A stretch of 63,466 nucleotides of DNA, filler included, from Syncephalis fuscata S228 (taxonomy: Eukaryota > Fungi > Zoopagomycota): the NCBI GenBank assembly GCA_025786725.1. It is 6 parts of 6 records of this genome, joined end to end, with 100 filler letters (N's around TTAATTAATTAA, not from the genome) between each part and the next. Parts side by side here need not be neighbours in the genome. Positions count along the whole stretch, not along the records: positions 13,583 to 32,977 come from JAHLTZ010000175.1; 5 more parts are not named here. One strand, given 5' to 3'. The translations under genes were made by a program, and so were the position numbers. The notes below the pieces were generated by a model. That model was not told where the DNA came from and searched no databases. It saw nothing but the letters and a program-made list of their open reading frames with translations. Positions 1 to 63,466 of the stretch are shown piece after piece (positions within the stretch are counted from its first letter, which is position 1; each line of letters starts with the position of its first letter).

Positions 1-817
1 ATCTTAGCACCAGTATTATCGCACACAAAGCAGCTTCATACTGATAAACATAACATTGACAGTAATACCGAGTAGAATTATGCTATCTGTTCAATGATAG
101 ATTGGTTATTTATTATAAAAAGTTTAAATTAACTGGTCGTTTATACAAAGTCTACTAATATAATTAAACAAACAAACGACTGGCATAATTCAATATGATG
201 TGCTGTATTTAGTTAATATATGTTGGTACATCGTCAGCAATGTGCTACTGAAAGTAGGTAGCTAAATAACAAGTGAGAATAATAGTATTAGTCTAGTCAA
301 ATAAAATAAATATCCAATATCAGAGAAATTTAAGCAATATAAGCTATGTAAACTACAGCTTTTAGTCCAATTACAGCTACTATTAGTGAGTGAGTTAACA
401 CAGTATACTTGATTAAGATAATTCTTACAGTTAAACTGATATGGAGGAGAAAAAGTAATAAAAATTATCATTAATCGTGTCGAGTACTTTAATGAATATG
501 GAGCTTTAATAAAATATGCATTGTAAAAAAATTCGTCTAAACAACAATAAGATAATATTAACAGAAAAACCAATAGTTTAGCAGAGGATAAACAATTGCC
601 AAAATGAAATACCAAAGTTAAACAAGGTTGGTAAATCTATATCCTAATTCAACATCCTATACTCTGCTTCATAAACTTAAACCAAATTTGCATCAATTAA
701 TATTTGGTATAGCCGAAACGTAAAAACAAATTATAATTAATTTTATATAAAAGCATTTAAAGTACTAAATAAAGGGCGCATTGAAATAAAATCTAATTAT
801 GCTTTATTGTATCATAC

Positions 818-2108
818 CTAATTAGTATATGAAGGAGGAGGACTTAATTTTCCCGAGCGAGACGGAGAAGCTGGTCTTCCAGAGCGAGGAGGAGGACTTG
901 ATCTTTCAGGTTGAGAGGGTGGAGGAGTATAGTTTGGTGGCCTTTTCTTTTGAACTTTATTAAAGTTTGGTGGGTCTACCTGTGGTAGATTATGCGCCAA
1001 GAGGTCAAATCTCTGGCCTGAGACTGTATTACGTCGTAAAGCAGCCCGCTCGGCCAAAAATGGATTATTGTTAATGTTTTTAATTATTTCGGCATCTGTA
1101 ATATCCAAAGCTAGTTGAATAGGCTTAGAACGGTCGGGGGCTGAACCTTCAGGAAGGTTATCGTTAATCATTACATTTAGATTGGCCGTCATAATGTTTT
1201 TTTGAGATTTAAAAATTTGTGTAAAGCTTTCAAGTATTTCTTCAACATCCTTCTTCGGATAATCTAATGCGTTCATTGGTAATGCTTCTTCAAAATCTCG
1301 CAGCATAACCTTAGGCAAGCCACGCTCGTCGGTGTTAATACAAATATCTAAAACAAAGAGTTAAATTATAAGCCTATAAAATTATAAATCTACTTGCCTT
1401 GTAGCTGCATTGTATTGTAAAACCAGCCTAATCTACGCAAATATTGCAAGGCTGTGTTTCGTTAGTTACAAATTAAATATCAATAGTATACTAATTACCG
1501 CTGAAAAACTGCCGCACAATTATAGGTTGCTTAATAATGAAATCAGCGTCCTTAAAATGATGTTGGCTAAAATTGGTAGGCGTTGTCTTGCATTGATTTT
1601 TTACCAAATAGCAATGCTTTTTGAAAATAGGAAAATCATACATAGGCTGCTCAACAAATTCACTACCTACGGGCGAAATACTTTTCATAGATCTAGCTTG
1701 CACTAAATTCTATAATATCAAAGTTATTATCAATATTACTTTAGTAGCAAATATTGCACTTGCTTTATAGACTAAAACTCGACGGTTTTCCGGATTAATG
1801 ACGTTGTTATCACCGCAAATAATGCGAACGCTCGTTGATTTATATGTTCCAATTGCGTAGTCTACTCCATGTCTAGACGGCAATACATGGGTAATAGTAA
1901 AGCCATCGATGCCAAATGTATTGGACAAGCCAGTCCGCTAGTTAAGAAAAAGTTCTAGACTAACTGTTAGAAGCATTCAAAATTTATACACTGACATACC
2001 ACCATTGCCTCCAAACAAACCAAACGTGGCTTGTACATCTTGCACTGCAGTAAGCAAACAAATGGCCGATACTACTTTGGCAAAGTCAAAATTACTATCA
2101 AATAGCAT
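818..2108 (-). pseudogene. Secreted protein-kinase-like (pseudokinase) gene, 5 exons, with an in-frame TAG in exon 2
   Basis: Signal-peptide-like exon 1 MLFDSNFDFAKVVSAICLLTAVQDVQA. Spliced exons give ALQYLRRLGWFYNTMQLQDICINTDERGLPKVMLRDFEEA, a degenerate match to kinase subdomains VIa-VII, followed by a Pro/Ser-rich tail. GC-AG introns at 1710-1763 and 1348-1397. TAG at 1938-1940 is in frame with the phase-1 splice. Confidence 0.6.
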
Positions 2109-2338
2109 GGTCAAAAGAAATCAAAAGTTATATGGTTAAAATGGTAGTTAAAGCGTTATGAATGGTTATTGTATGTCGTTTAAAAATTACTATCACTTAA
2201 ATTCGCATCTATTTATACAAACTAGATTGGTGTACTATTAGTATGCTTTAATAAAGAAAGTCACGGGTACTGTACGCTATTAAGGCAAAGTTCCTTAAAG
2301 GTGATACACGAAGAAGCTTAACATCAACGTCAAAATAA

Positions 2339-2435
2339 TTAACTTACATCCATAGTTTCAGAAAGTTTAGTATTGGTATCAAGATAACTAACTTGCATCC
2401 GTAGTTTCATAAAGGTTGGCATTAACATTGGAGTA
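2339..2435. repeat. Two-copy ~49 bp tandem duplication
   Basis: taacttacatccatagtttcagaaagtttagtatt followed by taacttgcatccgtagtttcataaaggttggcatt. Confidence 0.7.
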
Positions 2436-2945
2436 GCCAATAAGTTTGTAGATTTATTTTTAGTTAAAACTATCTGCTTTTAAATTCAGTCATTGGTTGT
2501 CTGTCTACTAACTTTGATAACGCACGCGGTGTAAATGACTATGTTTAGAAAAGTGTATCGTATGCGGAGCATACGTGATTTCATACGTTGCTTTAAGCTG
2601 AAATGGGCGATAATGTACTTTTGTTGATCACAAATACGTTGCAACGCCAGATGGTTATAATACCTATTATTGTGCTTTATGTTTTATATCGTTCTATTTC
2701 TCTAACAAGCTATTTTTAGTTATTTCATTGCACGAACTAAGTTTTATTGATTATTAATAAATGGCAATATCTATTTATTTTATAAATAGATTAGTTTACA
2801 GTTAACTATCAACGGATAGAAATGTAGCAGTGCTACAAATGGTTCTAAATTAAAATTATTAATAAAATATTTATTTAAAACATAATGTACAAATTATTGG
2901 AATCGTTATTACATGAAATGATTAAATAGATACAAAATAGCAATA

Positions 2946-4216
2946 TTATGCTACTTCTATGCGAATGGAATCGCGCCGTCTTTCTCTTTGAAGTTTTGCG
3001 CTTTCAAGCCTCCACCAGTGCAAGATAATCTTTCCACCTACTATGGGCCACAAAATTGTAAGTACTGCTAGTGCAAACATTTTACTTGCCACAGGATTCA
3101 TAATAATCCAAGGCATGGCGTTGCCCCAAGATAAAGCAGTGAATGTAGAAATAAAAAATGAAAAAATTATATGTTGTGCTGTTCTGCGAAGTTGAATTAT
3201 TGCGGTAATACGCTCTTTTGTTTCCTCGTCCGCGATAGACATTACGGTTTTAATATTTCGTTTTGCACTAGTAAATGGGTTGGATAGTAGTCTATTTGAA
3301 GATTGAACAGCCATCATCACTGATCTAACATTGGAAAATGTATCTGTTGTTTCTCTACCATTTTCAGCCGCTGTAGACGTCGCATAGCTATTGCAATCGA
3401 CGTGCGATGAAGCAATGCCTACAGCCGCAGCAGGCTTTTGTTCCTGGATAGGGGCAGTTTTTGAATTGTTCGATGCTCCTAACGATGACTCGAGTTTCTC
3501 CACAGTATCATTTAGCAGTTTGGTTAGAGTAATTGCATAGTAAGTGTAAAAATAGCGATTGATAGCATTGCCACGCCCCAGGTACACCAGGCAATTTGCG
3601 TGTAGTTTAGGTAATCGTGCCAATTTGAATCTTCTCCACGCACACCAGCCATATAGCCAAATATTGGTAGTATTAGTGTCATAATTACGCCTATTGTACT
3701 GAAAAAGCCGATTACCAGCTTGCGACGTGGTACTTGGATCGGAATCTTACTCATACGTTTTGTATGGCGATTAGGCGTCCATTCAAGAGTTCTATACACT
3801 ATTTCTATAACACCGAATGAAAATACCAGTATACTCCAAAAGCCGGATAGTATAGAAAGAAGAAGTGTAAGTGTTCGTATTTTAAACGATGGTACAACAT
3901 CGAAAGCACATAGCGTATTATGGGTCAATCGTGCCAGTAAGAATAAAATGGCAAATACAGTCGATACATCCAATGGACTCTGAATAAATTTGTGCTTTTG
4001 ATTTTGATGAGTGGTCGTTTGCTCGTTTAGCGTATTGTTTGCACGTCGTTTAATGTAACAGTAAACCAATGAGAATATACCAAATGTAACGAATAATGCA
4101 TGAATACCAGCACCAACGGCATAAAAAATAAAATAAACAGCAGCACCTTCACAATCAGTCATATTTATGGTGAAATCGCAATAAGGCGCGTATGGGGAGG
4201 CTGGATCACTCTTCAT
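2946..4216 (-). CDS. 7TM (GPCR-like) membrane protein, paralog of 4656-5921, split by a 1-nt deletion
   Basis: Starts MKSDPASPYAPYCDF like the paralog MKFDHPPPYAPYCDY. ORFs 3524-4450 and 2946-3623 join if one base is added to the A5 run at 3548-3552 (IAIF-YTYYAITL vs paralog GILYAYYAVVL). Confidence 0.75.
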
Positions 4217-4655
4217 GATGATCAACACGGCGCTTAACCAGATAATGCATAAGGCTATTTGGACAGAATAAATGAAGTGACAAACTAGACTGCAATAAAA
4301 TAAAGGCAATAGATAAATGAAAACTGTATTGTATTTATTAAATAGTACATTGGACAGGTCATATGTAGATGCGGCCGAAGTTTCGTGCATGAGCAACAAG
4401 GCCCGTGTTTTCCAATAAGCCGATTGCAAGCTATAGCTATGCTTGCTCAACAGGTTTTAAGCCTAGAACATTCTATGCAGCAAGCTAAAGTTCAAGTCAT
4501 TTGTTTATGGTTCTGAATGATGATATACCAATTTATTAATTATATTATTAGATATACTGTGTCGTAACTTGGTCATTACAAAGGTTTATCGTATCGTGTG
4601 TCCGCTGCAGTTAATATAATAGTACAGAACATGCGTTTGTATGCATAAAGACCGA

Positions 4656-5921
4656 TTAAGCGGCCGCGACCCTTGCTAAGCCGATGCGGCGTCGTTCCCG
4701 TCGAATACGAGCACGTTCCATTTGCCATCGATGCCAAAGTACACCGCCCGCAGCAAGTGGCCAAATGACGGCAAGGAACACAATGGCCGATAATTTATTT
4801 ACTACCGGCGTAACAATAAGCCACTTGGCCCCAAGGCCCCAGAGGAAGGAGCCTATTGCGCCAGCGCAGTAGTGGAAGATCAAGTGACGTAAGGCTTTTT
4901 GTAGACGATTGATCGCTTCGGAGCGTTCTTTTGTCTCGGCTAACAAAGCTTCGGATTCGGCCAACGATACCTCGGATTGCACTGTTTTCTTTTCTTTAAA
5001 GGCAAATTCATAAAGTGCTGCAAATTTGGCACAAGGTTTGTCGTTTTGAATAACGATCGAGTGTACCTGTGTTATTTTAGTGTGTGCACCCTCGGGTTCT
5101 TTAATGTTGTTGGTATGGTCAAAATCGTCATTGCCTATTTTCGTAGTAGCACTTGGTGAGAATCCCCAGTCTTTCTTTTGGCAGTCTTGGTTTGATTGAA
5201 GAAGCTTTGGTGCAAGTTGTCGTAGTAGTTTTGAAAGCACAACGGCATAATAGGCATATAGAATACCGAGTGCAACAAACACCATACCAAGAGTGCACCA
5301 TGAAAGCTTCAAATAGTCGAAATAACCATGCCAATCGCCTGCCTCACCTTTTAGTCCAGCCAAAAAGGAAAGCACGACAGGCACGGTAGTCCCAAAAATG
5401 CCCAACACAGCGAGCGACGACAGTGCTAGTACACGTGTAGGTGCGTGACGCATAAACATTTCTTTGTTAGGCACGTCATTACTATCGGGTAGACGACCAA
5501 TGGTCAACTGGACCGTTTCGACAATACCGGCAGCAAAGAATAGTGTGGCCCAAAAGCCAGGAATCATTGATAGCAAACTTGAAAGTGTTCGCATTTTTAG
5601 AGATGGTATTAAATCAAATGCGCACAGCGTGTTATGAATTACACGACATCCCACAAATATGGTTGAAAAGATGCTGGCCGGCTTTAATGGCTGGCTAACA
5701 AATTGACGAAATCTATCACCGAGACTGCCTTCAAATCGTGTCTCATTATCACCAAGATTGGCGTAACGAATGACGATGTAGGCGCCCCAGAAAAATACGA
5801 GCAAGTGGATAAAAATACCCACAAGATAAATCTGCAAATAAGACTGCTCATCACGACAATCCGTGATATTGATCTTATAATCGCAATAAGGTGCGTAAGG
5901 TGGAGGATGATCAAATTTCAT
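4656..5921 (-). CDS. Intronless 7TM (GPCR-like) membrane protein, 421 aa
   Basis: Seven hydrophobic segments read by eye, long polar loop between TM5 and TM6, N-terminal CX8C, basic C-terminal tail. Confidence 0.8.
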   Translation of the reverse strand: MKFDHPPPYAPYCDYKINITDCRDEQSYLQIYLVGIFIHLLVFFWGAYIVIRYANLGDNETRFEGSLGDRFRQFVSQPLKPASIFSTIFVGCRVIHNTLCAFDLIPSLKMRTLSSLLSMIPGFWATLFFAAGIVETVQLTIGRLPDSNDVPNKEMFMRHAPTRVLALSSLAVLGIFGTTVPVVLSFLAGLKGEAGDWHGYFDYLKLSWCTLGMVFVALGILYAYYAVVLSKLLRQLAPKLLQSNQDCQKKDWGFSPSATTKIGNDDFDHTNNIKEPEGAHTKITQVHSIVIQNDKPCAKFAALYEFAFKEKKTVQSEVSLAESEALLAETKERSEAINRLQKALRHLIFHYCAGAIGSFLWGLGAKWLIVTPVVNKLSAIVFLAVIWPLAAGGVLWHRWQMERARIRRERRRIGLARVAAA

Positions 5922-7249
5922 AATGATTTTTCCTAACTACGTGTCAATGTGAATAATGTGAACATAAAAGAAGTAGCGATTCTAATGGCAGAGACGTAAG
6001 GCAAGCGAAAGAAAGAAAGAGAAAGAAAGAAGTAAAACTAGCATAAGGATGTATAGTGATAATAAAATGTAATTTAATGGAACCGACCAGCGTTTGTATA
6101 CAAAAAGAATTTTTAATTGTGAACACGGTGTTGTTAAATAAATAAGACCCATTGCTTTGTCGCAACATGTGACATCAAATGTACCATTAAAAATGAAACG
6201 CCTTTATTGTACACTCCGTGTTTAAAAGCTCTTTCACGGAGCTCCTTTATTCAGTGTCCCATTCCAAGAACAACTCTGATGCTAAAACGTGTATTCGATG
6301 CACACCACCTTTTAGCAAAGAAACCGGGTAATTTTGATACTTGGAATATGTAAAAATAAAACAACTATATTTAATTTGCAATTGTTGTTTCAATTTATAA
6401 GTAAAAACTAAATGTCACATTCAAACAATAGCAGCTATATCGACCATTACCATTCATTGTTTTAAAAGCAGTTAGTCTAATATTTGTTTTATTTTGTTAA
6501 ATACTAAAGTAAAATCATCTAAAAATAAATAAATTTAAACTGTAGCACTTGTAGGTCGATGACAATAAACTTTAATAAAAATAATCAATAATGTAATTAA
6601 TTAGTTATATTTATTATTGCTTATTATGATAATATATATTAACACATATACTAGCATATGGCATACAGTTGTCATAATTTTCAGTCATTCAACTACTGAC
6701 ACTATATATATAAGTATATAGAGTGTACATGTATATACAATGGATATATGTTATCAAGTGTAAAGAAAGATAAAAGAAAGTGTGATGACGTAGATTGTAC
6801 GCGAATTAAAATAACAACGATTTAATACCACAACTACTTATTATTATAGAATATGTTCATCAGAACTAATTAGTATATCAAAAAGCATAAATAAATATAA
6901 TAAAAGTTCTTCAACTTCTTAAAAAAACTACTCATTATCATAGAACATATTTTCAGTATACTAATGAGTATATTAAAATAACTAAAAGAATAAAGTTGTT
7001 TACCCCTTACTGGTTTATTACGTATTTATTTTGCATTAGACTGATTATTTTAACTTTATAGTAAAACGCATTTGTTTCTTAACGCTTTGTGCTTCTTTCT
7101 ATTCTGGCTTGCTCTCTATGTTATAAACCTTACAACGCTCCAGTGACTCAAACCGATCATACCAACCGCGACTGTTATCGCTTGTGTTGATGGAAACACT
7201 ATATAGTTTGACGGCTATAGCTTAAGCAACGCATTCATGGGGACATAGT

Positions 7250-10200
7250 ATGTGCTCTACTTCTCTACGTTCATGCTTATCGCGTCCTTCTTTTGCTACG
7301 TTTCCGTTTTTATTCCATTTTTCTACACTTCCTTTGCGACCGCGCCTATCTTTACTCGTGGCGTCTAAGAATATCTGGCCTTTTAGCGACTATCCAGCCA
7401 AACAATTACCTTTGTCTAGCGCACCAGTTTCTTTTTCTTTTTCTTTTTCTTCTTCTTGGATCTTTACGGCTTACTCTTTTCATATACTATTAATGGCGTC
7501 GCGTAAACAAACACAAATCAGGTAGGCACTTATTATTAAGTTGCGTATTTTGCCAACCACTTTACATTACAGCTCGTTTTTTAAACAAGTAACAGACGCC
7601 GATTCATCAAACGATTTAGCCAAAAAGACTCCTACTTCACCTAAGAAAACGGGTTCTATAACCAAACAGCCCCGTAATAGAAGTAAAGATCGTTCTTCTG
7701 CTAAATCACTTTTAGAGTCGTCTAAGAAGAATAAGAATAGTAATGAAGAACATAATCACTCGGACAATGAAACAGAATCAAACAGTAAAACAGATTTGCC
7801 AGCGTCAAAGAGACGTAAACGAGCGGTGGATACTACAAATAAAACTAAAGATGACGATAAAGTAACGGTAAGACTTATAGTAGAAATAATTGTGTTTATT
7901 ATTAAATAGGCCGCGTAATAGAGAAACGTCGTAAAACTTTGTATCAGAAAAAGTCAATTATTAATTCAGGCAGTGAAAACGAATCAGGATCAGAATCAAT
8001 GGCCGTTGAGGAATTAATACCATTGAAGAAGAATTTAGAACAGCTATCACTTAATGTTAATGAAAAAAATAATAAGTATAAAAAAGCATCTAATACACTG
8101 CCAGTTAAACGTCAGAAAAAGAAATCAAAAAAGACAGCAACAGATGATGCAACGTCAGATGATAATGAAAGTGCAAGCAGTGTCAGTAGTGAAGTGGATG
8201 TAAAAGCACCTGTTAAGCAATTAGATGAGGATACACTGATGATGGATGCAGGTAAATATATATATAACATTTTAATATTACAATAATGAAAGTAAATATT
8301 AAATACCTTAAAGTAAGCCAGGAAGAAAAAGAGACTAAAGAGGAAGAGCAGGCTGAGGAAATACTTGCTCAATGGTAAGAAAATTAAATAGAATAAAATA
8401 TAGTATTTAATATTCAATATTTAATATAATCATGTTTAATTAGTACGGTAAAACAACAACCAGTACTTGATAAATCGACAGATCAACTTTCTGATTGGAC
8501 TGGTAAAAAGTGAGTGATGTCATTTTGATATTAGTTATAATGAATTAATTGATGATTAGTGTTCCCTATGCCAATTTGTGTCAAGTATTCACCAAAGTAG
8601 AATCAACTACAAAGCGGTTAGTTTAATTCATATAACAGCTAATATTATAATTAAATGTCAATTATTACTATTACTATTAGTTTAATTATTTTAGCTTATT
8701 TAAGAGATTTTTTTTTACAAATAATACGGTTGAGTCCTAATCAATTAGTACAAACTGTATATCTATGTATTAATCAGGTATATATATATATGTTGTACAT
8801 GTATTTAATCTAATACTTTGTTATTTAGCTTGGGCCACAATATGATGGCATGGAACTGGGCATTGGTGAATCTTTATTGATAAAAGCTATTGGACATTCT
8901 ACTGGCCGTGATGTTGGTAAAATCAAGTCTGAATATATTACAAAGGGCGATTTGGGAACAGTGGCACAAGTAAGTGATTTATATATCAATATGTTTGCTA
9001 TTTATTAATATATGATTTACAGGAAAGTCGTCAAAATCAAAATGTACTTTTTAACCAAAAGGGCAAGCCATTGACTATACCTATGGTATTTTCTACGCTA
9101 CGAGAAATTGCTAGTATCTCGGGTAATTCTGTAAGTAATATATATATATATATTGGCTAATAAATACTAAACCGAGCATGAATAGTCGATGAAACGTAAA
9201 GTTGATAAGATTGGTGGTTTACTTGTCCAATGCCAGGGAGATGAAGCCAAGTTCTTAATACGGTAGAAATAGTAACTATTAGTGAGTTTGTTTATAACTA
9301 ATTAGTTTTATACTGATTAGGAGTTTGGGAGGCAAGCTGCGTATTGGATTAGCGGAACAGACGGTTTTAGCTGCTCTGGCTCATGCCAGTATACTGTCAC
9401 GTAACAGTAAGCCATAATATTCAGTCCTATTTCACAAGTGTTAATTAACGTTTAAAGCCACTAAGCCTAAAACACCACATGCTGAAATGGAATTAAGTGA
9501 GAAATTAACTAGAGGAGTCGAAATAATTAAATCGGTTTACAAGTAAGTATTAGTACATCTAATTAGTAGATACTAACAGTTGTATAGTCAGCTGCCTAAT
9601 TATGATATAATACTGCCTGTTCTATTAGAACATGGTGTATTGAAACTTGAAGAGAGCTGCCGATTGACTCCAGGTAAGTAATACAAGTAGTATTGTTATT
9701 GTTATTGTTGTAATAGTAGTGTATTTATACAAAACAGGTATTCCTGTCAAACCAATGCTGGCCCATCCTACACGATCAATCACCGAGGTATTGGATCGAT
9801 TTGAAAAGTGTCCATTTACCTGCGAGTATAAATACGATGGTGAACGAGCACAGGTAATTGGTTTAGAGGTCGTATTAAATGCATTAATTGTCAATTGTAA
9901 TCTAGGTTCATTTCTTTGATGGAAAAATACGCGTCTATAGTCGTAATTCCGAAAATATGTCCAGTCGATATCCTGATATTGTCGAAAAGATGTCCAAGGT
10001 AGGATAGAATAGCGTATTTATTATAGTTAAAAGTCATTAATTAATACAAATAATATGATAGGCGGCCAAAGCAACAACCCGTAATTTTATTTTGGACTGT
10101 GAAGCAGTAGCATGGGATTTGAAAAAGCATCAAATTCTACCATTTCAAATACTAAGCACACGTAAACGCAAAGATGTTAAAGAAGAGGAAATTACAGTGC

Positions 10201-11328
10201 AAGTCCGTATTTTTGCCTTTGATTTATTATACCTTAATGATGAGGTAAATTCTAATAATTAATAGCCATGGGTAATAGTGCTAAATAATTTACAATTTAT
10301 CATTAAATATAGTGTTTATTACAAGTCTCATTGAAGGAAAGAAGAGATAAAATGCACGCTGCATTTAACGAAGTAGAAGATCAATTCGGCTTTGCCGTTT
10401 CAATGGATGGTCGTCGTGTTGAAGAAATCCAACTATTCCTTGATGAAAGCATGCGAGGTAAAAATGGCTGGTTGAACGATGTAAATTAGGTAGTAGCAGT
10501 AGTAATAACAATAATATATTACTAGATAATTGTGAAGGACTTATGGTCAAGGTACTTGAAGGAACTGAATCGACCTATGAGCCATCAAAGCGATCACGAA
10601 ACTGGCTTAAAGTAAGGATGAATACTTGCTATTTAATATTTGTTACTTACAAATGGTACTAGGTTAAAAAGGATTACTTGGATGGTGTTGGTGATTCATT
10701 AGACTTGGTGGTCATTGGTGCTTATTACGGCCGAGGCAAGCGTAAAGATGTCTATGGTGGTTACTTGTTGGCCTGTTACGATCCACAGACCGAATTTGTT
10801 GAAGCAATATGCAAGGTAAATTATTATTATTTAATATATATATATATATTGCAATATAGCGTTATGTTTATTGGTACTAATTTAATTAATATTATGTACA
10901 GATTGGTACCGGGTTTTCTGACGAAGATTTAAAGCAACATTACGAAGAATTAAAACCGCATATTATTGCAGCACCACGCCATTATTATCATGCACATTCA
11001 TCGATACGTCCTGATGTATGGTTTGAACCAAAAAAGGTTAGTTATTTAGGTTAGATAAACAAATATAGATAATAATAATAATAATAATAAATAGATTTGG
11101 GAGATCAAAGCAGCCGATCTATCATTGTCGCCACTTTACTGGGCAGCTCAAGGAAAGGTTGACGGTAGCGATAAAGGTATTTCACTAAGATTCCCGCGAT
11201 TTATTCGTCAACGAGAAGATAAAGCTTTCGAGGACTGTACTTCATCGCAACGAATTGCCGATATGTATTTACAACAATTTGCACATCAACATCAGCATAA
11301 TACATCTGATACAGAAGAAGCGTTTTAA
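7250..11328 (+). CDS. CDC9: DNA ligase I, ~20 introns
   Basis: [11 protein letters not shown], adenylation motif [35 protein letters not shown]; PIP box QTQISSFF after splicing. Confidence 0.95.
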
Positions 11329-11420
11329 TATATATAATAAATTTATACAATACTATCTATCTCATTTGCTTTATTGCGTATAAACGTTTATTGTTGTAGC
11401 AATACGATCATAGAAAACAT

Positions 11421-11885
11421 CTACTCAAGTTTGGCTAGAATCTCGGAATCGCGGAACAATAGCAATTCCTATTATAATATAATATATTAATATTAACATC
11501 AAGCTTAATCTATACCTCTACAAGGGTAGTTACCTCAGTATCAATCTTTACACTGCTACCGCCATAGCCGGGAAGCAACACCTTGTCGCCAACTGCTACA
11601 GATACTGGAATGCGTTGTCCATCCTAGATAGCCAGTGATTAGTTTAATAAAATTGTGATTTACATATTTCTACGTAATACTACTGCTACTATAACTACTG
11701 CTACTAGTATTTACCTTGTTGAAAGCACCTGGACCAACGGCAACGACCGTACCTTCAGGCAGGGTTTCCTGAGCTTTTTCCGGAATCAAAATACCAGACT
11801 TTGTCTTTTCGATGGCTTTAACGCGCTGGACCAAGACGCGATCCAGTAGCGGAATCACTTTACGAGACAAGGTACGGGCCGACAT
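11421..11885 (-). CDS. HSP10: Mitochondrial co-chaperonin Hsp10, 3 exons
   Basis: PLLDRVLVQR, TKSGILIPE, GTVVAVGPG, VGDKVLLPGYGG, LFRDSEILAKLE*. Confidence 0.95.
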
Positions 11886-13482
<1,597 letters not shown>

Positions 13483-13582
13483 NNNNNNNNNNNNNNNNNN
13501 NNNNNNNNNNNNNNNNNNNNNNNNNNTTAATTAATTAANNNNNNNNNNNNNNNNNNNNNNNNNNNNNNNNNNNNNNNNNNNN
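13483..13582. other. Artificial contig linker (also 32978-33077, 46057-46156, 59880-59979, 62166-62265)
   Basis: N-run + TTAATTAATTAA (stops in all six frames) + N-run, same design at five places. Confidence 0.98.
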
Positions 13583-13878
13583 GACCAGCGAGTCGACAAC
13601 AACAACAACAACGACTGATGTAAAACCACCACACCGAGGTCGTTCCCGTCAACAGTCACAGCAACAAACGGCCAATTCACGTGAACGAGTCGCCGTAATT
13701 TAGATGTTATTTTCCTTTTGTTTATCATTTTTCTTGTTTGCTAGTCGCCTGAATATTATGCCCGTTTATTTGCCTATTTGTTTCACATGTGAATTGTTGC
13801 ACAATTTGATTAAAACAATGGTCGTTAAATGTATTATCATTGTAATAATTATACTACTAATAGTTACTAAATGAAAGG

Positions 13879-15477
13879 TTAATTCAGTTCAGGTATAAAA
13901 CTTGTAATGAGTGCTGTCTCCTTATTCAGCAATAGCATGTGGCCCAATGCAAATGTACGATGTTTTACCATTACTATTGCATATGGATAAACGTCCACGT
14001 TGCCTGTTACAGCATCGATAACACAATAATGGCCAACTCTATAATTGTAACCAATGATTTTTGTATCAATAAGATGTTGAAAGTAACACAGCCTAACCGT
14101 TAAGATTTTTAAATGGATTTCATGCAAAATCTCTCCATTTAATAGTGACATAACAACTAGCGATGAGCAATTGAGCGACCAGAACACAACCAAATTCTGT
14201 GCTGAAATTAAAATCAGTTTTTCAAAATCATTTGTTGGATAGTTGCATTCAAAGACGACTCCTTTGTTTAATGAGACTACTCGAATGTAGCGTTGATAAT
14301 TATCTATATTGACATTCGATGTCCCCTCGGGTAAGTGAGCGTTGCAGTGAACTAATATGCGATCGCGGTCAATTGAATAAAATTCTGAAACCCAGAGTTT
14401 TGTAAGATTGGAGACAGTTATGTAATCTGATGCAATTGTAGCCATTCGCATCGTATCATCTCCAATTATCTCCAAATTTGTATCAGGTATCAATTGTATG
14501 CGGATTATCTTATAATCGAGTCTGAACTCGCTTTTGCAGTATTGTACAAAAATTGTCTTATTATTACTCGTCGAATGTATCCTATACTTATAGGAGTAGT
14601 CGATATTTGGAAAAATAATGGATGGAGGTTCGTGCAATTGTGTTGTTGAACCAATGTTATAGATTAGTCGAGTATAGTAAGTGGATTGTAAAGTGTTGGA
14701 TGGAGCAATCCTCTGTGAGCTGGAAACCAACAAAGATGCGCCTATAATTCTACCGTCCCATTTACCATTAATATCGATAGAGTGTAGTAGTTGGCAACTA
14801 TTTGCGTCCCATACTTGAAGCACATCAAAGAGCCCTTCAAAGTATTCTAAACATACAATTACACGCATGCCTTCATCAATGGCATCTACTTGTTGTTGGC
14901 ATTGATAAAATGCTATATTTTTAATAAATTTTAAACGGTTTTCATCCAATTTTAGTAGATGATTTTTGGCTATATTATTTGTCGAAAGTTTAATCAAATC
15001 AACAGAAGGATTATATCGATTTGCTATTGCAATCCATCCAGGATAGCTCACAGTCATCGTGCTACGGCCAATACCTAACTTTAGTAATTTATCTACCGTA
15101 GTAGATTTTATATAGAATGTAGATGTTGGCTTGTTATTCTGCCAATTTAAACCCATACTGGCACGTTGTCTATATCGCTGAAACCAAGTAACCTTTGATG
15201 TAGCTCTATTCTCCATGTCGGTTGCTGCTTCAGTTATTCTTGGTTCTTGCTTCAATTGCCATTGTAACCAGTCGATATCAGTATCGATATCACGAGGGAA
15301 ATGCTGTTGATACATTCTGCGCCAAAGATTATCGCAACCGATAATAGAATTGTACAATAATTTACAAGTGCGCGCCAATGCTACTGTGGCACTTAATTCG
15401 CTAAATTGTGATATATAATGAACTATATCAATAACTAGCCATATTCTTGGCAGTATGTCGTTATTCTGTGTGGACAT
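13879..15477 (-). CDS. Intronless F-box-like protein with beta-rich C-terminal region
   Basis: LPRIWLVIDIVHYI...VALARTCKLLYNSII...LWRRMYQQHF is F-box-like; WFQRYRQR...NW is shared with the 46157-47262 protein; first ATG at 15477. Confidence 0.7.
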   Translation of the reverse strand: MSTQNNDILPRIWLVIDIVHYISQFSELSATVALARTCKLLYNSIIGCDNLWRRMYQQHFPRDIDTDIDWLQWQLKQEPRITEAATDMENRATSKVTWFQRYRQRASMGLNWQNNKPTSTFYIKSTTVDKLLKLGIGRSTMTVSYPGWIAIANRYNPSVDLIKLSTNNIAKNHLLKLDENRLKFIKNIAFYQCQQQVDAIDEGMRVIVCLEYFEGLFDVLQVWDANSCQLLHSIDINGKWDGRIIGASLLVSSSQRIAPSNTLQSTYYTRLIYNIGSTTQLHEPPSIIFPNIDYSYKYRIHSTSNNKTIFVQYCKSEFRLDYKIIRIQLIPDTNLEIIGDDTMRMATIASDYITVSNLTKLWVSEFYSIDRDRILVHCNAHLPEGTSNVNIDNYQRYIRVVSLNKGVVFECNYPTNDFEKLILISAQNLVVFWSLNCSSLVVMSLLNGEILHEIHLKILTVRLCYFQHLIDTKIIGYNYRVGHYCVIDAVTGNVDVYPYAIVMVKHRTFALGHMLLLNKETALITSFIPELN

Positions 15478-15766
15478 GATGGAAATAGAAACAAGTATGA
15501 AAATTGTTTGGTTGTAGTAAAAAACCCCCTGAATTAAATAGAATGACGTATCGATCAGTAGATAGAACATGACTAAATATTTTAGTTCTAACAATTACTT
15601 TTTGTAAAATAATTAAACGTTTATATTGTTATCGATTAATCATTCCACAGATAATACAATTGACGATGTATTAAAGGTATTATATTATTGCAAAGTGCAC
15701 CTAATCTTTCGCTTTATTACTCTTTTTGCGACAAATAATCAGCAGCTTATTTTATTGCCGCTTCAC

Positions 15767-17099
15767 CTATTGTTGCACAGCCTTGGCTGTGTAGAGACGT
15801 GTAATATTGGCACCGCTTGTCGTTTCCAATTGTTTGGCATGCGCGTTCATTTGATGCGCTGTTAGCATTTGTTCAAAACGAGATGGTTCCGGCAACACTT
15901 TTGGTAGATCCTCAGGTTCTTCAGGCAACAATGCCATACCAGCCGCGGCACGCTCTTTGTTTTCTGCTTTGCGTTTCTGCACTGCTTGTTGAATACGCTG
16001 TAAGTCGCGTTGAGCACCACGTAACCAGTAGAGCCATTGCCCTTGTTCGTGACGCCAGTCATCAATACCTTCCGTCAACGACTCTACCGAGTGTTCAATA
16101 TGGCCACCATCAGCTAGTTCTAGTCGGCTTAAATCCGACTCTATTGGACGCTCTGTAGTATCCAGTTCATCCAACAATACTTCAGCCAATGTCGAGTTGC
16201 ACACCTTAACGGGTAGTTCATCAAAAATCTCCTGAGAGTTAATGTTCAATTTGCGCATACTATCGAGTAAATAGTTGTAAGCAAATCATATAAAAATAAG
16301 CCACATCAACCATCACTTACTTGGCGGTAGTAAAGTCGCGTGTACGGAATGCTCGCATGAAGTTCTTGCTTAAACGATAGGCACGAATGTTGAAATTGCC
16401 ATTATCCGTTTTTGAAACATCTACCAATTAATTACTCATTAATTAACTGCTTACATCTATTGTTCTGATATCACTCAACATATCCAATATTATACATACC
16501 ATGAATAAGCACAACACATTTCTCGCCCAACTTCTTCTGGTAATCAAACTGTGTCTCGATCAATGACTGAGTAATAAACGAGCCATAACGAGCCGATTGG
16601 TACCAGCCTACAGTATTATGATCGGCATTGACATCGCGTAATGAGCGCAACATATCCATTTGATATTGTGTGACTATAAAATAAATTGGAATCAGCCATT
16701 TGTTCAGTACAGTCAACCAACTGTTCTACGTACTGCTACTGCCATCGTCATGCTTGCCCGATTGAGGAAGTGGGAAGCAGTTGGTGATTTCAAGACAACC
16801 ATCGACATCCAAACCAAGTAGCTGACCCGTCGCTGTGCCGTTATGGCGTTCACGGCAGTGTTTGATGATCTTCATCACAACCTATAGCGTTTAGATCTAA
16901 ACGTCAGCTGGTATATACTAAAATATCTTGTATTATAATCATCTAAAGGCTTATTTAAAGCCGCTTATACTTGCTTGTATTTATTGTTATAACTTACCAT
17001 ACCATCCAATTGAACACTTTCCAATACAACCTGAGCATCTTGCTCGAGGTGTTCGGGCTTCATACTTGAAGGATCGGCAAGTTCGCTTTTCTTCACCAT
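15767..17099 (-). CDS. EIF3H: Translation initiation factor eIF3 subunit H, 5 exons
   Basis: [65 protein letters not shown]. Confidence 0.9.
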
Positions 17100-17296
17100 A
17101 TTGCTATTGTTAATACGATTAACCGTGCAGTACCAATCAACAACAACAATAATAATAAACGGTCAAAGCCAAAATGCAAAGAGGTGGAGAAGGAAAAAGC
17201 TGATTAAAAAAATGGCAGTTTTCAATGTTGCAAGCTTCGTTAATTCAATCTTCATTAATTCTATATTCCTCACATTGACGGTAAACATTGTTATCT

Positions 17297-18699
17297 ATGA
17301 CGGTGTTCAAGCTATTTGGTATGTCGTTATAAGGATAAATAACAACCTATTAGGATAGGAAAATAGCTATACTAATAATATTATACGTAGATATTGGTGC
17401 CAACCTGGTAGACCCTATGTTTCGGGGTATTTATCGTGGTAGACGGGTACATGCAGGTAATGACATACACTATATATTAATACTAGCTATTAGAACTTAA
17501 TAAAACAACGATAGATGATTTTAAACTGGTATTACAACGTGCAAAGGATGCTGGCGTCAATCAAATGCTGATAACCGGCGGTTCTTTGAATGAATCAATA
17601 GAAGCATTGGAGTTGGCACGCGAAGAAGGTAATTAAACAGTATGAACAGTTAAACTATCCTATAATAATAGCAATATTTAATTCTAGATGGACTCTATAG
17701 TACGGTGGGCTGTCACCCAACACGTTGTAAGGAATTTGAAAAGTATAAAGAGGGATCAGATGCATATCTTGCAGCACTTTTAAAGTTGGCCGAACAAGGT
17801 AAAACAGAAGGCAAAGCACTAGCCATTGGTGAATGTGGACTTGATTATGACCGATTACACTTCTGTCCCAAGGATGTTCAGTTAAAGTGAGATTGATAGA
17901 TTAATAAATAATAATAATGACTACTTATTAAATGGTATAGATATTTTGAATGGCAATTTGATCTGGCAGAAAAGACGCAGTTGCCAATGTTTTTGCATAT
18001 GCGTGCTGCTTCTACTGATTTTATAGATATCCTTTACTGATACTTATAATGAGTTGTTTATCACTACAAGTGTATTCTTAATTGAAATGATATACAGCTT
18101 ATTAAGCGACATCGAAGCCGTTTTACTGAAGGTGTTGTCCATTCATTTACGGGTACAATGGAGGAAATGGAAGCATGTGTAGAACAAGAATTATTTATTG
18201 GACTTAATGGATGGTATGTAAATATTAAATACAGATTGTAAACACAAATACTAAATAATATTTTATGTAGTTCATTAAAAACAGAAGATAATTTGACAGT
18301 GGTTGCCGCTGTACCAGAGGACCGCATTATGCTTGAAACGGGCAAGTCACATCATTGATGGTCAATGAAGTTTTTTAATTAGTAAATAATAGATGCACCA
18401 TGGTGTGAGACTCGGTCAACTCATGCGGGACATCGATATCTTGCTGGACTTACATGGCCAGAAGCAAAGAAGAAAGAAAGATTTGAAATGGGATATTTAG
18501 TGAAATCGCGTAATGAGCCTAATGCTATGCGGTAAGTTAATAATAAGTATAATCATGGTAATTATTAATTAATGGTAATTATAGTCAAGTATTACGTATT
18601 GTGGCCAGTGTACGCAATGTATCTGAAGAACATTTGGCAGAAGTGGTCTATCGTAATACATGTCGTGTATTTAAACCATCCACTGATGCAGATCATTAA
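17297..18699 (+). CDS. TATDN1: TatD-family DNase (TATDN1-like), 9 exons
   Basis: [63 protein letters not shown]; one AT-AC and one GC-AG intron. Confidence 0.93.
18027..18095 (+). other. U12-type AT-AC spliceosomal intron
   Basis: 5' ATATCCTTT, branch-like TTCTTAAT at 18075-18082, 3' TATAC; removal gives [23 protein letters not shown]. Confidence 0.9.
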
Positions 18700-18910
18700 T
18701 CTGTCGCATATTAATAAATACTTGTTGATGGATATAAATGTCGGTAAATATCGGGATAGATATAATGAAATCTCAGACTAAAAGCGTCAATTTTCTTTTT
18801 TTTCTTGTTACTTTCTTCGTCTTCGTTCCTTACGCACAATAAGACTTGGTAAGTATGCTGTAATGTTGGTATTGTGAGATGTGAATACTTATTATATGAA
18901 TCTAAAGAAC

Positions 18911-19928
18911 ATGTCGCCGCCACCGTCTGGTAAACAACGCGAAAGCGGCACTGCCCGTTTATTGGGCTCTGGCACGTCAGGCATTCTAGAGCTGCTTATT
19001 TTCCATCCAGTAGACACGCTCGCCAAACGACTAATGTCTAATCAAACTAAAGTAAGCTAAAGCAGATAGTTTAAACAGTAACTTATATAGTTATATAGCT
19101 TTTCGGTGCTGGCGGTAGCGGCATGGCAGGTCTTAATAAAGTTATCTTTAAGGTAAGTTAAAATGGCTGTAATAACACGTAGTTGTATTAATTATAATTT
19201 AATAGGATGCAGCTGCACTTCCAATGACCCAACGTTATTTCTCACTTTTCCCCGGTCTTGGATTTGCTGCAGGATATAAGATCTCGCAGCGTATCTATAA
19301 ATTTGGCGGTCAACCTTATGTCAGCGACTACTTGGCCACCCATTACGGTAATGAATTCCGTAGTACATTTGGTGAACGTAACGGTAAAACAATGATGCAC
19401 GCCACGGCCGGTAGTATCATTGGTATTGGTGAAGTATTATTGTTGCCATTGGACGTGTTGAAGATTAAGCGTCAAACAAATCCTGAAGCATTCCGTGGAC
19501 GAAGCACCTTTAGAATCTTTGCCGATGAAGGATTCGGTCTATATCGTGGTGGTATGTGGACGGCAGCGCGTAATGCACCCGGTAGTTTCTCGTTGTTTGG
19601 TGGTTCGGCATTTGTTAAAGAGTATGTATTTGGACTGGAGGATTTCTCCAAGGCAACGTTCTTCCAAAACTTTTGTGCATCTATTGGTGGTGCTGTAGCA
19701 TCGATCACCGTGTCGGCACCACTTGATGTTGTTAAAACACGTATCCAAAATCGTAATTTTGATTCGCCTGAAAGCGGTATGAAGATTGTGCGAGATATGA
19801 TTCGAAAGGAAGGTATGGGCGCCTTTTTCAAGGGTCTTGTGCCAAAGGTGTTGGTCGTAGGACCTAAATTAATATTTAGTTTCACCATAGCGCAGGCGCT
19901 CATACCATTTTATGGCAAATATGTCTAA
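18911..19928 (+). CDS. GGC1: Mitochondrial GTP/GDP carrier, 3 exons
   Basis: ARLLGSGTSGILELLIFHPVDTLAKRLMSN, YKISQRIYKFGGQP, PLDVLKIKRQ, PLDVVKTRIQ. Confidence 0.92.
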
Positions 19929-20743
19929 ACAAATAAATAAATGATTGCTTGGTATTTTGTTATGGATATTAGGATTAAGTGATGATATATACTTACAGAA
20001 TGATGAATAATAGCATGATTGTAATATATTTATTATTATAAAATTGAATAGGTTGGAGAAAGAAGTAGCTGTTTACTCGTATGTTGTTTCAATAAAAATG
20101 TATCTGGTATATCAAATTACGTATTCAATTATTGTATTAATATTTATTTTAGTAATGTTATTTTTAAATTACTGCTTCTAAACTTTGCAATAATTCTGCC
20201 GTACACTAACTTATAGCCAAAGAGATGATAGTAATGTCATAAATTGTAGTAAAAGTATATCATTTATATTAATAAAGATGTGCTATATTGAAAAAAATTA
20301 AAGTTAGTTTACATCTTTGGCTTTAGTTGTAAATTAATGATTTGTCTAATACATTTTATTATATTTTAATATCAACTAGCGACTTGTAAATCAATATACC
20401 TAAATAATCAATAATAGTACTAGATTGTATGTTAGTTATTGTTATTACTATGATATTAAATAGAATGTCCGACAACATCAACGTTTTTCAATCCCACTAT
20501 TATATCGATAATATAGTCAGAGTATCAATAAATTGAACATAACGTGACGATAGCCGTGCCTTGTTGCTTCCAATCCAAATGGATAAGAAACTAGCATAAT
20601 TATTCTAGCATAGGGTACTTCAGCGGTTCGTTCACGGGTAAAAAACGATGCTGTACACACAAACTATGCAGATGATGCAGATAAATAGCGTATCTACTTA
20701 CCAATAAATACAGATAAATAAACAAACATCGATTAAAGTTAAA

Positions 20744-20780
20744 TGGATGAATGAATGAATAGATGGATGGATGGATGGAT
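20744..20780. repeat. (TGGA/TGAA)n microsatellite; another (GGAT)n at 34912-34941
   Basis: Directly visible tetranucleotide runs. Confidence 0.8.
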
Positions 20781-20980
20781 AAATAAAGGTAATGTACAAA
20801 AGTATAATGTTTGTGATGTTTGTATAAAATTGAATAATCACAGATCTAGTAGGCACAGTTTACCAGTCATTTTGCACTTGTCATATTTTACAGTCTAGTA
20901 ATTAACACATTCATGCATTATTTGATAGTCAATAAAATATAATGAGGCCATTTAATTTATAGTATATATATGATACTTTA

Positions 20981-21571
20981 TTATCGCAGACATGTACCAT
21001 TTTTTGCATGTCCATAATCATTAAATTTTGGATCAAGCATTCGATCAATCAAAAATATTGCATTGTTATTAGAACGAATGTATTTAGTGATTCTTGCACA
21101 ATTTACATATGTAAAGCCATTCTTTACATGAAGACAAAGTGGCTTATCCGCATAGCTATAAACATCATAGCATCCAGTTGAAGGTGGAGTTTTAGGAAGA
21201 CGATCACGAGAGGACATATAATGTGCTGCTTGTTCACCGGTTAAACTGCCATAAAAAGATGTTTTTTCTGGTATAAAGCTGACACTATCATGAGTATTTA
21301 GTGGATAAGAGATAGGGGAAGTAGATTTGACCGCGTTCTTAACGGTATAAAAAAAAAGGTCAGTACCATAATGTGTGGTTGCTCCTATTGCTACTCCTAA
21401 AGAAAAACTATCATACATCCATGAATCTAGAAAAACTGAACTGTCTCGTTTTAAAAGAGATTGCTTTGCATCGTATGTTTCAGTAGCACTATTTCCATGA
21501 ATATACTCAGTAGGAACAGCTATCACTACTGATGCCAAAGCAAGTGCAATAAGTATAATGCAAAATAGCAT
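20981..21571 (-). CDS. Secreted fasciclin (FAS1)-like protein, 196 aa
   Basis: Signal peptide, KR site; SVSFIPEKTSF resembles the FAS1 H1 motif and SNNNAIFLIDRML the H2 motif. Confidence 0.6.
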   Translation of the reverse strand: MLFCIILIALALASVVIAVPTEYIHGNSATETYDAKQSLLKRDSSVFLDSWMYDSFSLGVAIGATTHYGTDLFFYTVKNAVKSTSPISYPLNTHDSVSFIPEKTSFYGSLTGEQAAHYMSSRDRLPKTPPSTGCYDVYSYADKPLCLHVKNGFTYVNCARITKYIRSNNNAIFLIDRMLDPKFNDYGHAKNGTCLR

Positions 21572-21859
21572 GCTTGAAATGATGGAGTGCTATCACAATA
21601 AATGCTATGCTTGATATAAACAGAATGCAGTTGATGATGGATAGTATAGAAATGCAGATAATGCTTGAAAATACAGAAATGCTAAACAAGAAGGATGCAA
21701 TGAAATAAATGCAAAGTGAAGAGTATATTGCCGACTTTGTATCATTTATTTGTAGCTTTATACAAAGGATTGCACTCAATAATAACTGCCCAACTATTGG
21801 TCAAAGTCCATATTAAGATTGGCAAAATACGTCATTGCCTATTTATTGTGCCTTTGCTC

Positions 21860-24800
21860 CTTTGATTGTTGCTATTCAAATAAACATTAAATATACTTTT
21901 TACATTAGTTTATAGCACTAACTGTATATTTATGCAGTTACTTATAAACAGTCTAGCAGATGGTTTTAATCTACAGCTATTTAGTCGAAAGGCTAAGATA
22001 GTTTCATCATGCGATATATTGTTGAACATTATACTTGTGTAACCATCAGGCTGAATGTAAATCACATGCTTCATCATCCATTTACAGACCTTCTTTGTTC
22101 TCGTATGCACACTTGCAAAATACGTGAACTGTAACATGCGGTACAACCACATGAACATGAGTTGTTGCCATTCCCAGCAGGGTAGACCTTGAATACCACA
22201 TGAACACAAATAACATTTATTAGTGCAGTATAGCATGATGTATTCATTCAATCTGTTACTCATTCTATTACTTTGTATTTGCGCCCAACACTCGTACTAT
22301 TTGTAACTTTGTTTACTGGAGCTAGCAGGTCTGCTCTAATCTGCCATAATCAATCCATATCACCAACTATTTAACTTACTTTTTAAGCAACATGCGTTTC
22401 CTAAATGCTTCACATGAACCAACTTCACTTGTAATATCGCGTTTCCTATTTTTAGTTATAGGAATTGCTGCATTAGCATTTTTTACTGCTAATCAATTGA
22501 GTTATGTAATTGAATCAGAGGATATTTATCAAACTGAGTATCATACTGAACCACTTACTGTACCAACTATACTATTTCGAACAATAGTAGCGCCTGATTT
22601 AGTTATTCTCTATAATGTTACGATTGACGGAATTTCATATGTGTCATATAAGGAAAGCGATGTAATTGATTTTATTAATTGGAGTGAAAATGTGATTGAT
22701 TCAAGTTATCCAATTCAAGATTGGCGGCTATCGTATGACATTTATAGGTCTCGTTCACTAAACAACTCAGTACTTTCTATGTTTATGTTAAAGCCTAATA
22801 TTAATGCTACATTTGTTCCTAATGTTCGAAAAACTCTTAACAGACCTGATATACGCAAACGTCCCATTAAGGAAATTAATCTAAATTTTACAATGAAATT
22901 TCCAGATAATAAAAAGCTTGCTAGGCAAGCTCGTAATTATCAAACTGATATTTTTTTTATCAGTAATCCTGCTTTAATTAATCCAAAAAACTTTAGTGAA
23001 CTATTTGATCTGGCAACAATCGATTCCGGGTCTCGTTTTACTGTAAAAAGTGGGTCCAAAACCAAGATTGACTTTATTCAAAGCTATAAAGAAGGAAAAG
23101 ATCAAAATGAAACCATTTACGATTTCAAGTTTTATGAACAGCGGGGAACAGATCCAACAGTAGTCGAGTTTACCCTTGTTCCTCGCAACAAGCCATCTAA
23201 CAAGAAATATGGATTTATAGTAAAGAAAGAGATTGCACGACGTCCCGTTAGTTGGTTTCAAGCACTAGCATCAATTGGTGGTGCTATATCACTATTTATT
23301 GTTATTTTCACTATACTTTTTGGTCAACGCCGTCTCAAACCTTGGGGTATCATTCAAAGGTATTTTGTGCGCAACAAAATGCTTAGCCTTTTACCACAGT
23401 CTATGGTCAGCATTAAATCACATTATGATCCCGGATTTAATCAAGAATCGGTTACCGACATGACATTTCTACATATGCCAAATCCAGAACAACGTGGCAC
23501 AGCATCCTGGTTGCCAAAAACTATTCATAATCCAAATCAACACAAGTCATCGAGCAATGATGTATCTCGGTGTATACCATCTATATTAATTAATAACGAA
23601 CAACAAAACTTATCTGCCATTCATCCTCGTGCTGATGAAATCCATGAGCTTAAGGCAATGATGACAGCGCAGAAAGCACAAATGCAAGAGCAGAAAGTAC
23701 AAATGAAGGCACAAATGGAGGCACAAATGGAAGCGCAGACTGTATTTCAACTGAAGCAACTTACAATAATGTCAAATCGACTTGCGACACTTGAAGACGA
23801 TACAAGTACAAGCAACAGCAATATACTGCTAGATAAACCGACCCCAAATAGCACATGTCTACCGAATACTTCAATGGCCCACCATAGTAAATCGTTTGCA
23901 TCTACATCAAGTGTATTGCCGCTCGAAGCTCGGGTATCAAACCTTGAATCTTTTCAGCACCGATTGGGAACATTTTATTTGTCATCTGATTTGTTTAAAG
24001 ATACTTCGTTCAGTTAATATTTACAATAAATTATATGATTATATGTACCGTAATAGCTATGTATTCAGAGCAAAAAAACTATGTTTCATTATTAAAATCA
24101 TAAGCATTGATTGCTATATATATTATACTATTACTATTTGATGGCGATGTAGTTACTAGACAGTAATATTACTAAACTTATATAAACATTGTTACAAATC
24201 TGATTTAAAAATTGCAATTTAGATGACCATACAGCGTTTTATTTCTTTGTCATTTTATAAAGCTAGTCTTCAATGTGCGTTAATACTTATCTCAACACTC
24301 AGAATACAATTTGTTGGTTGACTGAAATTGATTTACTAATAAACTTATTTTTTGGACATTAGTTATCACAGTTCAACTATAATAAACCGAGTTGCTTGTA
24401 TAGCACTAATAAGAAAATAAATAAAAATAAAACTAGTAGTATATAATAAACAAAGCTAACAATATAAATAAATGCTTTGTAATATTTTCTCATTAACTCA
24501 AAACACATCAAATAATAGCCAATTAATTTCAAAGCAATCAAAAAATGCTGTATTCGAATGTTTATAATATTGTTTATGATTTATTTAAAAAAAATATGTA
24601 ACGCGCATAGATATTGAACGCAACAAGATGAATAACAATTATTTTGCAATGATTGTATGTATTATAGCCAACTGCTGCATTATTTTCTAGATGTCACAAT
24701 ATCTGTATTACTATGCTAATTACAAAAGGAATGGCATATGGTGGAATTGATACAGAGAGACCGTCACATGAAAGTAATCTAAAAGCTATGCTAGTCATAT

Positions 24801-25577
24801 GAAGGCTTGAGCTTTTAGTATTGGCATTAAATAAATTTTAATCAAAATAAAGACAATGTGCAAGAAAGTGTGTTGTCAATGATGTCTATAGAAATTAATT
24901 ACTGAAATGTAGTGTGCATGCTTTACCTGTCATTGTAACTTTGCCACTTTGATTGTTGCTATTCAAATAAACATTAAATATACTTGTTACTTTAATTTAC
25001 ATCACTAACTGTATATTTGTGCAGTTACTTATAAACAGTCTAGCAGATGGTTTTAATCTACAGCCATTTAATCGAAAGGCTAAGATAGTTTCATCATGCG
25101 ATATATTGTTGAACATTATACTTGTGTAACCATCAGGTTGAATGTAAATCACATGCTTCATCATCCATTTACAGACCTTCTTTGTTCTCGTATGTACACT
25201 TGCAAAATACGTGAGTTGTAACATGCGGTACAACCACATGAACATGAGTTGTTGCCATTCCCAGCAGGGTAGACCTTGAATACCACATGAACACAAATAA
25301 CATTTATTAGTGCAGTATAGCATGATGTATTCATTCAATCTGTTACTCATTCTATTACTTTGTATTTGCGCCCAACACTCGTACTATTTGTAACTTTGTT
25401 TACTGGAGCTAGCAGGTCTGCTCTAATCCGTCATAGTCAATCCATATCACCAACTATTTAACTTACTTTTTAAGCAACATGCATTTCCTAAATCCCCTGC
25501 ATGAACCAACTTCACTTGTAATATCGCGTTTTTTATTTTTAGTAATAGGAATTGCTGCATTAGCATTTTTTATTATT
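21860..25577 (+). repeat. Tandem segmental duplication: 21860-22490 vs 24947-25577 (offset 3087 bp)
   Basis: About 530 bp upstream plus the first ~100 coding bp are nearly identical, with no net indel. Confidence 0.9.
22392..24017 (+). CDS. Intronless 2TM protein with large extracellular loop, 541 aa
   Basis: TM1 near the N-terminus, N-glycosylation-site-rich loop, TM2 SIGGAISLFIVIFTILFG, PWGIIQRY, coiled-coil-like C-terminal tail. Confidence 0.8.
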   Translation: MRFLNASHEPTSLVISRFLFLVIGIAALAFFTANQLSYVIESEDIYQTEYHTEPLTVPTILFRTIVAPDLVILYNVTIDGISYVSYKESDVIDFINWSENVIDSSYPIQDWRLSYDIYRSRSLNNSVLSMFMLKPNINATFVPNVRKTLNRPDIRKRPIKEINLNFTMKFPDNKKLARQARNYQTDIFFISNPALINPKNFSELFDLATIDSGSRFTVKSGSKTKIDFIQSYKEGKDQNETIYDFKFYEQRGTDPTVVEFTLVPRNKPSNKKYGFIVKKEIARRPVSWFQALASIGGAISLFIVIFTILFGQRRLKPWGIIQRYFVRNKMLSLLPQSMVSIKSHYDPGFNQESVTDMTFLHMPNPEQRGTASWLPKTIHNPNQHKSSSNDVSRCIPSILINNEQQNLSAIHPRADEIHELKAMMTAQKAQMQEQKVQMKAQMEAQMEAQTVFQLKQLTIMSNRLATLEDDTSTSNSNILLDKPTPNSTCLPNTSMAHHSKSFASTSSVLPLEARVSNLESFQHRLGTFYLSSDLFKDTSFS

Positions 25578-27020
25578 AATCAAATTATCGACGTACTTCG
25601 ACTGAAGGAGATTTATCAAATTGAGTATGATGTTGAGCCACTTGCTGTACCATCTATATTATTTCGAACAATACTAACACCTAATTCAGCTATTCTATAT
25701 ACTGTTACGATTGACAGAACTAAATATTGGATACGTAGAGAAAGTAATTTGACTGATGTTATGAACTGGGGAGAAAATGTAACTGACTCAAGTTACCCAA
25801 TTCAAGATTGGCAATTATCCGATGAGTATTATAGGTCTCGTTCACTAAACAATTCAAAGCTTTCTATGATTATGTTAAAACCCAATATTAGTGCTGTATT
25901 TGTTCCTAAGGCCCATAATTCTTTAAATAGACTTCACAAGGATAAACGCCCTACTAATGAAATTAATATAAAAGTTATAATTGACTTTCCAGATAATCAA
26001 TCGTTCGCTACTAAGCAATCTCGTAGTTTTCAAACTGATATATTTATAATTAATAATCCCGATTTACTTAACTCACCAAATCACAAGAAACCATTCGATC
26101 TAGATACGATTAATCCTGATAATCGCTTTACTGCAAAAAGTGGAACCAATAATAAGTTTAATTTTCTCAAAACCTATAAAGAAGAAAATAAGCAGACTAA
26201 ACCAATTTACGATTTTAAGTTTCATGAACGACCAGGCGTAGATCCAGCAGCAATTGAACTCAACATTGTTCCTCGCAATGAACCATCTGAAGATAACAGT
26301 GGTTTTATAGTAAAAAAAGAAATTGCACGACATCCCGTTAGTTGGTTCCAAGCAGTTGGTGCTATTGGTGGTGCTATATCACTATTTATTGCTATTTTCA
26401 CCTTATTTTTTGGTCAAAGTCGTCTCCGGCCATGGGGAATCATTCAACGATACATTATGCGCAACAAGATGCTTAGCCTTTTACCACAGTCTATGGTCAG
26501 CATTAAATCATATTACAATCCCGAATTTAATCACGGACCAGCTGCTGATATGAAGGGTTTAAATAAGACAAACCCAGAACCATACAAGACAGCATTCCGG
26601 TCATCAAAGTCTACTGTCAACACATATCGACAAGATCCGCCAAATAATGACATATCTCAACGTATACCATCCATACTTATTAATGGCGAGCAGCCATACT
26701 CATCCACTGCTGATGCTCATGCCAGTGAAATAAGTAAGCTCAAGACAATGATAGCAGCACAAATGAAGCAAGCTACAGTAATGTCAGATCAGCTTGCAAT
26801 GCTTGAAAGTAATCTAAGCACAAACAACAGTGCTATACTGCTAGATAAATCGACCCTGGATAATACATGTCTATCAAATACATCAATGGCTCAGTATAGT
26901 GAACCATTTGTATCTTCACGTAGTGCAGCAGCATTTGAGACTCGCTTATCAAATATCGAAGCTTTCCAGTCTCGATTGGGAACATTCTACTTGTCATCTG
27001 ATCTGTTTAAAGATGATTAG
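25479..27020 (+). CDS. Paralogous 2TM protein, 513 aa
   Basis: Collinear similarity to 22392-24017 over its full length. Confidence 0.8.
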   Translation: MHFLNPLHEPTSLVISRFLFLVIGIAALAFFIINQIIDVLRLKEIYQIEYDVEPLAVPSILFRTILTPNSAILYTVTIDRTKYWIRRESNLTDVMNWGENVTDSSYPIQDWQLSDEYYRSRSLNNSKLSMIMLKPNISAVFVPKAHNSLNRLHKDKRPTNEINIKVIIDFPDNQSFATKQSRSFQTDIFIINNPDLLNSPNHKKPFDLDTINPDNRFTAKSGTNNKFNFLKTYKEENKQTKPIYDFKFHERPGVDPAAIELNIVPRNEPSEDNSGFIVKKEIARHPVSWFQAVGAIGGAISLFIAIFTLFFGQSRLRPWGIIQRYIMRNKMLSLLPQSMVSIKSYYNPEFNHGPAADMKGLNKTNPEPYKTAFRSSKSTVNTYRQDPPNNDISQRIPSILINGEQPYSSTADAHASEISKLKTMIAAQMKQATVMSDQLAMLESNLSTNNSAILLDKSTLDNTCLSNTSMAQYSEPFVSSRSAAAFETRLSNIEAFQSRLGTFYLSSDLFKDD

Positions 27021-27265
27021 TCTAATTAATATCTATAATAACTTATATAATTATATTTGCCATAATAAATGTGTATTCACAAATCAAAAAATAATATATA
27101 AACTGAACATGTATCCAATTAATTACATTCTATTACCAATATTTATTAACGACTTGGAATTGAATAAAACAATTGGTACTTTAACATATCAACACATTGA
27201 ATAAACGAAAATGTAATGCTTTGTTAGGAATAGCTAAAACAATACAGTAAAATAAAACTAATAGC

Positions 27266-29978
27266 TTAATCTCCATCGGATATATCAAGTTCCGCCGTCA
27301 TATACTGAAACGCTAATTCTTGTACAGCACCATAGCTGTTGTGTCGACGTATACCCTGTTCTATTGTTCGTCTATCGATCATACTACGATGAGGTCGTTG
27401 TCCGTTAGGAGAACCTACGGTAGAGTAGGATTGGTCGTTTCGTTGTGGTAAATCGCGTCGTGTGGCATCGAAACGGCGCAAGCGTAGTCGGTAGATGATC
27501 TCATCGATCGTCAATTCAATCTGACAATGGTTACGTATAATGGCAATTTCTATAGTAATTTACAGTTAAGATATCAATCGTATGTACAAATAGCGTATTA
27601 GTGTAAAATTCTATGTATAAAAAGGATACTGGGCCAAGTGGCACGTTCACCGCGTAGCATCGACTCTGTCATCATTTCATCTGATGGATTAACCAGTAAG
27701 TGAGGAAATTGAGACCAGGCGATATCTGGAATAATGGTAATATCTCCTTCGTATCGTTGAGATAGAATAGCTCGTAATTTACAAGTGGTATTTGGCATAA
27801 CACCTAAATCATCCAACTAACAACTCAATGGTATTTAGTAATATATAATATATAATATAGAGTGTGTATAGTTTACCTGTGCTAAACGATGTTGCAATTC
27901 CTGAACCGCTAAATTCATCATCCAAGAACCCGCCCGATGTAAAGGTGACTCCGAAATAGACTTGCGTAAAAATGGAATAACATGTGGATTGACTATAAAT
28001 ATTGTAAGAAATAGACTAATCTACGGTACTCCTATCTATTCTATTCTTACCTTGACAAACAATAAAGTGATTTATATTGAACAGTTCAGATAGCTTGTTC
28101 ATCGGTAAATCACTAATAAAATCATAGTTAATTAATAATATATATTAAATTATTCAATTAAATACCTACGTTTCTACTGAACCATCAATCCAACGATGGC
28201 CTAAATATACTCGTGTCAACATAACTGCTATTAGTGTCAATTAAACATACCAGCCATATTCCACGGGACAATCTTGCCTGTCTGGTCCTTTACCATAAGT
28301 CGAGTGGATTGAAACACTAAGGGAACTGCACACGATGCCATACTATTCGTTCATTACATATTTACATGTATAATATTAGTATATATACTAGCTATAACTA
28401 TCCCAACTTACACAGCAGACCAAATGACTACATTGGGCGTAGTAAGATAGTTCAGCAATTGTGGCATTTCATGATTTGTCGATGAACTAACGGCAATATT
28501 AAGAATACGACGGGTTCTATTAAATGCTTCCTATTATTAAATAACATTATAACTTAGCCGTTACTACTGCTAATACTAGTCCATGATTACAATACCTGAA
28601 ATGTCAAATCACCTAGAATGTTATATAATGATGTCTTCATAGTAGATTTATCATAAAAATTCCCTACTCATATTCCATAAATATCTAAATATATTATAAA
28701 CAGTATTGCTTATACTTACCATGCTTAAGGAATCGAGATATTTTATCATAGATACCATCATCGCTAAATGAATCAAAGAATTTCTAATAATGACATTATT
28801 AACAATCCTACTATTATAGTCATCAAATCTATTACTTACAAGCTCTACTGCTCCTGGTTGTAAAAGTTGATCTACTTCTTCATCAGTATGTGTACAAATA
28901 ATGGATGCAATAATAGAACCACTTGATGTACCAGATATAACTCGTGGCAATAAATTACACTCCTTTAAACAACGAATAACACCTATATGTGTTAGGCCTA
29001 TATTCATCATACCACTCATTAATATATATATATATATATATAGATATCATCATCCTCTACTTATATAAAGACTTACCAAATGTTGCTCCACCACTTAATA
29101 ATAAAGCCGTACGACCATAAGCATGTCGAACATTAATGAAAAAGTCGTATCGTGCATCCTCAGATGTCCATTCATCGTAATCGACATCAGAAAGAAAGTT
29201 CAACTGTAAAACTACTTCCTCAATAAATTCTTCAATAAGCTTCTTCGTACCAATACGTGTATGTGCATAGTTCTAATCAATGACATCATCATTATTAAAT
29301 AGTTATTAATAATAAGCCATTTAACTTACCCGTGGATTACCCATATCAGCAAAATGACGTGATAATGACGATCGAAGTAAGAATATCATAGCTGATATAT
29401 TATTTGATTCTCTGGCAGCCCGTAACTGCTCAATACGTAACTTCAATATTCCATAGTCATAGTCGGAAGAGACAGGATTTTGTTTCCACGTATTTTTACC
29501 TATTATTATAATAAACATGTTAGATCGTTCTATCAACAACAACTATATATTACCATCTTGTTGATCAAGTATCAATGCAGCTGATGCCCATTGTTCGTAA
29601 TTGGTGGCTACACTCATCAAATGCTCGTAATAATCCCTTCTATCATGTGGATTTAATATAGCAAAATACTTTTCCTAATTATTATAATACACAATTAATT
29701 AATTAAAATGTTAATTAATTAACCAACTAACTATTAGCTACCTTTAACCATTGTGCAGACTGATAACCAATTTCATGTCTTTTATCTAATAACTGATATA
29801 GCCACCCAGTCTTAGATTTATCTTCAGCGGTGAATTCTTTAGGTTCTTCAATAAAATCCTCAACTGAAGAAGTCTTTGTTGTTTGTGTTGTTTCCGAGTC
29901 CGAGTCTTCCAGTAGCTCATCTTCAAACGCCATCCAAACAGGACGATCGGTGTGGTTGAGCACTGGAGGAGGAGACAT
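27266..29978 (-). CDS. Patatin-like triacylglycerol lipase (Tgl4/Tgl5/SDP1 family), ~13 exons
   Basis: [65 protein letters not shown]. Confidence 0.9.
27550..27629 (-). other. U12-type GT-AG spliceosomal intron
   Basis: 5' GTATCCTTT, branch ATCTTAAC (27565-27572) ~15 nt before AG; removal gives [19 protein letters not shown]. Confidence 0.88.
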
Positions 29979-30235
29979 ATAAACGAGAGCAGCTATAGCA
30001 GTAGGTAGTTTGGTATCAGTATTTAGTAGTTATAAACGAATTGACTGTAAAAGTAGAGTAGATGACAAGGTAAGTGGCGGAATTGAATGAAAGTAAAAGT
30101 GTTGTTCAGTCGGAGAATGGCAGTCTCCACAAAAACAACAATGTTTATTGGTACTTTCTATTTTAGTCTAGTTTATTGATTTGCCTTCCTACTCTTGTTT
30201 TTAGTTGCATATACAGGTATCAGTTATTGGTTGAA

Positions 30236-32200
30236 ATGCATGCAAGTAGTATTAGCCATGATGCATGAATCTATATGTATATACGATTAACAGTATATTT
30301 AAATATAGATTGCTATAGAGGGATGTGGACACGGTGACCTCGATGCTATTTACGCCGAGATTCAGCGGCGCGAAGAGGCACAGGGCTGCCGTGTTGACTT
30401 GCTGCTTATATGCGGTGATTTCCAGGTAAGTACTACGCTTAACACGATAGTAGCTAATAGTATTTAGGCGGTGCGTAACTTTGAAGACTTGGCAACTATG
30501 GCTTGTCCTGTAAGATTCCGTAAATTGGGCGATTTTCACCGTTATTATTCTGGTGAAAAGGTGGCACCTATTTTAACACTATTTATTGGTGGCAATCACG
30601 AAGCGAGTAATCACTTACAAGAACTGTAAGTTATTAATGGTTTAAAAAGATTTACTAATAAGTCTAGATATTATGGTGGATGGGTCTGTCCCAATATCTA
30701 CTATTTAGGTGCAGCAGGAGTTGTTCAATACGGTGGATTGCGTATTGGTGGTATTAGCGGTATTTACAAGTCTCATGACTATACTAAAGGTAGCGCTGTT
30801 TAATAGCGATTATGACTATAGATATACTAATAGGAATACAGGTCGTTTTGAAGAACCTCCATACAACAAGAGTGATGAACGAAGTATCTATCATATTCGT
30901 AGTTATGATATTGAACGATTATCAATGGTAGATACCAAGTGTAATAGCAATGATACATTATATTGATGTACACACTGGTTAATAGATAAGAGAACGACTT
31001 CATGTAATTATGTCTCATGATTGGCCGTGTGGTATTGAACAATACGGTAATTTGAATCGTCTTTTATCACAAAAACCATTTTTACGTAAAGATGTAAGTT
31101 TGTATTAAATCATTTATATTTATTAATTAATATGAGCGACTATTAGATATCTACTAAATCTTTGGGATCACCGAAGAGCATGGATTTATTGCATCGTGTT
31201 CAACCACTTTATTGGTTTGCTGCTCATCTTCATGCTTACTTTAAAGCAACAGTTCAACATCCAGTTACCGCAGTTGAAACAGTTGACAAGCAACAAGAAC
31301 TACTTAATATTGGTAATCCAGAAGCTATTTCACTAGGCGATCTAGACGATGATAGTAGTGGTAATGATGACAAGGACGATGGTATTCAATTTGAAGGAGC
31401 ACCTCAAGTTGATGTACTTGCTGTTGTTGAACAGAATCCAGATCAAATAGCTTTAGATATAAGCGAAGAAGAAGAAGAAGAAGAAGATGATGATGATGAA
31501 GAAGAGGATAGTAATAATGAACAGAATGAACAGAATGAAAGGTCAATTGGCGATATGTTTATAGATACAGTTGGTGTAAACGCATCAGTATTACCAAAAT
31601 TCACAGTAACCAATTTCCTAGCGTTAAGTAAACGACAATCTAAATTTGAATTTCTTGAGGTATGTTTATTAAATAATAGTAATAATAATAATAATAGTAA
31701 AATTGAATATATTGTTATATCTATAGATTATAGAAATTACTGATGAATTGAATGAAGCACCATCTACATTTTGTTATGATCTTGAATGGTTGGCTATTTT
31801 ACGGGCAACACGTCCCTATCTATCATTACGTTATCGCCAATCAAGTCTACCCTGTAATGATGCAATTTACCGGTAATATTATATACAATGATTGTATTTA
31901 CACTATTTATTAACTAGCAATACGAATAGTGAAATTGATAAGGAGCGTAAATGGATAGCAGCCAATGTCACTGATTTACAAATCCCACACAATTTTACGA
32001 TGACCGTACAGCCACCTACGCCTCAAGAAGCGAGTGGACCTACACGCACAAATGTAGAAACACCACGTAGGTTAACATGTTACTGACCCACTACCTACTA
32101 ATGACTATAATAACTATAATAACTATTAGGATTTACCCGCAATCCACAAACTACCAACTTTTGTCAAATGTTAGGTATTGCCGAACCAACTTGGCAATAA
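30236..32200 (+). CDS. DBR1: RNA lariat debranching enzyme, ~10 exons
   Basis: [66 protein letters not shown]; first intron GC-AG (30242-30308). Confidence 0.93.
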
Positions 32201-32355
32201 ATAATAAATAACATTACAATGGCTATTAATGATATAATAGAATGTCAATCTGTATTTATTCTTATACTATAACAATGTATAGAGGGGGTAATTGTAATAG
32301 TAGTCGTTGATGATTCAGTAGTGGCTATTACCATTAGATAACGAGACTTAGTGAA

Positions 32356-32731
32356 TTAGAAACGATCGCGTGAATAGCTATAACAATAACAGAGGCAAGG
32401 GCAATCAATAATGCATGCATTAGTATGGTGTCACACACACTATTATAGCGGCATGTAGTACATGGTATATAGTACACGCACATATACATCCACGTGCATA
32501 CACCTACCTTTTGGCAAATTCTTGGTTAACGGCAAACATCTTGGTGTTTGTATCTTGCGTGACATGGAGCCATGGGTATGGGTTATTATGGCGATCCCAA
32601 ACGACTTCAGTACCGCGAGCTAGACGGGTTACATACCAGGCAGCACCACCCACGGCAACACCCAATACACCAACAATAGGCAATACTTCAACGCGATACC
32701 AGTTTTTCATAAAGCTTTGACGGAACGACAT
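32356..32731 (-). CDS. NDUFA4/B12D-like small mitochondrial protein, 2 coding exons
   Basis: EVLPIVGVLGVAVGGAAWYVTRLARGTEVVWDRHNNPYPW. Confidence 0.8.
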
Positions 32732-33077
32732 ATTGGATAGCTGTAAAATGGATGCGATAGATAATAGATGAGACGAGACAAGTAAGTAGAAATGGTAAGT
32801 AACGTTAAAGGTAATAAATAATATCGATAGTACGTTAGATGAGTATATATATATATTCTTAATACTATCGGAGATAAGTAACACCAATATCGCCTACTTA
32901 CTGAAACTATGAGATTTACCCAAACAATAAAAGTGAGTGAACTATTGTTGTAATAGAAGAAAGATACCGAGTGGTGGNNNNNNNNNNNNNNNNNNNNNNN
33001 NNNNNNNNNNNNNNNNNNNNNTTAATTAATTAANNNNNNNNNNNNNNNNNNNNNNNNNNNNNNNNNNNNNNNNNNNN

Positions 33078-33349
33078 CGTGGCAAAAATGATTTATTCAA
33101 TAGTATGCTGGCTGGTGGATTGGCTGGTGCTCTATTCCGTTCTGCTGGTAAGTGTTGATCATTATAAACATATACACAACTTAGTAAAATGATATTAATA
33201 TGTTTCTATAATATTATAATTTAGCTGGACTAAGATCGGCAGGTATTGCTGGCGGTATATGCGCCACACTGGCCGCTGTTTGGCACACTTCGCAAAACTC
33301 TATCATCAATTTGCCTATACTTACTGCACGCAATAACCATCACGCTTAA
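33078..33349 (+). CDS. TIM23: 3' end of a Tim23/Tim17-family translocase, 5' truncated
   Basis: RGKNDLFNSMLAGGLAGALFRSA-intron-AGLRSAGIAGG. Confidence 0.75.
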
Positions 33350-33509
33350 TGAACCTGTGAATGTGCGTGTGCGTGTTGTGTTATAAAAATAAACCATAGA
33401 TTAACTATAATAATAACAATAATCAATGTAAAATAAAATAACTAAAATAATACATTTTTAATTAATTTGTATTGCCAATTTATTTGTGCACAATGCAACA
33501 ATAAAAACA

Positions 33510-34631
33510 TTAGACAATAATGCGGGCCTTGGCGGCTTCGCGGGCAGCAGCCTTCTCGCGCTTGCGGAGGGTAGCTTGAGTCTTCATGCCCATAACACCA
33601 CCACCCAGGTACGGCGGTGATCCTCGAACTTCTCGAGGTAGTTGGCGTTGACGGCGGTGAAAGGGAGGCAAGAGCGGCCTTATCCTCATCGCGGACATCG
33701 GTGATAGCCAAAGCAGTGGCGGTCTTGTTGTGGACAACAGTACCGGAGGCGAGCCTTACCCTTGACAATGCAGTATGGGACGCCCATCTTGCGGCAGAGA
33801 GCGGGCAACCAGAGGACCATTCAATTGGGTCAACATCGTCGGCAATAACGACGAGCTGGGCCTTCTTTGACTCGACCAAGGCGGTAATGTGGTTGATACC
33901 GTACTTGACGACAATGGCTTCTTGGTCTCCTTCTCGGCCTTACCGTCAGCCTTGGCGGCAGCGGCGGCGAAGATACGCTCCTTCTTCTCCTTGCGGGTCT
34001 CTGGGCGATATTTGTTGACCAACTTGAAGAGCTGGGTAGCAGTGTTGCGGTCTAGCACCTTGGTGAACTGGTTAAGGGAAGGTGGCACCTTAAGACGCAT
34101 CTTAAGAATCTTGCGCTGGCGCTGAAGACGCACATATGCTGGCCAGCGGACAAAGCGAGTCAAATCGCGTTGTGGCTGGATGTCTTGGCCAATGCCGAAG
34201 TTGCGAGTACGCTTCTCGACATGAGGGTGGACAGTGTTCTTGGCGACCTTCTTGCCCTTGCCTGGCGTCTTGGCCACTTTCTTGGAGCCCTTTTGTGGAG
34301 ACTATATATACGTGCATGCGACAGAACAAGCCATAGGCGGTGCAACGTAATGAAGCAAGAAAAAACAACAATGATCAGCTCGGATTTCTAATACTAAGTC
34401 ATTGGCGATCTGTATACATGCATTGCTTCCGGATAGTGCTATGAGAGCAGCTAGCCAAACCAATACAAGACAAAGAATAAACTCAAACTTTGCCAAACTT
34501 ATCGACAAGTGTGTATGCGCTATATGCATATACACACCTATCAACTCTGTTTATATACAGCCGCCTAAACATACGGCTCAGACTACACACAAGTCGTCAA
34601 CGCGTCGTATGCCAATATTCCGAGCATACAT
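33510..34631 (-). CDS. RPL8: 60S ribosomal protein eL8 (L7a) with a long first intron; several apparent frameshifts
   Basis: [55 protein letters not shown]; ATG exon inferred at 34629-34631, acceptor near 34303. Confidence 0.9.
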
Positions 34632-35440
34632 TATCATGCAAATGCGTATATCTTGCCGACGATTATAAAAATCAAAGACAGACCAACATTATACGACATC
34701 ACTGCTACAACAACAATAGTAGTAGTAGTAGTGCGGTGTATAGTACATTCCTACGCAATAGCTATAGATATGTTTGTTGACGCAATTCGCTAGCTTTACA
34801 CCATTATCATTTCAACAATGATACCGATGCAAGAGCTATTGATATAGCTGCGGATAAAGCAGCAATAACATGTCATCTTCAATGAAAGATTACTGCTATC
34901 GCTGCTTTAACGGATGGATGGATGGATGGATGGATGGATGGACGTTGCCTTACCATGATGTGCGTTTATTACCGCTGGGATGCGACGTGTTAAATGTCGA
35001 GCCGTTCTGGGTGAAAAGAGAGAAGGAATCAATCGATGGTGCAAATCTTAATGATGTATTTATACACTCACAAATAGTAATAATAATTTTATTAGATTGC
35101 AAATTTGAAATATTTGCAACTCTGATTGATGAATACCTTTCAGCTGTATAAATAAACATTAATACAAACAACCTTTATATTGTTATGCCTATAAGGTATA
35201 GCTTTTTAAAATATATAGATGAAAGTATGAAATAAACTAAATACTTAGTATTTACTTTAACGCTTAAAATCAAATGTATCGGTTAGTTGATATTGTTTTT
35301 TGCTAATAAACATATTTCTTATTGGTCATTGATTATCACAATTTAGCTATAGTAATTGAATAAGTTTATGGCGCTAAATAGAAATAAAATACAACTAAAA
35401 ATTGATTATATTTATTGATATTGAATAACGCTATTATTTT

Positions 35441-37960
35441 ATAGCAAACATAGCTAAAAATAAAATTCGAATGCCTTGTAGCATTTCATTATTAACGCAG
35501 CATATCAATTCATACAACTGCGCATATATTTACAACTAATAAGCATCTACTCGTCATATCGTCGTAATAAGCGTTTATTACTAGTAATTAGTGCTAATAT
35601 CCGATACATATATTACTATTGTCTGTTTACAAGTGTTGTTAACGGATTATCCAAGCACATGGTTTATATCTTCGTCATTTTGAAATACCAATACTGCTAT
35701 AGTATCGGGATTTTAACAATACGACCATCGTAAAATGTAATATTTTATCTTCAATAGCTATGATTGCAGCAGAAATACTTTATTTATTTGTAATACTTTG
35801 AAATACCAATAAAATACTGGTTTACAAATTTAAATATAAAATTGTCAGGTTAATACTAAAACAATATGTGGTAGTATTAAAAGAACGATTATAATGTAAA
35901 TGGGTGGTAAAAATGCAATGTAATGTGAGTTAAGCAATAATAATGGTAATAATTTAATTAATAAACCAGCCATAAGTTTATGTATGACTTTACGTATAAT
36001 AAAGCAAATTACTTGATATTTTGTACAAGTATTTATATGGCATATAGATAGCTGCTGGTAAAGTATAGTGCTGTTGTATTGCGTGATGATACGGTAACTA
36101 CGATAATAAGTCAATAAATGTACAAAAATAGCAGTTTTTAGTTAATCATGGCTTATATACTTAAAATACAGCAAAACAATTGCCGGATTCGAGTTTTCCA
36201 TGCTTGAATATACCGTTTGATATAGTTTATAGAAAAATAAATTTTGCAAAAAAAGTTGGTCAAAAATGCGATTTACGTTATTTTAATTTATTTAGTAAAG
36301 CGTTGATGCTATGATGTATAACTTTACGTATAATAAAGCAAATTACTCGATATTTTGTACAAGTATGCACATAGTACATATGTAACTACAGGCAAAGTAT
36401 ACCATTATTGCATTGTGTGATGATGTAGTAATTGCAATAGTATACTAATAAATGTACAAAAATGTCAGTTTTTAGGCAATCATGGCTTATATAATTAAAA
36501 TACAGCAAAACGATAGCCAGATTCGAATTTTCCATGCTTGAATGTACAGTTTGATATAGTTTATAAAACAATAAAATTTGTAAAAAAAGTTGGTCAAAAA
36601 TGCAATTTACGTAAATAGTTGACAAACATCTAATTTATATGTATATTAATAACATAAATTGTCACTGTATGTAGATATTTATACATACTACCTCGCTGCT
36701 ATCTTTGTTTTGACGTTGTAAAGTGCTTTGTGTTTACTTTATATTGAATACTTTTTCAGTATTAAAATTTCTAAAATTATGGAATTTACTTCTTGTCAAC
36801 AACTATTTACGTAAACTGCATTTTGACCAACTTTTTTGCAAAATTTATTTTTCTATAAACTATATCAAACGGTATATTCAAGCATGGAAAACTCGAATCC
36901 GGCAATTGTTTTGCTGTATTTTAAGTATATAAGCCATGATTAACTAAAAACTGCTATTTTTGTACATTTATTGACTTATTATCGTAGTTACCGTATCATC
37001 ACGCAATACAACAGCACTATACTTTACCAGCAGCTATCTATATGCCATATAAATACTTGTACAAAATATCAAGTAATTTGCTTTATTATACTTAAAGTCA
37101 TACATAAACTTATGGCTGGTTTATTAATTAAATTATTACCATTATTATTGCTTAACTCACATTACATTGCATTTTTACCACCCACGCTATAATCACTTTT
37201 AAATATGAGTATAGTTATTATAAATAAAGAATATTAAATTGTATGTTGGTTATGTGTAATAAAAATAACAAATAATGCCATTTTACAATGTTCATGGCTA
37301 TTGTACATCAATGTTAAGGTGTTTTACAATGGTTTTGGCTATATTGAATAAACAAAACTTTGTATGATGATCATTGCTAATTAAAAGTAAAAGCGAGCGA
37401 ATCAAAATAATTGTAAATGGTGTTCATCACAAATAAATAATGATTTTATTGCATTTATAATTTTATAAGCTATAAACTATATGATCAAGTAACATCTTGT
37501 TGTAATGGTATTCTATAACTTTATCTTTTAATGCTTATTAGCACTTATTTTAACACAGAATACAACTCATTGGTTAGTTGATACAGTTATTGATAGTAAA
37601 TTTAATGTACAATTGCCATTAATTACCACAGTTAGACTATAATAAACTCAATACTCTGTATGGTATTACCTAGCAATAAGATGGAGCTAGAGACTGGTAA
37701 TTCACTTTATTGATACAGAATAACACTATCATTGTATAGCAAATATAGCTAATATTAGACTTTCAATACTTTGTATGTTTCATCAGTAACGCAGCATATT
37801 AGTTCAGGTGACTGCTCATATGCTCACAATTAACAAGTAGCTACTCGTCATATTGTCGTAATAGGCGTTTGTTACTAGTAATTAATGCTAATATCCGATA
37901 GGTATATTATTCTTGTGATCGATCATATGCGACTTTAACTGGTGATCCAATCACATGGTA
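35441..37960. repeat. Diverged direct repeats 35441-35665 and 37736-37960 flanking the large inverted repeat
   Basis: ctactcgtcata(t/c)..gtcgtaata.gcgttt.ttactagtaatta.tgctaatatccgata present in both copies. Confidence 0.8.
35901..37184. repeat. Long near-perfect inverted repeat (35901-36278 / 36809-37184) with a third diverged copy at 36315-36625
   Basis: ORF-track translations 35845-36114(-) and 36971-37192(+) are nearly identical; direct reading confirms reverse complementarity. Confidence 0.92.
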
Positions 37961-38160
37961 TATCCCAGTCATACTTTTACAAGACCTTGTCCGGAATATC
38001 AAAACAGTACCAATATAAATATAAATTAATAGACAAATGGTATAGATATGCCTTAAACTGAATTTTGAGGTTTAAAATGTACAAAAGTAAATTACTCAAT
38101 ACTTTTGACTAACAAACTAAAGCTTGCTCTAATTATCGATCCAAATATTATCCAGCGTGC

Positions 38161-38361
38161 TTGTTGCATGAAAAATCATGCGTGCATTGATTTCCCCAAA
38201 CAACGTCATACTTCAACATCATGTGTTAGCTTCGTTTAAACAAAACGACGTTTATTCCTATCATAATGTTCGGTATGCTTATTGCTGCACGAAAAACCAT
38301 GCGTGCATCGATTTTCCCAAACAACGTCATACTTCAACATCATGCGTTAGTCTTGTTTAAA
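38161..38361. repeat. Two-copy direct repeat (period 121 bp) upstream of a secreted-protein gene
   Basis: catgcgtgcat.gattt.cccaaacaacgtcatacttcaacatcatg.gttag occurs twice. Confidence 0.85.
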
Positions 38362-38487
38362 TAGACTAATATTGATCCCCATTACAATCTTAACATATTC
38401 GTTACTTTACCTTCTATTCTACTACTATAGCTTCTGTTAAATAATCCACATCCCAGTATATCTGTTTATATACCAGCTTGTATCAAC

Positions 38488-39024
38488 ATGAAGATTTCTA
38501 TTGCCGTTGTTTGTGCCGTCACCATTGCTCTCATAGCTAGTGCCGCTATAGTCGATGCAAAGCCAACTCGACTTCGCCGTTCAGTTAAAGTGCGCAGAGC
38601 CCCTCAGGGAAATGTGCAACCCAATCATCGGACAGACAGTATGGGAAATCTTGTTGCCAACATTTTGAGTAATAGTGGTTCAGGAAAAATAGGCCAATCT
38701 TCTAATGCTAATAGCGACCAAAATAATTTTGACAATCAATATAGCAACTTAAAGGGTGCGACGGATGTGAATACAGAGGCAGTTGCAGGCAATCAAGAAG
38801 CAAATCTTGTCAAAAATCAAGGCTCCGCCGCAATAATGCAAGATGCGAATGGTAATCAAGATGCGGCCCAAGTTAAAAATACGTTTAGTGCAAACCAGGG
38901 AAATTCAAACGCGGTATTCGACGTTGACAATATGGATGCTGCGGCTAGAAACACCAGTAAAGAAAACAAAATAGCGCAATTTAAGGATAATAATGATGCC
39001 ACAAATACTTTTATCAACCAGTAA
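38488..39024 (+). CDS. Secreted N/Q/D/A-rich low-complexity protein, 178 aa
   Basis: Clear signal peptide, RR dibasic sites, repeats GNQEANLVKN / GNQDAAQVKN. Confidence 0.8.
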   Translation: MKISIAVVCAVTIALIASAAIVDAKPTRLRRSVKVRRAPQGNVQPNHRTDSMGNLVANILSNSGSGKIGQSSNANSDQNNFDNQYSNLKGATDVNTEAVAGNQEANLVKNQGSAAIMQDANGNQDAAQVKNTFSANQGNSNAVFDVDNMDAAARNTSKENKIAQFKDNNDATNTFINQ

Positions 39025-39764
39025 TTGATACCGGTACATATGGAACAACAAGATTTATTACAGAACTTGATTGCAAGATCATTATTCAATCAAGCCTTAT
39101 CCAGTTACTTAGCAATATAATAAACCATGTTCTTTAATCAATTCCATTTAGTTAAACTTTGAATCAGTTTTTTCCATTTATTGTTTATTGACAGTATTTC
39201 TAAATGTAAATAATTTTGCTTGATTATTCTTATTTAATTGAATAGTTTTATAGTAATAAACATTATGGCCTACTTAGTAGCTATAATGTCATTCAAAATA
39301 CAGTTTAATAACAAATCAATATTGTAATGAAGTTTATCCTGTTGTAGTTTGTATACTTGTAGCTTTTATAACTGCTCCAACCATGGCGGACGCTATACCA
39401 AGACGGCTTTGTTGTGCTGTTGTGGCATTTTCTACAAACGACATTCAGCACTAGGGGGCTTAATAAACTGAACTTTTTTAAGCTTGAGCATGCTAAGAGA
39501 GAACCTTTAATTACACTTTTAATAAAACTAAAAGTAAACACGCCAGAATAAGTGTAAAATAACTCGTTTAATAAGTGTTAGATTTTTATTAAAAACAAAA
39601 TCGATTAGCAATTGCTATTCAGTTCATTCATTCATTCTAGCCAATACTTTTAGTTAATTCAATTTTAAATCAATGAATTATTATATCACCAACAAGGCTA
39701 CAGCTATTTGTATCTATTAAACTATGCAAACTTTTAATAATAAACATATTTATTTATTTCATCT

Positions 39765-40375
39765 CTAAAAGTCCATGTCCATGCCACGACGAGTTCCTGT
39801 CATCGTATCGTATTCTCCCGGTGCCTCAAGTCTGGCTCGCGTTGCTTCATCCTATTATCCATAGTTATTATTGACAATCGTTAGTATTTAATGAATACAA
39901 TGCGCATCGATCAATAACAATCGCTTACCTTAAATCGCGCCTTCATCGTTCCCAGTGTATTTTGCAACTGATGAATAGCCTTGCGCATTGCATCGACTGG
40001 TGTATGATCATCATCTGTTTGAACCTTGATTTTTACGCGATATTCCAATGGATGCGCCACTTGGTAACCGGCAAACAAAACAGCTGGATCCTTCATCAAC
40101 TGTCTAGTAATCCCATTAAACAAATAAATAAGCGATAGCTATTGCAATTAGGCGTAACAACTTACATCTTCATAATATTACCTAGCGTATGAGTTTCTTT
40201 TTCAAGTACAAATGTTGCAGCATTGGGAATCTTTGTATCCAATTCCATACGCAATCTACATACCAACGCTACAGTTAGATTCCAATCTAAACAAGCAATT
40301 GGCTGCTAAAGCGTGGCCTTACTTTGGAATGTCATCTTGATCAGAAAAAAAGTTGAATCGCTCAGGCTGCGCCAT
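39765..40375 (-). CDS. RPB11: RNA polymerase II subunit RPB11, 4 exons
   Basis: MAQPERF, DTKIPNAATFVLEKETHTLGN, KDPAVLFAGYQVAHPLE. Confidence 0.93.
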
Positions 40376-40810
40376 AGTGATAAGAGTGATTACAATAACC
40401 GCGCTACGATAGGTAATAATAGTATATGTATATAGAGCGGAAAGAGTGCAAAACAATTATGACGCATATTTTGTGTGAGTATGAAAATACGCTTTGTTCT
40501 TTTCTTTCCAGTATTCAAGTCGCCATTTCCACTTTGCCAAAGGGCCGACGTTGACACACACACACACGTACTCTTACGTTGTGTCCGCGTAACGTGTTCC
40601 TCGTTCTTCTCCTTCCCCTCCTCTTGCTCTATGAATTACCAGTATTGAATTTCTTGATAAACTGTTTTACGTAAACAATAGTATTATTTATATGTTATAC
40701 AGTCGTTGACTTGTCGTCTGCTACAGTGTGTGACCGGTTTCTTATCAGTATTATTGTTGAATCCTTCTTCTTTTTCTTCTTCTTCTTCTTCCTTGTCTAT
40801 ATCAGTGGAT

Positions 40811-42766
40811 ATGTCAGTGCCGCCAGTGGTGGCCAAGGCTGAATTGGCGCACGGTTGGATTCTTGCTGCAGGTTTTTTTTCTACTTTAGCCACATTGATA
40901 TCTGTTGTAACTACTATTTTGCATTTAAGAAATTATCGTCGACCGGTAAGTCGGTTCTGTTGACAATTTAATATAGACCTTTAACCAATATATATATATA
41001 TATAATTATAACAACGTGCAATGAATAGAATGCACAACGCTTTGTTGTTCGTATTATAGGCATGTAAGTAACTCTATCTTTATGCTATCTGTAAAGCATT
41101 ATCAACGATACCATCATTATAACTGTATTCTAGGGTGCCTGTCTATGCCATTTCATCGTGGCTCAGTCTTGTATCGCTTAACGCTGCCTTTTACGTGGAT
41201 GCTATACGAGATATTTATGAGGTAAGTTTATTTTAATATAACTATATATATAGTTATAAATATATTAACAAACTATCAAGGCATTTGTTGTCTACTGCTT
41301 TTTCAATCTACTTGTTACATTCTTGGGCGGTGAACGAGAACTACTCTACAGGCTACATACACGATCACCAGTTGAATATATCTGGCCTGTTCGCCTTTGG
41401 GTAAAGGAAATGGATGTAAGTAGATCATTTTACTTGGCAAAATAGTGTTTATTAATAGCTGTATTAACTAGGCCGGCGATCCATACACATTTTTATCGAT
41501 CAAGGTAATTTACAGTGTATTACAATCGACCCATTTTTAACAATATTTAATAGAGAGGCATCCTTCAATTTGTTTATATCAAGCCTATATTGGCTGTATT
41601 AACTATGATTCTTAAACTGTTTGATACTTATGGGGATGGTGACTTGTCGTTGGATAGTGGATATTTCTGGATTACTGTAGTCTACAATGTGACCTTTTCC
41701 TGGTGTCTTTACTGTCTTAGCATGTTTTTTCTAGCAACACATCATGATTTGGAACCATTTCGGTATGTTGCACCACTATGACACTTTATAGATTGCTAAT
41801 TATACATACACAGTGCGGTACCAAAATTTCTTTGTATTAAAGCAATCATTTTTTTTTCATTCTGGCAAGGTGTGGGCATTTCACTTCTGGTAAAGATTGG
41901 TATTATTCATAATAGTAAGTAAACTATAGCTTTGCAAATATTAGTATTAACCACATCTATAGCCGAGCTATTTACCGCAGATAACATATCTGTGGCTATG
42001 CAAGACTTTCTGATATGTTTAGAAATGGTACCAGCTGCTATAGGCCACTGGTAAGTTGCTACTATACACTAACACTGATTAATATATTAAATATTAAATA
42101 TTAAATTAATATGGCAGGAATGCATTTTCTTATCGTGACTATATTGCATCCGATCTGGCGGGGCGCATGCCTATGTTCTACGCTCTTAGAGATGCGTTTG
42201 GCTATAAGGATGTGTGGCAAGATACAATAACTACTGTATCGGGCACTGAATTCAACTACCGCACCTTTGAGCCAGCCGATGGTGTTGCTGCTTCCTGGCA
42301 GAAACGGATCAATACCGGCCTTCGTTATAGCCATGGTGGTCGTGGCAAATACTGGATTGTTAACGAATACGATGACTCTATGCAAGGCCATCATCGTGCT
42401 GAAAGTAGCCAGCACACATCAAGTGCAATGCCGACATCGCAAGACTGGGAGGATCCAGAAGCAAGCGGCATGCTAGGCTTTCAAGAGGCCACCTGGGACG
42501 TGGAAGCAGAACAAACCTATGCCGAGGCCCGAGATATGATCTATGGCGATGTCAACTATCCAGTACTGACAATACGACCATCAAGACGCTTAATGAGCGC
42601 GGAAAGTGGCGGTCGCTATGGTATCAATACGAACGCGCCATCACGGACCATGCCACCACGATCAAAGTCTAAAGGCAAGCAACAACAGAAACGAAGAAAG
42701 CCACCACTAAGCACTATACCATCCGATGAATCCGTCCCATTGATTATTGATGATTCGTATGTATGA
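40811..42766 (+). CDS. TMEM184/OST-alpha family membrane protein (Hfl1-like)
   Basis: HLRNYRRP, VPVYAISSWLSL, RDIYEAFVVYCFF, GILQFVYIKP, PKFLCIKAIIFFSFWQG, QDFLICLEM. Confidence 0.9.
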
Positions 42767-43068
42767 CACAATAGCTTAGCACATTTTTATTATTATTATT
42801 ATTATTAAGCACATTAAAATAGTCATAAAAGCAGTTTATTGCCAGTGGGGAAAGGTGGGAAAATTACAAAAGACTTTACTGGTTACCTGTGTTTAATTTC
42901 CATAAACGTTTAATTGACACGCTTGTCGTCTCCACATCGATATCACTCACACGCACACGCACACGCCTTACCTTCTTTTCTCCGCCTTTCTTCTCATTTG
43001 CTGCGTATTTGTATACGTGCGTTACTCTGTGTGTATACTGACTGCTAGTGTTCTACAAGTACTTCAAA

Positions 43069-44995
43069 ATGACTATGGTTAATATGCTACGCGTTGGTCA
43101 AGTTCGTTCCCGTCTAAGCTCGTATGTATTGGTTCACAGCCATAGCAATAATAGCAATAATACACGCCTACTAATCAGTCTGGTTGCACTTCATTAGACG
43201 CTTGACCCGCACACTAGCTACGCAAGCCTCCAATACAACCAAGCTGCTTATTAACGGCGAGTGGACTGAGTCGCAAACCGATACTTGGTATGATGTCCAT
43301 AATCCAGCCACCCAAGAGCTAGTAACTCGTGTACCACAAGCAACACCGCAGGAGCTTAAAGAAGCTACCCATGCAGCCAGTTTGGCCTTTAAGCAATGGC
43401 GCAACAGCTCTGTACTCAGCCGTCAGCGTATTATGCTTGACTTGCAAAAGGCCATTCGAGATAATATGGTAATTATAATGTATTAATAATTAGTAAGCAA
43501 CTAATACAGGTATACTATTCATTTAGGATGAATAGCAAAGTCAATTACCACCGAACAAGGAAGACGTTTGGTGATGCGAAAGGAGATGTTTTACGTGGAT
43601 TACGTATGTCTAATAAATTTACTATCTAATATTACAGTTCTAACAGTAGTATTTACAGAGGTGGTCGAATCAGCCTGTGCCATTACCGATCAATTGAAAG
43701 GTGAACAAATGGCAGTGGCAACCGATATGGACACGTATACTATTCGTGAACCACTAGGCGTGACAGCTGGTATTACACCGTAAGTATTTGAACATCTATA
43801 TGTATATACTACAAAACTAACCTATATAATGATAGATTTAACTTCCCGGCTATGATTCCATTGTGGATGTTCCCCTTGTCGATTGCTTGCGGTAATACAA
43901 TGGTGCTTAAGCCTAGTGAACGTGATCCAGGTGCCACAGCTATCTTGGCAGACTTGGCCGTTCAGTGTGGTGTACCTAAAGGTGTACTGAACATTGTACA
44001 TGGCGGCAAACCAACCGTTGATTTCTTATGTGATGATCCAGCCATTCGAGCCATTAGCTTTGTGGGTAGCGACCGTGTCGGCAAGTATATCCACGATCGC
44101 GGCACACAGAACGGCAAGCGAGTTCAGGCCAACTTGGGTGCAAAGAACCATGGTGTCATTTTACCAGATGCCAATAAGGAAGCTACACTTAATCAGCTAG
44201 TGGGTGCAGCATTTGGCGCAGCTGGCCAACGCTGCATGGCATTGTCGACGGTCATTTTTGTCGGCGATAGCAAAAACTGGCTACCTGAATTAGTCGAAAA
44301 GGCTAAAAACCTTAAAGTGTCAGGTGGTTTTGATCCAAATGCCGATCTTGGACCGCTAATTACACCCGAGGCCAAGTCGCGTGTTGAATCAATCATTGCT
44401 TCAAGCACAGAAGAAGGTGCAGAAGTCCTGTTGGATGGTCGATCGATCAAAATGCCAGCACCATACGACAAAGGCAATTTTGTAGGACCAACTATCATTA
44501 CCGGTGTTAAGGAGAATATGCGCTGCTATCGCGAAGAAATCTTTGGTCCAGTGTTAGTATGTGTCAGCGTCGATACACTTGATGAAGCGCTAGATCTTAT
44601 TAATCGCAACGAATACGGCAACGGCACTGCCATCTTCACTACCAACGGTGCTGCTGCACGCAAGTTCCAAATGCAAGTCGATGTAGGCCAGGTTGGCGTT
44701 AATGTACCTATTGTAAGTAGATAGATGCACAATATGCATACTATTACTAACAAGATGAATAGCCGGTACCATTGCCAATGTTCTCCTTTACCGGCTCACG
44801 TGGCTCCATTAGAGGCGATATTAACTTTTATGGTCGCAGGTAAGCTATAGTATGATTCGATTAAATCGACCATAGCACTAACACGTATTCTATAGTGGTA
44901 TTCAGTTCTATACACAACTGAAAACAGTGACTGCATTGTGGCGTCATGAAGATGTCCCTGAAAAGAGCTATGTAAACATGCCAGTATTGCATTAA
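43069..44995 (+). CDS. ALDH6A1: Methylmalonate-semialdehyde dehydrogenase (ALDH6A1-like)
   Basis: [65 protein letters not shown]; two A deletions near 43530-43562. Confidence 0.95.
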
Positions 44996-45608
44996 TAAAC
45001 ATAAGTGTTGTTACAGCTCATTAATTAAATTGCAGTACAAATAATACTTGGAAATGAACACAAAATAGATGCAATAAGTGTAGATTATATACAGTTTAAA
45101 TCACTGCTTTATAGTTTATTTGTTTTACTGATGCTTAAGCAACTGTGTATTTAATAAAAGTAATAACTAGCTAGTGTATTTGTTTTTGTGTTAATATGTC
45201 ACTATAACTTAAAACTTACAGTATATATGTTAGCATGGTAATAAACACTGTATATTTTACATTACTCGTATTTGAGTACACTGTTTGCACTATCTTTCAC
45301 CCAAGCTAATAATGGTATAAACTAGTTTATTAGTAGCAATAAACAGCCGAATTTATCAAACAATACAGCTATGATAGTTTGATAGCCAGTGTGCCATGTA
45401 ACAAAGACATAATGTGTGATGATAGTAATCACTAATTATAAATGATAATAAGCAGTGCCATTATTATTACACTAATACAACAAATAATTAATAAACTACC
45501 ATATTTGCATATCATATATCTATGTATACGCAAGCCTTACGCGACCAAAAAAAACAGCGCTTGTTTACGCAGCACAAAAATATACAAAAACGCAGCAAAA
45601 CGTTAGAG

Positions 45609-45677
45609 TACCCCAACCGGGATCGAACCCGGACCTTTCGCTTAGAAGGCGAATGCCATATCCATTAGGTATTGGGC
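45609..45677 (-). tRNA. tRNA-Arg(TCT), apparently missing ~3 single bases
   Basis: Anticodon arm TTCGC-CTTCTAA-GCGAA, B box GGTTCGATCC, TGG D-loop, downstream T runs; acceptor, D and T stems each one base short. Confidence 0.75.
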
Positions 45678-46156
45678 AAAAGTGGTTAAAATATTTCCCT
45701 TCTGGAAAACGCAAATACATATATATTCCATAAATCACGTGACGTACAAATAAAACAGCTAATGTACTTTGATATTCTACGATATATTCCATATGTATTG
45801 ATTTATTTACTTATAAAAATGCCAGCTTTTATATTCACTAAGCGCATAATAAATACTTGTAAACAATAAAATACTATTGGCAAGTGTTATTTTAAATAAT
45901 TAATTAACTTTTAATTATTTATCAATAAACTAATTATTAGTTTACTTTGCCATATATTGACATGTATGCTAAAGTTATATGGCGTGCACTCATTGTAATG
46001 ATAGATACTTATATAAAGTATTATAGATGTTATGACCAGTCGGTAGGTCGTGGTGGNNNNNNNNNNNNNNNNNNNNNNNNNNNNNNNNNNNNNNNNNNNN
46101 TTAATTAATTAANNNNNNNNNNNNNNNNNNNNNNNNNNNNNNNNNNNNNNNNNNNN

Positions 46157-47262
46157 TTTACTTCATTTGCTGCTTCATTGAAACCACACGCAACAGTTTT
46201 TACAACAAGTACACGATCGTCATCCAGTCTTTCTACAGGGCAACAAAGATCAAACGAGTATGTAATGATAAATTTGCCTTGTGTCAAACATTGAGGATTG
46301 TCTTCTAGCTGGCAAACAGAAAATTGCCATACACTCCAATAGACAGTTTGAAAAGTATCAATTGCATCTGTATACGCATAAAATACAGTAGCGGTGTCTT
46401 CAGTGGCTTGTTGTACAAATGATGTCCCTTTGATGTTCTGTATATTTCCCAGACATATTTGCCGAGTAGCCATATCAAATACGCGAGTTGTCGATAGTGG
46501 CGGTAATTTGGTATTTATATTTTTTTCAATATAATTAAATAACAACCAGCGGCCGCGAATAGATATTCCTCTATTGGATAAATAAGGAACAGAGTATGGC
46601 TGTATCGTTGATACTCGATGTATTGGCCAGATAAGAACACTGCATGATGTTCCATAAATATTGATGTATTCATTTGTTTTTTTAAAAACAGCTACGACAA
46701 ATTTGTCTGATACTAAAAACTGCTCCACATTGACTGTTGGATCAAATCCGTCACAGCATACTTTGCGTAGTCGCCAGAATTGTTGGTGTTTTGGTTTCCC
46801 TATTGGTTGGCATTGCTCAATAATACCACATTCTCCCAATATACGACTATTATTGCTTATACGCTGCAATACTATAACCTGATCACTGTCCGATGTATCC
46901 TCGACTATGTCATATATTGGATATGGCCTGTCTCGTAGCCAGTTGGCACTGGTGGCACGTCGATGGCAGAATGCACGGAACCAGTTGATATCATGGTCAT
47001 TCAGCTGGGTGACATCAATCGCCGTGTTGCTTGTTGCTGCCAGTGCGCCAGACACTCGCAGTGTGCGTACGTACCACGACAGCCACTGTACTTCGTCGTC
47101 GTCTTTAAACGTGTAGTGCTGTATATATCGCTGTCGCCATACACGCTGCTGTATACCAACACACTGCCACAGCCACTGAGAGCACGACGCAAACAGCACC
47201 AGCGACTTGTCGTCGGCAAACACCGCAAGTCGCTCAACAACAGGTACAGGGATATGCTGCAT
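46157..47262 (-). CDS. Intronless F-box-like protein, 3' truncated
   Basis: MQHIPVPVVERLAVF...LFASCSQWLWQ...VWRQRY; NWFRAFCHRRATSANW similar to the 13879-15477 protein. Confidence 0.7.
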
Positions 47263-47579
47263 ACTAAATGACTAAATAGAACAAAGAACAAACAGCAATC
47301 AATGTGACCTATGCCGCGTATATATGGGTGCTGTCGTGTAACAACATGTGTGCTCGTAACCAATCATACTAATAAAATGATTTATGTACTACAATGATAA
47401 TTGCAAAGTTTAGCTATTTAAATTATGAATATTTTATATATAAACAGCTTGCTTTATTATGCATAGTTATTTAACCAAATAATAGATAACAATTACAACA
47501 CTCATCCTAATATTGTTTGAAAACATGTTTTATTTAACTACAATTTATCTAATTATTAACTTTTTCGTAAAGTAATAGT

Positions 47580-48600
47580 TTATACGGCATGGAACAAATC
47601 TTCAAGATTTCTTTAAATTTTCTAATATCTCTCTTCATCAGCATCATTTGGATATAAAAGTTTGTAATAATTTTTTTTAAAACTGTTGTTCAGTGATGGA
47701 AGCATATGTTTTTCTATTTCATTTATCCAACGGGGCGATTCCTTGATATATGTGTTTACAAATCCTTTAATTAACACGACCTTGTGCATTAATGCATATT
47801 TTATCTAATAAAAATAAGTACTATGTTGAGTTAGTTGCTTATTTAACTTACCTGTCATAACCACGCTGTAAGTTAGTCCAATACTTTGCAAGTAGCGTAA
47901 ACCTACATTAATGCTAGTTAGCTTTTTGGTACAGCATCAAAATACATACCAGCTGCAGTTTGTCTTATAACAAGTTTTGACAAGGCTTTTTTATTTGGCA
48001 CTCTTCCGAGAAATATTTTCTTTAAAAACTTTATCAAATGTCTTATCACAGCGATCCAAAGTGACATAGCAGGTGTGGTCTCTTACGGAAAAGTGCATAA
48101 TCGGCTCAGCAACGTATGCTTTTCCTGATGTAACTGGTGTTCTTGAAGAAGAGGAAGTAGCTAAATTTGTCGAAGAAGATTGATGATCTATAAAATGCTT
48201 TTATTAAAACTGGTTAGCTAACTCATACTAATTACTGTAAAGCTTGTACCTTATACACTTTAATAGTGTTATATTGCTAATGTGCATCGTCATTTTCACA
48301 CGTAACCAGAACATCTTTATTTTTGTATGATCCTTTCCGTAATGGATTCCATCGCCAAGTTTCAATAAATCAAAGATTTTGATATTACGCTAAACAAACG
48401 GACTTTCGTCGTTTACCGGATAATCAAGGAATGGGATTTCGGCTATTTAGTGTTAATAAATCGTTGTAGGTATATATTTAAATAAAACTTGCGAGGACTA
48501 CTTCTATCTATGTGGCCAGTCAATGCAACAACATCTTGAGCAGCTGAATGCAGCATTATTGCAATAGTAGCAAAAGTAGAAATAATTTGAAGTCCAAACA
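47580..48600 (-). pseudogene. Decayed paralog of the secreted pseudokinase at 818-2108
   Basis: Same exon layout and motifs (GSYKNKDVLVTC, IKVYK, YVAEPIMHF, HTCYV, GLRYLQSIGLTY, ICIN); multiple TAG/TAA stops, frameshifts, no clear ATG before the signal-like segment. Confidence 0.7.
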
Positions 48601-49192
48601 CTGCTATGGAATAATATAATCGTCCAATAAAAGCTTAATCTAAGTTTGTATTTATGAAAAGCAAGAGAAGTGTAGGGAGCATAGAAAAAACAATTTAGAG
48701 ACCATCGAACTTTATAGCAAAAGCTATGATGCGTGATATTTTTTATTTTACTAAATAGTATAGTGCTGTCATGCTAGAAGATTTGCAAAGAAAATTACAG
48801 TACATGGTACTCACGTTTGATATACTTAATAAGTAGCTGTGTTTATTTTCAAATGGCTAAATAAACAAAATAAATATCAACTGAGAATTTGATCAAAAAT
48901 AGTAGGAAAAAACTACATTATGCTATTTGCATTTATTTAATTCCAGAATTGGCATTACTATATATAATAGAAGCAATTTACGTTTTCCGTGGCAACTACT
49001 TAGATTAGCAATACATCATTTATTTTTTTCTAATCTCATTGTCATCCGATTTTCAATAAATTTGTATATATTTATAGAATCTTTGTTAAGTTCAGTATCA
49101 ATCTAGTAAATTGGAATAACATTAGACCAATAAGCATTGTAACCAAATAGATATAAAGATTTATCCAACAATCAAACAACATTTAAACCATA

Positions 49193-50896
49193 CTAAATTA
49201 AAGAGTCCCATCCTTGCATAGTTGATGGAAAACTAGTATTTCCAGTATTCGAAGTAGCTACACCCGTATTTCCTAATTGTCCGGTCATTTGTCCTAATGA
49301 TGCCTGAGGCTTTTGCTGTGCCAACGATGCCAATGAAGGACCAGTTGAAGTAGTCTTTTTTGTAGTTGCACCAAGCGAATCAAGTGACACAAGTGTTGAA
49401 TTGGGCGACCAAAGATCGTCCAGACTTAAACCGCCTCCGCTCTTTTTCAACGTCTTATCATCCATTAATAAACGTTGTGCTATTTACTTACTTGATCTAC
49501 CTACCTCTTGGCTTGATGGAGGATTGCTTGCTGTAAATGGTGTGGAGACCATTGGACTTATACTGCTTGTATTGCCAATGCTTAAATTGCCAAAATCCGA
49601 TAATAGCGGTGCTGCATTATTACTACTGGTAGTGGGTGCAATAGATGCAAATGGATCAAACGAACCAAATACATCATTATCATTATTGTTATTATTACCA
49701 AAAGTATTTGGTGTAGCAGTTTGAAAGTCCGTAAATTCATCTATCATATACAATCTAGTTCGTAAATATTATAATTTGACACAATGAACTTACCATCATC
49801 AGCACCAGCACTAGATTGGAAATTGCCCCAATCATCATCGTCACCATTCTGGTTATTAACGACCAAGTTAGTAGCAGTAGTCGTCGTTGTCGTGGGTGTT
49901 GGTTCAGCATCAAAATCAAGTAGCAAATCTATACCTGCTCCATTAGAAGGAGCACTAGATGTGTTTGCTTTTGTCTCTTTTTGTTTATCCACTGTAGTTT
50001 TTTTACTAGGTGAGTTCTTAGCTGCACGAGCCGTTGCTGCTGCTCCGGCTGCTACTGCTGCTGCCGATGGTGTTGATGTACTAGCAGTATCACTTGAATC
50101 ACGTTGTCCATCACGCGATGCAAAATATGATTCACTACTAAAACCTTGATAACGTGAACTGGAACTACTGGCCATCCCACCACTAGAGAATGACGATGAG
50201 GATACACCGCGGTATTTGGCCCGATTGGCCTTTGCTTTGGTTCGTTCATCACGAATCATATCTTCATCCATAAGCAATTTTACCAATTCTTTGGCCCGAT
50301 TACGCACTAAAACACAACTAATAAGTCATTATTCATATTAATTACCGTTTACTTACCATTAATACCCTGATCTTTGCCATCATCATCAATATAATTAAAG
50401 CTACGCATAGATTTCAACAGCGATAATCGACCCCGACAGTCATCAATGACCCGTTCGGCACCATTTTTAACCAGAAATTCAATCAAAACTAAACTCTGTA
50501 GCCATACAAGTTATAATGGCAACTTTTATATAAATGTGCTTCATTACCTTATAGATTTGCCGCCATTCATGTGGCTCCTTTTCTCGAAAGCGTCTATAAA
50601 TAAACGGCATAACTTCGTTAAACTGCTGACTGTTTTCGTATTAGTAGCATTTCTTAGCAATACATATTAACCTACTAATTGTAAGTGCCTTGGGCAATCT
50701 CTTGCATCAATGTACTAGATGCGCCCCACGGGTCGTTGTTGGTTGCCTCGCGAACCTTGGCCTCCATCTCAGTCAGGTTAAGCACGGCATTCTTACTGGA
50801 TAGCCGATGACGGCAGCAGTTAGAAGATAGCTATGGTGTAGATAGAAGACCAACTTACACCTTGTTGAACATATCCTTTACCTCCCAAAGCGACAT
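49193..50896 (-). CDS. ENT3: ENTH-domain epsin-related protein (Ent3/EpsinR)
   Basis: KVREATNNDPWGASSTLMQEIA, WRQIYK, GKDQGINVRNRAKEL, DLLLDF and DWGNFQS adaptor-binding motifs. Confidence 0.9.
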
Positions 50897-51621
50897 GGTG
50901 AATTAAGCGCTGGTAAACTTGCCAATAAGAAGTAGACGGCAAATAAGATGTAAAGCAAAGTACCAAATATATATAAATGGTAGATTGGTAAACAAAGGCT
51001 ATAACCAAAGAAATAGCAGTGAAAGAGTTACGCGTCGGTGATATCAAGGGATTGTTAATTCAGATAATGCCTGTCTATATTTGTTAGTTTGACTTCATAC
51101 TACACTCCTTTTATGGGGAATTCACTTTTATTGTATTAATATACAGCTTCTACTAATCAAAAGATATTAATAAAAGTTGTTTATTATTAACTGTATTTAT
51201 TGTATCATTATATCATTATATCACTATATTATCCTTTTAATTAGTATATATATATTTAATAAAAACAAATAAAATAATACTCTTATTAAAGACCATTATA
51301 TTAATATTAATAATAAAGATAATGATGACGATTATTACACTTGTCTCTACCCAATTCACAAAACACTGCCATGCCATAACCGTATCTACTTTGGTTCCAT
51401 CTCGTATTTCTCCTGGATACTTCTACTGTCAACCGTCTCACTATCCGTACTCTACTACATCCGACCTTCTTCTTTCTTTAACAACATCATTTCTCTTTAT
51501 AACTAGGCGTCAATTGTTTATTTTGTATTAGTTGTGGTGAATTCACGTTCAACGGCCATTATAGCGTCCGTGTAGTTGTTATTAGTGCGACAGTGACCTA
51601 TTCGTGTCTAGCACGGTTAGA

Positions 51622-54600
51622 ATGACGCTTTTCTCTCTAACGTCTGATAAAAAGCGTTTGGCAGCGGCAGGACAGGAAATCCGATTACCGTCAATCAGTC
51701 CTGGTGCTGCTAATCCTTTTACAGGGTGTTTTGACGAAGCAGTATGGCGCGATAAACGCTATCTTGTAAGAATAGAATAGCTAATTACTTTAAACTATAG
51801 CTAGGCTAATTAAATGACGGATATTGTGCCATTTAGGTATGGGGCTGCGGCACAGGCATCGTGGTTTATTGTGATAATAGCTATAGTTACGAGGATGTAT
51901 CACGGCGTCCATTTGCTAAACGATTGGAGATTCGTGCCGTATCAATGTCATCACAAATGGGACTTGTAAGTTAGGAGAGTTGATCGTATTTAACAGTATT
52001 AAATCAATCGTTAGATTGCTTCGTGTGATTCTGAACAATTACGTATTCATCAATCCACGGGTGAAGATGTAATGTGTATAATAGTTGATATGTAAATGTA
52101 TTTAACAAATTAAATACTATGATGATGATGGCTATAGGATACAGAATGGCCAGTAGTATTGCATGAATTACAACCAACACTAAATTGTATAGCTTGGAGT
52201 CATCAAGGTAATAAATAATATTCTACACCTATAAATACATTCTAAGTCATTATGGAATAGGAACACTTATCACTGCCGGTGATGGTATAACTATATGGAG
52301 TGTTGCAGTATCAGAGGAGAATGGCACTATTGAATTAAATACAGTGTGGAAAACAACGTGGTACGTATTGCATTGATTAAATTAAATGATTTTAAACATA
52401 AAATAGTTTGGGCACACCAATCGCTGCCATTATAGCTACAGAGTATAGCACTATGTTTGCTACACTAGGTGCAGTAAGTGGACGAATACTGATTGGGCTA
52501 CAACTAATCAATTAAATTAGAAAAGTCGATTAGTTAAAGTATGGCATGGAAATACAGACCGAGTGGACTATCAGTATTCATATCTATCACATCCTCGTTC
52601 AGTTATCAATGCTATTTGGAGAGATCGAAATATTCCAAGGTAGCTTCATATAAATGCTAGTAATGGATAATCGCTTACACCGATTGATATAGCTTAGTAA
52701 CACTATGTACAGATGGATTCTCGCGGGTCTGGACTGCCCAGGCACCTGATGCCTTCTACATCACTAATGTGGTCGATGTTAGTGGTACAGGTGTTTGGCC
52801 AATGGTGCCACCCAATGCTGGTCGGCGGATTGTCAGCTGGTCTGATTGTTCTGAGGGTCAATCTTTGGCATTAGTAAGTATAAGCGTTAACGGTGCGATG
52901 TCTATTAATTCAATTATATAGGATAATGACCATAGTAGTGATTCATCTTCACATCGTGATATGTTGGTCGATGCCATTCTACTTGAATACACCGATGCTT
53001 CCGAACTAATTGCTTGGGCTATGCTGGTTAGTAGTATGCTAGTACTGGTTATTCAAATGATTGATGTGTCAATATGCTACAGTACGATGATGATGGTAGT
53101 GCATCGCTGCAGTCAGCTCCACTAATGATTGGAAAGATTCAGCTTGAAGGTCAATTAAAGTCGCTTGATTCTTGTGTTATTCAATCGGCCAATAATCATA
53201 GTGGTATGTATGGATTAAGTCAGATAGTTTATTGGTTAATCTAAGATGGTAGATATTGGTCTATCATTAATGACACCGGCCGGCGATATTTATCATATTT
53301 CATTTGGTAAACTAAACTGTCCTGAGCCATCACTGGTCAGTGTGGCATCTGGTAATCGACGAACTGTAGTTGAGATTGCTATACAACCACCGTATATTGC
53401 AACTCGGACACAAGATGATTCAATAACTTGTTTCTTAGTAAAGGTACAGTATATAGATGCTAGATGTACTGCTATATACTAATATAGTTGTTATTAGCCT
53501 GGTCAGACAATGTTGGAACCAGTATGGCAAGCATCTAATGTTTCGCATTTTAGTTGGGTCCAAGGCAGTAAGTTATTATTTATACAAACTATTCTAGTCA
53601 TTTATACTTGTTTTTACATAGGCGATGTTCTACTAAGTGTTGAAAAAGATGCTGTATTGGCCTATGCACTTGATAGTGGCCACATTACACGCACTCATGT
53701 TACACTATCCAAATTACTATCATCTATCACTTTAGTAAAAAGTGTACTGTTATCTAAGAATGTTTCCAATACATCGACTATGACCGCCGAAACTTGGGCA
53801 CTTGCATTAACGGGAAGATCCATGTCAGCCTGTGTTATTCTAAACAGAGGCAAGTATAATGATATACCATTAGATTTAACTAATAGTAGTACTAGATGGT
53901 ATTGCCATTGCTACACAGGCCACATTTGAGTTTCCAGATGCTTTGGCAGTTGCTGTTTCACGAGATCAACTTAATATTAAATGTACTGCTCAGGCATACT
54001 GTGTTGTTGCTTGTAAAAATGGATCAATTTTGGTTTATTTGATTGATGAGCAGGGTCAACAAACATCTCTGGGCCAATTTAATGTTACTTTATTATCCAA
54101 GGCACAGAATGTACATATATCTATTAATCATGATGGCACAGTTGCTTTAGGTAAATATTATATTGGTTATGGTTATGTTTTAATAATTAATGTTAATAAT
54201 GGTATTATTGCATAGCCTATATTATTGATGGACAAGCAACAGTAGAGATTTGGTCGTTAAATAAATTATCAAAACAATGGGTCCAAGGCTATTGCTACAC
54301 AATCAGGTAAGCTACACTATGTACTAATAAAGCTATCTAAAGCATGATTTATAGAAAAGAAAGTCCTTTATTAAATTTAATGTGGCAACAACAAGAAGCA
54401 ACATCAACAGATCTACTTATTCTATCAACATGTTCAGGACTGAATCTAGTGGCACGTGTACGCTCTATCGATTCAGCCTATGCACATGAATGGAGATTAA
54501 TTGGATCAATTCCTATGTAAGTAGATGAACAATAGAACCGATATACACTGGTTCTAATGATTTAATAGGGCACAGCAATGTAGTGCTCAATTCTATGGAG

Positions 54601-56544
54601 CCGATATGGTATTAGTTAAAGCAGAGTCTTGTCGTATTATTACCGTAATGAATATTTGGTCTGAAATACATTGGGGTAAGTAATTCATATTTCGTACTAA
54701 ATAGCCATTGATTGACTTTTATTAGAATTTGTCTATTCATCTCAACAGCGCTCACTTGCCCAAATATTAACTATTTTAAAGGCAGAAATGCCTCTTTATC
54801 ATCCAGAATTACTTGGTTTTATGGCACGACAAGGTATAGTAATGGCTATTATCACCATTACCATTTCTATCAATGAATGACTAATACATGTATAATAGCT
54901 GATTTTGAACGGACCAGGATAGCATTACATATATTGGAGGAGATGGTACATAACGGCGATAAATACGACGAGTATTTAGCTTCAAATAATAAGGTTGGTT
55001 AATTTTTTATTGTAGATACTTAATGTCTAATAAGTAAACTACAGATTCTACAATGTTTAAGACCAGTCTATAATCTTTCCGAGTATGTACATTATAGATA
55101 GAAATAATTAGTTTGCTAATATAGTATTATTATTATTATTATTATAGTACACTACCCATTGCTAAAAGTGCAGCCGAATATTTAGCCAATGATTTGGGAC
55201 AATTTGAATTACCGGGTATCACCGTACAAGAACGACAAGATCTTTGTACATTGATTAAAGTTATGGCTGAGGTAATAATAATAATAATACCTTTTAATAA
55301 TTTGATATTAATGGAATATCTAATTAGATTATAGATTGGTTACGTAGTCTAGATGCCATAGGTGCCCGCTTTGCTTTAGCCGTTCGACTTGCTACTATTG
55401 GCAATAATAATAATAATGGGAAATCATCATCTAAACCATTAAAATTGGGCTATCGAGAATTAAGTTGGGCCTATTATAGTTTGGGACAGGTAATATTCTT
55501 TATTATAACTATAATAATCAAATACACTAATTTAATTTGTTATTAGGACTCGTTATTCTCATTTTGCCAGTCACATTGTAGTTTAACTATGGATTGGCCA
55601 GCCGTAGCAGCACTTGGTATACCAATGTGGCTTAAAGATACAAATACACTGGTAGGTGGAGCATTTAACAAATATCAGTATATCAATTGTATGTTTAGAA
55701 AGGTTTATTGCTTAAAATGGCTCGTGATCGATTTACTGTAAGCAAGGATCCAATGAGTGCATCATTATTCTTTTTAGCGTTACGTAAAAAAACGCTTTTA
55801 CTTGGTCTTTGGCGTACGGCCAGTTTCCATCCAGAACAATCGAAAATGCTTAAATTCTTGAGCCAAGATTTTGATGATTCTCGTAAACAAAGTGCAGCAC
55901 TTAAAAATGCCTTTGCTTTACTGGGCAAACAACGTTATGGTAGATATATATAACTATGTGTGCATAAACCATTCTAATTACTGGATTATTATTTAGAATT
56001 GGCCGCTTCTTTCTTTTTGCTAGCTAATCGCTTAAAGGATGCAGTCAATGTGTGTATTAAGCATTTGAAAGATATTCAATTGGCCATTTGTATATGCCGT
56101 GTTTATGAAGGTAAACTATTATACTATTAGTTATCAAGTCTATTATGAAATTAATAATATTATATAGGCGATGATAGTCCATCACTACGGGATTTATATA
56201 CAACACTAACCAATTTGTCTTCAATCGAATTGCAACAAATATTACCACAAGAAAATATTGTCTGGTTAAAATCAGTCATTGCTTTTGCCGCAGATGATCG
56301 TATTCAAGCAATGAACATTCTAGTAGTAAGTAGCTATTTATAATACTGTTATTCACCATTATTAACATTATATTTGATATAGAATGATATTCTGGAAAAT
56401 GGTGACCTTGCTGATCCTAGTATTTATCCGGTGATTGAACACTTGCGTATCACTCATCGCTTACCATTACCTGATGATGTACAGCTACAATTGCAGTCGT
56501 GGTATCTTGCTATGGAACGCAGTGCTTATAACAGTTTGTTTTAA
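51622..56544 (+). CDS. RAV1: RAVE complex subunit Rav1 (DMXL/rabconnectin-like), ~25 introns
   Basis: YLSHPRSV, MPLYHPELL, SLDAIGARF, LGIPMWL, ASLFFLALRKK, WRTASFHPEQ, SAALKNAFALLGKQRYELAASFFLLA. Confidence 0.85.
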
Positions 56545-56681
56545 AATTATTCTATCACACACACACACACACACAAATACACACAATTCGAATCAAATAT
56601 TACGTGTTTAAATCAAGTCAACAAACGATCAATCGCGCTGCCATTCCCACCACAACCATAACAATTTTCACTATAGACGCT

Positions 56682-58339
56682 TTAACTAAGCTGTAACGCG
56701 GCCAAATATGCTTGTGTTTCAATGACCTGCAAATAATTAGTTTATGTATTAAATGATGATTATTCCCATTAAACTTTTCAACCATTAATTAATTAACGAT
56801 TAGCTTACCTCAAGTGCTTGAAGTAGTTCCAATCTTTGACGTGCTGCTTAATCCAGTCGCGTGCTAGATTCTTTGGCCAGCCTTGTAATTGATTGATTTC
56901 ACGTGTCGCGTTATCGAGATCATTTTTGGCGAGTAAATAGTCGGTACGGGCAATTACGGCTCGACATCAGTACCAGGGACGTAGCCTTGTTTTTTAACCA
57001 TAGTTTGGACATAGTAGCCGACACGGCATGGCTCACTAAACCGCCATCTTCAGGGACCATGGCAGCACGACGTACCTGCTCTTTAACTACGGCAAATCGA
57101 TCGGTAAGTTCTAGTGGTGTATCGACACCGCGATAAGCCGTCTCCTCAGTAATGGTCGCCACTACCGATTCGAGAATAGGGAAATGCGGGGCCAATTGGC
57201 GTAGTGCATCGAGTTCATTGGCAAATCCAGTTCGTTGGTTGGATTCAAGTGCACGACGCAATGCACCAGCAATGATTTGCAATCGGTTGTTTAAGGCACA
57301 TTGATCAATAACCGTTGAATTCTCTTTGCATATAATTTCGAGTTGTTTCAGCGATTCGGCAACTTGATCTAGATTTGCCAGACGGCCAACACGCTCCTCG
57401 TCTACGCTTAGACGTAGATCACGTTGCCAGCGGCGTTGTAGATCCTCTCGTAGCAACTGCATACGTCGTAGAATTTCTTCACGATAGCGTACAATCAGCG
57501 CACGTCGTTCATCCTGCCAATGGGCTGCCAATTCTTCTTTTTGTTTATCTAATGCCACATTCTGTTCATCCTTTAATAACTGGACTGTTTGTTGTAATAC
57601 TGCATCTCTTTCCTCAAGCGATTTACGAAGTGTACCAACATCGCCTGATGACCAATTACACATAACACGGTCTGTTTGATCTAATACACGAACTACTTGG
57701 TTTAAAATAGCCTGTGTATCATCTGTAATTAGTGTATGATCCAGACTATCAATTAAACTATCAATAGTAGTGAATAGTTTGACGAGTGTTGGATCGGTAG
57801 ACGTTGGCTGTGACAATTTGTGCAGTTTAGTTTTTGGTGCTTTTGGCTTCGTAGTAGTAGTAGTAGTAGTAGTGGCAACTACCGGTACTGCGGTAGTAGT
57901 TGGCTCAGCTGAAGCCGTCTCAGTCACTGCTTCTTTACTTGATACCTGCTGCACAAGTGCATCGACGCCCATCTTCATATGACGTCCAACTAACTTGGCC
58001 TTTTCGGCTGTGGTGTCCACTGCATCAACCAGATCATCGCCACTATCTAAATTTTTTGATACATATTGACGGACGTTGTCGTTGGTATGTCCAATGTAGA
58101 CTAGGCCTGCACCCACGAGTGTGGTATATAGTAGAAACTTGGGCAAGCGGCGCTTTGGTTTAGGCGTTGGCTTTGGTGGTGTTGGCGTAGGATTTGCCGT
58201 AGAGGCTGAGACACTTCGACGCTATTGACGTTCAATTATAAGCAACATAGATTGTATACAGGCTAGATCAGGCCATTTTACTTACTGGCTGCAATAAAAC
58301 GCGCCGAGAAACACGTGTTGCAGCGGTACGTGCAAACAT
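56682..58339 (-). CDS. MIC60: MICOS subunit Mic60 (mitofilin); deletions near 56830-56985
   Basis: Arg-rich presequence, one TM, coiled coils, VDEERVGRLANL, mitofilin C-terminus DLDNATREINQLQGWPKNLARDW. Confidence 0.88.
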
Positions 58340-58768
58340 GATCAACACCAGTAAGCCAGTAAAGTAGCGATTAAACAAAGTAGTCGGCTATGGTGGGTGT
58401 GCCGGCACAAGAGATTCAGCTTTCTCTTAGCAGCAGGCAAATAATCGCCAAAGGACACCACGAAGAAGAAAGAGAGAGGAACGAATTATATCTCGGATGT
58501 GTTGTTAACAACGACATTTAATCCAGTTTAAATTTCAATTAGAGATAAACACCAAGCCATTTAAAATACCAGTATGAATCGATATCAGTAAATACTTAAT
58601 TGTCAATAAATATACGCAGTTATTTAGAATATTATCGTCTAATTAATATATGGAATGGCGTGGTTTTTGGCGTGATATTTAGTGTAGATACGGAAATTTC
58701 ATATATTTTAACACTTTCTTTTATTTTGCAGTCATCTGAGAAAAAGACTTTTGCTAATTGCTTACAAC

Positions 58769-59236
58769 ATGGCGTCTGAGGATAGTCTTAAAGAGATATT
58801 TACGATAAATTAAACGCTGTACATGTTGTAAGTAGTAGCGATATTGATATTAATAAAGAATAGATTATTTAAACTGATACAATTATTATGTCAGGAAATA
58901 CAGGATGTGTCTGGTAAGTAGCCGTTGACCAAAGTAGCTACATATCAATGTTTTTATGTTAGGTGGATGTGGCCAAAGCTTTGAAGCCATTATCGTATCA
59001 GATCAGTTTGCTGGCAAGTCGTTATTGCAGCGACATCGGTAAGTTTCAATATTTCAGCCATCAATTACTTATCATTGCACACAGTCTGGTTAATTCTGTA
59101 GCCAAAGATACAATCAGTCAATTACACGCCTTTTCACAGGTAAGTGTGCTTATTGCTTAATCAATTTGTTATTAATTCATTAATAGAAACGTATACCTTG
59201 GACGAATGGACCAAACATCAAGCCACAACCAACTAA
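58769..59236 (+). CDS. BOLA2: BolA2 (Fra2) protein, 5 exons; absent from the ORF track
   Basis: Spliced [36 protein letters not shown]...LHAFSQKTYT. Confidence 0.88.
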
Positions 59237-59462
59237 TTCAATAAAGCATTTGTGTAGCTTGACTTGCCAACTGGTGTAATTAAATGGCACAGGGGTATAG
59301 CCCCAGTTACCCATGTCCATATTTGGATGATGACGTTTCCATTGCCTTCCATAAAGCACTTGACAGTAAAGAATTTACGGGCCCTTATAAAGTAGCAACT
59401 GCGCTACTACGCCAGTTAAACAGTACAACGCTTTTTGTTTCTATTTGCTTAGTTATTTCATC

Positions 59463-59879
59463 ATGGCCAACCCAAAGGTTTACTTCGACATCACCAAAAA
59501 TGACGGTTCGCCACTCGGTCGCATCGTCATGGAACTCCATGCTGATGTTGTCCCAAAGACCGCCGAAAATTTCCGTCAATTGTGCACTGGTGAAGCTGGC
59601 TTCGGATACAAAGGATGTGCTTTCCATCGTATTATTCCAGAATTTATGCTTCAGGGTGGCGATTTTTTACTATGGCAATGGCACTGGTTGGCAAATCCAT
59701 TTATGGTGCAAAATTTGCCGACGAAGACTTCACTCTTAAGCACACCGGTCCAGGTATTCTTTCCATGGCCAATGCTGGTCCAAAACCAACGGTTCCCAGT
59801 TTTTCATTTGCACTGTGCCGACCCACATTCGACGGCAAACACGTTGTGTTTGGTAAAGTAGTTTGAGGCATGGATGTTG
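59463..59879 (+). CDS. CPR1: Cyclophilin A, frameshifted and truncated at contig end
   Basis: [60 protein letters not shown]. Confidence 0.9.
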
Positions 59880-60218
59880 NNNNNNNNNNNNNNNNNNNNN
59901 NNNNNNNNNNNNNNNNNNNNNNNTTAATTAATTAANNNNNNNNNNNNNNNNNNNNNNNNNNNNNNNNNNNNNNNNNNNNGCTCGAATTATTATAGCTGAA
60001 AATATTCTTAATCCCGAACCTGCGAGCAGGTTCTGATCTTTATCACATGCAGCTATAATATTAAAAGGAGATAGGGGTACAATGCGTAAATGGTTAAATT
60101 CTAATAAACCATTTAAAAAAGAATGGATTTTAAATGAAAAAATAATTTAATCTTTATGTGTCGTATAATTAAAAGTTATTAAAAGCTAAACTTCTTATTC
60201 AAATATATAGTTAAAAGT

Positions 60219-61319
60219 ATGCTAGCTTTAATAGGAAATTTAAATCCTTTTTTTTATTTTATCTTTCAGTCATCTTCGGTGGCGAAAGATTTATTTAATA
60301 AATTAGGTTCAGTTCATTTGTCAACTAACTCTAATATTCCCTCTAATAATGGCTACTCAGATAATGATCCTTCTAATGATTCAACTTTACCCTCATTAAA
60401 TAATAAAAAAGTTTATTTTTTTGATGATCTTTTAATTAATAAAAAGGATATTTTCCATTTAGTTAAAAATCAAGGTGGAATTTACATATTTCAGAACAAA
60501 ATCAACGGAAAGCGTTACGTTGGAAGTTCTATTAATTTAGCAAATAGATTAAGATCTTATTTTACTGATAATTTTGTCTTTGATTTTAGATCATCAATTT
60601 ATTCTGCTATTATTAAGTATGGTTTGATAAATTTTTCATTAATTATTGTTATTATCCCTGATGCTACAAAGGAATCAGTTTTAGCTTTAGAACAATTTGC
60701 TATGGACACTTATAAGTCTGAATATAATATATTAAAAATAGCTGGGTCTACTGCAGGTAAAGAATATACTGAGGAGTATAAATTAAATATGAGAAAAATA
60801 TTAGGTTCTCCAGTTTATATTTATTCTTTAAATGATGTGTTACTTTATATAGTGGATTCGATTAAGGCTACAGCAAAACAATTTACTTCTAATGAGATTA
60901 CAATTAGTAAATATTTAGATAGTAATAAATTGTTTAGAAAGTATTTTAAATTATTTTCAAAGCCTTTAGTTTTATCAGATACACCTAAATATACTTTACA
61001 AGAATTTTTAGAGTATGTTTCTAACAAAAAACATTCTTTTAAAGGTGAGAATAATCCTATGTTTGGGATTAGTCTATCCGGTGAAGCAAATGGGTTTTAT
61101 GGTAAAACACATTCAGAAGCTACTCGTATTAATATGAGAAAAGCTAAGGGTACATCTATTTTTATTTATTCAGCAGATAAGTCTACTTTATTGTATACTT
61201 TTGATTCTGCTAATGAGGCGGCTAAGTTTATAGGTTGTTCAAGACCTACTTTATTGAAGTTTATTAGAGCTGAGAAGTTTTTAATTAAGGGCTATTATGT
61301 TACTATAAATGAACTTTAA
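60219..61319 (+). mobile_element. Mitochondrial GIY-YIG homing endonuclease ORF with NUMOD3- and NUMOD1/IENR1-like DNA-binding modules
   Basis: GIYIFQNKINGKRYVGSSINLANRL, GENNPMFG, FYGKTHSEAT, FDSANEAAKFIG; very AT-rich contig that carries cox1 exons. Confidence 0.9.
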
Positions 61320-61546
61320 GTTTGTTAATTATTGGATTTTTGATTTTGGTGGGTAAACGTTTATGTCCAATCTGTATAAGATGGTAATGAATCTCCAGTC
61401 CCTAGGGACTTAAGACTCATGAGGTGTAGGTTAGGGGATAATGACTTATTCATTTTCCACCAAAATCAAAAATCCATTTTGAGCACGTATTATTTTTTTA
61501 CGGCATAGCCCAAAAAAGTATTAAATACTTTTTTGAATATAACTAT

Positions 61547-61730
61547 ATGTAGAAAATTATTATTATGTAAGTTATTTTTTTAATCTACAGGTCATTTTTT
61601 CTTTAAGACCTTAGAGACTATACGTTATTAATAAAACAATAAAAATATGTTTTTATGGCTAAGAAATAGTCCCTTTTTTCATTTATAAATGTGAGAACCG
61701 TCCCTAGGACGGTCACTATGATAATAAAAG
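61547..61730 (+). mobile_element. Group I intron catalytic core and 3' end (5' boundary not determined)
   Basis: P atgtagaaaa (61547), Q aatctacagg (61582), R ttagagactata (61611), S aagaaatagtcc (61661), terminal G at 61730. Confidence 0.75.
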
Positions 61731-61748
61731 TTTTTAGTATGCCTGCTT
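61731..61748 (+). CDS. cox1: cox1 micro-exon (FLVMPA + T)
   Basis: tttttagtatgcctgctt gives F-L-V-M-P-A if one base is restored; joins the next exon as GCT T|TA ATT GGA. Confidence 0.7.
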
Positions 61749-61967
61749 TAAAATTAGAGCCAAAAATTTTTAATGATTTTTTGAAAAATAGGTTATATGC
61801 TGAAAATTGATAAAGAATTAATAAAATTTTTTTTTAATCAGCAGGATATTTTATTTTACTTATGTTATAAATTAATTTCCTTAACGATCATACACCTTAA
61901 ATCATAAACTAAGTTTATTTGATTATGATATGATCTTTTTTAAACGTATAATAAACGTTTTAAAAAG
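61749..61967 (+). mobile_element. 219-nt ORF-less group I intron in cox1
   Basis: P1 gcttta/tagagc with U.G at the splice site, P atgctgaaaa, Q aatcagcagg, P7 gatcat/atgatc, terminal G. Confidence 0.75.
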
Positions 61968-62026
61968 TAATTGGAGGTTTTGGTAATTGGTTTGTACCTT
62001 TAATGATTGGAGCTGTAGATATGGCA
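61968..62026 (+). CDS. cox1: cox1 exon, followed by another intron
   Basis: IGGFGNWFVPLMIGAVDMA; exact 3' boundary uncertain. Confidence 0.9.
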
Positions 62027-62612
62027 AAAAAATATATTAAATATTATATAAATATTTTATTATTTTTATTTTATAATTTTCAATATAATTCTTTAAAAAA
62101 AAATAAAGTTTTTAACATTTTTTATTCTTCTTTTTCAACACGAGTTATTACATCGAATATAAAAANNNNNNNNNNNNNNNNNNNNNNNNNNNNNNNNNNN
62201 NNNNNNNNNTTAATTAATTAANNNNNNNNNNNNNNNNNNNNNNNNNNNNNNNNNNNNNNNNNNNNGTGCAAGTGGGAACGTGGCTAGTGGATAAATGCTG
62301 TCAAGTGTGGTGGAGAAAGAGGAACGTGTGACGCAAATCGTGTGCTATGCGATCGGCAGTCTGTTTTTATAGTGTGGGTGCAAGTGCTGATGTAATATGA
62401 ATAAACAATTATTATGATTGGTGCCAATTGACTTGTTTGACAGCACTCGCCCAGTCAAACTAAACGTTTATTTTATTGAATAATCATTTTTATTAAATTA
62501 TCAAATCATTAGATTATATTATGATTTGGGTGTCAAATGACTAAATTTAATAACATTCGCGCAATTGCACTGCACATTCATCTATTGAACATGGGGACAA
62601 GTGGTGAGTTTT

Positions 62613-63465
62613 ATTTAATCGTCACATCATCACACTTATTGCTTTTTTTGGGGACAAATGACTAATATTTAATAACGCCCAATCTATTGAACATGATGAT
62701 GGGTGGTGAGTGACATCAGTCATCAAAATACTCATCAGCATAAGATTCGTTATCCAGTATGCATATATCCACCATTTATTATCTCTTATCTCCTGTACTA
62801 TCCCACACCATTGTAATCACATTCTACGATACACTAGACACACTTTATTGTTTATATACACCAACAAACTCCATTCAGTCTACTCATTGCGCTATATGCA
62901 CTATAGCTTTAACTTTATTTTATATGCTTTTTCACCGTACATTTATTATTCTATATTCATTTCTATAATCGCTTAGCCTTCCTCTATCCAAATCTTTTAT
63001 ACTTTTGTTCTAGCTTTATTATTAATAAATATCGACTAATGTCGGCCATCTGCTCATGCATATATGCTCAATAACATTAACATTGCTAATCGTTACTGCG
63101 TATTGCATATTCTTTATATTATATGCCGTTTTATTGTCTAATGACTACTGGCTATTATGCAGCTGTTCTTTTGTTTTAGCTCTATTATTATAAAGTTGAC
63201 TAATTTGCTCAGCTTGCTTAATAGACTATATATTATTTATTTAAAACTCATAGCAAACAGAATGTATTCAATATGTCATATAATGGTAATGATATAGGTA
63301 GATAGTAGATATATATGCATATTGGACAATAAAGCTACAATGATGAGTGTTTGATGACTGATGTCACTCACCGCCCATCATCATGTTCAATAGATCGGAC
63401 GTTATTAAAAATAGTCATTTAACCACCAAATCACAATATAAATGTAATAATGCGACGATTAAATC
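62613..63465. repeat. Long imperfect inverted repeat (MITE/foldback-like), right arm cut by the window end
   Basis: atctattgaacatgatgatgggtggtgagtgacatcagtcatcaaa is mirrored by tttgatgactgatgtcactcaccgcccatcatcatgttcaatagat. Confidence 0.85.
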
Positions 63466-63466
63466 A

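Follow-up and report, generated by a model that had tools for sequence, protein, structure and literature searches.

The TATDN1-type TatD gene of the zoopagalean mycoparasite Syncephalis fuscata very probably contains a genuine U12-dependent AT-AC intron, located on the plus strand at positions 18027-18095 of the window (the whole stretch of DNA that was analysed, 63,466 nt). The intron is 69 nt long, and its boundaries are given both by the sequence and by a transcript contig that joins position 18026 to position 18096. It thus represents a transcript-backed U12 intron in the Zoopagales; in the searchable literature we found no paper on U12 introns in Syncephalis or the Zoopagales, and none tying TATDN1 to minor introns.

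The TatD coding region spans positions 17297-18699 (+). It comprises nine exons, delimited by comparing contig joints with the sequence, which add up to 930 nt, i.e., 309 codons and a stop codon (ATG at 17297, TAA at 18697-18699). Searches for families and homologues used single exons as queries. The Pfam profile TatD_DNase (PF01026) matches five of the six exons scanned, with exon 4 scoring 34.9 bits (cut-off 27), and exons 3, 5, 6 and 9 are collinear on that profile (15-50, 111-136, 141-176 and 224-253, respectively). Three TatD exons were compared with the deposited S. fuscata protein P0348 (BDF19DRAFT_451576, 309 aa) and are 95-100% identical to it; this protein contains the PF01026 domain and shares 56% identity with a "TatD DNase" from Mortierellaceae. 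Exon 5 (17941-18026, +), which ends in ...GAT TTT ATA G, is identical to P0348 residues 135-162 (28/28), and exon 6 (18096-18213, +), which starts with AG CTT ATT AAG and holds the GVVHSFTG motif, is identical to residues 164-201 (38/38).

If the intron is retained, the TatD frame ATG CGT GCT GCT TCT ACT GAT TTT ATA G runs into ATATCCTTTAC and is closed by an in-frame TGA at 18038-18040 (+). The original prediction had pointed to this stop and to the lack of a GT donor from where the conserved sequence ends up to the TGA; both are found in the sequence, in which the conserved part ends at 18017. It had also proposed that removal of 69 nt restores continuity up to GVVHSFTG. Upon excision of 18027-18095 the sequence reads GAT TTT ATA G/AG CTT ATT AAG (the slash marks the splice junction), with a phase 1 junction in a GAG (Glu) codon; the frame is then open, and the two flanking exons adjoin in the TatD_DNase profile (111-136 and 141-176).

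To assign the intron to the U12 AT-AC class we considered a /[AG]TATCCTT donor placed at the exon end and a TCCTTAAC-like branch site located about 10-20 nt from the 3' splice site. The 5' splice site ATATCCTTT (18027-18035, +) agrees with the U12-type donor consensus at 9/9 positions. The branch-site motif TTCTTAAT (18075-18082, +) is the same as TCCTTAAC at six of its eight positions, both mismatches being C to T. It ends 13 nt before the intron end, and its two A's lie 14-15 nt from 18095, in keeping with the distance of about 14 nt that had been predicted. These last 13 nt consist of TGAAATGATAT followed by the terminal AC (18094-18095, +; upstream context ...GATATAC), which is placed by the sequence as well as by the contig joint, and they include no pyrimidine tract. 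The 3' tail that follows the branch motif reads TGAAATGATATAC; the branch-site distance and the absence of a polypyrimidine tract fit the U12 class. U2-type AT-AC introns, which are rare and removed by the major spliceosome, have an ATAAGT-like donor and a pyrimidine tract ahead of the AC; here the donor is ATATCC and the tract is absent. Judged from their sequence, the signals at 18027-18095 match the U12 type and not the U2 type. The RTATCCTT 8-mer alone is not found in the window beyond chance (two occurrences vs 1.94 expected); the non-random part is the conjunction of the donor, the spaced branch motif, the termini and the frame.

Evidence for splicing comes from the single public run that includes this locus (X1), labelled "RNA?" and stored as assembled contigs, the library type of which was guessed. 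Over positions 15600-21500, the contigs of this run leave out 13 short segments, which belong to three neighbouring genes. As 11 of these 13 segments end in GT..AG on either strand, the contigs can be taken as spliced transcripts. The TatD contig (record 3 of the run, 1061 nt) skips exactly the 69 nt predicted, with AT..AC termini, one ambiguous base and the joint 18026/18096; the junction TTTATAG/AGCTTATT anticipated from the sequence is the same joint. From the TatD gene this contig also drops six introns of the GT-AG type and one of the GC-AG type. The latter (18342-18392, +; 51 nt, GCAAGT...AATAG) belongs to a variant of the major-spliceosome class; its joint, 18340/18392, has one ambiguous base and prints GG..TA, and shifting it one base to the right gives GC..AG. 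Eight exon pieces and a 219-nt terminal piece sum to exactly 1061 nt, so there is no insert at any of the contig joints. It is a single assembled contig from an allelic copy, and contigs are silent on splicing efficiency or retention.

The allelic copy is located on a different contig, C279 (283.5 kb), which also holds the annotated TatD locus encoding P0348. The segment C279:19400-21400 is a copy, 98.8% identical, of window positions 17200-18800. The seven exonic differences listed for the TatD transcript contig correspond to the C279 letters, and hence the RNA contig comes from the C279 copy, not from the window copy. The donor, the branch motif and the termini are identical in both copies, and a single SNP lies within the intron (18037, C>T). 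The window contig itself, C85 (19.4 kb, positions 13583-32977), aligns with C279:1-24878 in two blocks of 98.9 and 95.8% identity, which have opposite relative orientation and are about 11 kb apart in C279 vs about 6.5 kb in the window. C85 is either an alternative haplotype, a duplication or an assembly variant. Several other matches to the U12 pattern described below also occur as near-identical pairs, one in a short contig and one in a long contig, and the assembly seems to hold haplotigs or recent duplications.

A working U11/U12/U4atac/U6atac spliceosome had been proposed for this organism, together with a covariance search for the four snRNAs. We searched the whole 29.4-Mb assembly for snRNAs, with the Rfam gathering scores as cut-offs, and for protein domains. 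Two of the snRNAs were recovered above their cut-offs, a U11 candidate at C112:215199-215380 (47.5 bits vs 39) and a U6atac candidate at C315:4451-4610 (37.8 bits vs 33). A U12 candidate at C157:67826-67997 scores below its cut-off (34.6 bits, E 4e-4, vs 53), aligns across the whole model and carries the branch-site-pairing element AUGAGUAAGGA. At its 5' end the U11 candidate reads AAAAAGGG, which can pair with the donor ATATCCTTT, and it has an AAUUUUU Sm site; the U6atac candidate contains a AAGGAGAGA box that is also able to pair with that donor. With the U12 candidate, the two C to T departures of TTCTTAAT result in two G-U wobbles, and the motif otherwise pairs as TCCTTAAC does. All three candidates have intact pairing motifs and keep Sm-like sites. 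The protein searches covered PDCD7, the SNRNP25-type ubiquitin-like domain (UBL) and CENATAC; the 65K, 35K, 20K, 31K and 48K proteins were left out because their Pfam domains are not specific. PDCD7/59K was found on C46 (29.2 bits vs a cut-off of 27) and the SNRNP25-type UBL (PF18036) on C24 (38.1 bits vs 22.8). CCDC84/CENATAC (PF14968) gave no match in the assembly, and neither did the controls of that search. Of the proposed minor spliceosome, the assembly thus shows U11, U6atac, the U12 candidate and two di-snRNP components, whereas U4atac was not detected.

The U4atac model (RF00618) gave nothing at E <= 0.001 on the whole assembly, for which 50 of about 800 first-look candidates were scored. 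As the genome scan thus scores only a fraction of those candidates, we consider U4atac a gap rather than an absence, and we infer that this snRNA is present and escaped detection. Patterns were also derived from the U6atac stems, the pairing segments of the C315 candidate being GGGCAAGGACGGG (U4atac 5' end) and GUUGGCG (stem I). The pattern CGTCCTT-N35-65-GCCAAC yielded 14 matches vs six for the control, none of them with a K-turn, and CGTCCTT-N8-35-AATGA-N12-42-GYYAAY yielded six vs seven. The only RF00618 match at E <= 10 (C309:130080-130157, 21 bits) was rejected, as it has no complement to the U6atac stems. A stretch at C350:525798-525860, CGTCCTTTTGCAG...GAATGAG, resembles the 5' part of human U4atac; both this stretch and its twin at C87:6094-6156 lie in a frame that stays open for more than 80 codons, have no Rfam match at E <= 10 and were discarded as coding exon. 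This look-alike shows how short motifs can mislead in the calling of snRNAs.

With the components identified, removal of the intron would proceed as follows. The U11/U12 di-snRNP would read the donor ATATCCTTT via the U11 5' end AAAAAGGG, and the branch site TTCTTAAT via the U12 element GUAAGGA, so that the branch adenosine, 14-15 nt from the 3' end, is bulged out. Through AAGGAGAGA, U6atac would then take the place of U11 at the donor, the intron would be cut at A/T...A/C, and ATA G would be joined to AG CTT to give GAG (Glu). The signals, the junction and the machinery genes point to excision of 18027-18095 by the minor spliceosome.

The intron does not appear to be an isolated case. The pattern RTATCCTT-N25-55-YCTTAAY has 77 matches in the 29.4-Mb assembly vs 11 for a mirror-image control, i.e., a seven-fold excess. 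To estimate abundance we used 73 fetched matches and two in the window, leaving out two twin sites on C279; upon removal of near-identical twins, 69 unique sites were retained. In 49 of the 69, a fitting terminus (AC after AT, AG after GT) lies 5-16 nt past the motif and the reading frame continues across the junction, the criterion being that the flanks, 45 nt on either side, remain open once the candidate intron is removed. The pattern being narrow, 49 is a floor; judging from the mirrored control, about 10 AT-type matches are due to chance. The candidate introns at these 49 sites are 53-83 nt long. AT-AC outnumbers GT-AG among them, 33 to 16, whereas GT-AG minor introns are the majority in most species (PMC10639083).

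The window includes a second U12-like candidate, in this case of the GT-AG subtype, which was recognized from its sequence at 27550-27629 on the minus strand (80 nt; donor GTATCCTTT, TCTTAAC, 13 nt, AG). The gene that contains it encodes a patatin-like lipase, with the Patatin domain at 28654-29019, and the candidate joins different frames, ...GERATWP to (K)...; no Pfam or NCBIfam profile spans its junction. Its twin is located at C279:3798-3862.

A comparison of the intron position in TATDN1 orthologues, which the original prediction had suggested, places introns of both types at the same aligned codon, after DF[IVMY]. Rhizophagus irregularis (locus L006; GCA_001593125.1, LLXH01002056.1) has an AT-AC U12 intron there in phase 1, ATG G/ATATCCTTTT...TACCTTAAT...AATAC/AT TTG. 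It resembles that of S. fuscata in codon position, phase, donor (ATATCCTTT), branch-to-AC spacing (about 15 nt) and length (about 75 nt), although Rhizophagus (Glomeromycotina) and S. fuscata (Zoopagales) belong to different phylum-level lineages. The junction codon is GAT (D) in Rhizophagus and GAG (E) in S. fuscata, and the Rhizophagus branch site, CCTTAAT, is nearer to the consensus than TCTTAAT of S. fuscata. A phase 1 intron at the corresponding codon is also present in the sea urchin Strongylocentrotus purpuratus and the oomycete Phytophthora ramorum, but in both it is a GT-AG intron with a GTTAGT or GTGGGT donor, of the major-spliceosome type, unlike the U12 intron of S. fuscata. The chytrid Borealophlyctis has a GT-AG intron 2 nt downstream; Rhizopus arrhizus, Entomortierella, Dispira and the plant Mercurialis have no intron at this position. 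Being common to Rhizophagus, the sea urchin and the oomycete, the intron position is old. As conversion is assumed to go from minor to major (PMC10639083), the fungal AT-AC copies would keep the ancestral type; from these sequences, the sea urchin and oomycete copies have probably been converted. With a U12 intron in two fungal phyla and a U2 intron in sea urchin and oomycete, this position is useful for studies on minor-to-major conversion.

The deposited protein raises the question of whether the intron has other boundaries. Residue 163 of P0348, at the junction, is D (DFI-D-LIK), vs the E (GAG) that results from the transcript contig and AT-AC splicing. The DNA of its own contig, C279, is the same as that of the window at both intron ends and gives GAG with AT-AC boundaries, and a D requires a 69-nt intron at 18029-18097 with AT..AG termini. 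Taken at face value, P0348 would speak for a non-canonical intron removed by the major spliceosome, namely AT-AG at 18029-18097, with the exon junction ATAGATCTT instead of the ATAGAGCTT produced by AT-AC splicing; GA-AG at 18026-18097 would be another option. D is also the junction residue in Rhizophagus, sea urchin and Dispira. The Rhizophagus D, however, comes from G/AT with AT-AC boundaries, and neither AT-AG nor GA-AG are major-spliceosome termini. Moreover, since only one base is ambiguous at the joint 18026/18096, a cut 2 nt to the right mismatches the transcript contig, and both alternative boundaries leave a 9/9 U12 donor and a correctly spaced branch motif without explanation. We therefore consider such boundaries highly improbable, and the deposited model appears, from the sequence, to misplace both intron boundaries by 2 nt (AT-AG). 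It had been anticipated that predictors restricted to GT-AG introns would mis-annotate this gene: the public model does remove a 69-nt intron, yet with boundaries apparently 2 nt off and one residue changed, D for E. Pipelines that annotate genomes of early-diverging fungi should permit AT-AC introns.

It might also be argued that the 69 nt are not an intron, and that a pseudogene, a frameshift or an error of assembly accounts for the stop at 18038, given that C85 is a short contig nearly duplicating a segment of C279 in another arrangement. This is contradicted by the spliced contig, which removes exactly these 69 nt, and by the nine exons, which form an intact 309-codon frame matching P0348 and have the same structure in the C279 copy; we regard this possibility as barely credible. 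Another proposal would accept the U12-like signals and assume that the lineage has lost a working minor spliceosome, the intron being removed by a major or hybrid route. The undetected U4atac, the U12 score below the gathering threshold and the missing match for CENATAC/CCDC84, in a search whose controls also had none, are in its favour. On the other hand, U11, U6atac and the U12 candidate keep their pairing motifs and Sm-like sites, PDCD7 and the SNRNP25 UBL are present, and about 50 or more introns have strict U12 signals, seven-fold over the control. Such signals would not persist without selection by the machinery, which counts against its loss, and the major spliceosome is not known to use ATATCC donors. 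Loss of the minor spliceosome is thus very unlikely, and a U12-dependent AT-AC intron is the reading that we retain.

Minor introns and their snRNAs have been described since 2006-2008 in Rhizopus, Phycomyces and chytrids (Batrachochytrium) (PMC2396436). In a survey of more than 3000 genomes, Rhizophagus was reported to have 205 minor introns and Basidiobolus, which belongs to the Zoopagomycota, 249; no convincing ones were reported for Dikarya (PMC10639083). Minor splicing is accordingly documented in zygomycetes, chytrids, Glomeromycotina and Zoopagomycota (PMC2396436, PMC10639083), and the premise that Dikarya lack it while some early-diverging fungi have it agrees with both studies. The S. 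fuscata introns resemble those of Rhizopus, Phycomyces, Batrachochytrium, Rhizophagus and Basidiobolus in their signals and in the kind of snRNA set that accompanies them. The overall picture is unchanged, since survival of minor splicing in non-Dikarya fungi was already established; what is added is the persistence of the minor spliceosome in the Zoopagales with dozens of target introns, the AT-AC excess, a U4atac that was not found in the searches described and a conserved U12/U2 position. A more comprehensive scenario, to which we give somewhat less than an even chance, is that S. fuscata retains minor introns in considerable number (at least about 50 by the narrow pattern, probably more than 100), among which AT-AC exceeds GT-AG by about 2:1, that its U4atac is too divergent for the Rfam model, and that the TATDN1 intron was of the U12 type before the opisthokonts and was converted independently in animals and oomycetes.

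Some features of the genes surrounding TatD were also recorded. A mitochondrial-carrier exon in the neighbourhood shows 92% identity to Syncephalis pseudoplumigaleata. The neighbouring gene at 15767-17110 (-) has four CT..AC contig joints, which correspond to GT-AG introns on the minus strand, and a depth about 10 times that of TatD. Further along the window, two single-exon paralogues of 541 and 513 aa are arranged in tandem at 22392-24017 and 25479-27020 (+); their N-termini read M(R/H)FLN..HEPTSLVISRFLFLVIGIAALAFF, a second hydrophobic segment is present in each, and C279:1-2811 matches the first of them at 82%.

Follow-up and report, generated by a model that had tools for sequence, protein, structure and literature searches.

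A U12-type GT-AG intron, probably ancestral, in a patatin lipase gene of Syncephalis fuscata, a fungus estimated to keep about 200 minor introns

The last intron of a lipase gene in Syncephalis fuscata S228 carries a donor unlike those of its neighbors, which raises the questions of whether it is a genuine U12-type (minor) intron, whether it was inherited or newly gained, and how common such introns are in this genome. The window, that is, the whole stretch of DNA analyzed (63,466 nucleotides, filler included), joins six pieces of the assembly. The lipase gene lies in the piece spanning positions 13583-32977 (contig C85), together with a TatD gene that contains a second minor intron. The features concerned are as follows.

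27266..29978, minus strand: DUF3336 plus patatin lipase gene (Tgl4/Tgl5/SDP1-like), 14 exons, 634 aa, hand model
27630..27816, minus strand: exon 13, 187 nt, ending GERATWP, 100% identical to residues 479-540 of the public protein P0375
27550..27629, minus strand: U12-type (minor) intron of the GT-AG subtype, the last of the 13 in the lipase gene; length 80 nt, phase 1
27619..27629, minus strand: minor 5' splice site GTATCCTTTTT, with positions +5 to +11 complementary to the U11 5' end AAAAAGG
27565..27572, minus strand: branch site ATCTTAAC, followed by 15 nt to the intron end
27550..27552, minus strand: 3' splice site TAG, without a polypyrimidine tract
27266..27549, minus strand: exon 14 (last), beginning (K)IAIIRNHC, with 92 of 93 aa identical to P0375
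18027..18095, plus strand: U12-type intron of the AT-AC subtype, within the TatD gene (17297-18699); length 69 nt, phase 1

As read from its translation, the predicted lipase is of the Tgl4/Tgl5/SDP1-like kind, with DUF3336 (PF11815, E 5e-37) followed by a patatin domain (PF01734, E 1e-25) and with intact GxSxG and DG catalytic motifs (GTSSG at residue 264 and DGS at residue 414). Exons were joined only for the frame check, and homology searches were run exon by exon; searched one by one, the exons matched P0375, a protein derived from a second lipase copy on contig C279, at 99-100%. Exon 13 alone had no match in Pfam, and a word search with it returned one match. Several other genes were observed in the same piece. 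A lariat debranching enzyme (Dbr1-like) gene (30236-32200, plus strand) stands head to head with the lipase, and the gene order lipase, Dbr1, B12D is preserved in S. plumigaleata (L146). The product of a mitochondrial carrier gene is 100% identical to S. fuscata KAI9592365.1 (P0121) over the main exons. A tandem duplication on the plus strand (21845-27059, period ~3.1 kb) comprises two intronless genes (541 and 513 aa) for which Pfam returned no match, the upstream non-coding stretch of the units being 95% identical and the coding parts only 70-75%. Pfam also returned no match for two minus-strand genes, one intronless (13879-15477; 530 aa), whose start by eye resembles an F-box, and one of 196 aa (20981-21571) that probably encodes a signal peptide.

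Our splice-site scores, the reading frame, and conservation indicated that 27629-27550 on the minus strand is a real GT-AG U12-type intron, as the first-pass annotation had proposed. The log-odds of its 5' splice site for the minor over the major type was +14.4 bits, against +1.7 for the best of 201 major introns in a leave-one-out comparison, and its branch score exceeded that of every major intron (n = 201). The branch site differs from TCCTTAAC by one mismatch and places the branch A about 17 nt before the intron end, and the 15 nt that follow the motif agree with the spacing of about 15 nt claimed earlier. The other 12 introns of the gene carry ordinary donors, such as GTAAGT and GTATGT, so the remark that this donor stands apart was accurate. 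Among the acceptors compared, only the AG at 27550 preserves the frame and yields 634 aa; the neighboring acceptors (AC at 27555 and AG at 27521) lead to an immediate stop (541 aa), and retention of the intron leads to a stop at 550 aa. The resulting junction is that of P0375, which likewise has 634 aa, and is shared by the orthologs, bearing out the expectation that splicing would restore a conserved protein stretch, and this public annotation argues for the intron being spliced out. A small gene finder of our own, which reproduced 34 of the 35 introns drawn by hand (33 of these belonged to its training set), also labeled the intron minor, although this intron was absent from its intron training set. 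The donor 8-mer alone is insufficient, with 39 one-mismatch matches in the window versus 44 expected, and the call therefore depends on donor, branch site, frame, and conservation together. By these measures, the lipase intron is an ordinary, well-behaved minor intron.

The U12 assignment presupposed minor snRNAs, and these were found in the genome. U11 (47.5 bits; Rfam cut-off, 39) and U6atac (contig C315, 4451-4610; 37.8 bits; cut-off, 33) score above their cut-offs, and a full-length U12 candidate scores below its own (34.6 bits; cut-off, 53; E 2e-4), with a fold z-score of -4.5, a conserved branch-binding segment, and an Sm site. The 5' end of U11 complements positions +5 through +11 of the intron without a mismatch, and AGUAAG in the U12 candidate complements the branch site CUUA(A)CU with a bulged A. 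From this complementarity and the known pathway, U11 would base-pair to the 5' splice site, U12 would do the same at the branch site, and U6atac would then replace U11 at the 5' site for catalysis; in this manner, the minor spliceosome is predicted to remove the lipase intron. Compared with the Rfam models, both U11 (L001) and U12 contain long insertions in their stems. The U12 gene (L003:1501-1672) sits some 0.3 kb upstream of an AP mu-subunit gene in the opposite orientation, which itself contains a minor intron. A 25-position model of zf-U11-48K, searched exon by exon in this intron-rich genome, gave no match.

The same features could in principle belong to a major (U2) intron with a chance minor-like donor, or to a minor-like intron that is now spliced by the major machinery; the GT-AG ends would suit either case, the donor 8-mer is common in AT-rich DNA, and U4atac had no match at E<=1 in the genome. 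However, U4atac is also without high-confidence detection in other mucoromycete and zoopagomycete fungi (Olthof et al., PMC11347168), the other three minor snRNAs are present, dozens of AT-AC introns carry the same motifs, and none of the 201 major introns comes near the donor score of the lipase intron. In addition, both U12 motifs have been retained in Rhizophagus and in other Syncephalis while the intron body diverged. We therefore regard major splicing of this intron as very improbable and treat it as U12-type in what follows.

Whether the intron is ancestral or newly gained had been left to a comparison of homologs, and this came out for ancestry: the intron occurs at the same codon and in the same phase in all named fungal orthologs that were readable, and it is minor-type in Rhizophagus. 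Introns of S. plumigaleata (76 nt, CCTTAAC) and Rhizophagus diaphanus (79 nt, CTTTAAC) at this site and phase are both minor-type with a GTATCCTTT donor, and most other intron positions of the lipase are also common to R. diaphanus. Metagenome sequences likewise have minor-type introns with the GTATCCTTT donor here: one Syncephalis-like contig (L036; 77 nt), one Rhizophagus-like contig (L140), and a more distant Zoopagales-like set (L141-143), where the branch site is weaker. For Basidiobolus ranarum, a 580-aa form of the protein reads WP-KISII, and a 526-aa variant reads WP-SILF and ends soon after; the variant matches read-through of a GTATCCTTT donor, which points to a minor-type intron, and Basidiobolus thus probably shares it, judging from the protein.

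Major-type introns occupy the same site in Polychytrium (GTAAGT), Spizellomyces (GTAAGT), and Endogone (GTGAGT), and 22 fungal loci from soil metagenomes are also non-minor at this site, with the splice resolved in 15 of the 22. Three of these loci are Mortierella-like, and the rest form one group whose introns, where the splice is resolved, measure only 36-39 nt. This group includes L043, L055, L056, L065, L075, L077, L086, L093, L103, L107, L111, and L113, and some donors in it (GTATGATCCTTTT, GTAAAGATCC, and GTATTTTCC) resemble remnants of minor donors. The soil-metagenome scan returned only copies with an intron or with Ser/Asn at the site and is therefore uninformative on intron loss; a first metagenome scan gave no matches, and two intronless lipase homologs that surfaced are probably bacterial.

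According to PMC10639083, conversion is taken to proceed almost exclusively from minor to major introns, so the simplest reading of this distribution is an old minor intron with several conversions. Under this reading, the ancestor shared by Zoopagomycota and Mucoromycota would already have carried the intron in its minor form, and the lineages that are now major-type most likely became so through conversion. The position itself is older, reaching back to the chytrid split, but both chytrid outgroups are major-type, and the minor state is accordingly traced to the Zoopagomycota-Mucoromycota ancestor only. A gain of the minor intron specific to Syncephalis, or a Physarum-like conversion from major to minor, would accord with the major-type introns of both chytrids and several Mucoromycota. 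This account is the hardest of all to credit, given that the minor type is common to Rhizophagus and, as argued above, Basidiobolus and that conversion is taken to go almost exclusively the other way (PMC10639083); the Rhizophagus ortholog alone refutes most of it. A change from major to minor that happened once, on the stem leading to Zoopagomycota and Mucoromycota, is formally conceivable. Collectively, the orthologs indicate by their sequences that the lipase intron is old and not newly gained. Being minor-type in three fungal lineages and major-type in four or more others, this single site gives a concise example of what look like repeated conversions from minor to major.

The two minor introns had also been taken to suggest a minor-intron-rich genome, and 29.36 Mb in 371 contigs was searched. 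The donor followed by CTTAAY and AG/AC gave 156 rows versus 42 for the reversed pattern, and 17 of the first 20 distinct loci were AT-rich introns between open frames of recognizable genes. RTATCCTTT followed by YTTRAY gave 201 rows versus 30 in the reversed control at spacers of 18-48 and 125 versus 55 at spacers of 49-79; donor and branch signal are thus linked genome-wide, as the U12 proposal entailed. The excess of donors alone (814 versus 556 reversed) was dropped as a count, since a Y-start control ran in the opposite direction (688 versus 880) and Markov backgrounds spanned 660 to 780. A joint estimate gave 110-229 true RTATCCTTT sites, in agreement with about 165 obtained by sorting the listed rows by eye, and a median of 198 minor introns (range, 128-293). 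For the denominator, GGTAAGT, which marks 36 of 201 major donors, occurred 10,027 times against a background of about 1,800-3,500, giving an estimated median of 41,000 introns in total (range, 30,000-57,000). The resulting density of 0.48% (95% range, 0.28-0.80%) is a model estimate rather than an annotation-based count, and its ranges depend on priors that we set and on a 90-kb sample centered on minor introns; the model gave P(>1%) = 0.002, P(>0.554%) = 0.30, and P(>0.276%) = 0.98. Duplicate haplotype contigs inflate the absolute numbers, minor and total alike. By this estimate, the genome keeps about 200 minor introns, or about 0.5% of all its introns, which is high for a fungus.

The description of the genome as minor-intron-rich thus stands by fungal standards but not at the 1-2% suggested by the first-pass annotation, which had counted two U12 introns among roughly 125; both introns are real, but this denominator mixes unrelated pieces, and their own piece contains about 37. 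A density of 1-2% would fit these two of about 37, as well as four more minor introns that appeared unsought in fetched loci, three of them in genes already having one. Nevertheless, RTATCCTTT sites total only 814 genome-wide, most of them without a branch site, and the true sites are few against some 41,000 introns, so a density that high has very little probability. At the preferred density of about 0.5%, two minor introns in one window form a local cluster; the chance of two among 37 is about 0.015, which is to be expected somewhere when windows are selected for such features.

The short lengths (69-80 nt) noted for the two introns are correct but nothing special, as they are typical of the genome: minor introns have a median of 70 nt and are slightly longer than major ones (58 nt; p 9e-6), with the search pattern bounding the minor lengths. 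Minor introns lean away from phase 0 (6 of 23). Of the 23 minor introns in the checked set, 15 were AT-AC (Wilson 45-81%), and inspection of a longer list by eye gave about 50 of 94 (~53%); the human share is about 26%. We estimate that about half or more of the minor introns are AT-AC, about twice the human share, a side result that deserves a proper count. One intron with the GTATCCTTTTT donor (L008:2473; 69 nt) has no recognizable U12 branch site and is possibly a minor intron part-way through conversion. Other minor introns were seen at L004:1501, L003, L014, L017, and L020 and, two each, at L033, L008, and L011; by eye, the translated genes include a CDK5-like kinase, an XPG/Rad2-like protein, a DEAH helicase (Prp16-like), an aspartyl aminopeptidase-like protein, and an AP mu subunit. 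Human CDK5 and XPG presumably have their classic AT-AC introns at places similar to those of the Syncephalis minor introns, and mouse Cdk5 contains a U12 intron.

The AT-AC intron of the TatD gene, also proposed in the first pass, is conserved across three Syncephalis species: S. plumigaleata and S. pseudoplumigaleata retain its donor, a branch-like site, and its AC end, whereas its middle part has diverged, and the argument that the lipase and TatD introns support each other holds. The public TatD models of these two species (282 and 300 aa; L034:8244-9633 and L035:2037-3502) fall short of the 313 and 308 aa, respectively, that result when the AT-AC intron is used, and the 300-aa model is consistent with a GC-AG intron whose start is placed 22 nt farther upstream, hinting that annotation may misdraw AT-AC introns in the genus. 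Relative to C85, both minor introns repeat in opposite orientation on contig C279, with one base changed in each, and several further minor introns occur in duplicate; the C279 copy is probably the other haplotype, and parts of the assembly probably contain both. Overall, we hold with high confidence that the lipase intron is an ancestral U12-type intron that would be removed by the minor spliceosome, with the ancestry and conversions outlined above, in a genome of about 200 minor introns of which about half or more are AT-AC.

The lipase intron differs in no respect of kind from known U12-type GT-AG introns, which it resembles in its RTATCCTTT donor, its CTTAAC branch site 17 nt before the intron end, phase 1, the missing polypyrimidine tract, and the minor snRNAs in the genome; its 80 nt are short, as the introns of this genome generally are. 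Physarum polycephalum is alike only in having many minor introns for its group: its expansion lies mostly at novel positions and reaches several percent, whereas the Syncephalis intron appears ancestral, the density is far lower, and there is no sign of de novo gain. Blastocystis sp. subtype 1 (n = 253, 77% AT-AC; PMC10639083) is similar in its compact genome, short minor introns, and raised AT-AC share, but it has an inverted phase bias, in contrast to the usual bias in Syncephalis, and a median of 39 nt versus 70 nt. Among fungi, the same survey gives Rhizophagus irregularis 205 minor introns (0.272%), about half the density estimated for Syncephalis (P(>0.276%) = 0.98 under the model), and gives Basidiobolus meristosporus the published fungal high (0.554%, n = 249); PMC11347168 reports 237 (0.5%) for the latter. 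Basidiobolus belongs to the same phylum, Zoopagomycota, has a minor-intron number and density similar to our estimates, and probably has the lipase intron in common, but Syncephalis is a Zoopagales mycoparasite with a 29.4-Mb genome, and its density was estimated rather than counted from annotation. Syncephalis is unnamed in the text of PMC10639083, whose survey spans 3,107 NCBI, JGI, and Ensembl genomes, and in the text of PMC11347168; our literature search found nothing linking Syncephalis with minor introns or the minor spliceosome, although the species tables of the surveys may include it. It is conceivable, but rather unlikely, that the surveys missed the Syncephalis set since annotation misdraws AT-AC introns and that the "pronounced loss" described for Zoopagomycota needs revision. 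Zoopagales mycoparasites would, on our estimates, join the fungi with hundreds of minor introns, which contrasts with the low density and pronounced loss reconstructed for the Zoopagomycota ancestor by Larue and Roy (PMC10639083).
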